In this document: piece by piece, positions 1-21,542 of the stretch | Position numbering within the stretch: position 1 is the first letter of the stretch | Layout of the letters: each line of letters starts with the position of its first letter | IMG/VR virus record: IMGVR_UViG_2563366943_000015 | Strand: one strand, 5' to 3' | DNA from: a virus | Lineage: Duplodnaviria > Heunggongvirae > Uroviricota > Caudoviricetes | Length of the DNA stretch: 21,542 bases | Notes under the pieces: model-generated | What the model was told of the DNA's origin: nothing | Seen by the model: only the letters and a program-made list of their open reading frames with translations | Database searches by the model: none | Made by a program: the position numbers and the translations under genes

Positions 1-315
1 ATGCATAACGATCAACATAATTATGATTTATGCCTGCAAGCCATAAATGAGCGGGTAAAATCAGAGTGCCTCTTACTCCTCCCACAAGAACACGATGCAG
101 TAAAATCCATTCAGGCTGAGCCGTATGGACATCTCACACCTGTGACTCTCGGCATTATCGCCAGAGCATTAACACAGCCCATGCTTATGCGTATTAAGAC
201 CAATATAAATAACTGGTTGAATGAAGAATTAAGCTACCTTGATTGTGAGTGGGACAATCATTACGCAAAAACACAAAAAGAACGCATCTTCAGTCGATTA
301 TCCAGCAACAGATAA
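1..315 (+). CDS. Hypothetical protein, 104 aa, convergent with the lysis-region genes
   Basis: ORF begins with ATG at window position 1 and ends in a stop at 313..315; no family recognised; opposite strand to every neighbouring late gene. Upstream RBS cannot be seen. Confidence 0.4.
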   Translation: MHNDQHNYDLCLQAINERVKSECLLLLPQEHDAVKSIQAEPYGHLTPVTLGIIARALTQPMLMRIKTNINNWLNEELSYLDCEWDNHYAKTQKERIFSRLSSNR

Positions 316-324
316 CGAGCCACC

Positions 325-1131
325 TTATATACGCCCTTTCAGATAAGTCATCCCCGGCTGCATCCAGTCAACAGGTGCTTTCTTAAAGGGCGTATTATCA
401 AAATCACGCAGAAGAGCCTCCAGCACAACTGCATCATTGTCAGCACCACTGGCCATCATTTCAATCTCAGCTGCTACCTGCAGATATCCCATGCAACGAC
501 CAATGCGCTTCATCAGCCCCTGCTTTTTATTGTTCTTCAGGTAATCAATGGCAAATTCAATGAGCGCCTCACTATGCTGGTGCGATGGCGGTGTTAATTT
601 CCCATTTTCTGAGATGGTTATTTTCCCGCCATCTCCGTATACAACAAAGGATGGCCGGTTACACTCCCATTCCTGATCTTTATCAGGTGCAGACGCAATA
701 AAATAACGTTTATTTCCTTCCTCTCCGGCACTTTTAACCGTAATGGAGTACTCAGACTGCAGACAAGACGCCTCTTTTTCTGACCGCAGTGTTGACGGCG
801 GCATCTTCAGAGAACCAGTAATTCTTCCCGGTAGCTTTCCTTTGTAGGTTATCAACACATTCTGCGCCTCTAAAATTACGGGGCGCTTTTCCGGCAACGG
901 ACCATCCCCTTCACATAACCCGGCAGCAACATCCATGAAAAACTGCTTCGCCTGCTTTTTCGCCTCAGCTTCGTAAAACTCCAGCGTGGCACCTTCAGTA
1001 CGGTCAAGACTAATCGCCACATTTGGCAACAACAGTGACGGATACCCACCAATTTCCAGTACCACAGTAACAGTAATCTTATCCGGGTAATTATTTATCC
1101 CTTTAACAACCAGTTCGTATTTTTTCTTCAT
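325..1131 (-). CDS. Hypothetical protein, 268 aa, in the position normally held by the endolysin
   Basis: ATG at 1131..1129 preceded on the minus strand by GGGGAGAG about 7 nt upstream, lying in the 3' end of the holin gene (4-bp gap to the holin stop). No hydrophobic N-terminal SAR segment and no lysozyme or amidase motif that I recognise. Confidence 0.6.
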   Translation of the reverse strand: MKKKYELVVKGINNYPDKITVTVVLEIGGYPSLLLPNVAISLDRTEGATLEFYEAEAKKQAKQFFMDVAAGLCEGDGPLPEKRPVILEAQNVLITYKGKLPGRITGSLKMPPSTLRSEKEASCLQSEYSITVKSAGEEGNKRYFIASAPDKDQEWECNRPSFVVYGDGGKITISENGKLTPPSHQHSEALIEFAIDYLKNNKKQGLMKRIGRCMGYLQVAAEIEMMASGADNDAVVLEALLRDFDNTPFKKAPVDWMQPGMTYLKGRI

Positions 1132-1135
1132 CGCT

Positions 1136-1351
1136 TTACTCTCCCCGCGCCGCCTTACGCCGGTCCTCTCTGATTTTGAAATACAGGTTAGTCAGGTACG
1201 TCAGCAGCCCAAACAGCAGACTCCCCAGCACGCCTATTGCCGCCCACTGAGACGGGGAAACCCTGTCCAGCAACTGCAGGAACCAGTAGCCCGTTCCCAC
1301 CGCTGACGTGGTGTATGACACACCTGTTGTGATTTTTTCCATCTGGTACAT
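1136..1351 (-). CDS. Class II pinholin, phage 21 S21-like, 71 aa
   Basis: Translation [71 protein letters not shown] closely matches the S21 pinholin as I remember it (two TM segments, dual Met start M1/M4, basic C-terminus). Confidence 0.8.
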
Positions 1352-1426
1352 ACCCCGTCTCCCGCAATCCGGAAGCTCACAACAACAAGTGGGGCATCAG
1401 CTCACACCGACACCCCCTGCGCATGG

Positions 1427-1696
1427 TTACATCATCATTTCGCCGTCAGGCTGAGGCTCTTCACTACCGTCAGGCTGAGACCCGACGCCATCTGAAACAG
1501 TACTGTCATCCGCAATGCCTTCCGGCTCCGGAACCGCTGGTACGCCCAGCAGCTCATCCAGAATGGCATCCACTTCTGCATCAAGACGCGCCTCAAGGTT
1601 CTGGCGGAGTTTCTGTTTCAGTGCACTCCGGACTTCTTCAGAGCGCAGGACTTCCTTCACTGCCTCAGCAGTGACCAGGGATGTGATTTCTGACAT
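1427..1696 (-). CDS. Hypothetical acidic protein, about 89 aa, upstream of the holin
   Basis: Internal ATG at 1696..1694 of the 147-aa track ORF (MSEITSLVTAEAVKEV...); acidic C-terminus; weak RBS. The start is not secure. Confidence 0.35.
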   Translation of the reverse strand: MSEITSLVTAEAVKEVLRSEEVRSALKQKLRQNLEARLDAEVDAILDELLGVPAVPEPEGIADDSTVSDGVGSQPDGSEEPQPDGEMMM

Positions 1697-1733
1697 GGGA
1701 TTTTCTCGTTGAAAGGTGTTGTCAAGAAAGTGA

Positions 1734-1916
1734 CTACGGAATGAGCGGATCTTCGGGTTTGCTTCCGGCTGACTGACTGGCGCTGATTCTCTCAGCGGCC
1801 CTTTTATCAATCTGCCTGCGCCAGAAATCGCGCACTGCCCTGTACCCACCCGAAAGAAGATACATAACACAGACTGCCATACAGAAGTACAGCATCACCT
1901 GATGAATAAATGTCAT
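1734..1916 (-). CDS. Small membrane protein, 60 aa (possibly the DUF1378/YbcW-like protein often found next to lambdoid holins)
   Basis: ATG at 1916..1914; one hydrophobic helix (LYFCMAVCVMYLL) then a basic tail; family assignment is positional only. Confidence 0.35.
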   Translation of the reverse strand: MTFIHQVMLYFCMAVCVMYLLSGGYRAVRDFWRRQIDKRAAERISASQSAGSKPEDPLIP

Positions 1917-2050
1917 AATTTCTTACCGTTATGGTTGACAATGAGAACTGTTTTCATTTAAAAACCGATATACGAAAGCATCTTTTCTTTAGATTCTCCA
2001 TTGGAATTACCTCCGCCAGCGGCAGGAATGGACGCTGGCGGCTTTTTTTA

Positions 2051-4021
2051 TCATGCCGCGATGTCCGCGTTGTTCACTTCCACCTTCACACTGTCAATCA
2101 GCAGCGTATATGTCGCCGCCTTTGATATGCCTGTCAGTTGCAGTTTGTCCGCCGCCCCTGATGCCGGAGATTTCACCAGTGTGAACGGCGTCCCCCGTTT
2201 CTCATCCAGTACCGGCGTCACCTGAATGCTGTTGTTTCCGGCAAACTCAAAAGCCAGTGTGTGCCATCCGTTATCAAAGACCCCGAACGTATCCAGCTTC
2301 GCATTCGGCTTCTTGTGGTGCATCGCGTTCAGGTTCGTCGCATCCGTCTGCAGGAAGAAGGACATCAGCATGTCGTTGCCTTCCTCTGCCAGCGTCACTC
2401 CCTCCGGCAGGGACGACAACTGCCAGTAAATGCCCAGGGCAAACTGATTCGGCACCAGTGAACCCGGCAACTTAAACCGTACGCTCACACGTCCCCCCTT
2501 CTTCAGTAACTCCACTCCCTGTCCGGCTGCATCATGCTCCAGAAACCAGATGTGGTTTTCCGGTTTATTCAGTTGCAGGGCCTTACCTCCCGTAGCCCCC
2601 GCATCACTGACCACCGCTTCAGCAATGTTTTTGTTAACATTGTCTCCGCTCGCCGGTTTGTGATAATAGCGCCAGCCCTGTGATGCCAGGTCTTCGCCGG
2701 ACGCCAGCAGACTCATCAGGGTTCGGTTACTGACCGGGGCTTCCGGCTCTCTCTCCGTACCTTCACCGGAAGGTCCGGTGGGCTTCACCGTATCAGGCTG
2801 TTTTCCGGTAATGAATTCAGCGTTTCTCCCGGCATGCACAAGAATCGCCGTTGCCAGACGGTCGGAAATAATCCCACGACGTGCCCATGATCCAAAATGC
2901 GTTTTACGGTCGGCCGTCGTCCAGGTTTTGGCGTCCGTTCGACCACCGGCTCCGTAATACCCAATATCCGCAACATCCGGATCTTCTGACGGCTCGTTGG
3001 TACCCACATTTCGCCCGTTTTCATCCGTCATAAACGGCACAAAGAAGATTTTTTTTGCGGATTTCGTCTTGTATGCACCATACACCGCATCGTATTGCGA
3101 AGAATAAGTCTGCTTCCAGTAGTAGGTCGTGTCGCCACAAATCCAGGGAACCGATGACGGAGAGCCCCCGAGACACTGACCTCCGAATTCCGACAGGTCA
3201 GAACGATATTTTTCCACCATGGAATCAAACAGCCCCGGCTGAGTGGCGTATGCACCCTGTTTCAAATCAAACTCGCCCTGCATCCAGACCACTGCAAGCA
3301 GAATATTTTTAGGGTTGGCCTTCAGTGCGGCCTGAGTACGGGCAAGCAGGTCCTTGTACAGTGGCTTATCTACACCCCAGCGTGCCGAGGTCTCGCTTGC
3401 GCCGGTGGATTCGCTGAAGGTACCTTCATCGCCCGCCAAAAATGCAGAACCACCACGGCAGCAAGGAACCAGAAGAATACCGGCATTCGCCGGAATAAAC
3501 GGCAACAATTTCTTCGCGATATGTAATCCCTGCCCCACGCATCCATACTGAGCTGCGCTGGCTTTCGGGTGTGAAAACTTACTCAAATCCTGAACATCAT
3601 GCAGGCAGTGGTCCGCAGGAATAATGTCATTGTAGTTACAGGACGCACCACCCGGCGTGACAGTGCTGCGACGCGCCAGCTGTTTAATACGCGGGTCCGG
3701 ACGGTCATATGTCTCCGGCAGCGGAAGCCCTTCACCATACGCCATACCGTTTGACTGCCCGGCCAGGGCAACAACAAAGTAATACTCCGGGTTGCTGGTG
3801 GTGCTGATAACTGCGCCTTCTCCATCCGACGGCTTCACCACCACAGGTGTGGTGACATTACCTTCTGCGACAATCGCCTGAATAAGTGCTGCGCCATCAT
3901 CCGTATACGAAGAAAACGGCCCGCCGTATGGTTGCCATCCTTCACGAATTTTTTGAGCAAGCGCATCCGCAAGGTCTGACGGCGATGCCGCCCTGACCAC
4001 GTCATAGTGTTTAAATGCCAT
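2051..4021 (-). CDS. Prophage NanS-p-like 9-O-acetyl sialic acid esterase (DUF1737 N-terminus plus DUF303/SGNH-type esterase), 656 aa
   Basis: GQSN block (FVVALAGQSNGMAYGE) typical of the sialate O-acetylesterase family; size and position downstream of Q as in Stx-phage nanS-p; RBS GGGAGG 4 nt before the ATG at 4021. Confidence 0.75.
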   Translation of the reverse strand: MAFKHYDVVRAASPSDLADALAQKIREGWQPYGGPFSSYTDDGAALIQAIVAEGNVTTPVVVKPSDGEGAVISTTSNPEYYFVVALAGQSNGMAYGEGLPLPETYDRPDPRIKQLARRSTVTPGGASCNYNDIIPADHCLHDVQDLSKFSHPKASAAQYGCVGQGLHIAKKLLPFIPANAGILLVPCCRGGSAFLAGDEGTFSESTGASETSARWGVDKPLYKDLLARTQAALKANPKNILLAVVWMQGEFDLKQGAYATQPGLFDSMVEKYRSDLSEFGGQCLGGSPSSVPWICGDTTYYWKQTYSSQYDAVYGAYKTKSAKKIFFVPFMTDENGRNVGTNEPSEDPDVADIGYYGAGGRTDAKTWTTADRKTHFGSWARRGIISDRLATAILVHAGRNAEFITGKQPDTVKPTGPSGEGTEREPEAPVSNRTLMSLLASGEDLASQGWRYYHKPASGDNVNKNIAEAVVSDAGATGGKALQLNKPENHIWFLEHDAAGQGVELLKKGGRVSVRFKLPGSLVPNQFALGIYWQLSSLPEGVTLAEEGNDMLMSFFLQTDATNLNAMHHKKPNAKLDTFGVFDNGWHTLAFEFAGNNSIQVTPVLDEKRGTPFTLVKSPASGAADKLQLTGISKAATYTLLIDSVKVEVNNADIAA

Positions 4022-4204
4022 GAATCCTCCCGGCCGGGATAATATTGTGAGTAAAATAAGGAGCGGGCTGAAGTCCGGAAGTTACAGGACAATGGCAGAA
4101 GAGAGACGACAGCCCGCAATTCGAAAAAGACCGCGCAGTTGCGCAGCCTTATGAATTCTGGTTAAAATCCATTCGATTATAAAAATGTATATCTCATGCT
4201 GTTT

Positions 4205-4228
4205 CCCGAACCCACTCGGGCTTTTTTT
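4205..4228 (+). terminator. Hairpin plus T7 run, plus-strand intrinsic terminator-like
   Basis: cccga-acccac-tcggg followed by ttttttt. No obvious plus-strand gene upstream. Confidence 0.3.
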
Positions 4229-4582
4229 GCCCACAAGAAAGCCCCTCCGGAGAGGGGCTAAAGCCGCGTATCTGTATCATCATGCACATGGTGCCGGGTG
4301 CCTCCCGGTAAGTTCAGCCCGGTGCCACTAAACCCGCGTCATTCTCGTTTTGATAATCAGAGATTATACCGTCACCAGTCGCCCCTCCGCTCAGGGGGAT
4401 TCACCATGCCAGTTTCTTTTAACAAACTCCCCGCAAACCAGACAACAGTCAACCGCCTGAATTGTGAGGTATTTAAAAATTTCTCCAGATAACTGATACC
4501 CGGCTAACAGTCTGGCGTTTTCTTTTTCAGCAACGGGAAAGCAACAACCACCACACCCACCAGCCGCCAATTTACCACAAAT

Positions 4583-4605
4583 AAAAAAGCCTTCAGGACT
4601 GAAGG
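4583..4605 (-). terminator. Intrinsic terminator just after the small ORF
   Basis: Minus strand: ccttc-agtcct-gaagg then CTTTTTTAT; the ORF stop (4595..4593) lies within the stem. Confidence 0.45.
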
Positions 4606-4790
4606 TGTCTGTAACAACCAAACTGATAGTCTGCCAGACCCGCCATAACAAGCTGGGTCAGTATTAACTGGCAGCGTTCGCGTGAAAGGTAAGTATTCTG
4701 TGCAATCTCCCCGACTGTCGCCGGTTCGGTGACGCTTAACTCATTAAACACCACTCTGGCGGTTTCGGTCATATCCTGCTGTTTTAGCAT
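4593..4790 (-). CDS. Small hypothetical protein, about 65 aa (MLKQQDMTETARVVFNELSV...)
   Basis: The longest track ORF (to 4913) starts with GTG inside the upstream terminator, so the internal ATG at 4790 is the more likely start; followed by its own terminator. May not be a real gene. Confidence 0.3.
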   Translation of the reverse strand: MLKQQDMTETARVVFNELSVTEPATVGEIAQNTYLSRERCQLILTQLVMAGLADYQFGCYRHLQS

Positions 4791-4913
4791 GTCTTTTTCC
4801 CTTTTTCGGTTAACGTGACACACCAATAACTCTTGTAGAAAAAGCCAGCAAGCTGAAAGAACGGTATTAATAACCACCAGCGAATTTATTGCGCTACTGT
4901 ATATCGCGGACAC

Positions 4914-4934
4914 AAAAAAACCACCTTCCGGTGG
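4914..4934 (-). terminator. tR-prime-like intrinsic terminator downstream of the Q-like gene
   Basis: Minus strand: ccacc-ggaa-ggtgg followed by TTTTTTT (plus-strand A run 4914..4920). Confidence 0.55.
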
Positions 4935-4936
4935 CT

Positions 4937-5014
4937 TCCTTGTGCGAAAAAAACTTGCGTTTCGCCTCGCGATACAGCTTTGCGAAGCTTATACGGATTG
5001 AAGCAGTTTATTGA
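4937..5014 (-). promoter_or_regulatory. Candidate late promoter / Q-utilisation region (pR-prime-like)
   Basis: Lies between the Q-like stop and the terminator; minus strand has TTGCAA and TTGATC -35-like hexamers and TTCAAT/TATAAG -10-like hexamers. Exact elements not resolved. Confidence 0.3.
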
Positions 5015-5566
5015 TCAGTTTGCAACATTTTTCTCTGTAACAAAAGCCATGCGCATGGGGGCATATAACATAAATTCAGATACCCCCAACCATTGATCAA
5101 TTCGGCGCCTGCACGTAACCAACGACCAATCAGGATGATCTGCATTTAACCTTTCGGCCATTTTCAGTTTGCTCATTCCCCGTCCTTCGTACCTTTGCCG
5201 GAGAACATTGATTAGCCCGGGATATTCCCCAAGCACCTCACTGATAACGCGATCAATAATCAACGCCTCTGTGTCTGTACAATGTGACAACCAGCTCTTC
5301 TGCTTTCCTCTTGTCATATCCCGAAAAAATGCCTCAAGTTCCGGTTTTTCCAGCCCGGATTTCTTCATTCTGCGTAAAACCTCATTAACTGCTGTTTTCG
5401 TCAGCTTTTTCGAAACCAGTAACCGGTTAAACATATTTCCCGTCTTACCGCCGCCAATATACGACCAGCGCCCCCACATGCGCAGTTTTCCCTGAATCCA
5501 GACACTTTCCAGCGTGGTGAGACGAAGGTGTTCCCCGCTTTTGCCTGTATTTGTTGGGTAAATCAT
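5015..5566 (-). CDS. Putative late antiterminator Q-like protein, 183 aa
   Basis: ATG at 5566..5564 with RBS AGGAAGG; sits immediately upstream of a promoter-plus-terminator unit and the late genes, as Q does. Call is mainly positional; the sequence match to Q families is from memory only. Confidence 0.5.
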   Translation of the reverse strand: MIYPTNTGKSGEHLRLTTLESVWIQGKLRMWGRWSYIGGGKTGNMFNRLLVSKKLTKTAVNEVLRRMKKSGLEKPELEAFFRDMTRGKQKSWLSHCTDTEALIIDRVISEVLGEYPGLINVLRQRYEGRGMSKLKMAERLNADHPDWSLVTCRRRIDQWLGVSEFMLYAPMRMAFVTEKNVAN

Positions 5567-5853
5567 AAATAACCTTCCTTTCTCCAGATTTCTTGTGTGC
5601 GAAAAACACCTTCTGCATGCATCAGGCGTAATTCTTCTTTGGTGTAATCGCTGGTTTTTACCCGCCCGTCGATTAAATCGTGGCATGAGCTGCAGGCAAT
5701 CGCTGCCTGCATATCGTGTGGTTTTGTCGCTGTTCCGCACGTCCCCGCCAGCCTGTAATGCGCCAGCACAGAAGTTTCGGGATTGTGATTGCAGTAGCCA
5801 GAAATTCTGACGGTGCACATCTGCCCCCGCGCCGCTTTACGTAAATCCACCAT
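5563..5853 (-). CDS. Cys-rich small phage protein, 96 aa (DUF1364-like), coupled to Q
   Basis: Eight Cys/His in CTVRISGYCNHNP...CGTATKPHD...CSSCHD; its stop overlaps the Q start (ATGA) and its start overlaps the upstream stop (TAATG). Confidence 0.55.
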   Translation of the reverse strand: MVDLRKAARGQMCTVRISGYCNHNPETSVLAHYRLAGTCGTATKPHDMQAAIACSSCHDLIDGRVKTSDYTKEELRLMHAEGVFRTQEIWRKEGYL

Positions 5854-6452
5854 TACGCAAACTCCAGTAACTGTACGGCCACATTTTCGACTTCCTCCGG
5901 AGAGGAAAATTTACGGAACAGGATCCAGTTCCACAGCACATTCAGTACAGATTTATAAACCTGCTGAAACTCGGTTTCGTCCATGTTCGCAAATGCGATA
6001 GATTTTGCCCTGCGCCCACGACTACCATCAGGATAAATATGCTCGGTGTAAAATCCGGCCTGAATGGTTACCCACTCGCGGAAAGCCTCAAACGACTTTA
6101 GCAATGCCGTATCCCGGGTTCTGCGTGTCGCAACTGTATTCAGATATTGCTCTGCGGCTTCGCTCAGAGCTGGCGTATGTTCCCGACCTACTGATTCGCA
6201 CAGGTACTCAACGAAACCTGATACCAGTTCTCGTTCTCGAGGCGTGATCACCCCACCGCTTGGAGTCCAGTAATCGAATCCCAGTTGCAGGAGTTTAAAA
6301 AAACGCTTGTGAAATGCGTAGTTACGCACACGCTTAAAGTCTGCGTGTATCCACTCACCTATTTTGATTTGATGCAAAAAATCGCAACTCTCCGGCGTCG
6401 CCGGGAGAAGTAATCCGGAAGAGGTTTGTTTGACCAGTTGTATATGCGCCAT
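5853..6452 (-). CDS. Conserved lambdoid-prophage protein, 199 aa (YdfU/DUF1367-like by position)
   Basis: ATG at 6452 with RBS GGAGA 6 nt upstream; translationally coupled to the next gene. Confidence 0.55.
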   Translation of the reverse strand: MAHIQLVKQTSSGLLLPATPESCDFLHQIKIGEWIHADFKRVRNYAFHKRFFKLLQLGFDYWTPSGGVITPRERELVSGFVEYLCESVGREHTPALSEAAEQYLNTVATRRTRDTALLKSFEAFREWVTIQAGFYTEHIYPDGSRGRRAKSIAFANMDETEFQQVYKSVLNVLWNWILFRKFSSPEEVENVAVQLLEFA

Positions 6453-6523
6453 CGTAGTTCTCCGCTGGCGCAGTAGAATGGGTGTTCAGCCCATTATGTA
6501 GTATAACAGAATTAATGCCAATA

Positions 6524-6775
6524 CTAACAGGATGCTCTGACTCGCAATTCATCCGGCAGTTTATCATTTCCCATAATGTCACTTACCCTCATCGGTAAAA
6601 AAATTGCCTTTCGACCATTACGATACATCATTGATTTTGGGATTTCAGGGAAGTAATCCATTTCGACTATAACTGACAGGTCATCACGACGTATGACTGC
6701 GTATTTGCTACTAAATAGTTTCTTTATTTTTTCCACGATGCCTCCAGGTTTATAAGTACAAAAGGTTATATCCAC
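6524..6775 (-). CDS. Hypothetical protein, 83 aa (position equivalent to rem in Qin-type prophages)
   Basis: ORF starts with GTG and has no in-frame ATG upstream; identity not verifiable. Confidence 0.25.
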   Translation of the reverse strand: MDITFCTYKPGGIVEKIKKLFSSKYAVIRRDDLSVIVEMDYFPEIPKSMMYRNGRKAIFLPMRVSDIMGNDKLPDELRVRASC

Positions 6776-6921
6776 ATAGAGACAAAAATATTAATCTGAA
6801 AAATATTTATTTCACGCCGTATATTTGATTATTTAATGTGCAGGTACAATGACTTTTATTTTGTGTTGTGTATATAATCAAATATATGGTTATTTTTCAC
6901 CCTGCGTATTCAGAACGCAAC

Positions 6922-6944
6922 AAAAAACCCGCCGAAGCGGGTTT
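6922..6944 (-). terminator. Intrinsic terminator of the hok transcript
   Basis: Minus strand: aaacccgc-ttcg-gcgggttt followed by a T run; 70-90 nt downstream of the hok stop. Confidence 0.6.
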
Positions 6945-6982
6945 AGTGCGGGTGCGTTGAGGATGCCTGACACATGAGAGGT

Positions 6983-7004
6983 GGCGAGGGATTTCTCCCT
7001 CGCC
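6983..7004 (-). promoter_or_regulatory. Perfect 9-bp stem-loop immediately 3' of hok (hok mRNA 3'-end structure)
   Basis: ggcgaggga-tttc-tccctcgcc, 8 nt downstream of the hok stop codon. Confidence 0.5.
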
Positions 7005-7011
7005 TGGTCTC

Positions 7012-7167
7012 TTACTCCTCAGGTTCGTAAGCTGTGAAGACAGCGACCTCCGTTTGGCCGGTTCGGATTCGTACCTCGCAGAGGTCTTTCCTCGTTACCA
7101 GTGCCGTCACTATGACGGTTAAACAGATGACGATCAGGGCGATTAGCATCGCCTTTTGCTGCTTCAT
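7012..7167 (-). CDS. hok: Hok-family type I toxin (HokD/RelF-like), 51 aa
   Basis: MKQQKAMLIALIVICLTVIVTALVTRKDLCEVRIRTGQTEVAVFTAYEPEE matches Hok/Gef family from memory; RBS AAGGAG 9 nt upstream; an in-frame upstream ATG at 7224 gives a 19-codon mok-like extension. Confidence 0.85.
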   Translation of the reverse strand: MKQQKAMLIALIVICLTVIVTALVTRKDLCEVRIRTGQTEVAVFTAYEPEE

Positions 7168-7727
7168 AGCCTGCTTCTCCTTGCCTTTCGGCACGTAAGA
7201 GGCTAACCTACGTGTGTAGAGCATAGATATGGCCTCAGATTAATGTTAAGCGTCTTGCCGGACGCGTAATGTTAACTGGGGCTTTTCTCTATCTGCCTTT
7301 TGGTGTTCATGCCTGAGACAGATAGCCTCAAGCACCCGCAGTTATTCTACTTAACTAAGATTTCCCCGCAAACCGTTTTTGTCCGGCACAGTAAATATCC
7401 AACTAAACCAATGGCGTTCGCTGTATTTACCGCCAGTATTCAATGCACATGACCGCCATGAACACCCCTAAAAAAAGGGCATTTATATGTCCAAACATTA
7501 ATATCAAAACATCAATTTTTTCCATATACCTTGCTGTGAAGATGATGGGCATACATGATGCGAACAACCAGAACGCAACAAACAAAAACTGCAATGCGTT
7601 TTTCATTATTCCCCCCTACAATCAATGTGCAATAACATTTAAACACACCTCAATTTGGCCGGACATATAAATATCTAAACCAGAAAAAATCACTTACATA
7701 GCGTTACAAACTCTTTAGTCTAAATAT

Positions 7728-8243
7728 TCATCGTAAAACATCCTCCACGCTTATCAGTCCATTTCGTTTCAGGTAATCCATCGCCTTCTCCGGTAATTTG
7801 CAGTCCGACTGAGCTTTTTTCAGTTGACTGACCAGTCGTTTAACCCACATTGTTAATTCGCTAACCTGATTGCCGGATGCTGGTGGATTGTCGGCTTTAC
7901 CCAGAATGGCAGCGCAGCAGGCCTCTCTGAGCACCCAGTCAACAGCATCCTTCCATGCTCCTGTTTCGACTGGCGGATTCTCACGCTTTACCTGTTCATA
8001 AAAGCGCACGGCTTTAACCAGTCCTTCTGATGTCACCGGGACTGGCGGGCCGATGAATAAGGCCTGAATTTCATAGTTCGGCCTGTCGTTACAATCCTCT
8101 TTTGTCGGTACATATTTCCAGTCACCAGCCCACGGCTTCCCCTGAAAGTCTGTAACGTCTTTTTTCACGTAGCGATATCGCCATGCAACTGGTTTTGCCT
8201 GCCCTGCCGTTTCATGCCCTTCCTGATAATTAATCTCGCTCAT
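7728..8243 (-). CDS. Hypothetical phage protein, 171 aa
   Basis: ATG at 8243 overlaps the upstream stop (GAATGA); last gene of the coupled nin-like chain. Confidence 0.55.
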   Translation of the reverse strand: MSEINYQEGHETAGQAKPVAWRYRYVKKDVTDFQGKPWAGDWKYVPTKEDCNDRPNYEIQALFIGPPVPVTSEGLVKAVRFYEQVKRENPPVETGAWKDAVDWVLREACCAAILGKADNPPASGNQVSELTMWVKRLVSQLKKAQSDCKLPEKAMDYLKRNGLISVEDVLR

Positions 8244-8416
8244 TCATCGCCCCACTCATCACAATATGCTTCGACCGGAGTTTTTCCTGCTTCATAATCA
8301 TCACGCCATGCTTCAGCATCAGCAGCACTGCCACCACGTAACTCTGCATAGTCCATTAACAGTTCATGCCATGCTTCAAAACTGACGTTGTATTTAGTTG
8401 AACCAAAATCAGCCAT
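8240..8416 (-). CDS. Small acidic protein, 58 aa (MADFGSTKYNVSFEAWHELLMDYAELRGGSAADAEAWRDDYEAGKTPVEAYCDEWGDE)
   Basis: Not in the ORF track (under 60 aa); translated by hand from the minus strand. ATG at 8416, stop overlaps the next ATG. About 15 Asp/Glu against 5 basic residues. Confidence 0.45.
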   Translation of the reverse strand: MADFGSTKYNVSFEAWHELLMDYAELRGGSAADAEAWRDDYEAGKTPVEAYCDEWGDE

Positions 8417-8591
8417 TTTGCTCTTCCTCTTCGTCTTTTATTTCGTGATATGAGTAATTGCAGTAGTTAAAGAAAATATCTTTAGCTTCATCCTGTATTT
8501 CATCTGGTGTTGCATCATCATCCACTTCGAATTCATCCTCGAAATCTCCACCGGCTATTCCCGTTTCAATAATTATTTTGAATTTTCGCAT
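8409..8591 (-). CDS. Small very acidic protein, 60 aa
   Basis: About 20 of 60 residues are Asp/Glu (FEDEFEVDDDATPDEIQDE...KDEEEEQNG). Confidence 0.5.
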   Translation of the reverse strand: MRKFKIIIETGIAGGDFEDEFEVDDDATPDEIQDEAKDIFFNYCNYSYHEIKDEEEEQNG

Positions 8592-8684
8592 TTCACTACC
8601 GCCCTTTCGGACGGCCTCCTGATGTTCTGAGGGTGCAGAAATCCCTCCGGTTAAGGATTAAATTTTTAACAGAGCTAAATTTAA

Positions 8685-9041
8685 TTATTCAGTTCTGGAT
8701 TTTGTCGCCCTGCGTATCCGCGCTTTCGCGTTACGCTCAATCTGAATTAGCTTTTCTATATTTTTTCGCCTTTCCCGCTCCTCCTGGCGCAAGTGCCTTA
8801 CATCATCTGCCAGTCTGGTTTCTCTTTTCGCCACAGAGAGCATCCAGTCAAATGGCTCCACAACTGCACCGCAGATTTTACAGCGGACCTGACGCTCTTT
8901 TTCGTCAACCCGGACAGAGGCGTGATGACAATATGGTCTTTCCGATGGCTCATAAAGAAAATTAACCTGATTACGAGGGTCATCCTCTTTTACCGGAAAT
9001 AAAACGATATTGCTTAACTCATCCTCTGGTTTTATTTCCAT
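8685..9041 (-). CDS. Hypothetical protein, 118 aa, with a Cys/His cluster and a basic C-terminus
   Basis: CHH...C...CxxC then an Arg/Lys-rich tail; RBS AAGGAGAGG before the ATG at 9041. Confidence 0.5.
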   Translation of the reverse strand: MEIKPEDELSNIVLFPVKEDDPRNQVNFLYEPSERPYCHHASVRVDEKERQVRCKICGAVVEPFDWMLSVAKRETRLADDVRHLRQEERERRKNIEKLIQIERNAKARIRRATKSRTE

Positions 9042-9480
9042 GCTCCTCTCCTTTGATGCGAATGCCAGAGACGCGTAATGCGTGTTCTAGGTCAATCAGG
9101 TAAAGCCAACTGCCATTTTCTTTAGGTATCATGACATGTCGCTCATCTGCATTTATCGGGTGTCCATATCGAAGGTCGTAGCGAGTCGGTAATTGAACTT
9201 CCCGCGCTTCCAGTTCAGCAATACGCTTGCTCCCATCAGAGATAACGCCTTCGTAATACTCACGCTGCTCTTTGAGTTGTGATTTTGCTTCTTCCAGTCC
9301 ATCCAGCAAATCAGCGATAATATCCGCTTCCCGATGACGGATGTGACGCTTAAACGCAGCAAGAGCCGCATCACAATCCCGTTCAGCATTTGGGCTGTCC
9401 GGGATAGCCTGATACCACGCCAGCGTCGACTGATAGTTTTGTGCTGCCTCACGAAGCGCCTCATAGTTAACCTCTCTCAT
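9019..9480 (-). CDS. Phage early protein, 153 aa (possibly Ead/Ea22-like)
   Basis: ATG overlaps the upstream stop (ATGA at 9480..9477); family call tentative. Confidence 0.5.
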   Translation of the reverse strand: MREVNYEALREAAQNYQSTLAWYQAIPDSPNAERDCDAALAAFKRHIRHREADIIADLLDGLEEAKSQLKEQREYYEGVISDGSKRIAELEAREVQLPTRYDLRYGHPINADERHVMIPKENGSWLYLIDLEHALRVSGIRIKGEEHGNKTRG

Positions 9481-9773
9481 TGAGCCACCTCCTGATAAAT
9501 CACTGCATGCCCCAGTTTCTCCGCCAGTGCCAGCTCTGCCTTAGCGCCCGCTGACCGCTGCCAGCCATTCAGCATGTAAATCGCATCCACACAACGAATC
9601 ATTGCCATGCAAATATCCATGTAGTGCGGCTGTGTCAGCCCGTCCGGAAGTACTGCCGGGTTTAAGACGGTATGCCCTTCCCGTTTCAGTTCCTCTTCCG
9701 CCTTGTGAAACGCCTCACGGTTGAAATTTTCATATCCCGTCATTGGACCGGCAATATAAACTCTGACCCTCAC
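9477..9773 (-). CDS. DUF4406 / nucleoside 2-deoxyribosyltransferase-like protein, about 98 aa
   Basis: YIAGPMTG motif; GTG start at 9773..9771 with AGGAGG 7 nt upstream, overlapping the upstream TGA (GTGA). Confidence 0.5.
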   Translation of the reverse strand: MRVRVYIAGPMTGYENFNREAFHKAEEELKREGHTVLNPAVLPDGLTQPHYMDICMAMIRCVDAIYMLNGWQRSAGAKAELALAEKLGHAVIYQEVAQ

Positions 9774-10162
9774 TCCATCACCTCCTGAAAGTTTCCCCGA
9801 TAGAACGCCAGCACACGCTGCATAACTTCGCTCTGGCGGCACTCACGACAAATTATGTTCTGCCGTCTGTTGTAACGACGTATTTCTCCGTCAGGTAACT
9901 TTCGAATCAGTGTCGGGTCAGCAGCCTTCTCCGGTGTCTTACGCCATACGCGATACGCCTGCTCTGATGGAAATACCCCGCAACCAGAGAGCCAGACATC
10001 ACCACTGGCCGCAAGCGCACCAGATAAACGACGAATAGCGGTCTTACTGACACCCGTTTTATCTGCCAGTTGTCGAAAAGTTTCTCGTCCGCTCAGGCGC
10101 ACGAATTCCACAATGCGCGCCTTCACTTCTTCCCGCTCTTCTGGTGTAAATACTTTTGCCAT
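9770..10162 (-). CDS. Putative HTH DNA-binding protein, 130 aa
   Basis: ATG at 10162 with RBS GGAGG; helix-turn-helix-like segment FRQLADKTGVSKTAIRRL; CxxC near the C-terminus. Confidence 0.5.
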   Translation of the reverse strand: MAKVFTPEEREEVKARIVEFVRLSGRETFRQLADKTGVSKTAIRRLSGALAASGDVWLSGCGVFPSEQAYRVWRKTPEKAADPTLIRKLPDGEIRRYNRRQNIICRECRQSEVMQRVLAFYRGNFQEVME

Positions 10163-10177
10163 AAGCGCCTCCGGCAA

Positions 10178-10939
10178 TCACTTTTCCGATACAACACGGC
10201 GGGAAGAATCAGTAATCTGTCGAACAATATCCCGGTGCTTGTTCAGCTCCCGCAGCGCAGCACAGACTCGCTCCCACTTCTGGACATCACTTTTCGCCCG
10301 GCGCAGCTCGCGGTTAGCCACATGCAGCGATGGTAGAATCAGGTCATCTGCTTTCATTTCGGTGATCGATGGCTGTAACCTCACAATGTCTTCCACGATT
10401 TCTGTTTTCATTTCTTCCTGTGCCATCATTTCCTGTACTGGTAACGCAACACCTGCTGGCTGAGGAAAGGCTTTACCATCGGTTTCCGCTACGGATGCAG
10501 CTTCCGGCTCTGCCGGTAAATCAGCACCCGGTATGCAGTAACGAAATTTACCGCCCTGATTCACGCGAATCAGACGCCCTTTGCTGATTGCCATTGCCAG
10601 CGTTGAAGCCACTTTGCGTGATGTGATGCCGAAAAACGTAGCCAGTTCATCCGCCGTTTGTGGTCCGCGTTGTTCAATCGTTGCGGTTAAATCGCACTCT
10701 GAGATTTTCGCTACTGTCGCCGTGGTGGTTTCTTCCGGCTGTTCTTCTGGCGCTGGCTGTTCCTGCTGAACGTTGTTATCAGCCACACGCCAGGTGTATA
10801 CGCTTTTATCAACGAAACCAGCCTTTTTCAGTTCCCACAGCTCGTTCAGTACCTCTTCACGACTGATATCAAGTCGCGCAGCCAGTTCTACCGACGTGGC
10901 TTTTCCCATTGCTTTCAGTGCGTCAAAAACAGTCTCCAT
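10178..10939 (-). CDS. Phage protein with two winged-helix-like repeats, 253 aa (DUF1627-like)
   Basis: Start taken at ATG 10939 ([11 protein letters not shown]...) with GGAGG 7 nt upstream, which avoids overlap with the DnaC-like gene; the track start at 10990 is less likely. Confidence 0.55.
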
Positions 10940-10961
10940 TAAAATTTCCTCCAGGTAAAAA

Positions 10962-11708
10962 TCACTTCGCAATTCCTGGCTGGACGACATTCGGACGCCA
11001 GCTCTCCCAGTTAAAATTCACCCATCGCCCGCCGTTCATGGTCATGCGATCCATAATCCTCTCGCCGAGCAATGTTTTCATGGCCTCATAGTTCAGGTTT
11101 GTCAGCATCCCCACGCTGCGCATCGACGCTGTCCGGCGATCAACAATCTGGTGCAGCACCACCTGCTCGTTTTTTGTCTCGCGCTGAATGCCAATTTCAT
11201 CAAGAACCAGCAGATCCACTTCGCACAGCTCCCGCAAAAATTTTTCGCCTGACTGCCCGTCGTCATAGCTGGCGTGCAGGGCGCTCATAACATCAGCCAC
11301 GGTAACCACAATCACTGTCTGACCGTCTTTCAGCAGGCGATTCCCGATAGCTGCCGCTAAGTGATTCTTCCCGGTACCAGGTTTTCCGCTGAACGCAAAA
11401 TTTGTACACCCGGTCATCAGTTCATCGGTGATGGATTTCGCCTGACTTAACGCGTATCGCTGGCCGTCGTTCTGCACCTGGTAATTCGCAAACGAGCATT
11501 TACGGTGCAACGGCTGGATGCCAGAGCGATTCAGAATTTTTTCCACCCGCAACTGACGATTCAGGCGGTTGATCTCCTCGCAACGTTTCTGGCCTTCAGC
11601 AAGTTGCCACTCACGCCACTCCGCAACCGTTCTGAATGGGGCGGTTACATGTGGTGGGGTCAGTCTGCGGATACGCTCCAGAACGCCGCCTGTCGCAATA
11701 TTTTTCAT
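10962..11708 (-). CDS. DnaC-like helicase loader / replication protein (YdaV-like), 248 aa
   Basis: Walker [16 protein letters not shown] and Walker B LLVLDEIG; position after the O-like gene. Confidence 0.85.
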
Positions 11709-11714
11709 GGTCTG

Positions 11715-12503
11715 TTACCCCCTGAAGCCTGGCGGGATCGCACTGTCCGGCAACGAGACGGTGTTAACCTGTCGGAGCAACGTCTCAGGCCGAACACCTT
11801 TCGGTGCGAACAAGCCCTGGTATTCATTGGCGATGCTGTGTCGAATCACCTGCTCAGGTGTAAAACCCTGCTGACGGAATTTTTCCAGTTCCCGTATCGC
11901 CCCGTTAGCGCCCTGCTCCGTTCGAATCGGTTTTCGCAATGCCTGCCTGAACTGAACCCACTCATGCCAGAGTGTTTCCGGCAACCAGTCAGGCAGCTCG
12001 ATAGCCTCCGGCTCGAATTTTTTAGACGCTCGTTTTTGGCGAGGGGGATTTAGGGGGAGATCAGTATTTATATCTTCCTCTTCCTCTTCCTCTGGTAACG
12101 CTTTTTGATCCGTTTGTGTAACGCTGGCAGCGTTACCCTTTCGTTTCAGTTCGCGTATTTTTGTAACTCGCTCGTTTGTAACCGCCCGTTTTTTTGAGCT
12201 TTTTCCGTTATGACGTTCAAAGTTAGGTAGAGAAAGCCCAACGTCATTTTCGACCAGCCATCCAACCTGAATTAACGCATCAGCAAAACCAGCCATAAAA
12301 GTGATGCGATCTATTGCACTTTTTGTAACGCCGCGAGCGTTACAATCTGCATTACCGTCTATCATTTGTTGATCCGCCCATGCCCAGAAGCGAATAACCT
12401 TCCCTAATGCGGCATCTGGATCAATATTCAGAATCTCAGCAAGCCTGAATATTTCCGGCTTATCCGGCGTAATAACCTCGAGCTTTATCCAGTTTGAAGC
12501 CAT
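11715..12503 (-). CDS. Replication initiator O-like protein (YdaU-like), 262 aa
   Basis: Position downstream of the Cro/CII-like genes and upstream of the DnaC-like gene; RBS AAGGTGA; poly-Glu linker; contains palindromic repeats (see repeat features). Confidence 0.65.
   Translation of the reverse strand: MASNWIKLEVITPDKPEIFRLAEILNIDPDAALGKVIRFWAWADQQMIDGNADCNARGVTKSAIDRITFMAGFADALIQVGWLVENDVGLSLPNFERHNGKSSKKRAVTNERVTKIRELKRKGNAASVTQTDQKALPEEEEEEDINTDLPLNPPRQKRASKKFEPEAIELPDWLPETLWHEWVQFRQALRKPIRTEQGANGAIRELEKFRQQGFTPEQVIRHSIANEYQGLFAPKGVRPETLLRQVNTVSLPDSAIPPGFRG
12118..12136. repeat. 19-bp palindrome GTAACGC-TGGCA-GCGTTAC (copy 1, inside the O-like gene)
   Basis: Perfect 7-bp inverted arms; extra half-sites GTAACGC at 12096..12102 and TGTAAC at 12162..12167 and 12177..12182. 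Confidence 0.7.
12325..12343. repeat. 19-bp palindrome GTAACGC-CGCGA-GCGTTAC (copy 2, inside the O-like gene)
   Basis: Perfect 7-bp inverted arms. Confidence 0.7.
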
Positions 12504-12516
12504 TTGTTTTCACCTT

Positions 12517-12535
12517 GTAACGCTCGCGTCGTTAC
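12517..12535. repeat. 19-bp palindrome GTAACGC-TCGCG-TCGTTAC (copy 3, abutting the O-like gene RBS)
   Basis: One mismatch in the right arm; directly upstream of the RBS at 12509..12516. Confidence 0.65.
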
Positions 12536-12580
12536 ATTTAACTGATACCGAACAAAACAATCCGGCACGATTAATTTCAA

Positions 12581-13006
12581 TCAATGCACTACGACAGAAT
12601 CGCCGGGCGACCCACCACCGCTGAAATGTGCTTTCCGGTAAACGGCCTGGACTGCATCATCATGCGCATCAATTGCCGTACTCAACGCTTCCTGCGCCGC
12701 CAGTAATGCACGGCGTTCCAGGGTATCGAAGATGCAGAGTCGGTGACGCAGCTCGCGCGGAAGAATTGCCAGAACCGCAGGGATCAGTTTCTGAATTTTT
12801 TCCCTTTGCGCTTTCGTTTCACCTTTCAACCAACGGTGATAGATATTCTGCTGATTGTTCCAGTCCTTGCCTGGTATAAGGGGCAATTCGCCGCCCCCCC
12901 CCTGGCGCAGATATTCTTCAGTAATTGCGTTAGCGACCCACGCCTGCCCTTTTTCGGCTGCCAGGGCTAACAACACTGATTCGATGTGCTTATGCCTGAT
13001 TTTCAT
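12581..13006 (-). CDS. ydaT: YdaT-like protein (CII-like regulator, reported as toxic), 141 aa
   Basis: MKIRHKHIESVLLALAAEKGQAWVANAITEEYLRQGG... resembles Rac YdaT from memory; ATGA overlap with the Cro-like gene. Confidence 0.7.
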   Translation of the reverse strand: MKIRHKHIESVLLALAAEKGQAWVANAITEEYLRQGGGGELPLIPGKDWNNQQNIYHRWLKGETKAQREKIQKLIPAVLAILPRELRHRLCIFDTLERRALLAAQEALSTAIDAHDDAVQAVYRKAHFSGGGSPGDSVVVH

Positions 13007-13245
13007 GAATCAACCGCTCCTATGCTGTTTTCGCTATGCTTACCGTCTGGGGGGAATACATCGTCAAGTCCACAATGAGCGCCAAGCCGATTAAGGGTAG
13101 AAACAATTTTTCTGCACTCCTCTAGTCCAGGGGTACGAAAATTTGCTTCGTAATTTGCCAGTCGGCTTTGTATCCACCCTAACTGAACAGCAAGTTGTCT
13201 TTGAGACAGCCCAAGCTGTTTTCGATATGTTGAAATTTTGTTCAT
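13003..13245 (-). CDS. ydaS: Cro-like HTH (XRE) regulator, YdaS-like, 80 aa
   Basis: HTH QLGLSQRQLAVQLGWIQSRLANYE; divergent from the repressor; RBS GGAGG 6 nt upstream. Confidence 0.75.
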   Translation of the reverse strand: MNKISTYRKQLGLSQRQLAVQLGWIQSRLANYEANFRTPGLEECRKIVSTLNRLGAHCGLDDVFPPDGKHSENSIGAVDS

Positions 13246-13341
13246 TGAAAACCTCCGATGACAATTTTAAACACACCTTGTGTTATATGGTCAAGCTATT
13301 TTGTGTTTTATGTAAATCACGATTCGTGATACAAGGATGCA
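13246..13341. promoter_or_regulatory. Immunity-region operator/promoter segment (OR-like) between the Cro-like and repressor genes
   Basis: Two 15-bp palindromes: AACACAcctTGTGTT (13270..13284) and ATCACGattCGTGAT (13316..13330); minus-strand -35 TTGACC with a -10-like TTTAAA/TAAAAT element for the Cro-like gene. Confidence 0.6.
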
Positions 13342-13761
13342 ATGGAAAAAGAAAACGAAAAAATTGCCGCTAGTAGGCTCAATGACAAAATTGCAATGCG
13401 TCTTAAAGAGCGCAGGCAGAAGCTTGGTTTATCTCAAGGAAAACTTGCTGAAATCTGCGGATGGACGCAATCGCGTATAGGTAACTATGAGGCGGGCAGC
13501 AGAAATGTTGGAGTGCATGACGCTGTCATATTGGGAAAGGCACTTGGCATATCTCCTCCTGAGCTCCTCTTTGGAGAACAGGAATCTTCTGAATTGTGGT
13601 TAAATGAATCCCAACGAAAACTTCTTGAGTTGTTTAACCAGCTACCGGGCTCAGAACAACAACGAATGATTGAGCTATTTGAAGTCCGGCTAAAAGAAAT
13701 CGATGAGTATGTAGAAAAATATTTGAGAGGCAGGCTTAAAGATAATCCCCCACCGGAGTAA
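13342..13761 (+). CDS. racR: Prophage repressor, RacR-like, HTH (XRE), 139 aa
   Basis: N-terminal HTH LGLSQGKLAEICGWTQSRIGNYE; divergent arrangement with the Cro-like gene; no LexA-like peptidase motif seen. Confidence 0.7.
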   Translation: MEKENEKIAASRLNDKIAMRLKERRQKLGLSQGKLAEICGWTQSRIGNYEAGSRNVGVHDAVILGKALGISPPELLFGEQESSELWLNESQRKLLELFNQLPGSEQQRMIELFEVRLKEIDEYVEKYLRGRLKDNPPPE

Positions 13762-13791
13762 TGATCTTGCTATCACAGTAATATGCCAATC

Positions 13792-13816
13792 AGCCCGCTA
13801 TCAGCGGGCTTTTTTG
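13792..13816 (+). terminator. Intrinsic terminator after the repressor gene
   Basis: agcccgc-tatca-gcgggct followed by TTTTT. Confidence 0.6.
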
Positions 13817-13844
13817 TACCATCATCATATGACACCCACCACAA

Positions 13845-13886
13845 AACACATTCCGTGTTGACACAAGAAAACGTATTGTGTTTAAT
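13845..13886 (+). promoter_or_regulatory. pL-like early-left promoter with overlapping operator
   Basis: -35 TTGACA (13858..13863), 17-bp spacer, -10 TTTAAT (13881..13886); operator-like AACACAttcCGTGTT (13845..13859) overlaps the -35. Confidence 0.6.
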
Positions 13887-14066
13887 AAGCATATCCAAAC
13901 AACGCCCCACCAGAGAACGGCAGGACAATACCTCGAGTTATCCAGCCACTGAACAGGGCTAAGTAGCCAGCCTGAGGCATACGAACATGACGGCAGTTGT
14001 TGATTGATACAAAGCGCAGTAGATAAAACGTTCCGCCACCCGGCGTTAAGGGGAAATGAGGTCAAC

Positions 14067-14219
14067 ATGGATACTATCGATCTTGGCAACAACGAATCTC
14101 TGGTATGTGGCGTGTTTCCCAATCAGGACGGCACATTCACCGCCATGACGTATACCAAAAGCAAAACGTTTAAAACCGAAGCTGGCGCACGTCGCTGGCT
14201 TGCCAGAAATACTTGCTAA
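14067..14219 (+). CDS. ydaF: YdaF-like small protein, 50 aa
   Basis: MDTIDLGNNESLVCGVFPNQDGTFTAMTYTKSKTFKTE... resembles Rac YdaF from memory; RBS GAGG. Confidence 0.55.
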   Translation: MDTIDLGNNESLVCGVFPNQDGTFTAMTYTKSKTFKTEAGARRWLARNTC

Positions 14220-14401
14220 TCCATTATTTGGATTAATTCAATATTCTCGCTGTAGGGGTATAGCAGAAACCACCAAAGCCCGGAGGTGGTGAAATAAAAC
14301 CGGGCACAACACGAAGGCGCATTTCCGATATCCATAAAGAGTCGTTCTTGTCTGTTAAATTTAAATGGTGGGAGTGCGCCTCCGGTTGTAAATAACGACA
14401 T
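14216..14401 (-). CDS. Short minus-strand ORF in the slot where Rac carries sieB (possible remnant)
   Basis: 61-aa ORF only, with one hydrophobic stretch; an intact ~160-aa gene is not present. Confidence 0.2.
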   Translation of the reverse strand: MSLFTTGGALPPFKFNRQERLFMDIGNAPSCCARFYFTTSGLWWFLLYPYSENIELIQIMD

Positions 14402-14627
14402 TGCTATGTGTAGTCTTTGGCGGCATCAGTTCTACTCCGTGGCTGCCCTGCCGCCCCTTTTTAAAGTGAATTTTGTGATGCAGTGAATGCGGCTAAGCGC
14501 ACGCGGCACAGTTAAAAGCATCAGTGTTATGGGTGGATTATCCGGCGTTAATTGTTAACTGGTTAACGTCACCTGGAGGCACCAGGCACCGCATCGACAA
14601 AATTCATTTGTAAAAATGGAGATAATT

Positions 14628-14849
14628 ATGATTGCTCATCACTTCGGAACTGATGAAATACCACGTCAGTGTGTGACCCCTGGCGATTATGTTCTTCATG
14701 AAGGTCGGACATATATCGCCTCGGCAAACAATATTAAAAAGCGAAAACTTTATATTCGTAGCCTGACTACAAAAACATGCATTTCTGACTGCATGATTAA
14801 AGTCTTCCTCGGTCGTGATGGTTTACCTGTAAAGGCGGAGTCATGGTAA
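14628..14849 (+). CDS. kilR: KilR-like cell-division inhibitor, 73 aa
   Basis: [32 protein letters not shown]... matches Rac KilR from memory. Confidence 0.7.
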
Positions 14850-15019
14850 TGACTAAGAAAATAAAATGTGCTTATCACCTTTGCAATAAAGAAATTGAAG
14901 AAAGCAAAATCATTACAAGACCACTTCATTTCATGCGTGGAGTTATACCAACGACGGAAATGAAAAAATATTGTAGTGAAATCTGTGCCGAAAAAGACCA
15001 GATGGCACACGAACTTTAA
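14849..15019 (+). CDS. ydaE: YdaE-like small Cys-rich protein, 56 aa
   Basis: [19 protein letters not shown]...YCSEICAEKDQMAHEL; not in the ORF track (under 60 aa); TAATG overlap with kilR; RBS GGAG 8 nt upstream. Confidence 0.6.
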   Translation: MTKKIKCAYHLCNKEIEESKIITRPLHFMRGVIPTTEMKKYCSEICAEKDQMAHEL

Positions 15020-15093
15020 TTAACTGACTATCCGAAACTGAATTTATGCCAGCAATGGCAGGGATTCGCTCAACCTTAATTAAGGAGAAAAAC

Positions 15094-15369
15094 ATGATTA
15101 CCAGTTATGAAGCCACTGTTGTTACTACTGATGACATTGTTCACGAAGTTACCCTGGAAGGAAAGCGTATTGGCTACGTGATTAAGACAGAAAATAAAGA
15201 AACCCCATTCACTGTGGTTGATATCGACGGTCCATCAGGCAACGTTAAAACACTTAACGATGGTGTTAAAAAAATGTGTCTGGTGCACATAGGAAAGAAT
15301 CTGCCCGCAGAAAAAAAAGCCGAATTTCTGGCAACTCTGATTGCAATGAAATTAAAAGGTGAAATCTGA
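15094..15369 (+). CDS. racC: RacC-like protein, 91 aa
   Basis: MITSYEATVVTTDDIVHEV... ; RBS AAGGAG at 15082..15087. Confidence 0.65.
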   Translation: MITSYEATVVTTDDIVHEVTLEGKRIGYVIKTENKETPFTVVDIDGPSGNVKTLNDGVKKMCLVHIGKNLPAEKKAEFLATLIAMKLKGEI

Positions 15370-15379
15370 AAAAAAGAAA

Positions 15380-15398
15380 GCCTGCACACTGTGCAGGC
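15380..15398. promoter_or_regulatory. 8-bp stem hairpin between racC and recE
   Basis: gcctgcac-act-gtgcaggc; A-rich on the 5' side and no T run on the 3' side in plus orientation, so it would act as a terminator only for minus-strand transcripts. Confidence 0.4.
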
Positions 15399-15468
15399 CT
15401 GAGTGAAGAACCTGGGACATTTATTCATCACTCGCATTAATTTTAATCTGAGTTGAGGTTAAAAAGCA

Positions 15469-18144
15469 ATGAGCACCGATAAACAAGTTTACCCACTGTA
15501 TTACGAAGCAAAAAATGACAAAGTAAGAAAACGTCTCGGTATTAAAGGCGGTTTCTACTGGGCTGAAGCGAAAAAATTATCCATTGCCATCTCCCGTGGT
15601 GCTGTTGCGATTGACGATGCTGGCTACGATGAAGATGACGTTAAAAAACCTGTTCGCGTCAATTTGCCCGTTGTTGATGACCTTCCACCAGAAGGCGTAT
15701 TTGATACGGAATTCTGCAACCGTTACGAAAAAGGCGGGGAAGATGGCATCACAATGGTATTTATCGCGCCCTCATCCTCTGCGCAGGACAAGCCAGCCAG
15801 CACTGACAATACCAATGTTAATGGCGAAGACATGACGGAGATTGAGGAGAATATGCTACTCCCGATTTCCGGTCAGGAGCTGCCCATTCGCTGGCTTGCT
15901 CAACACGGCAGCGAAAAACCGGTAACGCACGTTTCACGCAACGAACTACAGGCATTACACATTGCACGAGCTGAAGAACTACCAGCCGTTACTGCCCTGG
16001 CTGTTTCCCACAAAACCAGCCTGCTCGACCCGCTGGAAATTCGCGATCTCCACAAACTGGTGCGTGATACTGACAGAGTTTTCCCTAATCCAGGCAATTC
16101 AAGCCTGGGGCTGATGACTGCTTTTTTCGAAGCATACCTGGACGCAGACTACACCGATCGCGGTCTGCTGACAAAAGAGTGGATGAAAGGAAATCGTGTT
16201 TCACGCATCACGCGCACGGCTTCCGGCGCTAATGCTGGCGGCGGGAACCTCACCGATCGCGGCGAAGGTTTCATTCACGATCTGACGTCACTGGCGCGCG
16301 ACGTAGCCACTGGCGTACTGGCTCGTTCAATGGACGTGGACATTTATAACCTTCATCCGGCACACGCTAAACGTGTCGAGGAAATTATCGCTGAAAATAA
16401 ACCGCCCTTTTCTGTTTTCCGCGACAAATTCATCACCATGCCTGGCGGGCTGGATTATTCCCGCGCCATCGTGGTTGCGTCCGTAAAAGAAGCACCAATT
16501 GGGATCGAGGTTATCCCCGCACACGTCACTGAATATCTTAACAAAGTACTGACTGAAACTGATCATGCCAACCCTGATCCAGAAATCGTGGATATTGCCT
16601 GCGGTCGTTCCTCTGCCCCGATGCCGCAGCGTGTAACAGAAGAAGAAAAACAGGATGATGAAGAAAAACTGCAACCATCTTGCGCAATGGCAGATGAACA
16701 GGCAACGGCTGAAACAGTGGAACCGGATGCAACTGAACATCATCAGGACACGCAGCCGCTGGATGCTCAGTCACAGGTAAATTCTGTTGATGCGAAATAT
16801 CAGAAACTGCGGGCAGAACTCTATGAAGCCCGGAAAAACATTCCGCCCAAAAATCCTGTCGATGCAGACAAATTACTGGCTGCCTCTCGCGGAGAATTTG
16901 TTGAAGGGATTAGCGACCCGAATGATCCGAAATGGGTTAAGGGAATTGAAACCCGAGATTCTGTGAACCAGAACCAGCCCAAATCGGAACAAAACAACCA
17001 GAAAGCGGAACAAAACAGCCAAAATGCACAGAAAAATGAGCCAGAAACGAAACAATCTGAACCAGTAGCGCAACAGGAACCGGAAAAAGTCTGTGCCGCC
17101 CGCGGTCAGAGCGGTGGCGGCAACTGCCCTGATTGTGGCGCGGTGATGGGCGACACCACATATCAGGAAACCTTTAATGAAGAAAATCTGGATGAATCTC
17201 AGGAAAAAGATCCGGAGGAAATGGAAGGCCCTGAACATCCGCACAATGAGAATGCTGGCAGCGATCCGCATCGCGATTGCAGTGATGAAACTGGCGAAGT
17301 CGCAGATCCCGTAATCGCAGGAGACATAGAGCCTGGTATTTATTACGGAATTTCGAATGAGAATTACCACGCGGGTCCCGGTGTCAGTAAGTCTCAGCTC
17401 GACGACATTGCTGATACTCCGGCTCTGTATTTGTGGCGTAAAAATGCCCCAGTGGACACCACAAAGACAAAAACGCTCGATTTAGGAACCGCTTTCCACT
17501 GCCGTGTACTTGAACCGGAAGAATTCAGTAACCGCTTTATCGTGGCACCTGAATTTAACCGCCGTACAACCGCCGGAAAAGAAGAGGAGAAAGCGTTTCT
17601 GATGGAATGCGCAAGCACAGGAAAAACGGTTATCACTGCCGAAGAAGGCCGGAAAATTGAACTCATGTATCAGAGCGTTATGGCTTTGCCGCTGGGTCAA
17701 TGGCTTGTTGAAAGCGCCGGACACGCTGAATCATCAATTTACTGGGAAGATCCTGAAACAGGAATTTTGTGTCGGTGCCGTCCGGACAAAATTATCCCTG
17801 AATTTCACTGGATCATGGACGTGAAAACCACAGCGGATATTCAACGATTCAAAACGGCTTATTACGACTACCGCTATCACGTTCAGGATGCATTCTACAG
17901 TGACGGTTATGAAGCACAGTTTGGTGTGCTGCCAACTTTCGTTTTTCTGGTTGCCAGCACAACTGTTGAATGCGGACGTTACCCGGTTGAGATTTTCATG
18001 ATGGGCGAAGAAGCAAAACTGGCAGGCCAGCAGGAATATCACCGCAATCTGAGGACTCTGGCTGACTGCCTGAATACCGATGAATGGCCAGCTATTAAAA
18101 CGTTATCACTGCCCCGCTGGGCTAAGGAGTATGCAAATGACTAA
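15469..18144 (+). CDS. recE: Exodeoxyribonuclease VIII, RecE, 891 aa
   Basis: C-terminal nuclease domain and central region match Rac RecE from memory (e.g. [24 protein letters not shown]...[11 protein letters not shown]); the N-terminal ~110 aa differ from the K-12 sequence as I recall it. Confidence 0.9.
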
Positions 18145-18946
18145 GCAACCACCTATCGCAAAAGCCGATCTGCAAAAAACCCAGGGAAACCGTGCACCAG
18201 CAGCAGTAAAAAATAACGACGTGATCAGCTTTATTAATCAGCCATCAATGAAAGAGCAACTGGCAGCAGCTCTCCCACGCCATATGACGGCTGAACGAAT
18301 GATACGTATCGCCACCACAGAAATTCGTAAGGTTCCGGCGCTAGGAAACTGTGACACCATGAGTTTTGTCAGTGCGATCGTTCAGTGTTCACAGCTCGGC
18401 CTTGAGCCAGGTAGCGCCCTCGGCCACGCATATTTACTGCCTTTTGGTAATAAAAACGAAAAGAGCGGTAAAAAGAACGTTCAGCTAATCATTGGTTATC
18501 GCGGCATGATTGATCTGGCTCGCCGTTCTGGTCAAATCGCCAGCCTGTCAGCCCGTGTTGTCCGTGAAGGTGACGAGTTTAGTTTTGAATTTGGCCTTGA
18601 TGAAAAGTTAATACACCGCCCGGGAGAAAACGAAGATGCACCAGTGACCCACGTCTATGCTGTCGCAAGACTGAAAGACGGAGGGACTCAGTTTGAAGTT
18701 ATGACGCGCAAACAGATTGAACTGGTGCGCAGCCAGAGTAAGGCTGGTAATAACGGGCCATGGGTAACTCACTGGGAAGAAATGGCAAAAAAAACGGCTA
18801 TTCGTCGCCTGTTTAAATACCTGCCTGTCTCAATTGAAATCCAGCGTGCAGTATCAATGGATGAAAAGGAACCACTGACAATCGATCCGGCAGACTCCTC
18901 TGTATTAACCGGGGAATACAGTGTAATCGATAATTCAGAAGAATAA
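18137..18946 (+). CDS. recT: Recombinase RecT, 269 aa
   Basis: [24 protein letters not shown]... matches RecT; RBS AAGGAG 7 nt upstream; the start overlaps the recE stop. Confidence 0.9.
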
Positions 18947-18990
18947 TTCAGCCTGGCGGTGTAATGCACCGCCAACGTGAGACAGTTTTT

Positions 18991-19197
18991 ATGACAAAAA
19001 TTATGAGATATGACGATGTTAAACCATGTCCGTTTTGTGGTTGTCCATCTGTTACGGTGAAAGCAATTTCAGGATATTACCGGGCAAAATGCAACGGATG
19101 CGAATCCCGAACTGGCTATGGTGGAAGTGAAAAAGAAGCACTCGAAAGATGGAATAAACGAACTACTGGAAATAATAATGGAGGTGTTCATGTATAA
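18991..19197 (+). CDS. ralR: Restriction-alleviation protein RalR/Lar, 68 aa
   Basis: MTKIMRYDDVKPCPFCGCPSVTVKAISGYYRAKCNGCESRTGYGGSEKEALERWNKR matches Rac RalR from memory. Confidence 0.75.
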   Translation: MTKIMRYDDVKPCPFCGCPSVTVKAISGYYRAKCNGCESRTGYGGSEKEALERWNKRTTGNNNGGVHV

Positions 19198-19378
19198 AAT
19201 TACTGCCACTATTGAAAAGGAAGGTGGCACTCCTACTAACTGGACAAGATATTCAAAATCTAAATTAACGAAATCAGAATGCGAAAAAATGCTCTCAGAA
19301 AAAAAAGAAGCAGGCGTTTCCAGAGAGCAGAAAGTAAAGCTGATAAATTTTAATTGCGAGAAACTTCTGTCCTCGTGA
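19190..19378 (+). CDS. ydaC: YdaC-like small protein, 62 aa
   Basis: MYKITATIEKEGG...; RBS GGAGG upstream; overlaps the ralR 3' end. Confidence 0.55.
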   Translation: MYKITATIEKEGGTPTNWTRYSKSKLTKSECEKMLSEKKEAGVSREQKVKLINFNCEKLLSS

Positions 19379-19433
19379 GTTGCATTATATACAAATTAGA
19401 ACTTCATAGCTGATTATTAAAAATCAACCACAT

Positions 19434-19462
19434 CCGCCAGTATTCTGTATATTTACTGGCGG
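19434..19462. promoter_or_regulatory. 9-bp inverted repeat upstream of xis
   Basis: ccgccagta-ttctgtatatt-tactggcgg, 17 nt before the xis start. Confidence 0.35.
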
Positions 19463-19478
19463 TCATATCGTAAGAGGT

Positions 19479-19766
19479 ATGGCAATGAATCTTGTGACAC
19501 TCAAAACGTGGGGAAAACTCAGATATCCGGATAACCCACCATCAATATCAACGCTGAGACGATGGGCAAGGAATGGAAACATTTATCCTGCACCTGAACT
19601 ACACGGGAGGAGTTACAGGGTGGTTCCGGAGGCTTTCTATATCAACCCAAATAAGGTTGATACCGATATAACACACCATCAGCCTAATGGGCGACAAGGG
19701 AGAGACAGTCCGTTACTGGAGAAGTTAAAACATGCAGCGGAAAAAATACGATCCCAATTTGCCTAA
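19479..19766 (+). CDS. xis: Excisionase-like protein, 95 aa
   Basis: Immediately upstream of int and overlapping it by 35 nt; RBS AAGAGG. Confidence 0.65.
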   Translation: MAMNLVTLKTWGKLRYPDNPPSISTLRRWARNGNIYPAPELHGRSYRVVPEAFYINPNKVDTDITHHQPNGRQGRDSPLLEKLKHAAEKIRSQFA

Positions 19767-20808
19767 AAACTTAACATATCGAAGGAGGGACAAAGCATAT
19801 TACTGGCGCAACCCTCTGACGAAAGAAGAATTTACACTAGGTAAAATTTCAAGAAGAGATGCAGTAGCGCAGGCAATTGAAGCAAATCATTATATATACA
19901 AAAACTACTCTCCTGCTGCCTTAATTGAAAAGCTTAAAGGGTTCGACTCATTTACTATGGCTGACTGGATTGAACGTTACAAAACGATTCTTATAAGGAG
20001 AAAAGTGTCCAGAAATACTTATAAAATTCGGGTAAATCAACTGGAGACAATAAAAGAAAAATTGGGGGAAATTTTACTGACAGAAATAACCACTCGCCAT
20101 ATTGCCGAGTTTCTTGATTTGTGGATTGAAGGAGGGAAAAACACAATGGCAGGATCAATGCGTTCTGTGTTGTCTGATATGTTTCGTGAGGCCATTGTTG
20201 ATGGACGTATATCTCAAAATCCAGTAACGCCAACAAGAGCACCGAAAATAGTAGTTACAAGAGAACGACTGAAACTAAAGACATACAACTGCATCAGGGA
20301 GGCAGCAGATCAACTTCCGGCATGGTTCCCATTAGCTATGGATTTAGCCCTTGTAACAGGACAACGTCGCGAAGACATAACGAATATGCGCTTTAGTGAT
20401 ATTTATGATGATCGTCTCCACATCAGGCAAATTAAGACAGGAATGATGATTGCTATCCCCCTGTCACTCAGCCTTCCTGTCGCTGGTCTACGGCTTGGTA
20501 CAGTAGTTGAACAGTGCCGCCTGGTAAGCCGGGGAGATTATCTAATCAGTGCCGGGATTAGAAAAAACAGCCCTGACGGCAGCATTCACCCGGATGGCCT
20601 GACAAAAAAATTTGTCGCAGCCAGAAAATTAACAGGTATCCAGTTCAGTGAAAACCCACCAACTTTTCACGAGATCAGAAGTCTGGCTGGACGATTGTAC
20701 AAAGAAACATGTGGAGAAGAATTTGCTCAGCGTCTACTTGGTCACACATCGGAGAAGACAACAAAAATGTATCTTGATGAGAGAGAAAAAACGTACTTAC
20801 TACTCTGA
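19732..20808 (+). CDS. int: Tyrosine integrase, lambda Int family, 358 aa
   Basis: N-terminus [25 protein letters not shown] and C-terminal catalytic region [12 protein letters not shown]...[16 protein letters not shown] parallel lambda Int. Confidence 0.9.
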
Positions 20809-20939
20809 TTTTAACGTAAATGGATTGTTAAATGTATTTTGGTTGTGATATAACCAAAAAAGACCGGAATACAGAAATTCGAGTAAATTTCGGGGAATTT
20901 CGGGAAGACGTTTGCAACTGATTGATTTTAAATACAATT

Positions 20940-21042
20940 AAAAAAAGACCGAATACGATTCCTGTATTCGGTCCAGGGAAATGGCTCTTGGGAGAGAGCC
21001 GTGCGCTAAAAGTTGGCATTAATGCAGGCTTAGTTGCCTTGC
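20940..21042 (-). ncRNA. sdsR: sRNA SdsR (RyeB)
   Basis: Minus strand reads GCAAGGCAACTAAGCCTGCATTAATGCCAAC...CCCTGGACCGAATACAGGAATCGTATTCGGTCTTTTTTT, matching the SdsR sequence as I remember it, including the terminator hairpin plus T7. Confidence 0.7.
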
Positions 21043-21132
21043 CCTTTAAGAATAGATGACGACGCCAGGTTTTCCAGTTTGCGTGCAAAATGGTCAATAA
21101 AAAGCGCGGTGGTCATCAGCTTAAATGTTAAA

Positions 21133-21170
21133 AACCGCCCGTTCTGGTGAAAGAACTGAGGCGGTTTTTT
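21133..21170. terminator. Bidirectional intrinsic terminator between ryeA and yebY
   Basis: accgcc...ggcggt interrupted stem flanked by AAAAA on the left and TTTTTTT on the right. Confidence 0.6.
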
Positions 21171-21200
21171 TATTGGAAATCAAAAGGCTATTTTAGGTAA

Positions 21201-21542
21201 TTAACAGAGTTTTTCAGCTCGCTCTATAAACGGTGCCAGACTCATTTTTTCGCCGGGATTGTTAGGATCATCAATCTGAATCACCGAAATGGGTTGGGCT
21301 TTAGTCTTCCCACTGGCAACTTCCTTTTGTGCGATATCGTTTAAAGGATACTGCACGAGGGTACTTGGGTTAATGACATACAAAGCATTACCTGGTCGGC
21401 AAGTCAGCATCACCTCTTCGCGATTAAACGCCCATTTGTCTTTACCCACTTCAAAACGGCTGACGGTAATCACCTGCGGTGCCGCCAGCGCAGCTGCAGA
21501 ACTGGTGAGTAACAGAAACGCCAGAATACTTTTTTTCATCAT
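21201..21542 (-). CDS. yebY: Host periplasmic DUF2511 protein YebY, 113 aa
   Basis: [20 protein letters not shown] signal peptide; sequence and the sdsR/ryeA neighbourhood agree with E. coli yebY from memory. The gene start coincides with the window end. Confidence 0.7.

Follow-up and report, generated by a model that had tools for sequence, protein, structure and literature searches.

A long-form YdfR gene and a convergent 104-codon gene as optional occupants of a phage-21-type lysis cassette

Layout of the lysis cassette

The first 1,351 nucleotides of the window analyzed here (the whole 21,542-nucleotide stretch of IMG/VR virus record IMGVR_UViG_2563366943_000015) carry three genes: a small holin, a 268-codon gene that follows it on the same strand, and a 104-codon gene, hereafter p104, which meets the latter head-on from the opposite strand. 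These genes, the features within them and one RNA match further upstream are as follows.

1..315, plus strand: p104, a soluble five-helix protein of 104 aa (ORF; AF2)
316..324, no strand: 9-nt spacer between the convergent stop codons, with no space for a terminator (ORF coordinates)
325..1131, minus strand: long-form YdfR-family gene, 268 aa, cytoplasmic (ORF; phrog_1085)
328..654, minus strand: conserved C-terminal domain (C-domain), aa 160-268, outside any Pfam family (alignment A3)
655..831, minus strand: variable middle region, aa 101-159 (alignment A1, blastn, AF2 pLDDT <50)
832..1131, minus strand: N-terminal DUF1327/YdfR domain (N-domain), aa 1-100 (Pfam PF07041)
1136..1351, minus strand: S, an S21-type class II holin (pinholin family), 71 aa (Pfam PF04971, PHROG holin families, hydropathy)
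1141..1146, minus strand: Shine-Dalgarno GGGGAG of the 268-aa gene, within the final holin codons (read from sequence)
4229..4438, minus strand: match to Rfam family STnc100, upstream of the block that holds esterase and holin (cmscan, 147.6 bits; gathering score 47)

The holin matches PF04971 over profile positions 1-63 of 64 (E = 9e-33, 112.5 bits, cutoff 26), has both methionines of the dual start MYQM (Met1 and Met4), and combines a weak first transmembrane domain (Kyte-Doolittle 0.3, aa 7-29) with a strong second one (1.99, aa 37-53; 17-residue window), bearing out its first-pass annotation as an S21-type pinholin. The holin stop codon TAA (1138..1136) is separated by a 4-nt gap from the ATG of the 268-aa gene at 1131, and this spacing, together with the ribosome-binding site inside the 3’ end of the holin gene and the head-on arrangement with p104, was likewise described correctly at first pass. 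From this layout, the 268-aa gene is probably translationally coupled to the holin.

It had also been claimed that an unrecognized two-gene cargo sits where the endolysin should be. We found that nothing replaces the endolysin. In a 100% identical locus of an E. coli chromosome (L001), the endolysin gene R starts 128 bp to the left of window position 1 and encodes a 177-aa Phage_lysozyme (PF00959, 1.9e-24), whose Ala/Gly-rich N-terminus contains a SAR-like segment (hydropathy 1.8). R is followed by Rz and Rz1, such that all three genes are found to the left of the window, where the first-pass annotation had suggested looking for them. That no SAR endolysin is encoded in 1..1135 is thus literally true, and it seems to be missing only because the window ends before R; the endolysin is intact, just beyond the window edge. 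The region belongs to a lambdoid E. coli prophage and forms the promoter-proximal part of its phage-21-type lysis cassette, S-insert-R-Rz/Rz1. The STnc100 match shares the strand of the late genes, and we take it to be the leader of the late transcript.

The cassette shares with that of phage 21 (S21-R21-Rz/Rz1) its holin family, a SAR-like lysozyme, Rz/Rz1 and the gene order. S and R are adjacent in phage 21, whereas here they are 1.27 kb apart (in L001), with two extra genes between them. The insert is also lower in GC content, at 41-47% (p104, 41%) compared with 52-56% for the lysis genes (R, 52%; holin, 56%).

The genes that separate holin and endolysin

The 268-aa protein matches phrog_1085 over its full length (6e-158) and belongs to a cluster of 584 member sequences (P0001). 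Residues 1-100 match the DUF1327/YdfR family (PF07041; E = 9e-44, 148 bits, cutoff 25), and over residues 1-74 the protein is identical to YdfR of E. coli K-12 at 33 of 74 positions (45%). AF2 places a beta3-alpha fold in this domain (pLDDT 65-84), the model of the 268-aa protein being poor overall (pLDDT 53.6) and built on a shallow alignment of Escherichia/Shigella sequences. Proteins of this family usually consist of a single domain of ~100-115 aa, and the 268-aa protein, with its additional conserved C-domain, was therefore filed as a long-form variant. In some family members (305-aa forms), variable or alternative C-termini follow the conserved N-domain.

As noted at first pass, the protein has no hydrophobic, transmembrane or signal segment (maximum KD19 1.3; N-terminus MKKKYELVVKG), and searches of Pfam and NCBIfam detected no lysozyme, amidase or peptidase domain in it. 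The protein thus does not qualify as a SAR endolysin, having neither a SAR segment nor a recognizable catalytic domain.

The C-domain has no match in Pfam or NCBIfam, and a weak-match Pfam scan of all members of its alignment (A3) returned nothing consistent. Across this alignment, Salmonella homologues included, residues H186, I195, L198, G211, R212, L217, Q218, A220, A221, P248, K250, W256, P259, G260, Y263 and L264 are invariant. An exhaustive HMMER search with the C-domain retrieved 17 representative clusters, and a profile search of genome contigs with A3 found 3 loci only, in Escherichia/Shigella; sequence and profile searches of the PDB gave coiled-coil noise only. Internal duplication or common origin was considered and rejected for the N-domain and C-domain, the C-domain and p104, and the N-domain and p104, with hhalign probabilities <1%.

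p104 has a GAGGA Shine-Dalgarno ~7 nt upstream of its ATG, no transmembrane segment, and a confident AF2 model (pLDDT 88) of five helices. A Foldseek search of this model against BFVD found no relatives at E <0.5, and a weak-match Pfam scan of all p104 homologues (alignment A4) found nothing consistent; neither for p104 nor for the C-domain did fold or profile searches give a functional hint. The first-pass view that these are unrecognized proteins thus holds for p104 and the C-domain, which have no known family, but not for aa 1-100 of the 268-aa protein, and the searches brought up no signature of defence, toxin or lysis enzyme in either gene product.

The surroundings of p104 were examined for regulatory elements. 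A promoter scan of the plus strand upstream of p104 found no sigma-70 consensus promoter, its leader folds no better than shuffled sequence (z -1.6), and no Rfam families occur within the holin-R interval. A conserved hairpin that has a T-run is found on the upstream side of p104, not the downstream side. The tight convergent spacing of the two stop codons is equally tight in all relatives.

Current database annotation treats this region differently. RefSeq/PGAP annotates only the first 112 codons of the 268-aa gene, as an incomplete YdfR pseudogene, and the 268-aa form lacks a coiled-coil segment of ~28-65 aa that is present in relatives of 296-333 aa (alignment A1), both of which would fit a decaying remnant in which the 268-aa ORF is a pseudogene and the 104-aa ORF a chance ORF. 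Such a reading, to which we assign only a very small probability, is already contradicted by selection and conservation data: both frames are intact with conserved lengths (104 codons in p104), dN/dS amounts to 0.27-0.52 in p104 and, in the 3’ part of the 268-aa ORF, to 0.21-0.39, the p104 model is confident, and Salmonella has full-length homologues, 30-45% identical, that share both the architecture and the partner gene. The two ORFs are real genes under purifying selection, and the RefSeq pseudogene label is a mis-annotation of an intact 268-aa gene.

Variable occupancy of the S-R interval and linkage of p104 to the C-domain

We compared the S-R interval across 71 IMG/VR loci with a near-identical holin in which S and R are both visible. 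S directly adjoins R in 10/71 loci, a short DUF1327 gene is the only occupant in 36/71, the long form is present in 9/71, a C-domain without the DUF1327 N-terminus in 10/71, and p104 is carried by 4/71; a DUF1327 gene of some kind thus occupies the slot in most sampled phage-21-type cassettes (36 + 9 + 4 of 71). Since the interval is hypervariable, the gene pair is optional, and the insert consists of two real but dispensable genes. The proposal of an accessory insert that is not a fixed part of the cassette is borne out by this comparison, except that the insert is not one two-gene cargo. p104 lies within a separate 447-bp insertion (window position 325 to approximately -121), between the stop codon of the long ydfR and the ribosome-binding site of R, which stands in place of 31 bp between the same two genes in locus L005, and in the 296-aa long form R comes directly next. 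The 268-aa gene, for its part, is a long form of the usual occupant of the slot.

The short ydfR of the H-19B type arose by an 857-bp deletion, with a breakpoint that maps by blastn to position 795, which took out the C-domain, p104 and half of the conserved hairpin. The short “YdfR” that is widespread in H-19B-type Stx phages therefore derives from this longer form by deletion.

p104 abuts a C-domain gene in 46/46 IMG/VR loci and in 19/20 metagenome loci, the exception being a p104 that an insertion sequence has truncated. All intact p104 copies examined lie convergently beside the 3’ end of a C-domain gene. Between loci that are 100% identical in the C-domain and p104, the N-domain preceding this C-domain varies from 61 to 99% identity. 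The pair is convergent in two Salmonella loci (L096 and L100) as well, with p104 45-46% identical, and lies there upstream of the holin, which belongs to two different families (one of them PF16080). The C-domain and p104 thus move together as a unit across both Escherichia and Salmonella, a shared history that could be explained by physical linkage alone. The converse linkage is far looser: the C-domain occurs in 787/5426 E. coli genomes and p104 in only 95/5426, and C-domains ~82% identical to that of the window are found both with p104 (L130) and without it (L013). Because the C-domain usually occurs without p104, p104 is not required for its function or tolerance.

These patterns bear directly on whether the two genes form a toxin-antitoxin or toxin-immunity pair. 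A toxin/immunity pair was among the candidates named at first pass; here the C-domain would be toxic and p104 the cognate antidote expressed by the prophage. As in type II toxin-antitoxin and polymorphic toxin-immunity systems, a small protein is closely tied to the C-domain of a larger protein built of modules, their divergence runs in parallel (100%/100%, ~80%/70% and ~41%/45% identity), no intact p104 copy was found without an adjoining C-domain gene, the H-19B-type deletion removes both at once, and the conserved N-domain with its variable or alternative C-termini loosely recalls polymorphic toxins. However, the putative toxin is far commoner than its antidote and persists without it at ~82% identity, whereas in toxin-antitoxin systems the lone gene is the antidote and not the toxin; the genes are convergent and do not form a single operon, and no toxin or immunity fold was matched by PADLOC, Pfam or structure searches. 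The frequent occurrence of the C-domain without p104 argues against an obligate toxin-immunity pair, and we consider a toxin-antitoxin or toxin-immunity reading quite unlikely.

p104 can also be compared with the morons found in lambdoid late operons, of which bor and lom of lambda are oriented against the late operon. Like these, it came in as a discrete segment between genes that adjoin each other in relatives, is AT-richer than its neighbors and opposes the late transcript, but it differs in that no promoter of its own or downstream terminator was identified and in being tied to, and moving with, one neighboring domain at every intact copy examined. Its orientation, its position in a hypervariable AT-rich hotspot, its narrow and patchy distribution, and the presence of other accessory genes in the adjoining late-region slot would all suit a lysogenic conversion or anti-phage function, in which p104, alone or with the long YdfR, excludes superinfecting phages or aborts infection. 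We judge such a function improbable, given that neither protein matched any PADLOC-DB 2.0 model at E up to 1 or has an enzymatic or sensor domain, that the scan detected no p104 promoter, and that a free-standing defence gene is not expected to remain attached to the same partner domain in all its copies.

The same pair, in the same order S-orf5-orf6-R, is present in Stx2-converting phage 86 (AB255436), where orf5 and orf6 are annotated as hypothetical proteins and show protein identities of 97.8% and 100%. The window prophage differs from phage 86 in having no stx genes and a Rac-like early region. The pair is also carried by a prophage of the O104:H4 outbreak lineage. Our literature searches turned up nothing on this gene pair.

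A possible RNase E-directed role for the pair

The closest described counterpart of the 268-aa gene is ydfR in the essQ-ydfR-rrrQ cluster of the K-12 Qin prophage, which occupies the same slot, directly after a class II holin and before a lysozyme, and encodes a homologous N-domain. K-12 YdfR is a single domain of 103 aa, in contrast to the 268 aa, C-domain and convergent partner found here, and RNase E and RNA binding are known for YdfR only. Bacterial two-hybrid (BACTH) and pull-down experiments showed that residues 1-72 of K-12 YdfR bind the N-terminal domain of RNase E, RNA co-purifies with the protein, and its overexpression changes few transcripts (PMC13232886).

A position between S and R, with a Shine-Dalgarno inside the holin gene, might instead suggest that the long YdfR modulates pinholin triggering or the release of the SAR endolysin from the cytoplasmic side, and the frequency of DUF1327 genes in this slot, along with an effect of a ydfR mutant on envelope integrity that is reported by way of a citation in PMC13232886, could be taken in the same sense. 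Yet polarity on rrrQ might explain that envelope phenotype, cassettes whose holin is near-identical function in the absence of a long YdfR (with S adjoining R in 10 of the 71 loci), the Salmonella homologue lies upstream of the holin and also accompanies the different holin family PF16080, and the long YdfR has neither a membrane segment nor a signal peptide. A role in lysis timing therefore seems doubtful to us.

By analogy with K-12 YdfR, to which the window N-domain is 45% identical over the RNase E-binding stretch, we infer that the long YdfR may be a late cytoplasmic accessory protein that binds RNase E and RNA, with p104 as a regulator or antagonist. The long YdfR would be made late, alongside the lysis proteins, and would stay in the cytoplasm, where its N-domain would probably dock onto RNA, the catalytic half of RNase E, or both, such that it would act on late-infection RNA turnover and not on the cell wall. 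The C-domain may provide a second contact. p104, which lies antisense to the late transcript, would be expressed ahead of the onset of late transcription and then silenced as that transcription converges on it, and its product may regulate or antagonize the C-domain. An optional long YdfR and p104 in an intact cassette, working through such an RNase E/RNA mechanism, is in our view the best explanation as a whole, although we hold it tentatively and with somewhat less than even confidence.

Taken a step further, the C-domain and p104 might constitute a two-part switch in lambdoid late operons, in which p104, made while the late genes are silent, gates an RNase E-directed activity important for the fate of late mRNA by binding the C-domain of long YdfR, either that expressed leakily by the prophage itself or that of a superinfecting relative. 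We regard this extension as speculative and rather unlikely; were it true, it would represent a new late-gene checkpoint or exclusion mechanism, spanning Stx phages of E. coli to Salmonella prophages. Stx-type prophages and their relatives carry the pair in the late region, that is, on the transcript controlling toxin release and lysis, and if the long YdfR truly targets RNase E, it would give the phage a handle on host RNA decay at lysis, with p104 regulating it. Short of a phenotype, the two would be one more conserved accessory gene pair.

Other genes also occur beside the pair in these late regions. In the window, the adjoining late-region slot holds a further accessory gene, which encodes a NanS-p-like esterase, and in Salmonella the neighboring late-region slot contains pertussis-toxin-like genes or HicAB.

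The lysis cassette and its endolysin

The three ORFs that the first-pass annotation had placed at the left end of the window were all confirmed in position, and their junctions are as follows:

1136..1351, minus strand: phage 21 holin S family protein, 71 aa (PF04971, 9e-33, 112.5 bits against a cutoff of 26 bits)
1146..1141, minus strand: Shine-Dalgarno sequence GGGGAG of the 268-aa ORF, inside the final holin codons
1138..1136, minus strand: holin stop TAA, 4 nt before the ATG of the 268-aa ORF
1131, minus strand: ATG of the 268-aa ORF
325, minus strand: end of the 268-aa ORF, 9 bases from the head-on end of the 104-aa ORF (p104) at 1..315

The holin (S) has dual starts at Met1 and Met4, and by hydropathy its first segment is weakly and its second strongly hydrophobic. 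In the dual-start motif (window 1343-1351), M-Y-Q-M, the residues that separate the two Met are not basic. In phage 21 S it is M-K-S-M, and the extra Lys is thought to turn the longer product into an antiholin; such behaviour may be absent from the longer product here.

The endolysin (R) had been held to be missing, its place taken by the 268-aa and 104-aa genes. Inspection of the region left of the window contradicts this: in E. coli AF3 (NZ_OZ547117), 100% identical to window 1..1400, R starts 128 bp left of window position 1 and encodes a 177-aa Phage_lysozyme protein (PF00959, 1.9e-24) whose N-terminus is SAR-like and rich in Ala and Gly; beyond R come two small ORFs and then Rz (PF03245) with Rz1 (PF06085) embedded. 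The apparent absence of R is thus a window-edge effect, and the cassette order is S - 268 aa - (104 aa, reversed) - R - Rz/Rz1. Hydrophobic segments are lacking from both the 268-aa and the 104-aa product, and Pfam and NCBIfam gave no cell-wall hydrolase domain for either. The two genes are genuine and encode soluble proteins; the long one follows the holin directly on the late strand, with p104 antisense to it and too little space between the two for a terminator. We regard this anatomical account of the locus as very probably correct.

A long-form YdfR protein in a variable slot

The description of the 268-aa protein as unrecognised stands for its C-terminal part (C-domain), for which no relative was found in Pfam, NCBIfam or PDB, and fails for residues 1-100, a DUF1327/YdfR domain (N-domain; PF07041, 9e-44); phrog_1085 matches the whole protein end to end. 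K-12 Qin has the same arrangement, essQ-ydfR-rrrQ, its YdfR being 45% identical to the window N-domain across residues 1-74. Among homologues (alignment A1), those of 296-333 aa carry both terminal parts and between them a coiled-coil middle absent from the 268-aa form, those of 213 aa the C-terminal part without DUF1327, and those of ~115 aa the N-terminal part alone. The coiled-coil segment missing here is ~28-65 aa long; the junction (window 750-800, aa 111-127) falls between two SEKE/SEKD-like motifs, which points to a deletion, in frame, mediated by repeats.

An exhaustive HMMER search of 1.84 billion representative clusters, queried with the C-terminal 126 residues, returned just 17. The more distant of these (35-45% identity) come from Salmonella enterica where a name is given and otherwise from Logan assemblies, and five (P0140, P0141, P0142, P0144 and P0148) share the architecture of N-domain, variable middle and C-domain. 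The C-domain has 16 invariant columns (alignment A3) and a dN/dS of 0.21-0.39, indicating purifying selection. RefSeq/PGAP annotates the first 112 codons alone, as a pseudogene ("YdfR family protein, incomplete, missing C-terminus"), and labels the 268-aa ORF so in both E. coli AF3 and O104:H4 2011C-3493. Because the frame is intact and conserved, this label is probably an artefact, caused by the commoner short forms.

We surveyed the S-R slot in 80 IMG/VR loci with a 97-100% identical holin, S and R both being visible in 71.

Content of the S-R interval in 71 loci
S directly adjoining R: 10/71
DUF1327 N-domain gene alone: 36/71
long form with N- and C-domains: 9/71
C-domain gene without DUF1327: 10/71
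p104 present: 4/71
other content: 2/71

One more p104 locus lies on a truncated contig. These intervals bear out the earlier suspicion that the pair (the 268-aa gene and p104) is a variable insert; since content varies and few loci hold the pair, it is optional, and a working phage-21-type cassette can dispense with it. C-domain DNA is present in 787 of 5426 complete E. coli genomes, the p104 gene in 95. The 115-aa short YdfR of phage H-19B (L004 2998-3345) and of many Stx1 and Stx2c phages derives from the long form by an 857-bp deletion from codon 112 of the long gene to the p104 upstream region (window breakpoint 795), with 4-nt microhomology at the junction and half of the p104 upstream hairpin retained.

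p104 and its linkage to the C-domain

The p104 gene has a GAGGA Shine-Dalgarno sequence ~7 nt 5' of its ATG, and its length is exactly kept across 25-40% amino-acid divergence (dN/dS 0.27-0.52). AF2 confidently models p104 as a bundle of five helices (pLDDT 88, pTM 0.81), and no relatives were found among families (including Pfam, NCBIfam and PADLOC), PDB or viral structures. Mapped against L005, a locus with the 296-aa form, p104 arrived as a 447-bp block comprising the gene and 122 bp upstream, taking the place of 31 bp that lie, in L005, after the stop of long ydfR and before the ribosome-binding site of R; its GC content is 41-43%, versus 52-56% for S, R and Rz. Between 50 and 75 nt 5' of the p104 start, just outside the window (L001, the AF3 locus, 5929-5950; window about -71 to -50), there is an inverted repeat, CGCCAGYG-N5-7-CACTGGCG, with a T-run after it. 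The repeat is kept between E. coli and Salmonella despite differing flanks (alignment A5) and matched no Rfam family; it may serve as an operator, as an attenuator in the leader or in mRNA processing.

p104 convergently abuts a C-domain gene in all 46 IMG/VR loci, with 10-18 nt between blast matches, and in 19 of 20 metagenome loci; the exception is an interrupted copy (L169 1-1316) cut off at residue 92 by an insertion whose genes we take to be IS66-type orf1/orf2-like. In one class, C-domain and p104 each show 100% identity, against 61-99% for the N-domain encoded by the same gene; recombination therefore splits the N-domain off and leaves the C-domain joined to p104. Salmonella loci L096/L097 and L100/L101 repeat the arrangement: behind a distant homologue of long YdfR stands a convergent gene of 105 aa with 45-46% identity to p104 (E 6e-36 and 2e-34). 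Here the pair lies upstream of the holin, which is S21-type in one case and HP1-type in the other; the two genes have moved together. Other homologues in Salmonella lack p104. Overall, p104 depends on the C-domain, and the C-domain is independent of p104. A toxin-immunity pair predicts the opposite, an antidote that can occur without its partner and not the reverse.

The Salmonella pairs sit just downstream of further late-region cargo, a pertussis-toxin-S1-like gene with a small partner (L096 1157-2469; faint Pfam matches) and a HicA/HicB pair (L100 2127-2781).

A tentative mechanism and the rest of the window

In two-hybrid and pull-down assays, residues 1-72 of K-12 YdfR bound RNase E at its catalytic half, RNA co-purifies with the protein, and its overexpression alters few transcripts (PMC13232886). 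By extension, the long YdfR protein would be an accessory factor that binds RNase E/RNA in the cytoplasm late in infection, with the C-domain as an additional effector or docking domain; p104 might be made ahead of late transcription, be silenced by it, and regulate or antagonise the C-domain. We consider this mechanism rather unlikely as it stands. For its rivals, in which the pair acts in toxin-immunity, in defence or exclusion, or in lysis timing, or is a decaying remnant, the database and fold searches gave no positive evidence.

The pair is the same as orf5/orf6 of Stx2 phage 86, labelled hypothetical since deposition; Pfam covers the N-domain family and lacks the C-domain and p104, and our literature search found no paper discussing the pair. 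The most fitting description is a long version of YdfR, the accessory gene of lysis cassettes, accompanied by a linked, moron-like gene. Only the conservation of the convergent pair across genera seems unreported, and it deserves experiment.

The remainder of the window holds the early, regulatory half of a lambdoid prophage that adjoins yebY; the early region is Rac-like (recET, kilR, ydaT). The window has no stx or tRNA genes. The esterase sits where NanS-p does in Stx phages. Between it and the holin (window 1427-1916), the DUF826 and DUF1378 genes overlap by ~60 nt in RefSeq, and the DUF826 start codon varies among records. Further features, the last four being Rfam gathering-level matches, are:

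2051-4021, late strand: 656-aa DUF6645/SASA-type esterase, upstream of the holin
4229-4438, late strand: Rfam STnc100 match, upstream of the esterase-holin block
7162-7337: sok, beside hokD
14405-14456: DicF
19196-19374: RalA, beside ralR
20936-21080: overlapping SraC/RyeA and SdsR/RyeB pair, near the prophage end

Follow-up and report, generated by a model that had tools for sequence, protein, structure and literature searches.

The cargo of Stx phages comprises the tRNA genes ileZ, argN and argO together with stxAB. The lambda 6S RNA, like StxS, is a short RNA which results from constitutive transcription from pR' ending at tR'. StxS itself is the RNA arising from the pR'-tR' unit (Sy, Lan and Tree, 2020, PMC7547250). 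The anti-sRNAs of the AsxR/AgvB type have homologues that are abundant, Hfq-bound RNAs, and the 5' end of AsxR (CGAUUAU...) has been mapped by RLM-RACE (Tree et al., 2014, PMC4104026). EcOnc27, which is STnc100 and sRNA103, is likewise Hfq-bound (PMC12711010), and STnc100 copies are transcribed in EDL933 and expressed in lysogens beside different cargos (PMC5331693). PasD/STnc100 is located directly upstream of a sialate esterase gene (Zhu et al., 2026, bioRxiv 10.64898/2026.05.13.724894).

The locus described here lies in a window of 21,542 nt, the whole stretch of DNA that was analyzed, taken from the IMG/VR virus record IMGVR_UViG_2563366943_000015 (Caudoviricetes). Its interval 4022–5014 very probably represents the late-operon “moron” site of a lambdoid E. 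coli prophage in a minimal, cargo-free state. The late genes occupy the minus strand, where a DUF1133-type Q gene is followed by pR', tR', a 65-aa gene with its terminator, a scar, STnc100, a convergent anti-sRNA, a terminator hairpin and nanS-p. Tree et al. (2014, PMC4104026) have described this layout, a “convergent sRNA pair at the moron site”, and positions 4022–4467 are ~80% identical to the spacer between stx2B and nanS-p (L0105) in 933W. The interval is already known in kind: it holds a late promoter and terminator, one small conserved gene and two convergent sRNA genes of known type, and it is therefore an ordinary one.

A sequence-only reading of the interval had described several terminator-like hairpins, and each of those it named exists. 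Across positions 3900–5700, seven terminator-like sites were found as opposed to 1.9 ± 1.4 in shuffled sequences, and all seven map to five hairpins, four of which lie within 4022–5014. The tR'-like terminator at 4914..4934 is a minus-strand hairpin with U7, the plus-strand hairpin with T7 at 4205..4228 is the terminator of the anti-sRNA, and the GC-rich stems at 4241..4257 and 4136..4147 correspond to the minus-strand 8-bp terminator stem of STnc100 and to the center of a 10-bp minus-strand hairpin (4127–4150), respectively. The small ORF at 4593..4790 carries a true coding signature, and the terminator assigned to it (4583..4605) is present as a hairpin with U6. The hairpin 4485–4503 from the terminator scan was rejected, being no better than shuffles (z = −0.4). 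What did not survive is the expectation that a sensitive search would return nothing known: in Rfam, STnc100 clearly exceeds its threshold and an AsxR-like RNA narrowly misses its own. The interval thus loses its novelty, as a known RNA family is present and the hairpins, conserved in the late region of this phage family, have been described before (PMC4104026).

The Q-like late antiterminator gene (5015..5566, minus strand) encodes a 183-aa protein of the DUF1133 type, as identified by Pfam (DUF1133, E = 1.3e-105; Phage_antitermQ, 31.4 bits with a cut-off of 26) and PHROG (phrog_753, ‘anti-termination protein Q-like’, E = 3.4e-76). A candidate late promoter pR' was read from the sequence at 4997..5025 on the minus strand, with a −35 element TTGCAA (5025–5020) overlapping the last Q codons, a 17-nt spacer and a −10 element TTCAAT (5002–4997). 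Each hexamer agrees with the consensus at four of six positions (8/12 in total) and the sigma-70 consensus scan did not pick up this promoter, so that pR' is an element which we infer; its hexamers (TTGC.. / TT[CG]AAT) are kept across eight distinct DUF1133-Q loci, the Q proteins of which are 77–100% identical. The late-transcript start block TAAGCTTCGCAAAGCTGTATCGCGAGGCGAA (4962..4992, minus strand) is almost unchanged in all eight of these variants while its flanks diverge, and it is probably the Q-loading/pause region. The intrinsic terminator tR' (4914..4941, minus strand) consists of the core stem CCACC-GGAA-GGTGG (4934–4921), which can be lengthened by an A-rich run upstream, and U7 at 4920–4914; its 101-nt context folds at −39.3 kcal/mol (z = −4.7). 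Among the eight variants, three different hairpin and T-run sequences, including that of the window, occupy the tR' position, and it therefore appears that the function has been kept and the sequence replaced. With a promoter at the 3' end of Q and a close intrinsic terminator, this region appears to be a lambdoid pR'/tR' late unit, for which an RNA of ~78 nt is predicted. No sequence similarity was found between this RNA and StxS or the 933W pR'-tR' region.

The first gene after pR'/tR' (4593..4790, minus strand) encodes 65 aa and matches phrog_331 (E = 5.5e-37). Here, codon position 3 accounts for 24 of the 43 variable sites, and synonymous and non-synonymous changes stand at 28:21, as opposed to 7:42 and 12:37 in the other frames. 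The protein has 334 homologues, distributed over Escherichia, Salmonella, Klebsiella and Citrobacter, and in 25 of 32 loci, with either Q type, the gene follows Q at a distance of 214–248 nt. It is a conserved Q-proximal gene and not exchangeable cargo. Its terminator on the minus strand, CCUUCAGUCCUGAAGG followed by U6, contains the stop codon within the stem and belongs to the conserved right module (4553–4891) discussed below. The name ‘TrmB family transcriptional regulator’ derives from NCBI annotation only: in Pfam, the protein misses the gathering score of TrmB (PF01978; 18 vs 25.6 bits), NCBIfam gives no match, the weak AlphaFold2 model (pLDDT 68) is all-helical with four helices and displays no winged-helix fold, and a Foldseek search of this model against the PDB returned nothing at E ≤ 0.001. 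A 106-aa form starting from a GTG at 4913 was also considered and reaches a higher phrog_331 score, but the variable sites of the extension have no phase bias (17/16/19), and the ratio of synonymous to non-synonymous changes in 4791..4913 is equal in all three frames. Due to this lack of both codon-phase bias and synonymous excess, the 106-aa ORF is regarded as over-called and 4791..4913 (minus strand) as the non-coding leader of the 65-aa gene. The scan yielded no sigma-70 consensus promoter for this gene.

Between the 65-aa gene and STnc100 lies the empty cargo slot or deletion scar (4468..4578, minus strand), which is delimited by BLAST junctions. Both the left module (nanS-p leader, anti-sRNA and STnc100; 4000–~4468) and the right module (65-aa gene and leader; ~4553–4891) are constant in 96 related loci, and where the window has ~85 bp between them (4468–4552), the relatives contain 0.6–2.9 kb of cargo. 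This cargo includes stx2AB, a DNA methylase, a TerB-like gene, probable tRNA genes and a second STnc100 copy. In three of the loci (L031, L077 and L081), stx2AB is found between the 65-aa gene and STnc100, and tblastn searches with Stx2A and Stx2B detect related loci at 55–100% identity. The slot in the window is truly empty, because the relatives carry their cargo at the same point. The BLAST junctions place the end of the left module at 4467–4479, or at 4562–4569 in loci with a full DUF3927 beside the TerB-like gene, and the start of the right module at 4553–4556. With 153 bp, the distance from STnc100 to the 65-aa gene falls into the shortest class, which comprises 5 of the 47 fetched sequences measured. 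The slot includes a 24-aa ‘DUF3927’ ORF (4578–4504, minus strand; RefSeq annotation), which covers only positions 37–53 of the 53 positions of the Pfam DUF3927 profile; full 50-aa copies occur in two of the relatives (L072 and L093), and the 24-aa ORF is a chimeric 3' remnant.

These findings agree with the earlier suggestion of a currently empty cargo-exchange site, in that constant flanking modules enclose varied cargo in the 96 related loci, and with the statements that the interval contains neither a tRNA (ARAGORN reports 0 tRNA/tmRNA genes across the window) nor a Stx-like ORF (tblastn with Stx2A and Stx2B of 933W gives no match in the window). The sequence-only reading had, however, equated the whole 1 kb with the stx position, and the true stx position is only ~4468–4552. 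It had offered a small regulatory RNA as the other possible content of the site, and two convergent sRNA genes, STnc100 and an AsxR/AgvB-type anti-sRNA, are indeed present.

The STnc100-family sRNA gene (4229..4438, minus strand) matches Rfam RF02076 over model positions 1–206 of 206 with 147.6 bits (gathering score 47; E = 3.1e-33), and ends with a terminator stem at 4259–4240 and a U-rich tail reaching to ~4232. It belongs to the type of EcOnc27 of Sakai, which is sRNA103 of EDL933 and to which PasD of EPEC is related. An RNAalifold consensus of 19 distinct homologues contains 33 pairs, six of which exhibit compensatory double changes, and none of the 10 variable pairs is broken. The gene is ~78–80% identical to the region downstream of stx2B in 933W, with variable central loops, and in 933W and the 96 IMG/VR loci it likewise follows the cargo and precedes the esterase gene. 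The scan found no sigma-70 consensus promoter upstream of 4438, and STnc100 may therefore be the 3' part of an upstream transcript, released by processing. Two −10 candidates were noted by hand, TTAAAT (4476–4471) and CACAAT (4466–4461), both of them unsupported.

Convergent with STnc100 lies an AsxR/AgvB/EcOnc03-type anti-sRNA gene (4174..4228, plus strand). Its length of 53–55 nt (51–60 nt in the group) is predicted by homology to the RLM-RACE-mapped AsxR promoter and +1 only. The terminator is formed by a stem at 4205–4220 and T7 at 4222–4228, and a candidate promoter was read at 4139..4168 on the plus strand, with a −35 element TTGCGC (4139–4144), an 18-nt spacer and a −10 element TAAAAT (4163–4168). 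This promoter area (4125–4164) is 92–100% conserved over 45 distinct loci and is kept in 933W. The 3' ends of STnc100 and the anti-sRNA are ~4 nt apart, and the Hfq peaks of EcOnc27 and AsxR in Sakai Sp5 are likewise separated by 4 nt (1268490 / 1268494). In Rfam, the anti-sRNA reaches 54.9 bits for AsxR (RF02703; model 1–53, E = 1.7e-7) and 35.4 bits for AgvB (RF02702), which misses the gathering scores of 63 and 56, respectively. It is identical to AsxR of 933W at 46 of 53 nt, with four differences in the first 18 nt. When compared with the published sequences (supplement of PMC4104026), the 33-nt core beginning UAUCUCAUGC is identical to EcOnc03 at 32 and to AsxR at 30 of 33 positions. The 5' region CGAUUAUAAAAAUGUA, conversely, matches none of the three published ones; its first 16 nt are distinct and the CA-rich GcvB-mimic motif ACACAACAAU of AgvB is absent from it. 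It constitutes a fourth variant class.

This class was found in 36 of ~95 fetched sequences (34 IMG/VR loci, the window and locus L001) and in 177 of 5426 complete E. coli genomes, where it is unannotated: no feature underlies the anti-sRNA among the matches listed. As the Rfam thresholds miss the variant, genome annotations omit it. Of the ten example genomes listed with the variant, nine are from human isolates and one is from an avian (APEC) strain. Through a G-to-T change at 4204, the anti-sRNA terminator loses its closing G-C pair and is left with a stem of 5 bp; this change is common to only two complete genomes and four of the ~95 fetched sequences (three IMG/VR loci and L001).

With regard to possible partners, the 5' region forms a duplex with the FnrS terminator of −5.0 kcal/mol in the window, compared to −8.5 for AsxR, −5.8 for EcOnc03 and −6.3 for AgvB, and a U8-to-A change in the window breaks the 11-bp duplex of AsxR with FnrS. 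Such pairing is informative only when restricted to the FnrS terminator, since RNAduplex of the 5' 31 nt against the whole FnrS failed to distinguish true sequences from shuffled ones, AsxR included. No excess complementarity of the anti-sRNA to STnc100, the nanS-p leader or the pR' short RNA was found, and counting ARN motifs did not recover the published criterion.

Beyond the anti-sRNA, the late strand carries an extra terminator-like hairpin (4122..4150, minus strand) of 10 bp (4127–4150), including two G-U pairs, and a subsequent U-run. The minus strand folds at −15.6 kcal/mol (z = −3.2), the plus strand at only −8.2. The hairpin overlaps the −35 element of the anti-sRNA, and positions 4135–4144 form the most conserved stretch of the module (identity 1.00); where the window has G-U, 933W has G-C. 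It is followed by the nanS-p 5' leader (4022..4121, minus strand) with the ribosome binding site GGGAGGA (4031–4025). Positions 4022–4101 are 100% identical to 933W, though the NanS proteins are only 60% identical. The nanS-p-type esterase gene (2051..4021, minus strand) encodes 656 aa with Pfam DUF1737, SASA and DUF6645 domains and is the counterpart, at 60% identity, of 933W L0105.

From the behavior of characterized relatives (Tree et al., 2014; Sy et al., 2020), the following mode of action can be proposed. In the lysogen, pR' would fire constitutively and stop at tR', leaving a by-product RNA of ~78 nt. STnc100 and the anti-sRNA would be distinct Hfq-binding RNAs with a terminator each, the latter expressed from its own recognizable promoter and the former perhaps processed from an upstream transcript. 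Four late-strand terminators would hold nanS-p and the lysis genes silent. Upon induction, Q-modified RNA polymerase would pass all four into nanS-p and the lysis genes and meet the anti-sRNA promoter head-on. The variable 5' region of the anti-sRNA may sponge or destabilize a host sRNA, probably not FnrS. Taken together, we tentatively propose, as a possibility somewhat short of an even chance, a functional fourth-class anti-sRNA which uses the seed CGAUUAUAAAAAUGUA to antagonize a core sRNA other than FnrS or GcvB, occurs on non-Stx prophages in ~3% of complete E. coli genomes, and is coupled inversely to late (lytic) transcription by the conserved hairpin over its −35 element.

Several features would also fit a locus in which the hairpins act in cis only, as stacked terminators or insulators of the late leader, and both sRNA-like genes are decayed relics that yield no functional trans-acting RNA. 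The anti-sRNA lies under the Rfam thresholds, its fold does not stand out from shuffles (z = −0.5), and the rare G-to-T at 4204 shortens its terminator stem to 5 bp; furthermore, the MFE of the whole STnc100 is unremarkable against shuffles (z = −0.8), and no promoter was detected for it. Decay is nevertheless very unlikely given the full-model match of STnc100 at 147.6 bits, a conservation of the anti-sRNA promoter and 3' core that ranks with the highest in the module, and the abundance of the Hfq-bound homologues (PMC4104026). The same 5' class moreover recurs in 36 of ~95 sequences and 177 complete genomes, which argues for selection. An unrecognized protein-coding cargo gene in the interval, for example the plus-strand 64-aa ORF 4298–4492, can be dismissed almost entirely. 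This ORF does match phrog_27294 and phrog_24488 (PHROG E = 5e-14 and 1e-4), and hypothetical proteins are annotated over homologous DNA in some phage records, but it has no Pfam match, premature stops interrupt 41 of 45 distinct homologous sequences, 21 of 44 contain frame-shifting indels, and variable sites are without codon phase (40/45/40), while this stretch agrees with an RNA covariance model and exhibits compensatory changes. The plus-strand ORFs over STnc100 with PHROG matches were ruled out for these reasons (stops, frameshifts and absent codon phase in homologues), and the other small ORFs of the interval have no Pfam or PHROG match.

The remaining alternative concerns the origin of STnc100, which could be the 3' UTR or processed 3' end of the upstream unit, set free by RNase E like other 3'-derived sRNAs; this unit would be the 65-aa gene in the window and stx2AB in Stx phages. 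In line with the missing sigma-70 consensus upstream of 4438, the homology to Stx2 phages ends (4467) only ~30 nt upstream of the Rfam start and therefore leaves little room for a shared STnc100 promoter, and EcOnc27, at ~235/247 nt, exceeds the 206-nt Rfam model in length. Conversely, the strong terminator of the 65-aa gene stands before STnc100, a conserved CACAAT/TTGAC block (4447–4466) lies just upstream of it, −10-like hexamers occupy equivalent positions (TTAAAT here, TGTAAT in 933W), and STnc100 is expressed in lysogens beside different cargos (PMC5331693). On balance, such a 3'-derived origin is unlikely.

As a cargo-free moron site, the interval shows that, in a nanS-p prophage which is non-toxigenic, the stx position is a clean, empty landing pad. 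Its two borders, formed by the 65-aa gene and by the block of STnc100, anti-sRNA and nanS-p leader, are the same homologous modules that Stx2 phages have, and these shared modules are a substrate where recombination could move stx or other cargo in and out. Furthermore, an unannotated and fairly common variant of the AsxR/AgvB family is flagged, the 5' region of which is the only unnamed item of the interval. The importance beyond annotation is small.

In comparison with the described systems, the flanks of the window are homologous to those of the Stx2-phage moron site, whereas the slot is reduced to ~85 bp with a truncated DUF3927 ORF. The late unit resembles StxS and lambda 6S in its candidate promoter overlapping the end of Q, its intrinsic terminator ~75 nt downstream and its strong hairpin with U7, and differs from StxS in that Q is of the DUF1133 and not of the 933W type. 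Like STnc100 of Sakai and EDL933, which is known there as an expressed, Hfq-associated RNA of ~200–250 nt, the window copy exhibits a full-length model match, a terminator, a position between the slot and nanS-p and compensatory changes, while being only ~78–80% identical to the Stx2-phage copy. In contrast to AsxR, AgvB and EcOnc03, the predicted anti-sRNA belongs to a non-Stx prophage. With AsxR (EcOnc02), AgvB (EcOnc01) and EcOnc03 of E. coli O157, it shares the place, orientation, promoter and core with terminator (PMC4104026). As in the anti-sRNAs of Tree et al. (2014), it runs antisense to the late operon, just upstream of nanS-p and convergent with a ~200-nt sRNA, and it combines a conserved 3' part of ~35–42 nt, which includes the terminator, with a variable 5' part of 14–18 nt, most of the variation being in the first ~16 nt.

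The window covers part of an E. coli lambdoid prophage whose late genes lie on the minus strand; over 4022–5014 it matches both NZ_OZ547117 and strain MSB1_4I at 100% identity. The sequence-only reading had framed this segment as a Q-to-nanS interval, which is borne out, reading from 5014 to 4022, by the flanking minus-strand ORFs: a Q-like gene at 5566–5015 (DUF1133 with a secondary Phage_antitermQ match; phrog_753, “anti-termination protein Q-like”) and a nanS-p-type esterase gene at 4021–2051 (DUF1737, SASA and DUF6645; 60% identity to 933W L0105). Over 80 nt (4022–4101), the 5′ leader of nanS-p is 100% identical to that of 933W, as opposed to only 60% identity between the NanS proteins; it has an 8-bp long-range stem (GCGGGCUG/CAGCCCGC) and represents either an anchor for recombination or a conserved leader with a cis-regulatory role. 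Elsewhere, the MSB1_4I prophage differs only by an IS2 element inserted in its early region (10556–11784 of the MSB1_4I sequence, L001). The window lacks this insertion at ~8525, so its source is more likely NZ_OZ547117, which matches equally well, or a relative.

As first read, the interval holds neither tRNA nor Stx genes: ARAGORN detects no tRNA across the window, and tblastn gives no match there to Stx2A or Stx2B, whereas many related loci match these subunits. BLAST of the window against these loci reveals sharp junctions, with a left module ending at 4467–4479 (or at 4562–4569 where a full DUF3927 gene adjoins a TerB-like gene) and a right module starting at 4553–4556. Between the modules, relatives carry 0.6–2.9 kb, including DUF3927 with the TerB-like gene, a 237-aa ORF, a 352-aa ORF with a DPPY motif of DNA methyltransferases (read by eye), stx2AB, a second copy of the sRNA gene STnc100, and probable tRNA genes, with a tRNA-like sequence after tR′ in one locus (L016). 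The window’s 153-bp gap between STnc100 and a 65-aa gene belongs to the shortest class (5/47 fetched sequences measured). Its 24-aa “DUF3927 family protein” (RefSeq) aligns with just the final third of the Pfam profile and crosses the junction; it is a deletion scar. The proposed cargo slot is therefore truly empty.

The 65-aa gene (4790–4593, minus strand) stands outside this exchange. From ATG 4790 its frame shows a clear coding signature, with 24 of 43 variable sites at codon position 3 and a synonymous to non-synonymous ratio of 28:21 (7:42 and 12:37 off-frame); a longer ORF from the in-frame GTG at 4913 was rejected, as the extension carries neither codon-position nor synonymous signature. 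The protein belongs to phrog_331; 334 close homologues, frequently named “TrmB family transcriptional regulator”, occur in prophages of enterobacteria. Its Pfam match to TrmB is below threshold, and a fold search with its weak structure model returned nothing. Since the gene lies 214–248 nt past Q in 25/32 loci, irrespective of Q type, and upstream of stx2A in some Stx2 phages (L031, L077, L081), its placement marks it as a conserved first late-region gene rather than exchangeable cargo.

Between Q and this gene, DNA from eight distinct DUF1133-type Q loci (Q proteins 77–100% identical) was aligned. A −35/−10 pair is kept (TTGCAA at 5025–5020; TTCAAT at 5002–4997), the predicted transcript start is almost invariant over 31 nt (4992–4962), and an intrinsic terminator follows at a fixed distance. 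Its stem-loop varies by group: GCCACC-GGAA-GGTGG in the window, CCCGC-TTTTT-GCGGG or CCCGCC-ATTGA-GCGGG in others. Because one hairpin is swapped for another at a conserved position, there is good comparative evidence for 4914–4934 as tR′, and the predicted pR′–tR′ by-product is an RNA of ~78 nt.

Terminator-like sites are enriched in 3900–5700 (7 vs 1.9 ± 1.4 expected), and every hairpin originally named is real and assignable to an element. On the minus strand, 4914–4934 is assigned to tR′, 4583–4605 terminates the 65-aa ORF and 4241–4257 STnc100; on the plus strand, 4205–4228 terminates the anti-sRNA. The stem at 4136–4147 is the center of a 10-bp hairpin (4127–4150), whose two G-U pairs make the minus-strand fold far stronger than the plus-strand one (−15.6 vs −8.2 kcal/mol). 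Thus, the late strand has four intrinsic-terminator-like hairpins (4934–4914, 4605–4583, 4259–4232 and 4150–4122) and the opposite strand one.

Sensitive search does return a known RNA: the Rfam family STnc100 (RF02076) is matched over the entire model at 4438–4229 (minus strand; 147.6 bits vs a gathering threshold of 47). Among 19 distinct homologues, 33 consensus pairs are found, six with compensatory double changes, and none of 10 variable pairs is broken; an overlapping plus-strand ORF was rejected as protein-coding, with stops in 41/45 homologues and no codon phase. This pattern indicates that the DNA evolves as RNA, not protein. The EcOnc27 northern probe sequence (Tree et al., 2014; PMC4104026) falls within the 933W counterpart, and a later paper equates EcOnc27 with STnc100 and sRNA103 (PMC12711010). 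Several copies are transcribed in EDL933 (PMC5331693), and STnc100 is related to PasD, directly upstream of a sialate esterase gene (Zhu, Shabalina and Storz, 2026; bioRxiv 10.64898/2026.05.13.724894). Ten related prophages (L007, L019, L023, L028, L035, L045, L053, L057, L058, L093) have a diverged tandem copy (73–74% identity) in the cargo slot, ~515–719 nt from the anti-sRNA terminator, an apparent duplication through which the sRNA could diversify.

On the plus strand, a permissive Rfam scan places AsxR (RF02703) at 4174–4226 (54.9 bits, under the threshold of 63; E = 1.7e-7) and AgvB at 35.4 bits (threshold 56). The surrounding 4022–4467 is ~80% identical, end to end, to the stx2B–L0105 spacer of 933W and other Stx2 phages. 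Near-invariant there are the nanS-p leader, the 4127–4150 hairpin, and the promoter (TTGCGC, 18 nt, TAAAAT), start (CGAUUAU) and 3′ core of the anti-sRNA gene (4174–4228), while differences concentrate in its first ~16 nt. Across 96 loci found in IMG/VR with the anti-sRNA terminator sequence, the 5′ regions form three classes: EcOnc03-type (38), the window’s type (36, including minor variants, the window itself and L001) and AsxR-type (21, including 933W, L002). As the window’s CGAUUAUAAAAAUGUA differs from published AgvB, AsxR and EcOnc03 (Tree et al., 2014, supplement), it represents an unnamed fourth class. Table S2 of that study lists no Sakai homologue of this type, which occurs in 177/5426 complete E. 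coli genomes, with no annotated feature beneath it among the matches listed. Four differences from AsxR fall within its first 18 nt, and predicted pairing with the FnrS terminator loop falls from −8.5 kcal/mol for AsxR to −5.0, the predicted level of non-FnrS family members, which weakly suggests that its target is probably not FnrS. In the window’s copy, the terminator has also lost its closing G-C pair through a rare G-to-T change at 4204.

Further RNAs lie outside the interval. Just past the nanS-p stop (2051), a strong hairpin (GCCGCCAGCG...CGCTGGCGGC, 2008–2050) set between an A7 and a T7 run is intrinsic-terminator-like on the plus strand (117-nt context −28.8 kcal/mol, z = −2.2); an RNA terminating there could be a PasA/PasC-type sRNA, which is sited between esterase and holin genes (Zhu et al., 2026; bioRxiv 10.64898/2026.05.13.724894). 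RalA, the antitoxin of RalR (19196–19374, minus), Sok (7162–7337, minus; hokD is annotated nearby in L001) and DicF (14405–14456, plus), all known prophage RNAs, pass Rfam gathering scores. SraC/RyeA (20936–21080, plus) and SdsR/RyeB (20940–21039, minus) lie far above threshold just past a 358-aa ORF (19732–20808), taken from its position as a putative integrase; if so, the prophage insertion adjoins the chromosomal ryeA/ryeB locus.

The analysis establishes how the elements are ordered and on which strands they lie, and that promoter-like sequences for both pR′ and the anti-sRNA are conserved. By analogy with characterized relatives, pR′ transcripts would end at tR′ in the lysogen, with STnc100 and the anti-sRNA made separately and bound by Hfq; after induction, Q-modified polymerase would pass all terminators into nanS-p and the lysis genes and collide with anti-sRNA transcription. 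The initial interpretation, an empty cargo site or a small regulatory RNA, is essentially correct, as the empty slot is accompanied by two sRNA genes. The predicted pR′–tR′ RNA is analogous to StxS (PMC7547250), with no sequence similarity between the two. Hfq-bound anti-sRNAs are unusually short (51–60 nt), their 3′ ~42 nt being conserved and their 5′ 14–18 nt variable (Tree et al., 2014), and the window’s anti-sRNA shares this conserved 3′ core and variable 5′ end. This architecture has been known since 2014 (Tree et al., 2014), and Rfam has a curated family for its main RNA; the sole un-named element, the anti-sRNA 5′ variant, adds at most one member to an established family.

Follow-up and report, generated by a model that had tools for sequence, protein, structure and literature searches.

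In the hok/sok (parB) system of plasmid R1, the 5' tail of Sok makes the first contact with its target (PMC1635323), and the truncated hok mRNA is formed by removal of 39 nt, back to a hairpin which acts as a roadblock (PMC1635323, PMC9841398). A mutation of the R1 Sok promoter falls within the dcb element of the mRNA (PMC9841398). Prophage copies of hok/sok have been annotated since the genome of phage 933W (sokW/mokW/hokW), and a PHROG family and an Rfam model exist, as does a tested ortholog with 92% identity to the locus described here. This ortholog, hokW-sokW of Sakai prophage 5 (Sp5), is a working type I toxin-antitoxin system for which neutralization of Hok toxicity by Sok was demonstrated: sokW has complementarity to 71 nt in the leader of hokW, was detected by northern blot, and neutralizes HokW (PMC8621323). 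The disappearance of Sok in Sp5 occurs on RecA-dependent induction (PMC8621323). For the chromosomal copies hokA, hokB and hokC, no post-segregational killing was found in historical tests, and the HokD peptide is toxic upon expression (bioRxiv 10.1101/2025.08.07.668861).

The stretch of viral DNA analyzed in the current study (21,542 nucleotides, called the window) carries at positions 6922-7727 a region which very probably represents a type I toxin-antitoxin cassette, hok/mok/sok of the hokD/hokW subtype, in intact form. We are similarly confident that the cassette is self-contained, with its own promoters and terminator, and that the Rac-like lambdoid E. coli prophage to which it belongs carries it in the nin-like early-right region. 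The positions of the elements, their predicted pairings, conservation and covariation, and the orthology with hokW-sokW were established for this locus. The Hok ORF, the 3' hairpins, the -35 hexamer TTGCCT and the absence of relBE, all named in the original prediction, proved to be real, and its reading of the locus as a 'moron' that encodes a Hok type I toxin and has a folded 3' end was supported; 'moron' is also the category given to the family in PHROGs. The elements of the region are as follows, with hok on the minus strand.

7012..7167, minus strand: hok toxin gene, 51 aa, identified by Pfam, PHROG and identity to K-12 HokD/RelF
7012..7224, minus strand: mok ORF, 70 aa, ATG at 7224, Shine-Dalgarno (SD) sequence GAGG at 7236-7233, in frame with hok
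7344..7371, minus strand: putative hok/mok promoter, -35 TTGCGG at 7371-7366, 16-bp spacer, -10 TAGAAT at 7349-7344, located 7 nt upstream of the mRNA 5' end
6919..7337, minus strand: predicted hok mRNA in full length, about 419 nt up to the U-tract of the terminator, 5' end placed by position 1 of the Rfam model and the conserved GGGUGCUUGAGG
7326..7337, minus strand: tac box GGGUGCUUGAGG at the mRNA 5' end, pairs with fbi, ucb or 7319-7309
7278..7285, minus strand: ucb (anti-SD) box AAAGCCCC, partner is the mok SD (closed folds) or tac (open fold)
7199..7203, minus strand: dcb GCCUC, overlaps the spacer of the Sok promoter beside its -10, forms the SD/dcb hairpin
6983..7004, minus strand: 3' UTR stem-loop GGCGAGGGA-GAAA-UCCCUCGCC, 9 bp with a GAAA loop, presumed exonuclease roadblock by analogy
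6950..6962, minus strand: fbi box CCUCAACGCACCC, pairs with tac over 12 bp and one bulge in the minimum-free-energy (MFE) fold
6919..6944, minus strand: rho-independent terminator, stem 6944-6925 followed by a U run
7181..7209, plus strand: Sok promoter, -35 TTGCCT at 7181-7186, 17-bp spacer, -10 TAACCT at 7204-7209
7216..7286, plus strand: Sok antisense RNA (predicted), 71 nt, placed by alignment to the sokW/sokC annotation
7216-7230, plus strand: Sok 5' tail GUAGAGCAUAGAUAU, 15 nt, single-stranded, with complementarity to the AUG of mok and to the SD-AUG spacer
7231-7283, plus strand: Sok terminator hairpin, 53 nt, followed by a UUUU tail
7427..7606, minus strand: doubtful hydrophobic ORF, 59 aa, preceded by GGGGGGA

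The Hok ORF had been called unmistakable, and this judgment held. The 51-aa peptide is identical to HokD of E. coli K-12 and matched the Pfam family HOK_GEF PF01848 (E=2.9e-23, 81.6 bits against a cut-off of 22) as well as PHROG 251, 'MokW-like host killing' with the category moron (E=7.8e-33). No IS element, frameshift or stop codon was found within the cassette. Annotations were transferred by alignment of the window with 933W, mEp460, 640R1, K-12 hokD, K-12 hokC/mokC/sokC and the R1-type plasmid locus. The annotated starts of mokW (933W) and mokC (K-12) both fall on the mok start at 7224, within the same architecture, and that of hokW falls on 7167.

An antisense sok gene had been expected on the plus strand near 7180..7270, and the same alignments placed it at 7216-7286: sokW of 933W maps base-for-base to 7286..7216, and sokC of K-12 begins at the aligned base 7216. 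The predicted Sok RNA folds with -28.6 kcal/mol and agrees with SokW at 65 of 71 positions, all six differences lying in the 5' tail. Its putative promoter, its terminator hairpin with a U tail and its coverage of the mok initiation region are the features of a cis-antisense RNA. In the loop CUCUACACA, the target of the Sok 5' end, a YUNR U-turn motif was not evident from reading the sequence of this allele.

The plus-strand -35 hexamer TTGCCT (7181..7186) had been proposed as a candidate with a weak -10; the hexamer is present, and the -10 following the 17-bp spacer is TAACCT. A generic sigma-70 scan did not call the Sok promoter because its -10 matches the consensus at just three of six positions. 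The support for this promoter is homology together with published mutagenesis, not consensus strength. The promoter region agrees with that of 933W at 34 of 35 positions, and in hokW-sokW (Sp5, about 92% identical) mutation of the same -10 abolishes the antitoxin activity (primer YO-421, TAACCT to GAGCCG; PMC8621323). Among 71 distinct prophage relatives the -10 reads TAACCT in 56 and TAATCT or TAATC- in 15; 70 of the relatives have a 17-bp spacer.

The same scan called no hok promoter either, and both promoters are weak matches to the consensus. The GTAGAAT of the hok promoter is conserved in 933W, mEp460 and 640R1, and transcription would start at 7337, judged from the conserved leader. The only minus-strand promoter match of the scan, TTAACA-18-TATGCT (7249-7220), is situated inside the leader, overlapping the mok ATG, which is variable, and was treated as a chance match.

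At the 3' side of hok, the perfect 9-bp stem-loop at 6983..7004 that had been noted earlier formed in every fold, and relatives carry compensatory A-U, G-U and G-C changes at 7000/6987, 6998/6989 and 6997/6990. An mRNA cut back to this stem-loop would measure about 360 nt by sequence position, compared with 361 nt for the truncated mRNA of R1. The terminator previously proposed at 6922..6944 is likewise real, with the stem at 6944-6925 and a T run, and is the only terminator-like site within 6700-7900. It is common to K-12 hokD, mEp460 and 640R1 and missing from 933W. The hok mRNA could end at this terminator, or right after fbi as in R1. The 3' UTR was also considered as isrK (31 bits, with an Rfam gathering score of 50) or rsmX, but these hits were sub-threshold and their alignments rested on two generic hairpins.

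Folding of the full transcript had been proposed as a check for tac/fbi pairing, and this pairing was found in the MFE fold. The 419-nt transcript has an MFE of -172.2 kcal/mol (z = -7.84), and none of 100 shuffled sequences folded as well. In this fold nt 1-12 (7337-7326) pair with nt 376-388 (6962-6950) through 12 bp and one bulge, i.e. tac with fbi, and ucb (7285-7278) covers the mok SD GAGG (7236-7233). Sub-fragment folding recovered the metastable 5' hairpin of nt 1-13 with nt 19-29; the tac/ucb stem was recovered when the first 60 nt were folded, and the SD/dcb hairpin (-13.2 kcal/mol) when nt 100-142 were folded alone.

A covariance-model search for Sok had also been suggested. The Rfam model RF01794 ('sok') matched 7337..7162 with 117 bits against a gathering score of 59, but on the hok-sense strand. 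Its consensus structure shows the hok leader in the 'open' fold, with a tac/ucb stem around the 5' hairpin, then a long hairpin, the hairpin of mok-SD and dcb, and a small one ahead of the hok SD; all four helices of the open form were matched. Since the model describes the hok leader fold and not the Sok RNA, a search 'for Sok' finds the hok-sense strand; the match proves a conserved hok leader and does not delimit the ends of the Sok RNA. A family named 'sok' that reports the hok-sense strand can mislead automated antitoxin annotation.

The free energies did not reproduce the published refolding of the closed form into the open one. With ViennaRNA, the open (tac/ucb) form was not the MFE structure of the truncated mRNA; it lay 7.9 kcal/mol above it, compared with 19.4 kcal/mol in the full-length RNA. 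The truncated RNA keeps the metastable hairpin and the ucb/SD pairing in its MFE fold, and the full-length RNA strongly prefers tac/fbi. Thermodynamics as sole explanation of the switch was therefore set aside; with the open form above the MFE of the truncated RNA, the predicted switch draws its support from homology and the Rfam consensus.

The predicted pairs were examined in 71 distinct prophage loci of the hokD/hokW type, which were collected by scanning viral contigs with a 14-nt tac pattern; about 18 chance matches were removed by requiring a Hok ORF. Across 134 predicted pairs 95.9% of the cells were canonical, falling to 35-42% once the 3' partners were slid by 1-3 columns. In all, 25 pairs were altered on both sides, compared with 6.9 on average and at most 12 when the columns were shuffled 200 times, counts which refer to related sequences and to a structure derived from one of the 71. 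Examples of such double-sided changes are present within the 5' hairpin, in the long hairpin and in the 3' stem-loop. The tac/fbi pairing is kept in 99.3% of the cells, where tac is fixed by the search pattern and covariation is not assessable, and ucb is nearly invariant (pi 0.02). The compensatory changes that maintain these RNA pairs argue for ongoing selection. The sequence type of the window is the commonest haplotype among the 71 loci.

The segment 6850-7760 is 100% identical to four RefSeq chromosomes, in which the sole annotated feature within 6922-7727 is a CDS 'hokD'; base-level coordinates of Sok and of every regulatory box are now added to this. The upstream neighbor of the cassette is a 171-aa phage ORF (phrog_660). 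Neither the neighborhood in the window nor the RefSeq annotation of the identical locus contains relBE near the cassette, in agreement with the original prediction, and this absence marks the intact state of the locus rather than an oddity. According to the gene order, the cassette is located between nin-like genes and late genes and is co-oriented with the early-right operon. In the RefSeq copies, hok shares its strand with the cro-like, replication, nin-like, holin and lysozyme genes. The DUF1133 protein had no NCBIfam match as a Q antiterminator, so that the position upstream of late genes is read from gene order. A downstream 83-aa ORF (6524-6775) was considered as a homolog of K-12 Rem, but BLASTP gave no alignment; it belongs to phrog_1813. 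The cassette is found at differing genome positions in 933W, mEp460 and 640R1. The characteristics of a moron were found, namely putative promoters and terminator of its own, sharp homology limits, a site that varies among phages, and the PHROG category, with expression in the lysogen being predicted.

The mechanism described for R1 (PMC9841398, PMC1635323) can be applied to this prophage. The transcript ends, processing, closed-to-open switch, Sok instability, control of toxicity and biological role would then be those of R1 hok/sok and Sp5 hokW-sokW, by analogy. The weak promoter TTGCGG-16-TAGAAT would yield a stable hok mRNA of about 419 nt from 7337, and during synthesis the 5' tac would sit in a metastable hairpin formed locally. 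Once the transcript is complete, tac would pair with the 3' fbi (6962-6950) and ucb would stay on the mok SD, excluding both ribosomes and Sok. Slow 3' trimming to the 9-bp stem-loop (7004-6983) would remove fbi, upon which tac would take ucb and the mok SD would shift into the SD/dcb hairpin, making mok (ATG 7224) translatable; translation of hok (ATG 7167) would be coupled to that of mok. As long as the cell transcribes the prophage, the unstable 71-nt Sok would pair with the mok start region via its 15-nt single-stranded 5' tail, block mok/hok translation and mark the duplex for RNase III. If Sok synthesis stopped, through prophage loss, induction or transcription shut-off, the stored mRNA would yield Hok, which would insert in the inner membrane, and the cell would be killed or lysed.

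It had been proposed that 7225..7727 lacks a convincing ORF and should hold the hok promoter and leader. This is overstated: the leader and promoter occupy 7225..~7380, while 7381..7727 lies beyond the homology and contains the doubtful 59-aa ORF. That the whole of 7225-7727 is regulatory DNA of hok, with a long leader and promoter, is highly improbable, although the segment lies directly upstream of hok and is co-inherited with it in more than 1000 E. coli genomes (6850-7760 was found at a coverage of at least 80% in 1068). The Rfam model and the conserved tac place the mRNA 5' end at 7337, and the homology of the cassette begins at about 7380, with unrelated sequence upstream of this point in 933W and mEp460; 7381-7727 is therefore not hok leader. 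Within the phage collection this stretch accompanies the cassette in only 3 records, compared with 109 for the cassette, and it has the SD-preceded 59-aa ORF of its own. It is a separate AT-rich module. The 59-aa ORF had no Pfam or PHROG family match. Homologs of it were found only in E. coli and Shigella, and in many of them the C-terminus is shifted; it is intact in 14 of 14 distinct viral copies, and its six variable sites show no third-position excess. On the downstream side the homology ends at about 6920-6948, right after fbi in 933W and after the terminator (~6920) in most others.

The hok loci of the K-12 chromosome raise the question whether the present copy is an inactive relic, which like most of them is recognizable but has lost toxin production or its regulation. 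K-12 hokA-E are disrupted or gave no killing in classical tests (bioRxiv 10.1101/2025.08.07.668861), the leader of K-12 hokD is lost, and both promoters of the present locus are weak consensus matches. However, none of the regulatory elements is damaged and all are in register with those of hokW-sokW, which is functional, the reading frame and cassette are uninterrupted by IS elements, frameshifts or stop codons, and the encoded HokD peptide is toxic on expression. The rank of this haplotype as the commonest among the 71 prophage loci and the compensatory changes in the RNA pairs also speak against decay, and a relic is accordingly considered very unlikely. A different matter is whether the same intact machine serves mainly as a helper of lysis and release at induction, as reported for hokW-sokW in Sp5, rather than in prophage maintenance, and this is a real possibility, though short of probable. 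In Sp5, mitomycin C is followed by the loss of Sok, HokW comes up about 1 h ahead of the endolysin, and the phage yield is doubled (PMC8621323), an effect that is modest (2-fold). The trigger could be read-through from pR running against the Sok promoter, and the orientation of hok, shared with the cro-like to lysozyme genes in the RefSeq copies, would fit such a trigger. On the other hand, 933W/Sp5 carries its cassette beside L0134-L0141, outside the nin region, so that a trigger which depends on position cannot be general.

For the intact hok/mok/sok cassette, the only mildly new point is that diversity is concentrated in the Sok 5' tail and the mok start. Among the 71 loci, nucleotide diversity peaks at 7229-7218 (pi 0.37; other 12-nt windows at most 0.20), and across the mok SD-AUG spacer and codons 2-5 of mok the sequences fall into about 20 discrete haplotypes. 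The Sok hairpin and the promoter, which flank the variable tail, are almost invariant. Together with the location of all six SokW differences in the tail, this peak suggests specificity alleles. The idea that the Sok 5' tail and its target (7237-7208) form a diversifying 'specificity cassette' is put forward tentatively, as being rather doubtful at present. If the specificity of recognition lies in this segment, each prophage Sok would protect against its own hok mRNA only; several hok prophages could then co-reside without cross-protection, each cassette being individually addictive. The latest Hok survey did not analyze Sok sequences, and the tail diversity offers a lead on antitoxin specificity among co-resident prophages.

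When compared with known systems, the cassette shares with R1 hok/sok (parB) the logic and the order of elements, namely tac, ucb, mok SD, dcb/Sok promoter, hok, a 3' hairpin that is the roadblock in R1 and presumably in the window, and fbi (PMC9841398, PMC1635323). Mok is in frame in both, and the layout of the Sok promoter is the same (TTGCGC-17-TATCCT in R1, TTGCCT-17-TAACCT in the window). The R1 system differs in being carried by a plasmid rather than a prophage, in its Hok, which shares about 44% identity (PMC8621323), and in its Sok, which is 64 nt with an 11-nt tail compared with 71 nt and a 15-nt tail. The extra length corresponds to an insertion of about 16-18 nt that extends the Sok/sokT hairpin. 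The chromosomal hokC/mokC/sokC (gef) of E. coli resembles the window in its tac box GGGUGCUUGAGGCU, its in-frame MokC (69 aa) and the start base of sokC; it differs in that sokC is 59 nt and lacks the hairpin insertion, in its diverged 3' UTR, and in the IS186 flanking the K-12 copy.

In K-12 hokD (relF, Qin cryptic prophage) the Hok peptide is identical to that of the window, 154 of 156 coding nucleotides are equal, and the two loci have the 3' stem-loop, fbi and the terminator in common; its site is also analogous, in a lambdoid prophage upstream of late-region genes. Unlike in the window, the homology starts only about 18 nt upstream of the hok ATG, where relE abuts, and tac, ucb, the mok start, dcb and sok, all present in the window, are missing. 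The relBE-hokD arrangement of Qin, in which relB-relE replace the hok leader, is not present in the window, where the leader is intact. Of 80 viral contigs whose HokD peptide is identical to this one, 77 carry the tac leader, so K-12 hokD is a truncated exception and the leader-bearing form is the norm in prophages.

The system hokW-mokW-sokW of the Stx2 phages 933W and Sakai prophage 5 (Takada et al. 2021, PMC8621323; AF125520) has 91.8% identity over 90% of a 486-nt query. It has the same 70-aa in-frame Mok, 51-aa Hok and 71-nt Sok, with equal architecture and spacing, and the same Sok promoter, tac, ucb, dcb and fbi boxes and extended Sok hairpin. HokW and Hok of the window are identical at 47 of 51 residues, the C-terminus (TAYEPEE in the window, VDYESEK in 933W) distinguishing the two. 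In contrast to the window, 933W is without the CCCGCUUCGGCGGG terminator after fbi, and its cassette lies toward the right end of the linear record, beside L0134-L0141, rather than in the nin-like region upstream of late genes. The element in the window is of an already known kind, an ordinary and structurally complete copy of hok/sok in a lambdoid prophage.

The Rfam model RF01794 ('sok antitoxin') matched the window at 7162-7337 on the minus strand, i.e. the hok-sense strand. The consensus structure of this model corresponds to the hok leader in its open fold, and the model stops at the hok AUG. An automated annotation relying on this match would assign the antitoxin to the wrong strand and give it 2.5 times its proper length.

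Further matches to RNA families scored above the respective Rfam gathering score:

4229-4438, minus strand, STnc100
14405-14456, plus strand, DicF
19196-19374, minus strand, RalA antitoxin RNA of the RalR/RalA type I system
20936-21080, plus and minus strands, convergent pair RyeA(SraC)/SdsR(RyeB), near the right-hand end of the window

The RalA match means that a second RNA-antitoxin system, ralRA, is present in the window.

The hok 3' UTR (6922-7009, minus strand), which comprises the roadblock hairpin, fbi and the terminator of hok, also matched two Rfam families below threshold, isrK (31 bits, compared with a gathering score of 50) and rsmX (28 bits). Since the alignments are based on two generic hairpins, homology is improbable. 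Other features were recorded around the hok gene:

6524-6775, minus strand, 83-aa ORF downstream of hok, assigned to phrog_1813
6796-6878, plus strand, two promoter-like sites in the 26% G+C spacer directly past the hok terminator
7427-7606, minus strand, hydrophobic, two-helix-like 59-aa ORF with a strong SD sequence (GGGGGGA)

The promoter-like sites are directed antisense into the hok 3' end, the better-scoring one being ATGACT-18-TATAAT (10/12) at 6849-6878; both may be fortuitous, given how AT-rich the DNA is. The 83-aa ORF is unrelated to K-12 Rem. It is uninterrupted in the window, whereas RefSeq record CP166713, otherwise identical, marks it as frameshifted; somewhere between 6452 and 7012, the coordinate offset of the two sequences shifts by 1 nt.

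The 59-aa ORF, a doubtful coding sequence, lies inside the region upstream of hok that the original prediction had described as ORF-free. It is not annotated in RefSeq, matched no Pfam or PHROG family, and showed no codon-position bias at its variable sites. Its relatives are confined to E. coli and Shigella, and their C-termini are often frameshifted. In phage 933W (L003, 955-1425), a different ORF, L0139, ends about as far upstream of the hok promoter as the 59-aa ORF does in the window, and by eye the C-termini are loosely alike (…VVYSICRWR* and …VMCIEYWR*).

Within hok, the Tyr47 codon is found in a conserved UACG context (7026-7029, minus strand). A recent preprint described TadA A-to-I editing of hokD mRNA at the equivalent position, changing Tyr to Cys, which would supply a second cysteine for a disulfide.

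Variability along the hok transcript, compared over 71 distinct prophage loci, was highest at 7208-7237, where pi reached 0.37 and about 20 haplotypes were distinguished; in the rest of the transcript pi did not exceed 0.20. This segment holds the 5' tail of Sok on one strand and, on the other, the target of that tail, i.e. the SD-AUG spacer of mok together with codons 2-5 of mok. The variants may be specificity alleles. All six differences between this Sok and SokW, the annotated Sok of phage 933W, fall within the same segment.

What the first reader, a model, noticed from the sequence alone, without database searches (positions are those of the whole stretch)
8240..8591. Two adjacent, strongly acidic small proteins (58 and 60 aa) in the early nin-like chain
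Both ORFs are about one quarter to one third Asp/Glu with few basic residues (e.g. FEDEFEVDDDATPDEIQDE...KDEEEEQNG), are translationally coupled (overlapping start and stop codons), and sit in an early-expressed region. Small acidic phage proteins of this kind are often DNA mimics that inhibit host restriction or other nucleic-acid-binding defence proteins. The 58-aa ORF is below the ORF-track cutoff and would be missed by length-filtered annotation.
Basis: partly seen in the sequence, partly recalled or inferred. Interest (0 to 1): 0.55.

Follow-up and report, generated by a model that had tools for sequence, protein, structure and literature searches.

The report
Two acidic small prophage accessory proteins
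Two real, conserved, very acidic 58- and 60-residue proteins sit side by side in the early operon of a Rac-like E. coli prophage; they are plausible but unproven inhibitors of host DNA-binding proteins, and both are already annotated genes of unknown function.

Summary
On the minus strand, orf60 (8409-8591) and orf58 (8240-8416) overlap by 8 nt. orf58 overlaps the next gene by ATGA. Net charges are -15 and -11 (pI about 4.05), the most acidic of 26 annotated proteins in the region.

Both are real genes: dN/dS is 0.09 and 0.07, and RefSeq already annotates them (WP_001224665.1, DUF7167; WP_000753058.1, hypothetical). So the claim that orf58 would be missed is wrong.

They are independent cassettes, not a system. 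Outside E. coli, each occurs without the other, often directly after an Ead/Ea22-like gene. DUF7167 also occurs in lytic Klebsiella, Enterococcus and Phapecoctavirus phages. The orf58 family also occurs in Vi01-like and other lytic phages and on 561 plasmids, including IncI2.

My best reading is that they are stoichiometric acidic decoys or inhibitors of basic nucleic-acid-binding proteins (confidence about 0.4). A role against defence systems specifically is untested. Interest is moderate to low.

The parts
8409..8591 (-). orf60: 60-aa DUF7167 family protein (identical to RefSeq WP_001224665.1), net charge -15. Predicted beta-beta-alpha-beta fold with an acidic C-terminal tail.
   Evidence: ORF. 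Pfam PF23768, 54.5 bits against a cutoff of 24.4. phrog_1997, E 2.7e-30. RefSeq annotation. AlphaFold2 pLDDT 78. dN/dS 0.09.
8240..8416 (-). orf58: 58-aa acidic protein (identical to RefSeq WP_000753058.1), net charge -11, predicted three-helix bundle. It has no Pfam family. Family consensus: F.EW...L...A...GGSaaD..AWr.DY.aGkTP..AW.DEWG.
   Evidence: ORF. No Pfam or NCBIfam hit. phrog_519, E 2e-22. AlphaFold2 pLDDT 81. dN/dS 0.066. 70 cluster representatives among 1.84 billion proteins.
8409..8416 (-). 8-nt overlap ATGGCTGA between the orf60 stop (TGA, 8409-8411) and the orf58 start (ATG, 8414-8416).
   Evidence: Read directly from the sequence. The same adjacency is seen in 156 of 160 related prophage loci.
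8425..8429 (-). GAGGA Shine-Dalgarno for orf58, 8 nt before its ATG, inside the Glu codons (GAA GAG GAA GAG) of the orf60 tail.
   Evidence: Sequence.
8240..8243 (-). ATGA overlap between the orf58 stop and the start of the downstream 171-aa gene (7728-8243, phrog_660, function unknown).
8598..8620 (-). Leader of orf60: strong AGGAGG (8615-8620), then a 7-bp hairpin with a GAAA loop (8598-8615), which ends 6 nt (8592-8597) before the ATG (its last base, U8598, is the first base of the UAGUGAA written before the start codon). This may be a split ribosome-binding site.
   Evidence: The hairpin is kept in the RNAfold centroid. Variants in other prophages keep the pairing and a GNRA loop. Covariation is not significant.

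Best explanation
The finding consists of two independent accessory gene cassettes. They happen to be adjacent in the delayed-early (pR-type) operon of a Rac-like lambdoid prophage of E. coli.

Each encodes a small, folded, strongly acidic protein with no catalytic or DNA-binding domain:
- orf60 is a DUF7167 protein, a three-stranded sheet packed on one helix plus an acidic tail.
- orf58 is a three-helix bundle with conserved Trp/Tyr core residues and conserved acidic stripes.

The most likely mode of action is stoichiometric. After infection or induction, each protein binds a positively charged nucleic-acid-binding surface of a host or competitor protein and blocks it. That is the way DNA-mimic and other small acidic phage inhibitors work.

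Shown: the genes are real and under purifying selection, the acidity is conserved, the folds are predicted with moderate confidence, and the cassettes are mobile across phages and plasmids.

Inferred: that they act as inhibitors by charge mimicry, and what they target. A restriction or defence enzyme, a nucleoid protein, RNA polymerase and a recombination nuclease all remain possible targets.
For: - Real genes: dN/dS 0.09 and 0.066, with third-position excess in polymorphism. Both have SD sequences and coupled starts.
- Extreme acidity, conserved at specific positions. All 34 DUF7167 members tabulated (from E. coli prophages to Enterococcus-type phage sequences) have net -10 to -18. E9, E22, D24-26, E31, E35, D38 and E50 are acidic in at least 80% of the 27 aligned members. 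In the orf58 family, positions 14-15, 33, 39-40, 42, 49 and 53-54 are acidic in 60-80%.
- No enzymatic or DNA-binding domain was found in Pfam, NCBIfam, PADLOC or PDB.
- Cassette behaviour. DUF7167 is standalone in Klebsiella Guernseyvirinae, Enterococcus Herelleviridae and Phapecoctavirus. The orf58 family is in Vi01-like Ackermannviridae, Autographiviridae phiKDA1 and Lastavirus. It is also on 561 plasmids, 516 of them conjugative. The roughly 60-kb class has a copy at 86% identity, and the one plasmid examined is typed IncI2.
- Spread across temperate phages, lytic phages and plasmids fits a host-directed function better than a lifecycle function.
- The locus is in 2145 of 5426 complete E. 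coli genomes.
Against:
- Some contexts do not look like first-expressed anti-defence positions. The Vi01 homolog lies just after the major capsid gene. The IncI2 homolog lies beside repA at the head of a transfer-gene array, not in a recognised leading region.
- DUF7167 lies next to exonuclease genes in two unrelated lytic phage groups, which could point to a role in the phage's own DNA metabolism.
- Frameshifted or stop-containing orf60 alleles exist, so the gene is dispensable in lysogens.
- Acidity alone is also typical of non-mimic proteins.
Confidence: 0.4

Rival explanations
1. The proteins are accessory partners or regulators of the element's own DNA metabolism (replication, recombination exonuclease, annealing protein), not inhibitors of host proteins. 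For example, they could be acidic chaperones or modulators of a basic phage DNA-binding protein.
For: - DUF7167 overlaps the start of a 454-aa exonuclease gene, followed by a Gp2.5-like SSB, in Klebsiella Guernseyvirinae.
- DUF7167 directly follows an exonuclease gene in Enterococcus phages.
- In the window, both genes follow the replication module.
- On the IncI2 plasmid, the orf58 homolog is coupled to a DUF1187 (RcbA-type) gene next to repA.
- A DUF1187 gene also exists in this prophage at 19118-19378.
Against: - No neighbour is conserved across contexts. The two exonucleases differ in size (454 aa against 180 aa).
- In Citrobacter, Klebsiella and Enterobacter prophages the only recurring neighbour is an Ea22-like gene upstream.
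- The Vi01, phiKDA1 and Lastavirus contexts differ again.
Confidence: 0.2
2. The proteins are host-takeover factors aimed at core host machinery rather than at immunity. Examples would be a Gp2-like inhibitor of RNA polymerase, or an antagonist of nucleoid proteins such as H-NS or HU.
For: - DUF7167 spans phages of Enterobacteria and Enterococcus, so its target should be widely conserved.
- From established knowledge, DNA-mimic proteins such as DMP12 and T4 Arn bind HU or H-NS.
Against: - Profile comparison with T7 Gp2 gives probability 0.2-0.4%.
- DUF7167 has no conserved arginine on strand 3. The conserved motif there is CNYG.HE. The two arginines essential in Gp2 are recalled from the literature, not tested here.
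Confidence: 0.15
3. The ORFs are spurious or decaying remnants without function.
For: - Some genomes carry frameshifted or stop-containing orf60 alleles.
- Truncated 3' remnants of orf58 occur at mosaic junctions in other phages.
Against: - dN/dS is 0.07-0.09, and the alternative frames are closed.
- Full-length homologs at 37-55% identity exist in lytic phages and plasmids.
- AlphaFold2 predicts folded models.
Confidence: 0.02

Closest known systems
T7 Ocr (gp0.3) and ArdA-type DNA-mimic anti-restriction proteins
   Same: Small and very acidic: net charge per residue is -0.25 for orf60 and -0.19 for orf58. Expressed from an early operon of a mobile element. No enzymatic domain. The orf58 family, like ArdA, occurs on both phages and conjugative plasmids.
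T7 Gp2 (host RNA polymerase inhibitor) and T4 Dmd (antitoxin)
   Different: No profile similarity (hhalign probability 0.2-0.4%). Different conserved residues (IET, CNYG.HE). orf60 is far more acidic (-15, against -5 for Gp2). The scores are at the noise level of this common fold.
Small proteins of the lambda exo-xis / Ea22 neighbourhood (Orf61, Orf63, Orf60a, Ea8.5)
   Same: Small genes of about 60 aa and unknown function that sit next to an Ead/Ea22-like gene in lambdoid early operons. They behave as exchangeable cassettes.
   Different: No homology: hmmsearch with both family profiles scores at or below 3 bits. The lambda proteins are far less acidic, at most net -6 in 55 aa.
DNA-mimic anti-CRISPRs and UDG inhibitors (AcrIF2, AcrIIA4, Ugi, phi29 p56)
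   Same: Size of 50-90 aa, pI about 4, and a mixed alpha/beta architecture for orf60.
   Different: No sequence or fold match was retrieved. The motifs are absent from the supplements of the anti-CRISPR and anti-defence screens checked.

Membership tests
Pfam DUF7167 (PF23768) | Score above the Pfam gathering threshold over the full domain | tested here: met
   orf60 scores 54.5 bits against a cutoff of 24.4, covering residues 2-53 on profile positions 1-60 of 60. RefSeq names the identical protein a DUF7167 family protein.
PHROG families phrog_1997 (orf60) and phrog_519 (orf58) | Significant match to the family HMM | tested here: met
   E 2.7e-30 over 57 of 57 positions for orf60. E 2e-22 for orf58, which covers only profile positions 76-137 of 143. 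Both families are 'unknown function'.
DNA-mimic proteins (functional class) | Small size, pI below 5, D+E content of about 20% or more | tested here: met
   60 aa with 33% D+E and pI 4.05. 58 aa with 26% D+E and pI 4.06. The trait is conserved across both families.
DNA-mimic proteins (functional class) | Surface carboxylates arranged like the phosphate backbone of B-DNA | not testable with these tools
Only sequence-level patterns were checked: acidic stripes at i, i+4 on helices and conserved acidic columns.
DNA-mimic proteins (functional class) | Competitive binding to the DNA-binding site of a target protein | not testable with these tools
   This needs pull-down, EMSA competition or co-folding. 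None is available here.
Ocr / ArdA / Arn / Ugi / p56 / AcrIF2 / AcrIIA4 (individual mimic families) | Detectable sequence or fold homology to a solved member | tested here: not met
T7 Gp2 family | Profile-level homology to Gp2 | tested here: not met
   hhalign probability is 0.4% (A3) and 0.2% (A5).
T7 Gp2 family | Beta-beta-alpha-beta fold | tested here: inconclusive
Ribbon-helix-helix (CopG/Arc) proteins, considered for orf58 | N-terminal strand with alternating hydrophobic residues, followed by two helices; significant profile match | tested here: not met
   The only hit is a weak one to pRN1 ORF56, limited to helix 1 (E 0.23). The N-terminal consensus T.eN.sF lacks the alternating hydrophobic pattern. 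A net charge of -11 is incompatible with DNA binding.
Obligate two-gene system (orf60 + orf58) | Co-occurrence and adjacency conserved across divergent relatives | tested here: not met
   The two are adjacent in 156 of 160 near-identical E. coli prophage loci. In Citrobacter, Klebsiella and Yersinia prophages and in lytic phages, DUF7167 occurs without orf58. In Enterobacter prophages, Vi01-like phages and plasmids, orf58 occurs without DUF7167.

The most novel reading that the evidence does not exclude
The orf58 family would be a new, fold-distinct DNA-mimic or anti-defence protein. It would be shared by lambdoid prophages (present in about 40% of complete E. coli genomes), Vi01-like lytic phages and hundreds of conjugative plasmids, including the IncI2 backbone. 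It would help these elements establish themselves in hosts that carry type I R-M, BREX or similar defences. DUF7167 would be a second, phage-restricted inhibitor with a target conserved from Enterobacteria to Enterococcus.
Probability: 0.2. Interest if true: 0.7.

Novelty: new member of a known kind. Interest (0 to 1): 0.35.

Why it matters
If either protein is an inhibitor of a host defence or DNA-binding protein, it would add a new fold family to the anti-defence repertoire. It would also be an abundant one. The locus is in 2145 of 5426 complete E. coli genomes. The orf58 family rides on 516 conjugative plasmids, including 60-kb IncI2-type resistance plasmids, and on therapeutic-type lytic phages (Vi01-like, Klebsiella phages). 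That would bear on plasmid spread and on phage-therapy host range.

As it stands, these are two well-conserved genes of unknown function. They are good, cheap candidates for an anti-defence or interaction screen, but they are not a surprise to a phage biologist.

Tried and rejected

2. Gene fusion between DUF1187 (RcbA-type) and orf58. It was suggested by the 127-aa P0198 and by orf58 matching only positions 76-137 of phrog_519. P0198 is a frameshift read-through of the two adjacent IncI2 genes: its DUF1187 match stops at profile position 39 of 61. DUF1187 belongs to a different PHROG, phrog_5753. Rejected.

3. orf58 fused to DUF551 or coupled to an adenine methyltransferase (phiSTEC1575-Stx2k, P1-like JL22). 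These are only 63-75-nt 3' remnants at mosaic junctions. One lies in an unannotated gap and the other in a different annotated frame. Rejected.

4. orf58 as a ribbon-helix-helix protein. Rejected on the weak E 0.23 hit.

5. Relation to the lambda exo-xis small proteins. None found.

6. PADLOC defence models. No hit.

7. Literature and supplement searches. I searched for the accessions, family names and sequence motifs, including two phage accessory-gene screens, an anti-CRISPR discovery paper and the plasmid leading-region paper. Nothing was found. The AntiDefenseFinder supplements are not held.

8. The genome-contig scan gave only 2 loci because the search patterns were narrow.

9. Covariation test of the hairpin upstream of orf60. 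Not significant.

Full report
**What is there.** The interval 8240-8591 holds two minus-strand ORFs. orf60 (8409-8591) encodes MRKFKIIIETGIAGGDFEDEFEVDDDATPDEIQDEAKDIFFNYCNYSYHEIKDEEEEQNG. orf58 (8240-8416) encodes MADFGSTKYNVSFEAWHELLMDYAELRGGSAADAEAWRDDYEAGKTPVEAYCDEWGDE.

The stop of orf60 and the start of orf58 share ATGGCTGA. The stop of orf58 and the start of the next gene (171 aa, 7728-8243) share ATGA. orf58 has a GAGGA Shine-Dalgarno 8 nt upstream, inside the Glu codons of the orf60 tail.

Net charges are -15 and -11, and pI is about 4.05. These are the two most acidic of the 26 annotated proteins in the homologous RefSeq stretch. orf60 also has an unusually low GC content, 36% against 45-54% in its neighbours.

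**Where the window comes from.** The window is 100% identical over this stretch to a Rac-like lambdoid prophage of E. coli CEA601S.

The minus-strand operon runs in this order: cro-like HTH, ydaT, a ydaU-like gene, ydaV, DUF1627, DUF977, DUF4406, Ead/Ea22-like, a 118-aa zinc-ribbon protein, orf60, orf58, the 171-aa gene, hok/sok, DUF1367, DUF1364, a DUF1133/Q-like gene, and lysis genes. The plus-strand operon carries kilR, recE, recT, a DUF1187 gene, xis and int.

No promoter- or terminator-like site separates the two ORFs from the upstream genes. 'Early, nin-like position' is therefore a fair inference from synteny.

Both genes are already annotated in RefSeq (WP_001224665.1, 'DUF7167 family protein'; WP_000753058.1, 'hypothetical protein') and in GenBank phage records. 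The DNA is present in 2145 of 5426 complete E. coli genomes.

**Are they real genes?** Yes.
- Among 35 and 26 distinct DNA alleles from about 160 prophage loci, dN/dS is 0.090 (orf60) and 0.066 (orf58), similar to the flanking genes.
- Polymorphism is enriched at third codon positions, and both alternative same-strand frames are closed in every allele.
- In 62 loci a TAA lies directly before the orf60 ATG, which fixes its start.
- A few genomes carry frameshifted or stop-containing orf60 alleles. This is expected for a gene that is dispensable in a lysogen.

**Family membership and spread: orf60.** It matches Pfam DUF7167 (54.5 bits, cutoff 24.4) and phrog_1997. Relatives are all standalone proteins of 52-64 aa.

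They occur in Escherichia, Klebsiella, Citrobacter and Yersinia prophages. They also occur in lytic Klebsiella Guernseyvirinae, in Enterococcus Herelleviridae and an Enterococcus thailandicus genome, and in Phapecoctavirus-like phages. DUF7167 is rare on plasmids, with 15 records.

**Family membership and spread: orf58.** It has no Pfam or NCBIfam family and matches phrog_519. An exhaustive HMM search of 1.84 billion cluster representatives found only 70 at E of 1e-3 or better, nearly all standalone proteins of 50-65 aa.

Homologs at 44-57% identity occur in Vi01-like Ackermannviridae of Salmonella, Klebsiella and Serratia, in Autographiviridae phiKDA1 and in a Lastavirus.

The family is also on 561 plasmids, 516 of them predicted conjugative. 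About 420 carry a copy at 80-90% identity. The listed examples are 58-68-kb plasmids. The one I examined is typed IncI2. There the gene is translationally coupled to a DUF1187 gene, downstream of a CaiF/GrlA-type regulator, next to repA and at the head of the SPFH/NfeD/type IV secretion gene array. More distant copies (about 50% identity) lie in long same-strand arrays of small hypothetical genes on large Klebsiella and Providencia plasmids.

**Not a two-gene system.** The pair is adjacent in 156 of 160 loci, but those loci are near-identical E. coli prophages. At greater distance the two separate:
- In Citrobacter, DUF7167 is followed by an unrelated basic 59-aa gene.
- In Klebsiella, it is followed by a Cys-rich 70-aa gene.
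- In Enterobacter, the orf58 homolog follows Ea22 directly, with no DUF7167.

The one recurring neighbour is an Ead/Ea22-like gene immediately upstream. Its conserved 3' end (...GGCATYGG..RAAGGRGA..TGA) abuts the cassette's ATG. Both genes therefore look like alternative occupants of an exchange slot, as is typical of lambdoid mosaicism.

**Is the acidity meaningful?** It is conserved. All 34 DUF7167 members tabulated have net -10 to -18 (mean -0.23 per residue). orf58-family members average -0.16 per residue, with a range of -0.05 to -0.30.

Acidity is also positional:
- In DUF7167, E9, E22, D24-26, E31, E35, D38 and E50 are acidic in at least 80% of members, alongside the conserved IET and CNYG.HE motifs.
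- In the orf58 family, positions 14-15, 33, 39-40, 42, 49 and 53-54 are acidic in 60-80% of members, alongside conserved W16, W37, Y41, G44, TP and W55.

**Structures.** AlphaFold2 on family alignments gives these models:
- orf60: strands 2-10, 15-23 and 45-51, a helix at 29-40, and an acidic C-terminal helix or tail (pLDDT 78, pTM 0.58).
- orf58: helices at 13-27, 34-42 and 47-55 (pLDDT 81, pTM 0.63).

No Ocr, ArdA, Arn, Ugi, p56, Gam, AcrIF2 or AcrIIA4 appears in either top 60. Foldseek against predicted viral structures returns only uncharacterised proteins with E above 0.04. Sequence and profile searches of the PDB find nothing relevant at E up to 10. The Gp2 lead fails a profile test, at probability 0.2-0.4%. 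Neither family relates to the small proteins of the lambda exo-xis region. PADLOC gives no hit.

**Interpretation.** The evidence establishes two conserved, mobile, small, folded, strongly and positionally acidic proteins that have no catalytic or DNA-binding domain. Both are expressed from an early operon. One is shared by temperate phages, lytic phages and conjugative plasmids.

The most economical mechanism is stoichiometric inhibition of a basic, nucleic-acid-binding surface of a host or rival protein, which is DNA-mimic-like decoy behaviour. I put this at about 0.4.

The target is unknown. DUF7167's reach into Enterococcus phages argues for a widely conserved target. Its repeated position beside exonuclease genes in lytic phages keeps open a role in the phage's own DNA metabolism (rival, 0.2). 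A takeover role against RNA polymerase or nucleoid proteins is a further rival (0.15).

Known mimics share no fold, so this does not exclude mimicry.

**Literature.** Searches for the accessions, family names and sequence motifs in full texts found no functional description of either family; 'phrog_519' occurs only in two phage genome-description papers, which I did not open. Motif searches in the supplements of two accessory-gene screens, an anti-CRISPR discovery paper and the plasmid leading-region paper also found nothing.

**Verdict.** These are catalogued families of unknown function. If the inhibitor reading is right, they are new families of a known kind. Interest is 0.35.

Noticed in passing
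window 8598-8620 (-): A strong AGGAGG is separated from the orf60 ATG by a 7-bp hairpin with a GAAA loop. Other prophages keep the pairing (CCGCCC/GGGCGG, CCGTCC/GGGCGG, CCACCC/GGGTGG) and a GNRA loop (GAAA or GGCA). This looks like a split ribosome-binding site of the T4 gene 38/25 type (that comparison is from memory). The covariation test was not significant: 94.6% paired, one double change, 180 of 500 shuffles as high.
   Followed up: partly
window 7012-7337 (-): A complete hok/sok-type type I toxin-antitoxin locus: Rfam sok at 117 bits (7162-7337) and a mok/hok ORF at 7012-7224, annotated hokD in RefSeq. A sub-threshold isrK-like match (31 bits, gathering score 50) lies just downstream at 6922-7003.
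   Followed up: no
L177-L183 and L007, just upstream of position 4001; window about 9042-9070: The 3' end of Ead/Ea22-like genes (...GGCATYGG..RAAGGRGA..TGA) is a conserved junction, followed directly by the ATG of different cassettes. These are DUF7167 in Citrobacter and Klebsiella, the orf58 homolog in Enterobacter, and the 118-aa zinc-ribbon gene in this window. It looks like a recombination slot.
   Followed up: partly
L174 8348-10157 (IncI2 plasmid NZ_CP031550.1): On the IncI2 plasmid, the 86%-identical orf58 homolog (WP_000753050.1) is translationally coupled to a DUF1187 (RcbA-type) gene, downstream of a CaiF/GrlA-type regulator and upstream of SPFH and NfeD genes. The prophage in the window also carries a DUF1187 gene, but in the opposite operon at 19118-19378.
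   Followed up: partly
L003, L004 and L005, around 3001-3170: In Klebsiella Guernseyvirinae, DUF7167 overlaps the start of a 454-aa exonuclease gene, which is followed by a Gp2.5-like SSB. In Enterococcus Herelleviridae, it directly follows a 180-aa exonuclease gene. This could be coincidence or a functional hint.
   Followed up: no
L175 1522-1596; L176 1501-1563: Remnants of the last 21-25 codons of orf58 survive at mosaic junctions. One lies in an unannotated gap upstream of a DUF551 gene in phiSTEC1575-Stx2k. The other lies inside a differently framed 50-aa annotation upstream of an adenine methyltransferase in the P1-like phage JL22.
   Followed up: yes
window 8438-8551 (-), and proteins P0048, P0050, P0068: Some E. 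coli genomes carry frameshifted orf60 variants that switch into the overlapping 37-aa frame (...TTAITHITK). 3 of the 35 alleles have internal stops. The gene is therefore occasionally lost in lysogens.
   Followed up: partly
window 8685-9041 (-): The 118-aa gene just upstream (phrog_1621) has a weak TFIIB-type zinc-ribbon match (CxxC...CxxC, E 1.6e-4, below the Pfam cutoff) and a very basic, Arg-rich C-terminal helix. It is a possible nucleic-acid binder encoded next to the two acidic proteins.
   Followed up: no
L169 (MAG labelled Collinsella sp., JAIHTM010000290.1): A 3-kb contig in a Collinsella metagenome-assembled genome carries the orf118, orf60, orf58 and orf171 block at 87-97% amino-acid identity to the E. 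coli prophage. This is most likely a binning contaminant.
   Followed up: no

Follow-up and report, generated by a model that had tools for sequence, protein, structure and literature searches.

Five accessory genes in the early operon of a Rac-type prophage, among them a minimal DUF4406 protein with a predicted role in nucleoside monophosphate cleavage

What are the five small genes that follow the helicase loader gene of this prophage, do they work together, and what might the DUF4406 protein in their midst do? The first part of the question has the firmest answer, and we are all but certain of the identity of the region and of its gene structure. The window, by which we mean the whole 21,542-nucleotide stretch of viral DNA that was analysed, matches annotated Rac-type prophages of complete E. 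coli genomes at 99.9-100% DNA identity, and Rfam detects RalA, sok and DicF in it, and no RNA family within 8685-10939. In this region lie five genes on the minus strand with a DnaC/IstB-like gene upstream of them at 10962-11708, as the open reading frame list, Pfam and PHROG agree, and the preliminary description, which had placed five genes behind a DnaC-like one, was right about their strand, their coordinates and their position after the replication genes. The upstream gene, which serves here as context, encodes a DnaC-like helicase loader and is ydaV in RefSeq (minus strand; Pfam IstB_IS21, 1.6e-19; PHROG 50, 2.9e-84). Read along the operon, a cro-like gene is followed by ydaT, ydaU (O-like) and ydaV (DnaC-like), and then by the five co-directional and tightly packed accessory genes; 8685-10939 belongs to the rightward early operon (PR-type) of this Rac-type lambdoid E. 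coli prophage, just downstream of its replication genes. Alternative open reading frames on the plus strand and in the other frames gave no family match. A consensus scan of the minus strand found no promoter-like or terminator-like site within 8685-10939, and a sigma-70-like consensus match at 13235-13264 (minus strand), just upstream of the cro-like open reading frame at 13003-13245, is the probable PR-type promoter of the whole operon. RefSeq and Pfam already contain the genes with their boundaries and family names, and the region is in this respect an ordinary and already annotated one.

How closely are these genes joined? Along the operon, the distances at successive junctions are 6, 22, 15, -4, -4 and -23 nucleotides, with the 22-nucleotide gap separating ydaV from the DUF1627 gene and the 15-nucleotide gap separating the DUF1627 gene from the DUF977 gene. 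At 9770-9773 (minus strand) the TGA of the DUF977 gene overlaps the GTG of the DUF4406 gene as GTGA, and at 9477-9480 (minus strand) the TGA of the DUF4406 gene overlaps the ATG of the Ea22-like gene as ATGA, each with an AGGAGG 7 nucleotides upstream. The GTGA overlap is kept in four divergent E. coli alleles, one of which has an unrelated upstream gene, and the 4-nucleotide ATGA overlap is also annotated in other genomes; from geometry only, we infer that these two overlaps may couple translation of the DUF4406 and Ea22-like genes to that of the gene upstream of each. At the last junction the Ea22-like gene runs 23 nucleotides, out of frame, into the zinc-ribbon gene (9019-9041, minus strand), whose Shine-Dalgarno sequence, GGAGAGGAG, lies within the Ea22-like gene; compared with fused forms, in which ...ELEARE runs directly into IKPEDEL..., this overlap can be recognised as a mosaic junction. 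Shine-Dalgarno sequences of the GGAG type precede all five genes, a few to about 8 nucleotides before the start codon, in keeping with the strong ribosome-binding sites of the preliminary description. Its picture of overlapping stop and start codons throughout holds for GTGA and ATGA, two of the five junctions, and fails for the other three (+22, +15 and -23 nucleotides), while the TAATG that it had listed as a junction occurs at the start of the DUF1627 gene but contains no stop codon of the gene upstream.

To which families do the products belong? The families first guessed from the letters (DUF1627, DUF4406, Ead/Ea22, an HTH protein and a Cys/His cluster) all proved correct in profile searches with Pfam and PHROG, but the accompanying statement that none of the proteins has an assigned role was only partly true, for homologues of three of them, lambda Ren, lambda Ea22 and K-12 YdaW, have phenotypes. 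The gene at 10178-10939 (minus strand; ATG start, GGAGGA Shine-Dalgarno) encodes a DUF1627 protein, or full-length YdaW (Pfam DUF1627, E=2.9e-87, 290.7 bits), with two winged-helix HTH domains (Pfam HTH matches at residues 4-46 and 84-130) and a DUF1627 C-terminal region. Its first 151 amino acids are 92% identical to K-12 YdaW, beyond which the K-12 copy diverges, and K-12 ydaW emerged from an overexpression screen as a blocker of the retron-Sen2 toxin RcaT. The gene at 9770-10162 (minus strand; ATG start, GGAGG Shine-Dalgarno) encodes a LygF-like DUF977 protein (Pfam DUF977, 2.1e-41) that belongs to PHROG 142, 'Ren-like exclusion protein' (1.2e-43), and matches lambda Ren itself in BLASTP (E=4e-9, 29% identity); by sequence, and by synteny directly downstream of the replication genes, it is identified as a homologue of lambda Ren, a protein that counteracts Rex exclusion. 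Beyond the DUF4406 gene comes an Ead/Ea22-like gene (9019-9480, minus strand; Pfam Ead_Ea22, PF13935, E=9.5e-12, 46.1 bits against a cut-off of 27), whose product has the Ead/Ea22 N-terminal domain and coiled coil and resembles lambda Ea22 over residues 1-108 (BLASTP, E=8e-17); the alignment ends at about residue 108, and neither a lambda-type C-terminal domain nor an exo-xis location was found. Lambda Ea22 is a pro-lysogenic tetrameric coiled-coil protein (PMC7093339, PMC10834534). The last gene (8685-9041, minus strand; phrog_1621, E=2e-56) encodes a zinc-ribbon and long-helix protein of 118 amino acids in which C38, H40, C54 and C57 are invariant. Its AF2 model (pLDDT 77) has two beta-hairpins and a conserved C-terminal helix at residues 63-117, and a fold search with this model returned a single, non-significant match, to a TFIIB ribbon (E=0.18); the same sequence forms the C-terminal module of Ea22-like proteins in other prophages, as in-frame fusions (P0269, P0270). 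NCBIfam and PADLOC gave no informative match for the DUF4406, Ea22-like or zinc-ribbon protein.

For the DUF4406 gene (9477-9773, minus strand) the start codon has to be settled before anything else. Membership of the family is clear (Pfam DUF4406, PF14359, E=5.7e-38, 129.7 bits against a gathering cut-off of 22), with the domain spanning residues 4-93 of the shorter product and profile positions 2-91 of 91, and the open reading frame offers just two in-frame start codons, GTG 9842 (121 amino acids) and GTG 9773 (98 amino acids), 23 codons apart. The 121-amino-acid form is the longest open reading frame, its GTG is a legitimate start codon, and its gene would overlap the DUF977 gene by 73 nucleotides. 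However, the 23 residues that it would add fall outside the Pfam domain and are lacking from 112 of 120 homologues, in which the YIAGPM motif begins 3-9 residues from the N-terminus (none of these 112 motif-bearing database homologues has a long N-terminal extension); the overlap would run into the conserved C-terminus of DUF977, whose profile match reaches residue 126 of 130; the spacing of the AGGAGG fits 9773 and is kept across alleles; and many loci of other species have no upstream start at all. At 76 loci of other species the motif follows 3-10 codons after the start, which is ATG in 61 and GTG in 15, and GTGA together with AGGAGG is conserved at this start in four divergent E. coli alleles. 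RefSeq product WP_001266130.1 is the same 98-amino-acid, GTG-initiated protein, and RefSeq uses the same start for two intact divergent E. coli alleles as well as for a third, which it annotates as a frameshifted pseudogene. We therefore consider the longer product extremely improbable and GTG 9773 a well-supported start, as the preliminary description had it when it shortened the open reading frame by 23 codons on the strength of that codon; homologues, Shine-Dalgarno sequence and RefSeq all side with it. Its warning that the gene is easily mis-annotated did not hold, RefSeq having the right product already.

What sort of protein begins at this GTG? It is a 98-amino-acid, minimal member of the nucleoside 2-deoxyribosyltransferase (NDT) superfamily, with Y6, C55, S74, G76 and E80 as its key residues, and the early impression that it is deoxyribosyltransferase-like is borne out by both fold and profile. 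The AF2 model (pLDDT 90.7) has the flavodoxin-like alpha/beta fold common to NDT, DNPH1 and MilB in a fold search, and these three, rather than TIR, are its best matches in structure and in sequence. In searches of PDB sequences, the single protein or a shallow alignment produced chance matches only, and the diversified family profile alone reached an NDT, that of T. brucei (2a0k), over its full length at E=1.2e-4; in this alignment the YIAGP motifs of the two coincide, and S74, G76 and E80 fall on Asp, Gly and the catalytic Glu, respectively. Against L. leichmannii NDT and human DNPH1 as single sequences, hhalign of the family gave no significant score, and we use these alignments as a register check only; the residue equivalences come from the one significant profile alignment and from motif spacing. 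That spacing, S74-x-G76-x3-E80, equals D92..E98 of NDT and S98-x-G100-x3-E104 of DNPH1 in PDB-validated sequences, though the direct alignment with DNPH1 is not significant.

The catalytic Glu of the superfamily, which opens the helix behind the third strand, is present as E80 (165 of 166 family members), and the Tyr that ends strand 1 and orients the Glu is present as Y6 (Tyr in 142 members, Phe in 18); S74 occurs in all 166. The third member of the triad, an Asp or Asn on the second helix (Asp72 in NDT, Asp80 in DNPH1, Asn in TbPDT and DmtZ), is missing, and Cys55 is aligned in its place, a position held by Cys in 118 members and Asp in 21, with the same register recurring in the non-significant hhalign to DNPH1. 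Because the triad position is Cys55, and mostly Cys in the family, the chemistry of DUF4406 may differ from that of known members. D53, considered at first as the triad Asp, was rejected: in two alignments it is C55 that falls at the triad position, and conservation of D53 is limited to close relatives. Also missing are the 5'-OH-binding Asp and the partner-subunit C-terminal Asn of EC 2.4.2.6: Ser74 aligns with the former, and the segment that would carry the latter is absent from a protein that ends at residue 98 and lacks the last third of NDT and DNPH1, with which each subunit of those enzymes completes the active site of its neighbour (98 against 135-165 amino acids).

What, then, might DUF4406 act on? 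Uncharged residues replacing the 5'-OH-binding Asp are described as the hallmark of monophosphate substrates, and one phage enzyme of the NDT family, DmtZ, has been shown experimentally to be a dAMP hydrolase/transferase (PMC12884076). Where true nucleoside transferases have this Asp, DUF4406 has the invariant Ser74, a replacement like that in the monophosphate hydrolases DNPH1/Rcl and MilB, which would make a (deoxy)nucleoside 5'-monophosphate its most likely substrate. Glu80, oriented by Tyr6, would attack C1' of the (deoxy)ribose and release the base, so that an N-glycosidase of this kind would yield the base and (deoxy)ribose 5-phosphate and, if expressed alongside the replication genes, could reshape the nucleotide pool. 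That DUF4406 is a dNMP/NMP N-glycosidase working in this way is a tentative reading, to which we give slightly less than even weight; the account as a whole, a chain of genes in the Rac early operon that includes a DUF4406 protein predicted to cleave NMPs or dNMPs, seems to us evenly poised between right and wrong. Other phages have DUF4406-like domains in fusion with dATP/dGTP diphosphohydrolase or with MazG-like proteins; among 53 long DUF4406 representatives no Pfam partner recurs, and most of the apparent extensions resemble artefacts of gene calling or assembly. We gave no weight to the label 'deoxycytidylate deaminase' on an Arthrobacter phage homologue, a gene of only 128 amino acids, and discounted 'MazG-like protein' on a Pseudomonas phage homologue, the gene being a truncated call. 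A literature search found three papers that mention DUF4406 by name, and no functional or enzymatic work on any member.

Several other readings deserve to be weighed against predicted monophosphate cleavage. DUF4406 might be a true nucleoside 2'-deoxyribosyltransferase that swaps bases between deoxynucleosides for salvage, as its NDT fold and its catalytic Glu and Tyr would allow, and many phage homologues are indeed named 'nucleoside (2-)deoxyribosyltransferase', as is PHROG 355, although such names derive from homology and not from experiment. In NDT, the C-terminal segment gives Asn123 and the C-terminal carboxylate to the partner's active site, as the literature on 1F8X describes. DUF4406 has no such segment, it has an invariant Ser for the 5'-OH-binding Asp and a Cys for the Asp/Asn of the triad, and just 3 of 53 members reach Pfam Nuc_deoxyrib_tr, at only about 1e-4, all of which makes a genuine transferase unlikely in our view. 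We are more doubtful still that DUF4406 acts on NAD+, on ADP-ribose-derived or on other nucleotide immune signals, as a TIR-like counter-defence enzyme or as a sponge: its resemblance to TIR is to be expected from the shared flavodoxin-like fold, its best matches lie instead with NDT, MilB and DNPH1, no PADLOC model matches it, and a literature search found no link between DUF4406 and defence. A related idea, drawn by analogy, is that DUF4406, acting soon after induction, might cleave one particular dNMP or a base-modified nucleotide and so starve or destroy the nucleotide substrate or signal of a host immune system; we regard this, too, as a long shot, and any link with evading nucleotide-targeting defences, such as the preliminary description suggested, as speculative. 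T5 Dmp, which depletes dAMP against Kongming, offers the analogy here; DUF4406 might possibly act together with YdaW, a K-12 fragment of which blocks RcaT, an NDT-like toxin of a retron, and the unusual Cys at the general-acid position would on such a reading reflect a non-canonical substrate.

Could the five genes then form one cassette, for example an anti-retron or anti-exclusion device in which the YdaW, Ren-like and NDT-like proteins cooperate and DUF4406 perhaps serves as a decoy of NDT-like retron effectors? The RcaT-blocking activity of K-12 ydaW, so close to the protein here over its first 151 residues, would fit such a device, as would the NDT-like nature of RcaT-type effectors, the action of lambda Ren against Rex exclusion, and the fact that in E. 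coli the gene upstream of DUF4406 is usually DUF977. The genomes, however, argue against it. Outside E. coli, DUF4406 occurs without the other four: of 80 loci, 3 have DUF977 and 1-2 the zinc-ribbon and Ead genes, and across these 80 genomes of other species there is no conserved partner gene or fixed neighbour, DUF4406 being preceded by phage replication genes and surrounded by methylases and NinB- or NinG-like genes. In O157:H7 an unrelated gene stands upstream. Among 5426 complete E. coli genomes, DUF4406 is present in 1210 (22%), as against 448 with the whole chain and 3654 with any part of it, and the family occurs in 344 cultured phages and comprises about 18,000 clusters at 50% identity. 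PADLOC, moreover, shows no similarity to retron effectors, and the full conservation of Ser74 and Glu80 points to catalysis, not to a decoy. A single cassette is accordingly very unlikely, and we infer that the five chain genes are independent mosaic modules, not one machine or system.

Why should any of this matter? The finding itself adds little, and its value lies in a sharpened hypothesis for DUF4406, a very large uncharacterised family: that it is a minimal NDT-fold enzyme with an invariant Ser and Glu, and a Cys for the usual Asp, which probably cleaves nucleoside monophosphates. Should the substrate turn out to be an immune signal or the precursor of one, DUF4406 would join the growing list of phage counter-defences that act on the nucleotide pool.

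It is helpful, finally, to set both the protein and the locus beside the systems they most resemble. NDTs such as those of L. leichmannii (1F8X) and T. brucei (PDT, 2A0K) run to 135-165 amino acids and have C-terminal elements that the 98-residue DUF4406 protein lacks, and their 5'-OH-binding Asp and triad Asp/Asn are replaced here by Ser74 and Cys55; the activity of DUF4406 is a predicted one. The N-glycosidases DNPH1/Rcl and MilB/BlsM read GSIRGG after strand 1 where DUF4406 reads GPMTG, have a triad Asp that DUF4406 does not conserve, are longer, and cannot be aligned with it significantly by direct sequence comparison, while the match to DUF1937 (PDB 1T1J, a hypothetical protein) adds no mechanism. 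DmtZ of Z-genome phages, a dAMP hydrolase/deoxyribose-5-phosphate transferase likened here by its description, is like DUF4406 a phage member of the NDT superfamily. It acts on a dNMP, carries uncharged residues where the 5'-OH-binding Asp would be, and in some cases has a nucleotide pyrophosphatase-type domain as fusion partner, which recalls the DUF4406-like fusions; it differs in its length of about 145 amino acids, its triad Asn and its PurZ/dZTP gene cluster, which this prophage does not have (PMC12884076). The chain as a whole is reminiscent of the lambda nin region, where small accessory genes, tightly packed and in part overlapping, likewise fill the space from the replication genes to the late-gene regulator, although none of its five proteins matches a lambda Nin family in Pfam or PHROG, and NinB- or NinG-like genes turn up only beside DUF4406 homologues of other species. 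Lambda Ren and the DUF977 protein share PHROG 142, a C-terminal ECRQS..M.RVLA.Y motif and a gene position just after the replication genes, but Ren has 96 amino acids against 130, and this prophage has a DUF1627 gene inserted between its loader and ren-like genes. Lambda Ea22, likewise, is homologous to the Ea22-like protein in its N-terminal and coiled-coil regions, with the near-identical stretch EQREYYEGVISDGSKRIAELEA, whereas the C-terminal domains of the two are unrelated, the lambda gene lies in the exo-xis region and the one here in the rightward operon, and in related prophages the zinc-ribbon module has replaced the C-terminal domain by in-frame fusion.

The five genes that follow ydaV are accessory genes of a lambdoid prophage, in a mosaic block that is common, typical and already annotated; the chain holds no new kind of system, and all that it offers for further work is a sharpened hypothesis on the biochemistry of the DUF4406 protein. 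The preliminary description had picked out something real and was mostly accurate, with an interpretation that was reasonable and in parts overstated. The whole window is 99.9% identical, and the 2.4-kb region 100% identical, to Rac-type prophages of complete E. coli chromosomes, where RefSeq has the same five coding sequences (DUF1627, DUF977, DUF4406 (98 aa, WP_001266130.1), ead/Ea22-like and hypothetical protein), with ydaV, ydaU, ydaT, kilR, recE, recT and ralR at one end and hokD and lysis genes at the other. Of 5426 complete genomes, 448 have at least 80% of the chain, 3654 have some part of it, and 1210 have the DUF4406 gene, counted by itself.

ORF listing, translation and junction analysis place all of these genes on the minus strand: the O-like ydaU (11715-12503), the DnaC/IstB-like ydaV (10962-11708), and then gene 1 (10178-10939; 253 aa), gene 2 (9770-10162; 130 aa), gene 3 (9477-9773; 98 aa), gene 4 (9019-9480; 153 aa) and gene 5 (8685-9041; 118 aa), each with an ATG start except the GTG of gene 3. 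From ydaV through gene 5 the distances from stop to next start are +22, +15, -4 (GTGA), -4 (ATGA) and -23 nt, and a GGAG-type Shine-Dalgarno sequence lies a few to about 8 nt 5' of each start in genes 1-5. Coordinates, gene count, ribosome-binding sites and the GTGA and ATGA overlaps had thus been described correctly, but the chain does not overlap throughout, two of its junctions being the short gaps of +22 and +15 nt, and the supposed TAATG overlap joins no stop codon to a start. Since the coding strand of 8685-10939 carries no sigma-70-like promoter and no intrinsic-terminator-like site, and a promoter-like site lies at 13264-13235, immediately upstream of a cro-like ORF, we read genes 1-5 as a further stretch of a single rightward early operon; on this geometry the chain would be co-transcribed from a PR-type promoter, with translation probably coupled at the two 4-nt overlaps. 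Other ORFs on both strands of the chain region are without any family match, and an Rfam search found zero RNA families inside it. Elsewhere in the window, Rfam matches (7012-7337, 14405-14456, 19196-19374, 4229-4438 and 20936-21080) represent sok, which adjoins a hok/mok-type ORF, DicF, RalA, STnc100 and, at the window edge, the SdsR/RyeA pair, which in a matching genome is near the prophage integrase. Just downstream of the chain, the DUF7167 gene is uninterrupted here (8409-8684; 183 nt plus a 93-nt intergenic gap); in strain MSB1_4I (locus L001, 8474-9871) an IS2 insertion has cut it to 117 nt.

Gene 1 matches Pfam DUF1627 (2.9e-87), with HTH-type matches at residues 4-46 and 84-130, and its product is, by sequence, the full-length YdaW. 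Residues 1-151 share 92% identity with K-12 YdaW, whose sequence departs after residue 151, where the K-12 Rac prophage is rearranged. In an overexpression screen K-12 ydaW scored as blocking the retron-Sen2 toxin RcaT (bioRxiv 10.1101/2020.06.22.160242); because K-12 ydaW (locus L086, 3253-3813) has only the two winged-helix domains, 151 residues, in common with the window protein, the protein that scored in this screen is a truncated hybrid. Gene 2 matches DUF977 (2.1e-41) and belongs to PHROG 142, 'Ren-like exclusion protein'; its product aligns directly with lambda Ren (E=4e-9), which is similarly placed, after the replication genes.

Gene 4 is homologous to lambda Ea22 in the N-terminal and coiled-coil parts (E=8e-17), whereas the C-terminal domains are unlike; Ea22 itself has been described as pro-lysogenic and tetrameric (PMC7093339, PMC10834534). 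Near-identical gene 4 alleles are named 'sigma-E factor regulatory protein RseB domain-containing protein' in RefSeq, and residues 65-116 match the Pfam MucB_RseB N-terminal family at 23.6 bits against a gathering score of 22.3; this name is probably spurious and driven by the coiled coil. Gene 5 belongs to phrog_1621, with homologues in 151 clusters, nearly all from Enterobacterales prophages; residues C38, H40, C54 and C57 are invariant, and conservation is also strong in the C-terminal helix. Its AF2 model (pLDDT 77) is a small zinc ribbon followed by a single long helix, for which a fold search returned one match, a TFIIB-ribbon, that was not significant. In two homologues, P0269 and P0270, the gene 5 sequence stands in-frame behind an Ea22-type N-terminus (joint '...ELEARE|IKPEDEL...'), so gene 5 is an interchangeable C-terminal module of the mosaic Ead/Ea22 family, here a separate ORF, and its splitting off explains the odd 23-nt out-of-frame overlap (9019-9041). 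The proteins considered here were P0269, P0270, P0271 and P0384, the last having the C-terminal helix alone joined to another N-terminal domain; by their look, the short conserved linkers 'ELEARE' and 'GIRIKGEE' are joints at which members of the family recombined.

What of the start of gene 3, the DUF4406 gene? GTG 9842 and GTG 9773 are its only in-frame start codons, and the choice of 9773 was right. In the short form the Pfam domain begins at residue 4; the YIAGPM motif lies 3-9 residues from the N-terminus in 112 of 120 database homologues, none of the 112 having a long extension; and 76 loci of other species, many without any upstream start, begin 3-10 codons before the motif (ATG 61, GTG 15). 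The extra 69 nt of the long form are the conserved DUF977 C-terminus in another frame, and AGGAGG-N7-GTGA is kept in four divergent alleles from E. coli, one of them in an O157:H7 prophage whose gene upstream is unrelated. The start brings no new insight, and the warning that it is easily mis-annotated does not hold in this lineage, RefSeq and GenBank using 9773 throughout. In Pseudomonas phage Orisa01 (L085, 1501-1785) a homologue, again with a replicative helicase gene on one side and a NinB-like gene on the other, is apparently annotated wrongly, as a truncated 'MazG-like protein' of 42 aa; similarity begins 156 nt upstream of the annotated start.

DUF4406 is practically unstudied, the literature mentioning it three times in passing, in spite of 18,144 representatives of 50%-identity clusters (E<=1e-3) and occurrence in 344 cultured phage genomes. 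The AF2 model (pLDDT 90.7) is a four-stranded alpha/beta domain, and a profile of diverse members matches the T. brucei nucleoside 2-deoxyribosyltransferase (NDT; 2a0k) over its full length (E=1.2e-4). In this alignment YIAGP stands opposite YIAGP, Ser74 opposite the Asp that comes before the G-x3-E motif, Gly76 opposite a Gly and Glu80 opposite the catalytic Glu; the partner of Cys55 is the Asn that in 2a0k replaces the triad Asp. Among 166 diverse members Ser74 is invariant, Glu80 is kept in 165, and 142 have Tyr and 18 Phe at position 6. Some homologues of about 136-144 aa (P0102, P0108, P0113) have a short Cys-rich C-terminal tail, CxC...CxxC, perhaps a small extension that binds zinc. S-x-G-x3-E is spaced as in DNPH1 (S98..E104) and L. 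leichmannii NDT (D92..E98), both checked residue by residue against PDB entries. The paper on DmtZ, a phage NDT-family dAMP hydrolase/transferase, gives Tyr/Asp(Asn)/Glu as the triad of the superfamily and takes uncharged residues replacing the 5'-OH-binding Asp to mark monophosphate substrates (PMC12884076); by this rule DUF4406 retains the nucleophile and orienting Tyr and bears the 'monophosphate' signature, and Glu80 may cleave the N-glycosidic bond of a (deoxy)nucleoside 5'-monophosphate.

Other phages have DUF4406-like domains in fusion with dATP/dGTP diphosphohydrolase or MazG-like proteins (PHROG 12019, 15484; BFVD matches), and in 80 genomes compared the gene lies downstream of phage replication genes, amid methylases and NinB-/NinG-like genes, with no constant partner, a mosaic and partner-independent distribution; fusions and neighbourhood point to nucleotide metabolism. 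Pool sanitation, base salvage and counter-defence are candidate purposes. A documented phage counter-measure against the Kongming system is dAMP depletion, there by an unrelated phosphatase (bioRxiv 10.1101/2024.12.20.629578). Compared with the PADLOC models, DUF4406 resembles none of the known defence proteins. The protein might instead be a mere decoy, against which its invariant catalytic residues argue. Because the effectors of retron-Sen2 and retron-Eco1 are NDT-like too (PMC7736814), YdaW and a mini-NDT in one operon are a curiosity worth one experiment.

Position 55 of DUF4406 is Cys in 118 of the 166 members (71%) and Asp in 21 (13%), and we know of no characterised superfamily member described with Cys at the triad Asp/Asn position. 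DUF4406 differs from all characterised members at the third triad position, and their C-terminal third is absent from it.

Follow-up and report, generated by a model that had tools for sequence, protein, structure and literature searches.

Half-site arrays in a prophage replication gene as a candidate lambda-style in-gene origin, probably bound by a widespread DnaT-like initiator family

The GTAACGC half-sites (core TAACG) found in and just upstream of a replication gene of a Rac-type prophage are probably bound by the N-terminal domain of the protein encoded by that gene, and would form a replication origin inside the gene of their own initiator. This is the best reading of three lines of evidence taken together: the linkage of the sites to the initiator, the constraint on synonymous codons within them and the co-variation of the half-sites with residue 113 of the protein. 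What is new here, judging from sequence comparison, is most likely a lambda-style in-gene origin built by an unrelated, very widespread and previously undescribed family that uses a different site grammar. No description of these sites, or of the origin, binding, unwinding or origin activity of the family, was found in the literature on oriJ, ydaU/ydaV, the motif, the replication units of Stx phages or DnaT-like prophage initiators.

The window, i.e. the whole 21,542-nucleotide stretch of DNA that was analysed, is a Rac-type lambdoid prophage. A racR/dicA-like repressor gene on the plus strand (13342-13761) is followed on the minus strand by a cro-like HTH gene, a ydaT/CII-like gene (12581..13006; Pfam YdaT_toxin, phrog_163), the initiator gene (11715..12503, 262 residues), a ydaV-like gene for a DnaC/IstB-type helicase loader immediately downstream of it (10962..11708; Pfam IstB_IS21, E = 1.6e-19) and ydaW, with recE further on. 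The loader is the presumed partner recruited by the initiator. The initiator module is present in 786 of 5,426 complete E. coli genomes (∼14%), where RefSeq labels the protein a 'hypothetical protein', and an exhaustive search with the N-domain returned 6,498 representatives at 50% identity, of which 4,062 have E ≤ 1e-10.

The initiator comprises two domains, an N-domain for which there is no Pfam model and a DnaT-like C-domain. The N-domain (about residues 1–122) would be the DNA-binding part and looks winged-helix-like in the predicted model, where it is followed by a basic helix; a fold search with this domain gave generic winged-helix similarities only, a weak fold assignment. An acidic interdomain linker (EEEEEEDINTD) then leads into the C-domain (residues ∼170–262). 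The protein matches PHROG 2509 'replication initiation protein' (E = 2e-89) and phrog_6451 'primosomal protein' (E = 4.5e-39), and its C-terminal 90 residues match the C-domain of E. coli DnaT (primosomal protein I) in the PDB by phmmer (2ru8, E = 1.3e-4; 9zbt, E = 4.4e-4). DnaT itself differs in having no sequence-specific N-domain and in working in PriA-dependent restart, without a defined origin. Two relatives (L004 and L150) match the Pfam DnaT family PF17948, for which the window protein lies below the Pfam cutoff; no Pfam (E ≤ 0.01) or NCBIfam model was found for the window protein. The first-pass annotation had called the gene O-like, a name that homology does not bear out, as there is no detectable similarity to lambda O (hhalign probability 0.7%, BLASTP E > 1) and no match to Pfam Phage_rep_O at E ≤ 1 among 14 family members.

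The same annotation had noted three copies of the 19-bp palindrome GTAACGC-N5-GCGTTAC, two within the coding sequence and one beside the ribosome-binding site, and all three are present as described. Those at 12118-12136 and 12325-12343 are perfect (0 mismatches), while the copy at 12517-12535 has one mismatch, at the innermost arm position, and is perfect in close relatives. The motif is enriched: against an expectation of 0.08 the window contains three copies, a number reached in none of 100 dinucleotide-preserving shuffles, and a relaxed scan allowing three mismatches found only two weak, unrelated matches in the rest of the window. The start-to-start distances are 207 and 192 bp and the codon phase is identical for all three copies.

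The upstream copy, referred to as cluster U (GTAACGCTCGCGTCGTTAC, 12517..12535), is non-coding, lies 13–31 nt 5′ of the initiator ATG and adjoins the AAGGTG Shine–Dalgarno sequence. It is a near-exact inverted version, spacer included, of the palindrome of cluster A (12325..12343), which spans codons 54–60 and encodes C-N-A-R-G-V-T. An extra, degenerate left half-site lies at 12349..12355 (minus strand; GTAATGC on the gene strand; codons 50–52, G-N-A). In the codon alignment, Serratia, Pantoea, Pectobacterium and some E. coli haplotypes have an intact GTAACGC here, and position 5 of this half-site is polymorphic in 12 of 62 E. coli-level haplotypes. Cluster B (12095..12182, codons 108–136), the candidate origin core, lies directly 5′ of the acidic linker. 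Its palindrome at 12118-12136 covers codons 123–129 (G-N-A-A-S-V-T) and is accompanied by an additional GCGTTAC on the gene strand at 12095-12101, encoding A-L-P with leucine as the rare TTA codon, and by two weaker GTTAC half-sites at 12163-12167 and 12178-12182. The half-sites previously reported as TGTAAC at 12162 and 12177 are thus in place, whereas the GTAACGC reported at 12096 starts at 12095.

The sites are under DNA-level selection. Both in-gene palindromes encode N-A-x-x-V-T, and the glycine at position 50, the asparagine and the threonine are nearly invariant, as would be expected if the repeats were a by-product of coding constraint on this peptide. Synonymous positions, however, are fixed within the motif, whereas like residues conserved in other parts of these genes, taken as controls, show synonymous sites well mixed at these distances (Fisher tests, in which related sequences are taken as independent). 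Glycine is GGT in 46/60 motif positions and 60/264 elsewhere (p = 7e-15), valine is GTT in 53/63 versus 42/143 (p = 1e-13) and asparagine is AAC in 53/53 versus 98/134 (p = 2e-6). Alanine is GCT in 35/46 versus 34/149 (p = 1.5e-10) and, at the positions where the half-site calls for it, GCG in 30/31 versus 43/149 (p = 5e-13); leucine is TTA in 38/40 versus 6/113 (p = 4e-27) and serine is AGY in 68/71 versus 90/294 (p = 1e-25). In the linker, arginine is AGA in 86/92 cases, compared with AGR in 45/310 elsewhere (p = 4e-46). Conservation of the sites in homologues goes far beyond what codon constraint would impose, with p values from 1e-6 to 1e-46 under the same assumption of independence.

The variable residues beside the sites are almost exclusively Gly, Ser or Cys, the amino acids with NGT or NGC codons, and among the 62 E. 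coli-level haplotypes the columns that vary number 6/49 in the arms and 10/15 in the spacers. The AlphaFold model places the residues encoded by the sites in loops or linkers of low confidence (cluster A encodes an N-domain loop with pLDDT < 50 for residues 50–56), and these poorly ordered loops tolerate four-residue 'xNAx' insertions, each of which adds one half-site. Cluster U carries the same sequence although it is non-coding. The synonymous tests and this non-coding copy together exclude coding constraint as the sole cause, and chance is opposed by the expectation of 0.08, so that an origin of the motif in coding constraint or chance is scarcely credible.

The layout of the sites is a property of the family. 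A scan of viral contigs with the single protein gave near-identical copies only, and an alignment-based scan with an N-domain profile was therefore run on species-representative genomes, yielding 71 loci from Enterobacterales, other Gamma- and Betaproteobacteria, Planctomycetota, Verrucomicrobiota, Acidobacteriota and others. Most of these have the palindrome at about +148/+160 from the ATG and again at +337..+391. Over ∼70 homologues, half-sites occupy two fixed in-gene positions, about +150 and +340 to +430, and these positions are kept down to ∼42% protein identity and over genome GC contents of 0.42 to 0.68. Cluster A is retained at +148/+151/+160 in homologues from at least five phyla, cluster B lies at the end of the N-domain, before the linker, in about 60 homologues, and the distance between the two, about 190–230 bp, is conserved. 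Half-site density over ∼65 loci is 8.8/kb in the region −70..+470 and 0.38/kb in the flanks. Downstream neighbours of distant homologues are genes for DnaB, DnaC-like, lambda-P-like or Toprim proteins.

Comparison of these loci identifies the repeating unit as the 7-bp half-site, arranged in convergent arrays (>>..<<) with a period of 11–13 bp (codon-aligned DNA). Cluster B follows the grammar [GTAACGC]x1–4 at a 12-bp period, N5, GCGTTAC, 4–16 nt, GCGTTAC, in which each added direct GTAACGC contributes one more 'xNAx' tetrapeptide; the unpaired direct repeats with this 12-bp period are iteron-like in behaviour. The half-sites of cluster A follow the same convergent grammar. The spacing of about 200 bp, earlier regarded as unusual for iterons because the palindromes are not in tandem, ceases to be a puzzle, since half-sites are tandem inside the clusters and the inter-cluster distance is a conserved feature of the family. 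The architecture is not universal, because one Verrucomicrobia subgroup retains the protein with degenerate sites and no polypurine tract. Cluster U recurs in E. coli/Shigella, Serratia, Winslowiella and Pantoea within intergenic regions that are otherwise unrelated, is missing where the upstream gene abuts the initiator and is absent from most of the family; its distribution makes it a candidate for a lineage-specific auxiliary origin site or autoregulatory operator.

The last half-site of cluster B runs directly into a stretch of purines, usually (GAGAA)n, that encodes the E/K/R-rich interdomain linker. In homologues the (GAGAA)n directly follows this half-site and the purine fraction is 0.78, compared with 0.54. 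In the window the corresponding polypurine, A+T-rich tract is CAGAGGAAGAGGAAGAGGAAGATATAAATACTGAT on the gene strand (12060..12094, minus), which encodes EEEEEEDINTD. Its GC content of 0.375 is the lowest in the gene and its strand asymmetry the strongest (GC skew −0.6 on the plus strand). The composition and position of the tract make it a candidate DNA-unwinding element; in many homologues it is only moderately A+T-rich.

Which protein reads the sites can be addressed from the mosaicism of lambdoid phages. The CII-like product of ydaT had been considered a possible binder alongside the initiator; the gene lies nearby, and YdaT of CP-933P is reported to bind an inverted repeat (work cited within PMC11014345). 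Rac-SA53, however, shares ydaT at 92% nucleotide identity up to the stop codon, after which a different initiator follows and the palindrome is absent; K-12 Rac likewise has a similar ydaT and another initiator, without the palindrome. Conversely, in Enterobacter phage BUCT554 and a Klebsiella phage the similarity is confined to the N-terminal half of the initiator (∼71% nucleotide identity) and the upstream regions lack ydaT, yet both contain two perfect palindromes with different spacers. The mosaic junction coincides with the ydaT stop codon. Sites also occur without ydaT in L004, L005 and distant phyla, and ydaT without sites in L003 and L159. Because these exchanges keep the sites with the N-domain and not with ydaT, the sites belong to the N-domain cassette of the initiator, and the mosaic comparisons speak against YdaT as the binder.

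Binding by repressors of the cI/cro type from the immunity region is opposed by the unrelated motifs in the intergenic operator region (13246-13341), and the sites persist in homologues from other phyla whose regulatory surroundings differ. Taken as one class, YdaT and the immunity repressors are very improbable readers of the sites. The operator region has repeats of its own: a near-perfect palindrome, ATCACGA-T-TCGTGAT, lies at 13316-13331 just 5′ of the repressor start (13342), and TTGTGTT repeats are found in the divergent repressor/cro intergenic region. Both are probably immunity operators unrelated to the GTAACGC motif.

Evidence for the initiator as reader comes from lineages in which the recognition sequence has changed. 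In several of these, every half-site of a gene has made the same switch, to GTCACG, GTTACG or GTTGCG; where the new sequence is GTCACG, the two arms change in step, with AAC→CAC (Asn→His) on one and a synonymous GTT→GTG on the other. Position 3 of the half-site tracks residue 113, which lies in the predicted basic helix: A occurs with Val in 44/46 cases, C with Lys or Gln in 6/6, two lineages from outside the main C-type clade among them, and T with Met, a correlation that draws on few independent lineages and for which the Fisher tests treat kin sequences as independent. This co-variation argues for the initiator itself as the reader. In a reverse search, viral contigs that matched the cluster grammar alone contained an N-domain within 900 nt in 115/120 cases (six-frame translation). 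Of the original proposal that these are sites for an O-like initiator, the link to the initiator thus stands, through the mosaics, the synonymous constraint and the co-variation with residue 113, whereas the O-like assignment by homology does not.

The same symmetric changes could be read as preserving RNA or single-stranded DNA hairpins that act in mRNA stability, translation control, primosome assembly or priming. The palindromic arms are compatible with hairpins and their changes keep complementarity; RNA folding predicts stable hairpins for each palindrome (−9 to −16 kcal/mol, z as low as −3.2) and the C-domain resembles DnaT, a primosome protein. Yet the sequence itself is conserved across phyla beyond what pairing would require, G·U pairs (in the mRNA sense) account for 3/66 arm mismatches where ∼11 would be expected by chance, and many half-sites have no pairing partner, being direct repeats at the 12-bp period or single additional copies. 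An Rfam search gave no match, and the sense strand lacks a T-run terminator; a terminator scan gave one terminator-like match, on the antisense strand, which is no more than chance. Because of this conservation, the unpaired half-sites, the rarity of G·U and the empty Rfam search, a hairpin function is not favoured, and since half-site identity also co-varies with a protein residue, such a function appears improbable.

The putative initiator-bound origin resembles the lambda ori/O system in several respects. It lies inside the initiator gene at the junction between the N- and C-domains, its dyad-symmetric sites measure 18–19 bp, and a sense-strand polypurine, A-rich tract directly follows the iterons and encodes a charged linker, as in O, where the tract is asymmetric and melts readily. 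The helicase-loading gene is immediately downstream and the module is placed after cro/cII-type genes. The differences are that the proteins lack detectable homology, that the C-domain here is DnaT-like and that lambda has four tandem iterons in a single cluster, whereas here 7-bp half-sites form two conserved clusters plus an optional upstream one. By this analogy the role of cluster A is left unexplained.

The Rep proteins of iteron plasmids (RepA of pPS10, P1 and F, and π of R6K) offer a second comparison. In both, one recognition sequence occurs in direct as well as inverted orientation, and the DNA-binding domain here may be of the winged-helix type. The gene is immediately preceded by an inverted repeat, and in iteron plasmids such inverted repeats act as Rep operators for autorepression. 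This likeness, the position of cluster U directly 5′ of the ribosome-binding site and the lack of a counterpart of cluster A in the lambda ori would all suit an arrangement in which the sites are autoregulatory operators only, with the initiator or a partner repressing or roadblocking its own transcription and the true origin lying elsewhere. However, there is no promoter-like element between ydaT and the initiator gene, and cluster U is missing in most of the family while the in-gene clusters A and B are conserved. Operators alone would also leave unexplained the fusion of cluster B to the polypurine tract at the linker and the rare AGA and TTA codons kept across phyla, and the layout matches that of the lambda ori. 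An exclusively regulatory role is thus unlikely; autoregulation is plausible for cluster U and can coexist with an origin.

The following scheme for a working origin of this kind is inferred at each step, from initiator binding and looping to tract melting, origin activity and autoregulation. Derepression of the prophage would lead to synthesis of the initiator, whose N-domains would occupy the convergent arrays of half-sites along a single helical face. The clusters, ∼200 bp apart, may then be joined by protein–protein contacts, with the DNA wrapped or looped, and the polypurine tract adjoining cluster B would melt. The DnaT-like C-domain could engage the single-stranded DNA, the DnaC-type loader or both, leading to the loading of host DnaB. 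Cluster U, near the ribosome-binding site, would probably provide a third anchoring point and may roadblock read-through transcription, resulting in autoregulation.

Two extensions of this scheme are put forward tentatively. One is that (GAGAA)n serves as a single-strand recognition element for the DnaT-like C-domain, comparable to the DnaA-trios beside DnaA boxes, while residue 113 (V, K/Q or M) sets half-site position 3 (A, C or T). The other, which we likewise consider possible but doubtful, is that the loop and linker sequences of the initiator are dictated by its own binding sites and the adjacent (GAGAA)n, in a design that is nearly invariant from Enterobacterales to Planctomycetota.

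The overlap of codes in this gene is unusually clear, with the putative binding sites and unwinding element fixing synonymous codons (rare TTA and AGA) and even amino-acid choices, and the same replication module is found in thousands of prophage lineages across phyla. If the proposed reading is correct, it provides a sequence-level assignment of origin and initiator for a module carried by ∼14% of complete E. coli genomes, a compact motif with which prophage origins could be annotated and a potentially portable origin/initiator pair. It would further predict that synonymous recoding of the sites abolishes replication and that a V113K exchange retargets the initiator from GTAACG to GTCACG, in which case the recognition code at residue 113 would be simple and open to engineering.

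Other initiator alleles at this locus carry repeats of their own. YdaU of K-12 Rac occupies the same position (racR-ydaS-ydaT-ydaU-ydaV-ydaW) but has a DUF1376 N-domain (E = 2.7e-26), whereas the window initiator has no Pfam match to DUF1376 (PF07120); comparison of the N-domain profile with K-12 YdaU found no homology (hhalign probability 0.2%). The K-12 ydaU gene (3620-4477 in NC_000913.3 1417500-1424500) contains (C)AGATGTTCAA repeats at 3761-4078, about +141, +228 and +352..+450 relative to the ATG, together with an inverted copy, a two-cluster layout like that of the window initiator with a different repeat sequence. These repeats are a candidate for the sequence-level location of oriJ, which is known genetically (PMC3945230) and has no sequence-level annotation in NC_000913. 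The 'O' gene of phage PhiR5_2 (4395..3313, minus strand) represents a third initiator allele at the same locus, with GAAGGGGCTTC-type inverted repeats at 3937-3959 and 4189-4211 in clusters ∼250 bp apart; this allele suggests that an N-domain and its own sites may be swapped as a cassette.

Half-site arrays were also seen in unrelated genes. Two IMG/VR contigs (L261 8115-8145 and L271 6139-6169) show the three-half-site grammar inside a gene for a 929-residue zinc-finger/primase-like protein, where it encodes the peptide EGNATSVTAALL; there is no N-domain gene within 900 nt, and the match may reflect chance, coding convergence or an element that borrows this initiator. On a third IMG/VR contig, of high GC content (L161 528-570), an unrelated 131-residue open reading frame has four half-sites (> < < <) at its 5′ end, next to a gene for a small winged-helix-like protein, with no detectable N-domain homologue nearby.

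Two further features of the window were observed. At 12423-12453 the N-terminal coding region of the initiator contains a perfect inverted repeat with 9-bp arms (AATATTCAG / CTGAATATT) separated by 13 nt. The ydaT/CII-like gene contains nine consecutive C residues (G on the coding strand) at 12894-12902, a slippage-prone homopolymer that could switch this gene on and off.

Follow-up and report, generated by a model that had tools for sequence, protein, structure and literature searches.

An Escherichia coli prophage immunity region with five predicted operators, a repressor without an S24 domain and a candidate GfoA-family antirepressor

How is a prophage released from repression when its repressor carries no recognisable cleavage domain? 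This question is raised by a 21,542-nucleotide stretch of Caudoviricetes DNA (IMG/VR record IMGVR_UViG_2563366943_000015), analysed here over its whole length and referred to as the window. A first-pass annotation had read part of it as an immunity region, with three related palindromes flanking a repressor gene. The gene layout indeed matches the immunity regions of lambdoid prophages. Two genes, one of the YdaT family (cII-like) and one Cro-like, are read leftward; the repressor gene is read rightward, and beyond it come a terminator and a PL-like promoter leading into DUF1391, kilR, recE, recT, xis and int (Table 1). The YdaT-family gene is labelled 'toxin YdaT family' in RefSeq, and YdaT has been described as the functional equivalent of CII (PMC9986795). 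Neither rex genes nor an N gene were recognised. In the matching genome, the prophage carries morphogenesis and lysis genes. The region is the lysis/lysogeny (immunity) switch of a lambdoid E. coli prophage that is a mosaic of the Rac/Qin/Gifsy kind. Switches of this class were known before, namely those of Gifsy, Qin (DicA/DicC/Rem) and CP-933P (PaaR2).

Table 1. Positions of genes, predicted operators and proposed promoters in the window.
Feature	Position	Strand	Description	Basis
IrsA/DUF1367 homologue	5853..6452	-	synteny marker	53% identical to Gifsy-2 STM1020, E 5e-75
Candidate antirepressor	6524..6736	-	GfoA family, 70 aa, GTG start	profile comparison, BLASTP, synteny
hokD/sok cassette	7012..7337	-		ORF and RefSeq hokD; Rfam sok, 117 bits
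YdaT-family gene	12581..13006	-	cII equivalent, second in rightward (PR) operon	Pfam YdaT_toxin, E 5e-11
Cro-like protein	13003..13245	-	80 aa, HTH_3	Pfam HTH_3, E 7e-10
Proposed PR	13266..13294	-	-35 TTGACC (13294..13289), 17-nt spacer, -10 TTTAAA (13271..13266)	proposed from sequence reading
OR1	13270..13284		perfect palindrome AACACAcctTGTGTT, in spacer and -10 of PR	pattern scan, weight matrix
OR2	13293..13307		weak site AAGCTAtttTGTGTT, over -35 of PR	spacing, conservation
OR3	13316..13330		palindrome ATCACGattCGTGAT, over predicted PRM -10	pattern scan, weight matrix
Predicted PRM	13327..13335	+	extended -10, TGaTACAAG	predicted from conservation
Immunity repressor	13342..13761	+	139 aa, HTH_3 and conserved helical C-terminal domain	Pfam HTH_3, E 2e-13
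Intrinsic terminator	13792..13816	+	after repressor gene	8-bp stem, 6 GC pairs, then T run
OL1	13845..13859		palindrome AACACAttcCGTGTT, 2-nt overlap with -35 of PL	pattern scan, weight matrix
PL-like promoter	13858..13886	+	TTGACA (13858-13863), 17-nt spacer, TTTAAT (13881-13886)	sequence reading, conservation
OL2	13868..13882		AAAACGtatTGTGTT, in spacer and -10 of PL	weight matrix
DUF1391 gene	14067..14219	+	first of leftward (PL) operon	Pfam DUF1391, E 5e-30

The three palindromes lie exactly where they had been annotated, two of them in the gap that separates the Cro-like gene from the divergent repressor gene, and all conform to the pattern ANCACNNNNNGTGNT (A-CAC-N5-GTG-T). This pattern occurs three times in the 21.5 kb, only at these sites, where 0.32 occurrences would be expected; none of 100 shuffled sequences yielded three matches. 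A scan for further copies returned no additional strict match and revealed two extra sites in a 23-bp register, OR2 and OL2. The three annotated sites all stand, and their number was too low by two. A weight matrix trained on other loci only, and scored at 21,528 positions of the window, ranks OL1 (20.5 bits), OR1 (19.1 bits), OL2 (16.1 bits) and OR3 (10.4 bits) first to fourth. OL2 is placed 23 bp from OL1. The match of OR2 is weak (5.2 bits, rank 14 among these positions), and we assign it tentatively from its position and conservation. It lies exactly 23 bp from both OR1 and OR3, midway between the strong sites, is joined to OR1 by a 12-nt direct repeat with 23-bp spacing and has its centre at -42 relative to the predicted start of PRM. 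The predicted sites form a tripartite, lambda-like OR and a two-site OL.

The same layout is found in five related prophages, whose repressors are 61–83% identical to that of the window and have the same recognition helix. The relatives are prophages from Citrobacter, Dryocola, Salmonella and one contig labelled Sphingomonas. Upstream of the repressor gene their motifs are located at -73, -50 and -26 from the ATG; beyond the stop codon they recur at about +90 and +113. The OR1 position (-72/-73) is kept in loci L005, L006, L007, L010 and L031, a site matching OR2 is present at -49/-50 in five out of five relatives, and the -26 position of OR3 is kept in all of them. OL1 has a counterpart 84–97 nt after the stop codon, and OL2 one at the same offset. 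A further 23 bp on, relatives carry an AACACA half-site, a possible third OL site that is absent from the window and from the Salmonella relative.

Base changes between the sites of the relatives are concentrated at the palindrome centre. Relatives with other recognition helices or HTH domains have 15-bp palindromes at the same positions with altered arms (GACAC/GTGTC, TTCAC/GTGAA and TAAAC/GTTTA). Could the palindromes nevertheless be chance repeats, or be bound by a different protein, for instance YdaT/cII or a factor of the host? Inverted repeats (TTGATT-N6-AATCAA) are indeed known binding sites of the YdaT family (PMC9986795). However, the palindrome motif is unlike the YdaT site, the exact matches far exceed expectation, and an independently trained matrix gives these sites the top four ranks. 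Moreover, the arms covary with the recognition helix of the repressor, and the positions are fixed relative to the repressor gene. We regard this explanation as very unlikely. In these comparisons the palindromes behave as operators, and we refer to them as candidate operators of the repressor.

Three promoters are proposed from conserved hexamers and their geometry. The annotated PL-like promoter, TTGACA-17-TTTAAT, is present in the sequence and overlaps the third palindrome as described. It is predicted to point into DUF1391, a DicF-like RNA, kilR, ydaE and recET, and TTGACx-17/18-TTTAAT/TTTAAA is kept at this place in L005, L006, L023 and L031. At the place of PR, relatives show TTGACx-17-TTTAAT, and the arrangement of PR and its operators mirrors that of PL. 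The repressor mRNA is predicted to be leaderless, because the predicted extended -10 of PRM ends only 6 nt before the repressor ATG. In nine of nine relatives inspected, a TGnTAnnAn element (TGgTAGAAT, TGgTAAAAT and TGaTAAGAT among them) stands 6–7 nt upstream of the ATG. A consensus promoter scan of the window recovered none of the three: PL was missed because its -10, TTTAAT, does not have the usual A at position 2, TTTAAA of PR shares this feature, and TACAAG of PRM ends in G. The terminator that follows the repressor gene has a similar hairpin as its counterpart in relatives.

Based on this arrangement, we hypothesise that dimers of the repressor would recognise 15-bp sites of the consensus AACAC-N5-GTGTT via the N-terminal HTH. 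With OR1/OR2 and OL1/OL2 filled, PR and PL would be blocked; OL1 and OL2 would bracket the -35 and -10 of PL, just past the repressor terminator. Given its centre at -42 relative to the predicted leaderless PRM start, OR2 probably activates repressor synthesis from PRM when occupied. Through OR3, placed over the -10 of PRM, the repressor would probably limit its own synthesis (negative autoregulation), and the Cro-like protein would probably shut that synthesis off. In the HTH, the Cro-like protein and the repressor share 45% identity (GWIQSRLANYEA in the former, GWTQSRIGNYEA in the latter), and their recognition helices are nearly identical. The Salmonella relative has a Cro-like protein whose first 60 residues are almost unchanged.

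The HTH_3 domain of the repressor spans residues 21–75 and is followed by a conserved C-terminal domain with the motif LLELFNQLPGSEQ...RLKEIDEYVEKYLRGR. The C-terminal half had been read as helical and without a Ser-Lys peptidase signature. In agreement with the first point, an AlphaFold model predicts an all-helical protein (pLDDT 88.8). On the second, a Pfam search down to E 0.1, the model and a fold search all failed to reveal an S24 Ser-Lys peptidase domain, and the protein does not belong to the cleavable lambda CI/LexA-like class. Fold matches were limited to HTH domains (P22 C2, 434 and C-proteins); searches of solved structures and folds with the C-terminal module in mind returned the HTH domain alone. 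SinR/SinI (1b0n) was rejected as a likeness for this module, its rmsd of 8.1 being too loose to serve as evidence.

Sequence comparison reveals full-length homology of the repressor to GfoR (32% identity over 125 aa, E 8e-19), the sequence of which was recovered via primer le144 of PMC3121763. Identity to DicA is 29% over 129 aa (E 3e-15), and identity to GtgR is 46% over the last 35 aa. RacR was discarded as the closest relative, since BLASTP against K-12 RacR gave an E of 2.4 and hence no similarity. The repressor has the traits of the GfoR/GtgR/DicA type: it is a short HTH protein, homologous through the C-terminal module, with no S24 or Ala-Gly/Ser-Lys apparatus. GfoR and GtgR remain intact on induction, and their antirepressors bind them and remove them from DNA (PMC3121763). 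DicA has no Ala-Gly cleavage site, is not induced by mitomycin C and is relieved by the antirepressor Rem (PMC10448788).

Since the repressor has no S24 domain and shares its helical C-terminal module with GfoR/GtgR and DicA, induction probably does not proceed through RecA-stimulated self-cleavage. This had been suspected in the first-pass annotation, and the full-length homology to repressors that are uncleaved or without a cleavage site supports it. The opposite explanation, inactivation by RecA-stimulated autocleavage as in lambda CI, could draw on an HTH that is 47–57% identical to those of the S24-type CIs of mEp213, mEpX1 and VT1-Sakai. Yet it would have to be reconciled with a protein of only 139 aa, with an all-helical model and no S24 match, whose sole Ala-Gly sits inside the HTH domain. 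It also conflicts with the behaviour of the homologues GfoR, which is uncleaved (PMC3121763), and DicA, which has no such site and is uninducible by mitomycin C (PMC10448788). We judge autocleavage to be exceedingly improbable.

The first-pass annotation had proposed a search for an antirepressor gene elsewhere in the prophage, and this turned up a candidate, a small ORF (6527-6736) located 6.6 kb from the repressor gene. Its family profile matches Gifsy-1 GfoA with an hhalign probability of 97.9% (E 4e-13). In a direct BLASTP comparison the similarity to GfoA is weak (E 2e-4), and the family member in Chris1 is 42% identical to GfoA (E 4e-17). The link was seen only after the GfoA sequence had been recovered from the primers in PMC3121763. 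Like gftA and gfoA, the ORF is situated directly upstream of an irsA/DUF1367 homologue. It belongs to PHROG 1813, annotated as 'unknown function'. By BLASTP it has no similarity to Rem or GftA, and the three proteins fall into three different PHROGs, all labelled 'unknown function'. From profile similarity and synteny, the ORF is most likely the antirepressor of this repressor.

Is the presence of such a gene linked to the type of repressor? Among 50,697 phage records, 12 distinct phages have both a GfoA-family gene and a repressor with this C-terminal domain. No GfoA-family gene is found in mEp213, mEpX1 and VT1-Sakai, whose CI shares the HTH only and has an S24 domain. Within E. coli the linkage is not strict, because the same ORF, at 94–100% identity, also accompanies RacR-type or S24-type repressors. 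The E. coli loci of IMG/VR, in which the repressors of the exceptions are of the RacR type, the S24 type or a divergent DicA-like type, are mostly near-identical prophages and not independent. They were therefore set aside as evidence of co-occurrence, and the cross-genus phage comparison was used instead.

In related phages (Chris1, SPN3UB, pAEv1818, Kp4865-4 and Gifsy-2), dinI with a LexA box of 2–3 mismatches precedes the antirepressor gene. Gifsy-like phages with this arrangement come from Salmonella, Citrobacter and Klebsiella, and a single phage with it is recorded from Aeromonas. At the equivalent position the window has the hok/sok cassette. Upstream of the candidate gene there is no dinI and no detectable sigma-70 promoter, and a terminator precedes it. 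The strict LexA box CTGT-N8-ACAG has no match in the window, and a loose search with CTG-N10-CAG returned ten matches, none of them convincing. The best LexA-like 20-mer (7419-7438) was rejected; with seven mismatches and a centre rich in GC, it also runs across the stop codon of an ORF. Of 80 related loci from E. coli and Salmonella, 75 likewise lack a LexA-like box over a distance of 10 kb. Direct LexA control of the antirepressor gene, as in Gifsy, was not found in the window, and SOS coupling is not evident because hok/sok replaces dinI and its LexA box.

It is possible, if somewhat doubtful, that the GfoA-family gene has become uncoupled from SOS in this E. coli lineage, with hok/sok and a terminator replacing dinI and the LexA box. 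Waking of the prophage might then depend on a non-SOS signal to which this gene responds. Otherwise it might occur in trans only, through co-resident prophages whose LexA-controlled antirepressors would act on the C-terminal 'receiver' module. This module is highly conserved and common to repressors with quite different DNA-binding domains.

Alternatively, the switch may operate as described with the ORF unused, induction resulting from intrinsic repressor instability or stochastic bistable flipping between the repressor and the Cro-like protein, for which DicA/DicC and PaaR2/YdaS provide reported cases, or from antirepressors supplied in trans by co-resident prophages. The absence of a LexA box or detectable promoter before the ORF, the terminator upstream of it and its occurrence beside unrelated repressor types would fit this explanation. 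So would several precedents: DicA is derepressed spontaneously, and also by heat or urea, without Rem or RecA (PMC10448788), mitomycin C has no effect on the bistable switch of CP-933P (PMC8630535), and the Fels-1 antirepressor induces Gifsy-2 (PMC3121763). An unused gene is, however, at odds with the finding that 12 phage genomes from different genera combine the GfoA family with this repressor type, and with an ORF that is intact at 93–99% identity in dozens of E. coli prophages. We consider it unlikely that the ORF plays no part.

Our preferred explanation is that induction most likely occurs when a GfoA-family antirepressor binds to the repressor and displaces it from the DNA; in this prophage the 70-aa ORF is the candidate. 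The whole switch model, comprising a lambda-like OR/OL, a non-cleavable repressor and a GfoA-family antirepressor, is in our judgement probably correct. The analysis demonstrates sequence features, their statistics, conservation, covariation, homology and synteny; repressor binding, the promoter starts, activation at OR2, and the activity of the antirepressor and its trigger are inferred.

The value of this analysis lies in annotation and prediction, and less in concept. It describes an immunity type without earlier annotation, defined by the operator consensus AACAC-N5-GTGTT, five sites and the proposed PR, PRM and PL. Of 5,426 complete E. coli genomes, at least 153 carry this type, EHEC O103 and O111 strains among them, and it also occurs in Salmonella. 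Moreover, a likely function can be suggested for two families of 'hypothetical protein', with PHROG 1813 as GfoA-type antirepressors and the C-terminal module of the repressor as their likely target. The missing LexA wiring matters for the question of whether these prophages respond to DNA-damaging antibiotics by induction.

The overall architecture of the region is reminiscent of phage lambda, in which the divergent CI and Cro genes are controlled from OR1-3 and OL1-3, PRM is leaderless and the middle site is at -42. Both systems have a divergent repressor/cro pair, a tripartite OR with a centre spacing of 23–24 bp, a middle site at -42 (here from the predicted PRM) and a PL after the repressor gene on the same strand. 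However, the sites are 15 bp here and not 17 bp, and two OL sites were detected. Unlike in lambda, no autocleavage is expected, because the repressor has no S24 domain.

CP-933P of E. coli O157:H7 (PaaR2/YdaS/YdaT; PMC8630535) is similar by layout, with a non-cleavable CI analogue, a Cro analogue, YdaT as the cII analogue, and equally spaced operators over PR and PRM that recur at PL. In contrast to CP-933P, the repressor gene here is not followed by a paaA2-parE2 toxin-antitoxin pair, and the operator consensus there consists of GTTTAGTAA-type repeats, which differ from those of the window.

Qin of E. coli K-12 (DicA/DicC and Rem; PMC3441716, PMC10448788) likewise combines a cro-like gene, a repressor, DUF1391, DicF RNA and a cell-division inhibitor, in the order dicC-dicA-ydfA(DUF1391). 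Its operator palindromes are also found both in the intergenic region and around a promoter downstream of the repressor gene, and rem occupies the same relative position as the candidate ORF, as a small gene after hokD. Despite this common layout, the operator sequence differs (Qin Oc is TTGTTAGTCATAACTAACAA), the Cro-like protein is unrelated to DicC, with no similarity between the two, and the ORF has no detectable similarity to Rem. Whereas Qin is cryptic, the prophage here has morphogenesis and lysis genes.

Comparison with Gifsy-1/-3 of Salmonella (GfoR/GfhR and GfoA/GfhA; Lemire, Figueroa-Bossi and Bossi 2011, PMC3121763) reveals differences in the DNA-binding domain and the operators. 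The antirepressor gene is placed behind hok/sok and a terminator rather than behind dinI with a LexA box, and the candidate belongs to a divergent E. coli/Salmonella subfamily without the GYRVT tail. Nevertheless, both systems have a short non-cleavable repressor composed of an HTH and the C-terminal module LFxQLPxxE...RLKE.D..EKY..GR. In both, the repressor gene diverges from a cro-like gene and precedes the recE/recT left operon, and a GfoA-family gene lies directly upstream of irsA/DUF1367.

All three 15-bp palindromes that the first-pass annotation had placed around the repressor gene lie exactly at the coordinates it gave, and their shared pattern, A-CAC-N5-GTG-T, matches nowhere else in the 21.5 kb (0.32 matches expected; none of 100 shuffles with three). 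A mismatch-tolerant search with AACACANNNTGTGTT enlarged this array by AAGCTAtttTGTGTT (OR2 in the table) and AAAACGtatTGTGTT (OL2), each spaced exactly 23 bp from one of the strong sites. When the window was scored with a symmetric weight matrix, trained on 11 sites that all came from other loci, OL1, OR1, OL2 and OR3 occupied the top four ranks among 21,528 positions. OR2 reached 5.2 bits and rank 14; it is the sole position in phase with both neighbouring sites, and it is connected to OR1 by a direct repeat of 12 nt, spaced at 23 bp. The 23-bp register and the matrix ranks together define the array of proposed operators OR1 to OR3, OL1 and OL2.

Searching across genomes with aligned repressor homologues as the query yielded 20 loci. 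Repressors from Citrobacter youngae, C. braakii, Dryocola and a contig labelled Sphingomonas are 61-66% identical to that of the window and have the recognition helix GW(A/T)QSRIGNYE in common with it. In their loci the motif stands at -73, -50 and -26 relative to the repressor ATG, and again at about +95 and +118 past the stop codon. In a Salmonella prophage whose repressor is 83% identical, AACACAattTGTGTT, AAGCTGtttTGTGTT, ATCACGcatCGTGAT and AACACAtttTGTGTT occupy the matching places. Most differences affect the three central bases and the flanks, as a dimeric HTH protein would predict. Relatives with another recognition helix or HTH type still have 15-bp palindromes at about -73, about -26 and 3' of the gene, with the arms GACAC/GTGTC, TTCAC/GTGAA, TAAAC/GTTTA or TTTAC/GTAAA. 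The positions thus stay while the arms vary with the DNA-binding domain; at the level of sequence comparison, this is good evidence for the palindromes as cognate operators. The recognition helices of the Cro-like protein and the repressor are almost alike (GWIQSRLANYEA versus GWTQSRIGNYEA; HTH identity 45%), and the Cro-like protein should thus compete with the repressor for its sites. The contig labelled Sphingomonas sp. (NZ_JBNNOB010000016.1; L010/L023) holds an enterobacterial-type copy of the switch with its halves at the contig ends, and may be circular or a contamination.

The pL-like promoter of the first-pass annotation, TTGACA-17-TTTAAT, was likewise found. A consensus promoter scan did not list it because position 2 of its second hexamer is T, not A. 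A T at this position of the -10 hexamer is unusual, with a precedent in the E. coli trp promoter (TTAACT). We infer PR on the minus strand, where its hexamers are followed by the GGAGG and ATG of the Cro-like gene. Relatives have TTGACx-17-TTTAAT at the PR position and TTGACx-17/18-TTTAAT/TTTAAA 3' of the repressor gene. At the putative PR and PL alike, one operator overlaps the -35 by 2 nt and a second occupies the spacer and overlaps the -10 by 2 nt. An extended -10-like element lies 6-7 nt 5' of the repressor ATG in all relatives inspected (TGgTAGAAT, TGgTAAAAT, TGaTAAGAT, TGgTAAAAA). As its predicted window counterpart, PRM, is that near the ATG, the repressor maintenance transcript is predicted to be leaderless, like the lambda cI transcript from PRM. 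With such a start, OR2 would lie at -42, and OR3 would cover the -10.

Features of the switch and the antirepressor candidate (window positions)
Feature	Position	Strand	Remarks
Antirepressor candidate ORF	6527-6736	-	70 aa, GTG start, GGAGG
DnaC-like gene, then O-like gene			before the YdaT-family gene
YdaT-family gene	12581-13006	-	
Cro-like gene	13003-13245	-	80 aa, HTH_3
Gap, Cro-like to repressor gene			96 bp
OR1 (proposed)	13270-13284		
PR (proposed)	13294..13289, 13271..13266	-	TTGACC, 17 nt, TTTAAA; read from sequence
OR2 (proposed)	13293-13307		
OR3 (proposed)	13316-13330		
PRM extended -10 (predicted)	13327-13335		TGaTACAAG
Repressor gene	13342-13761	+	139 aa, HTH_3
Terminator 3' of repressor gene	13792-13810		
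OL1 (proposed)	13845-13859		
PL (proposed)	13858-13886		
OL2 (proposed)	13868-13882		
DUF1391 gene	14067-14219	+	

The repressor had been described as helical in its C-terminal half and devoid of a LexA-like cleavage domain, so that induction would probably proceed without RecA-stimulated autocleavage. Pfam returned HTH families only, with no Peptidase_S24 even at E 0.1, and a PDB sequence search matched residues 16-80 and no others. The AlphaFold model (47 sequences; pLDDT 88.8) comprises eight helices and zero strands, the C-terminal half being all helix, and its Foldseek matches are the HTH domains of C.AhdI, P22 C2, 434 and lambda. None of these approaches thus revealed an S24 fold. The repressor aligns with K-12 DicA (29% identity, 129 residues, E 3e-15) and with the Gifsy repressor GfoR (32%, 125 residues, E 8e-19); gfoR and gfoA were recovered from IMG/VR Salmonella prophages via primers printed in Lemire et al. 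2011 (PMC3121763). Kinship with RacR was ruled out, the two being unrelated by comparison. Operators that covary with the helix, the lack of S24 and the GfoR/DicA homology support the reading as immunity operators with a non-cleavable repressor.

Within the family, conservation is highest in the C-terminal module LLELFNQLPGSEQQRMIELFEVRLKEIDEYVEKYLRGR (LFxQLPExEQ...RLKEIDxYVEKYLRGR), above that of the DNA-binding domain. The module is fused with at least two unrelated HTH domains (loci L013-L024 versus window 13594-13758), and the window HTH domain is 47-57% identical to those of S24-type CI proteins (mEp213, mEpX1, VT1-Sakai). Such sharing indicates that cleavable and non-cleavable repressors have shuffled domains.

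GfoR, GfhR and GtgR are dimers that stay uncleaved during induction and are stripped off their operators by small antirepressors (PMC3121763). A search for an antirepressor elsewhere in the prophage led to a candidate ORF directly upstream of a DUF1367 gene, which is 53% identical to STM1020, the Gifsy-2 irsA homologue. In Gifsy-2 the same slot is held by gftA, whose identity was confirmed with primer pp864. The candidate belongs to PHROG 1813, labelled 'unknown function', and BLASTP gave no match to Rem or GftA. Its family aligns with GfoA at an hhalign probability of 97.9% (E 4e-13); the Citrobacter phage Chris1 member matches GfoA at 42% identity (E 4e-17) and the window ORF itself at E 2e-4. 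Among 50,697 phage records, GfoA-family genes and C-terminal-module repressors occur together in 12 distinct phages: Chris1, vB_Apl-pPE4, pAEv1818, Kp4865-4, SPN3UB, FSL SP-016, SEN34, SW-37, mEp237, ST974-OXA48phi18.2, ST846-OXA48phi9.2 and PHB10. The SPN3UB and FSL SP-016 repressors have the module alone in common with the window repressor, whereas mEp213, mEpX1 and VT1-Sakai, whose S24-bearing CI shares the HTH alone, are absent from the GfoA matches in these records. This distribution supports a putative functional pairing of the module with GfoA-family proteins, and a GfoA-type antirepressor is probably encoded in the window. vB_Apl-pPE4 (PP818812.1; deposited host Actinobacillus pleuropneumoniae) matches parts of the window's immunity region at 99.8% identity; its candidate-ORF copy is 94% identical as protein, yet its repressor just 63%. 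The phage may be a mosaic relative; alternatively, its host assignment may be in doubt.

The predicted antirepressor gene appears to have lost LexA control. In Chris1, SPN3UB, pAEv1818 and Kp4865-4, dinI immediately precedes the family member, with a near-consensus LexA box ahead. The window lacks both dinI and this box; its candidate ORF follows a cassette of hokD/sok (7012-7337) and a terminator (6925-6944). The cassette's sok RNA scores 117 bits (7162-7337, minus strand). CTGT-N8-ACAG has zero matches anywhere in the window. The sole LexA-box-like 20-mer, CGCTGTATTTACCGCCAGTA (7419-7438; one core mismatch, seven in all), lies upstream of hok/sok, where it overlaps a 59-aa membrane-like ORF (7427-7606, minus strand) at the stop codon, and may be a degenerate remnant or a chance match. 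Of 80 IMG/VR loci with the candidate ORF, most of them from E. coli and a few of Salmonella type, 75 lack any LexA-like box within 10 kb. At 94-100% identity, the ORF also occurs beside RacR-type, S24-type and divergent DicA-like repressors. In strain MSB1_4I, whose prophage is otherwise identical, an IS2 sits between the replication genes and hokD (L001 14343-15571); it is absent from the window at the corresponding ~8524-8685.

The 1.4 kb surrounding the switch are 100% identical to chromosomal prophage DNA in several E. coli isolates, and at least 80% of this region is present in 153 of 5,426 complete E. coli genomes. NZ_LR898874, an annotated genome, has it inside a lambdoid prophage inserted adjoining yebY. 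One side of the region carries portal, terminase, lysis, Q-like and nin-type genes, the other DUF1391, kilR, ydaE, recE, recT, ralR, xis and int. The gene layout is the standard lambdoid immunity arrangement. The host sRNA pair SraC/RyeA and SdsR/RyeB (20936-21080) directly past the integrase gene places the prophage at the ryeA/ryeB-yebY locus. Between DUF1391 and kilR, the PL operon encodes a DicF sRNA homologue (14405-14456, plus strand; Rfam RF00039, 60.9 bits; gathering score 48). This Rac-like prophage thus has a DicF of Qin type and a cell-division inhibitor of Rac type, KilR, together in its leftward operon, both presumably controlled by the repressor studied here. Further RNAs are the RalA antitoxin opposite ralR (19196-19374, minus strand; 220 bits) and STnc100 near the Q-like region (4229-4438, minus strand; 148 bits). 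The YdaT-family gene contains a nine-C run (G on the coding strand; 12890-12902, minus strand) encoding GGGG of the cII-like protein, a slippage-prone homopolymer that could turn the gene off.

When compared with known systems, the switch is a new immunity specificity inside the Gifsy/DicA class of non-cleavable lambdoid repressors, with a lambda-like operator architecture. DicA is without an Ala-Gly site and is not induced by mitomycin C, and the Qin protein Rem relieves its repression (PMC10448788). Oc, the DicA operator, consists of an inverted repeat of 20 nt, and two more operators were proposed on sequence alone (PMC3441716). In CP-933P, PaaR2/YdaS/YdaT make up an analogous switch, also bistable, whose repeats at OR and PL are equally spaced (PMC8630535).

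Follow-up and report, generated by a model that had tools for sequence, protein, structure and literature searches.

The 3′ end of the small RNA gene sdsR as the probable attachment site of a Rac-like lambdoid prophage in Escherichia coli, with a comparative anatomy of its attP

In the attP site of bacteriophage lambda, the sites P′1–P′3 lie next to int, H′ lies between them and the core, and P1 and P2 are placed far out on the P arm. As regards the attachment site itself, the closest described counterpart of the locus considered here comes from Salmonella, where PhiW104 attaches within the last 23 bp of ryeB (sdsR), an insertion hot spot, according to the work of Balbontin (2008, J Bacteriol 190:4075) as relayed in PMC7380047 and PMC3333887. 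Lysogeny by PhiW104 is described in the first of these as lowering ryeA and raising ryeB, and in the form in which these accounts convey it, the end of sdsR/ryeB has been known as a phage attachment site in Salmonella since 2008. In E. coli K-12, RyeA is about 265 nt long and its promoter contains the −10 hexamer TATGGT, which Choi et al. mutated; transcribing ryeA hampers sdsR, pphA mRNA derives mainly from read-through from the sdsR promoter, and over-produced SdsR is toxic, an effect that RyeA counteracts (PMC6610125). An E. coli-specific description of the sdsR attachment site was not found in the literature searched, which is not proof of absence, nor was the attP anatomy of this integrase family as given below.

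The DNA analysed here, referred to as the window, is a stretch of 21,542 nt from a virus of the Caudoviricetes (IMG/VR record IMGVR_UViG_2563366943_000015). It is highly probable that the window contains the attR site of an approximately 45.6-kb Rac-like lambdoid prophage, integrated in the manner of lambda into the Rho-independent terminator of sdsR. The features concerned are as follows.

19479..19766, + strand: xis, excisionase; open reading frame with a PF07825 Excisionase-like match (E 6.5e-14), annotated as excisionase in NZ_OZ547117.1
19732..20808, + strand: int, lambda/HK022-family tyrosine integrase of 358 aa; open reading frame and Pfam domains
20845..20855, no strand: conserved block GTGATATAACC at the outer edge of the putative P′ arm
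20856..20874, no strand: second copy of the sdsR end, AAAAAAGACCGGAATACAG, with an A-tract and a likeness to a core-type half-site, GACCG(G)AATAC; the overlap centre is about 93 bp away
20875..20905, + strand: three tandem units, very probably arm-type, AAATTCGAGT / AAATTTCGGGG / AATTTCGGGA; TTCG spacing of 11 and 10 bp
20915..20927, − strand: putative IHF-consensus site AATCAATCAGTTG (= WATCAANNNNTTR), the sole exact match in the 21.5-kb window on either strand
20940..20973, no strand: attR core; four-way attB/attR/attL/attP alignment, inverted repeat I6 and core matches in L002
20947-20956, within the core: the half-site of the phage-derived part, which consists of an A-tract and C-type half-site GACCGAATAC
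20957-20963, within the core: 7-bp loop and putative overlap GATTCCT
20964-20973, within the core: B′ half-site GTATTCGGTC, host-derived
20940..21042, − strand: sdsR (ryeB), intact; Rfam RF00111 at 20940-21039 (118.1 bits against a gathering threshold of 38, model positions 1-100 of 100), terminator scan and K-12 comparison
20940..21175, + strand: remaining body of ryeA/sraC with its terminator (21130-21175); RF00101, inverted repeat I7 with a T-run, and K-12 geometry
21201..21542, − strand: yebY, the first host gene past the junction; open reading frame, and the annotation under the match in all genomes

The int reading frame runs from 19732 to a stop at 20808 on the plus strand, where the first-pass annotation of this DNA had placed the end of the gene, and xis overlaps its start from upstream. 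The product, which carries a tyrosine-recombinase annotation in a near-identical genome, comprises a catalytic domain (PF00589, 61.6 bits), a central phage-integrase domain (PF22022), and an N-terminal arm-binding domain (PF09003, Arm-DNA-bind_1, 28.1 bits with a cut-off of 22); it is 41% identical to the HK022 integrase and about 39% identical to integrases of the 434/HK97 type. In NZ_OZ547117.1, the prophage extends over about 45.6 kb from yebY/sdsR to pphA and combines Rac-like early genes with an apparently full late region. Rfam matches inside the prophage include RalA, the antitoxin of RalR (19196-19374), DicF (14405-14456), sok, beside hokD (7162-7337), and STnc100 (4229-4438), and those to RalA, sok, and DicF indicate that this Rac/Qin-like mosaic has two toxin-antitoxin systems of type I along with DicF, an sRNA inhibitor of cell division. 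In the distantly related ‘Flyfo siphovirus’ Tbat2_3 (L007 274-528), a homologue of the DNA polymerase III theta subunit is located directly before xis and int; host holE, encoding theta, is about 2 kb from sdsR in E. coli, a parallel that is probably a coincidence.

That a prophage is integrated at the sdsR/ryeA locus, as had been proposed from the letters of the sequence, is borne out by both junctions: host homology starts at 20939, and a matching core is present at the far prophage end beside pphA. A 1143-nt junction query matched all 5426 complete E. coli genomes, the match starting at query position 540 (window position 20939) in all but 228 of them. The K-12-type pphA–yebY intergenic region is uninterrupted in 5191 genomes and split in approximately 235, and this int is present in 228 of the latter. 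The site is thus occupied in about 4% of complete E. coli genomes, nearly always by this integrase. In one genome (H32, NZ_CM128592.1 1038172-1039499) the intergenic region is split by an IS1A element and not by a prophage. The attL site lies outside the window and was taken from NZ_OZ547117.1, which is 99.9% identical over the 1143-bp junction query; there the far junction reads AAAGAGACCGAACACGATTCC followed by phage DNA, beside pphA and 45.6 kb off. A second full core was sought within the window and none was found, because the partner lies beyond it. The other prophage junction does share sequence with the stretch 20856..20956 singled out in the first-pass annotation, which speaks for integration, by way of 20940-20966 and not by way of the second copy.

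Alignment of attB (K-12/JM109), attR (the window), attL, and one intact attP showed that attR consists of the left part of attP and the right part of attB, and attL of the left part of attB and the right part of attP. Only ACGATTCCTGT (20955-20965) is common to all four sites, and the polymorphisms that flank it, GAAYAC on the left and GTWTTCG on the right, each segregate with their own arm, which places strand exchange inside this interval. The midpoint of ACGATTCCTGT falls on the 7-nt loop of the sdsR terminator, the 10-bp arms of which form a perfect inverted repeat. The terminator hairpin would be one whose arms, GACCGAAYAC and GTATTCGGTC, double as inverted core-type half-sites of a recombination core and whose loop, GATTCCT, is the probable overlap. 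On this geometry two core-type half-sites would surround the overlap, which could fall anywhere in 20955-20965. Excision would be expected to yield an attP made up of the P′ arm, then AAAAAAAGACCGAATACGATTCCTGT, then TTTCGTCAAC, together with an attB of the K-12 type. The core at 20940-20966 coincides with the 3′ end of the Rfam SdsR match, is internal to ryeA, and fits the definition of the Salmonella hot spot in the form given in PMC7380047.

Integration at this position leaves the two small RNA genes in different states. The intact SdsR gene reported earlier at 20940..21042 on the minus strand is confirmed by a full-model match to RF00111 (SdsR_RyeB), and its last 17 nt or so, comprising the 3′ half of the terminator stem and the U-tract, are supplied by the phage with two base changes, host AAAAAGAGACCGAACAC becoming AAAAAAAGACCGAATAC and SdsR ending in ...GUAUUCGGUCUUUUUUU as compared with ...GUGUUCGGUCUCUUUUU in the host. 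Since the phage attP has its own copy of the left core half, integration rebuilds an intact sdsR. The predicted energy of the terminator stem is −15.8 kcal/mol in both the lysogen and the K-12 alleles, which differ in the U-tract (U7 versus UCUUUUU); an improved sdsR terminator stem in lysogens is ruled out by these identical predictions, and the U-tract would be the sole source of any altered SdsR termination. The ryeA gene, matched by RF00101 (SraC_RyeA) at 20936-21080 on the plus strand (179 bits, modelled over 145 nt), is an incomplete transcription unit in the lysogen, lacking its native sigma-70 promoter and first ~39 nt, which remain at attL. The displacement of the native ryeA promoter had been anticipated, and it follows from the K-12 arrangement, in which the −10 element and start site are about 39 nt past the sdsR 3′ end, on the pphA side.

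With the sigma-70 ryeA promoter, the first ~39 nt of RyeA, and pphA placed 45.6 kb from sdsR by the insertion, RyeA would be predicted to be reduced or altered, convergent interference on sdsR to be lost, and pphA to be uncoupled from the sdsR promoter. The predicted shift in the RyeA/SdsR balance agrees with the lowered ryeA and raised ryeB of Salmonella PhiW104 lysogens. Given the toxicity of over-produced SdsR in K-12, its counteraction by RyeA, and the need of pphA for the sdsR promoter, these lysogens can be regarded as natural promoter-displacement mutants of the circuit, and a difference in their stationary-phase physiology is a possible consequence, by prediction.

The stretch of 131 bp that separates int from the core is very probably the P′ arm of attP. 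From the core outward, its elements would be an IHF site, three arm-type Int sites in phase, and a half-site that is conserved and core-like; Int would bridge arm and core sites as in lambda, through its N-terminal arm-binding, core-binding, and catalytic domains. Uninterrupted attP sites for comparison were available from three phage records and one viral contig (L067), the records being PP818812.1 (pPE4), Salmonella phage ZC-S1_prp, and the Flyfo siphovirus, with integrases 97.5, 73, and 50% identical, respectively, to that of the window. Another 70-odd viral contigs have junctions of the attR type, the lowest Int identity among them being 69%. A GTDB genome scan, which was left out of the comparison, returned only two close loci, one of them with a pseudogenised int and possibly error-laden sequence. 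The arm alignment comprised 15 diverse sequences, and block identities are mean pairwise values over eight lineages. Identity is 0.97 in the core, 0.85 in the second copy, 0.81 in the units, and 0.86 in GTGATATAACC, as against 0.56 in the spacer and 0.54 in the last 40 nt of int. Also between the int stop and the second copy are a conserved block ATGTTAAA around 20826-20833 and, in the 20809-20855 region, a TGaTATAAC sequence that resembles an extended −10 element but is without the final T. The putative IHF site at 20915-20927 belongs to the 34-bp spacer that divides the units from the core, the position of H′ in lambda, and its pattern YAA-N4-TTGATTT is kept in most relatives of the 15-sequence alignment while the remaining spacer diverges.

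Several observations on individual relatives may be recorded here. Shigella flexneri CP182556.1 (L004 2501-3900) has the same int, P′ arm, and sdsR junction; its int contains four in-frame stops and its sdsR terminator reads AAAGACCAACATGATTCCTGTATTGGGTCC, as would be seen in a decaying prophage or with sequencing-error indels. The record PP818812.1 (L003), entered as ‘Actinobacillus phage vB_Apl-pPE4’, matches the E. coli prophage at 96% identity across int and the P′ arm, and has an attP core equal to the enterobacterial sdsR 3′ end; the stated host, Actinobacillus pleuropneumoniae, looks doubtful. On the P arm, L002 has a strong hairpin with a U-rich tract about 290 bp past the core, at 46365-46410 on the minus strand (−19.5 kcal/mol, z −3.4), and L003 has one at about 1500-1545 (−32.6 kcal/mol, z −5.1). 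The stem sequences of the two differ, position and structure are kept, and both are oriented against transcripts that run from int across attP, which is the place and orientation of lambda tI/sib. Retroregulation of int may apply, and in a lysogen such a hairpin would end the truncated RyeA′ transcript at attL.

Next to the second copy, the first-pass annotation had noted tandem 10-mers, AATTTCGGGG/AATTTCGGGA, and suggested them as candidate arm-type Int binding sites. The repeats are present, with an end at 20905 in place of 20904, but a third, degenerate unit, AAATTCGAGT at 20875-20884 directly upstream of them, had been missed. Measured from the overlap centre, the units have their midpoints at −80, −70, and −60 in each of five attPs, and in four of the five, further units occur on the other arm at about +125 and +145; the P arm of the Flyfo phage has, by eye, only looser TTCG-type matches. 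The 3′ parts of the units change in concert from phage to phage, being GAGT/GGGG/GGGA in the window, GAGG in all three units of a second type, GGAA/GGAA/GGAT in a third, and GGAC in all three units of a fourth. Unit type also tracks Int residues 19-24: RDK occurs with GGG (including in the most distant phage), NDK or NDR with GAGG, ASK with GGAA, and SRK with GGAC, a descriptive co-variation in a small sample of nine sequences with about five unit types. As the units co-vary with the arm-binding domain of Int, the three of them and the distal P-arm units are very probably arm-type Int sites, and the original suggestion thus receives strong comparative support from phasing, concerted change, and Int co-variation, together with the PF09003 domain of Int. 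Int residues 19-24 (RRDKAY in the window, where Int residues 1-65 correspond to 19732-19930; relatives L064-L085 and L007) are a candidate determinant of arm specificity.

The second copy itself is real as a partial duplicate of the sdsR end: an exact 11-mer at 20856-20866 equals 20941-20951, and over 20941-20956 the match, with one inserted G, covers 16 of 17 positions. Its local-alignment score of 27 was reached in one of 5000 shuffles of the arm and in none of 345 real 127-nt windows of the same prophage, and is therefore not attributable to chance. The first-pass annotation suggested that this copy may be a relic att core or evidence of successive integrations in this chromosome, and in favour of such a reading it matches the left core half, A-tract included, far better than chance. 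It lies, however, inside phage DNA and not in host DNA, host homology beginning only at 20939; the core has its true partner at the opposite end of the prophage; and the copy occupies a fixed offset in the four uninterrupted attPs (pPE4, ZC-S1_prp, L067, and Flyfo, the last with 50% Int identity) and is better conserved than its flanks. A scar of integration is accordingly scarcely credible, and the element is instead a conserved part of the P′ arm of attP; even an ancient duplication, fixed in the phage lineage, would by now be a maintained phage element and not the scar of an event in the host.

What this element does is approached through its pattern of conservation. The sequence AAAAAGACCG(G)AATAC is kept in every lineage, the extra G being missing in L036, L065, and Flyfo, and it does not co-vary with the arm units, staying GACCG(G)AATA across the GGGG, GAGG, GGAA, and GGAC types. 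A core-type-like reading is favoured because the sequence follows the invariant core half-site GACCGAATAC, as expected if it is read by the core-binding part of Int, and most likely the element would offer Int one more contact, on the outer margin of the intasome. The same position, one helical turn past the third unit, could also suit a fourth arm-type site in inverted orientation, whose likeness to the terminator would be a by-product of the ATTCGG shared by arm and core sites; together with unit 1 it forms an arrangement CCG(G)AAT-N6/7-ATTCGRG that is kept in all lineages, including Flyfo (CCGAAT-ATTATAA-ATTCGG). We consider this unlikely, for the copy adheres to the core half-site and not to the arm-unit specificity that tracks the Int N-domain.

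Two further explanations would have the arm act outside recombination. Read on the minus strand (CUGUAUUCCGGUCUUUUUU), the second copy looks like the sdsR terminator's 3′ half followed by a U6 tract. It might be a back-up intrinsic terminator, at which read-through from sdsR would end before becoming antisense to int, and in K-12 the sdsR terminator is documented to let through a substantial share of transcripts (PMC6610125). The minus-strand RNA nevertheless folds no better than shuffled sequence in three phages (z = −0.60, 0.03, and −0.58), the possible stem is of 5–6 bp with a bulge, Flyfo keeps the element without the U-tract, and the terminator scan returns the sdsR terminator only. A back-up terminator was rejected on the folding and the scan, and is very improbable. 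The other explanation is that the arm acts as RNA, within a chimeric RyeA-like transcript that stems from a phage promoter or from int read-through, in which the second copy, as a 5′ or 3′UTR segment, pairs with the terminator or Hfq-binding end of SdsR, and by which the phage actively tunes SdsR. Any plus-strand transcript leaving int would run antisense through the whole of sdsR to the ryeA terminator, the sequence TTTGCA-16-TACAAT at 20911-20938 resembles a promoter, and a modified 5′ portion of ryeA is reported in Salmonella lysogens in the account given by PMC7380047. A phage promoter replacing that of ryeA was sought in the arm, and the single match found, 9/12 at 20911-20938, represents no excess over shuffles (promoter-like matches numbering 2 as against 1.6); the A/T-rich stretch at these positions is equally explained by the IHF site. 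There is, moreover, no Rfam or structural signal in the arm, a permissive Rfam scan of it giving noise only (all E above 2), and the fixed helical phasing and the co-variation with Int point to DNA–protein sites, so that a role as RNA appears most improbable.

The core-type-like reading of the second copy, as an extra Int contact, is the one carried forward here. To our knowledge, a core-like half-site of this kind has no established counterpart in lambda attP, and its conservation in the P′ arm is a modestly new detail. A broader proposition holds that the half-site is a functional element not described for lambda-type attP, either a core-type Int contact in the arm or a DNA or RNA mimic of the SdsR terminator end, and that insertion of the phage family changes the wiring of the toxin-antitoxin-like pair SdsR/RyeA, and of pphA, in about 4% of E. 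coli strains, through loss of the RyeA promoter and of interference and through uncoupling of pphA; this is put forward tentatively, as a possibility that we regard as rather unlikely. Of use in its own right is a comparison-backed attP anatomy of the integrase family, with its core, exchange interval, putative IHF site, about five probable arm-type sites, and one core-like site.

Compared with described systems, the prophage resembles Rac of E. coli K-12 in its early genes (ralR/RalA, recE, recT, kilR, and ydaE-, ydaT-, ydaU-, and ydaV-like genes) and differs from it in an integration module that targets sdsR and in apparently complete late genes; Rac resides at ttcA in K-12 and has a different integrase. 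With the Salmonella ryeA/ryeB hot spot, in so far as the consulted accounts describe it, the locus shares an att site in the last ~23 bp of ryeB/sdsR, an intact sdsR, and replacement of the 5′ part of ryeA, and Salmonella-type Int relatives (about 73% identical) agree with it in their core and in the layout of the arms. Unlike PhiW104, the present element has an E. coli host and is a Rac-like mosaic (ralR/RalA, recET, kilR), and the two are likened by attachment site and not by Int family.

The likeness to lambda and HK022 extends over the arm, core, and catalytic domains of Int, a xis gene upstream that overlaps int, a P′ arm between core and int, a putative IHF site, three contiguous phased sites at ~60–80 bp with more at ~125–145 bp on the other arm, and a terminator-like hairpin past the P arm in the int-sense direction, like tI/sib. 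In contrast to lambda and HK022, Int is only 39–41% identical, the core and arm sequences differ, the core is the hairpin of an sRNA terminator, an extra conserved core-like half-site lies outside the third P′ unit, and more conserved blocks are present all the way to the int stop. Phages and islands that integrate at the 3′ ends of tRNA and tmRNA genes are alike in using a small structured RNA gene with dyad symmetry, the displaced 3′ end of which is restored by the element. The sdsR site differs from these targets in being a bidirectional sRNA locus, where restoring sdsR consequently truncates the antisense ryeA and cuts the read-through link to pphA.
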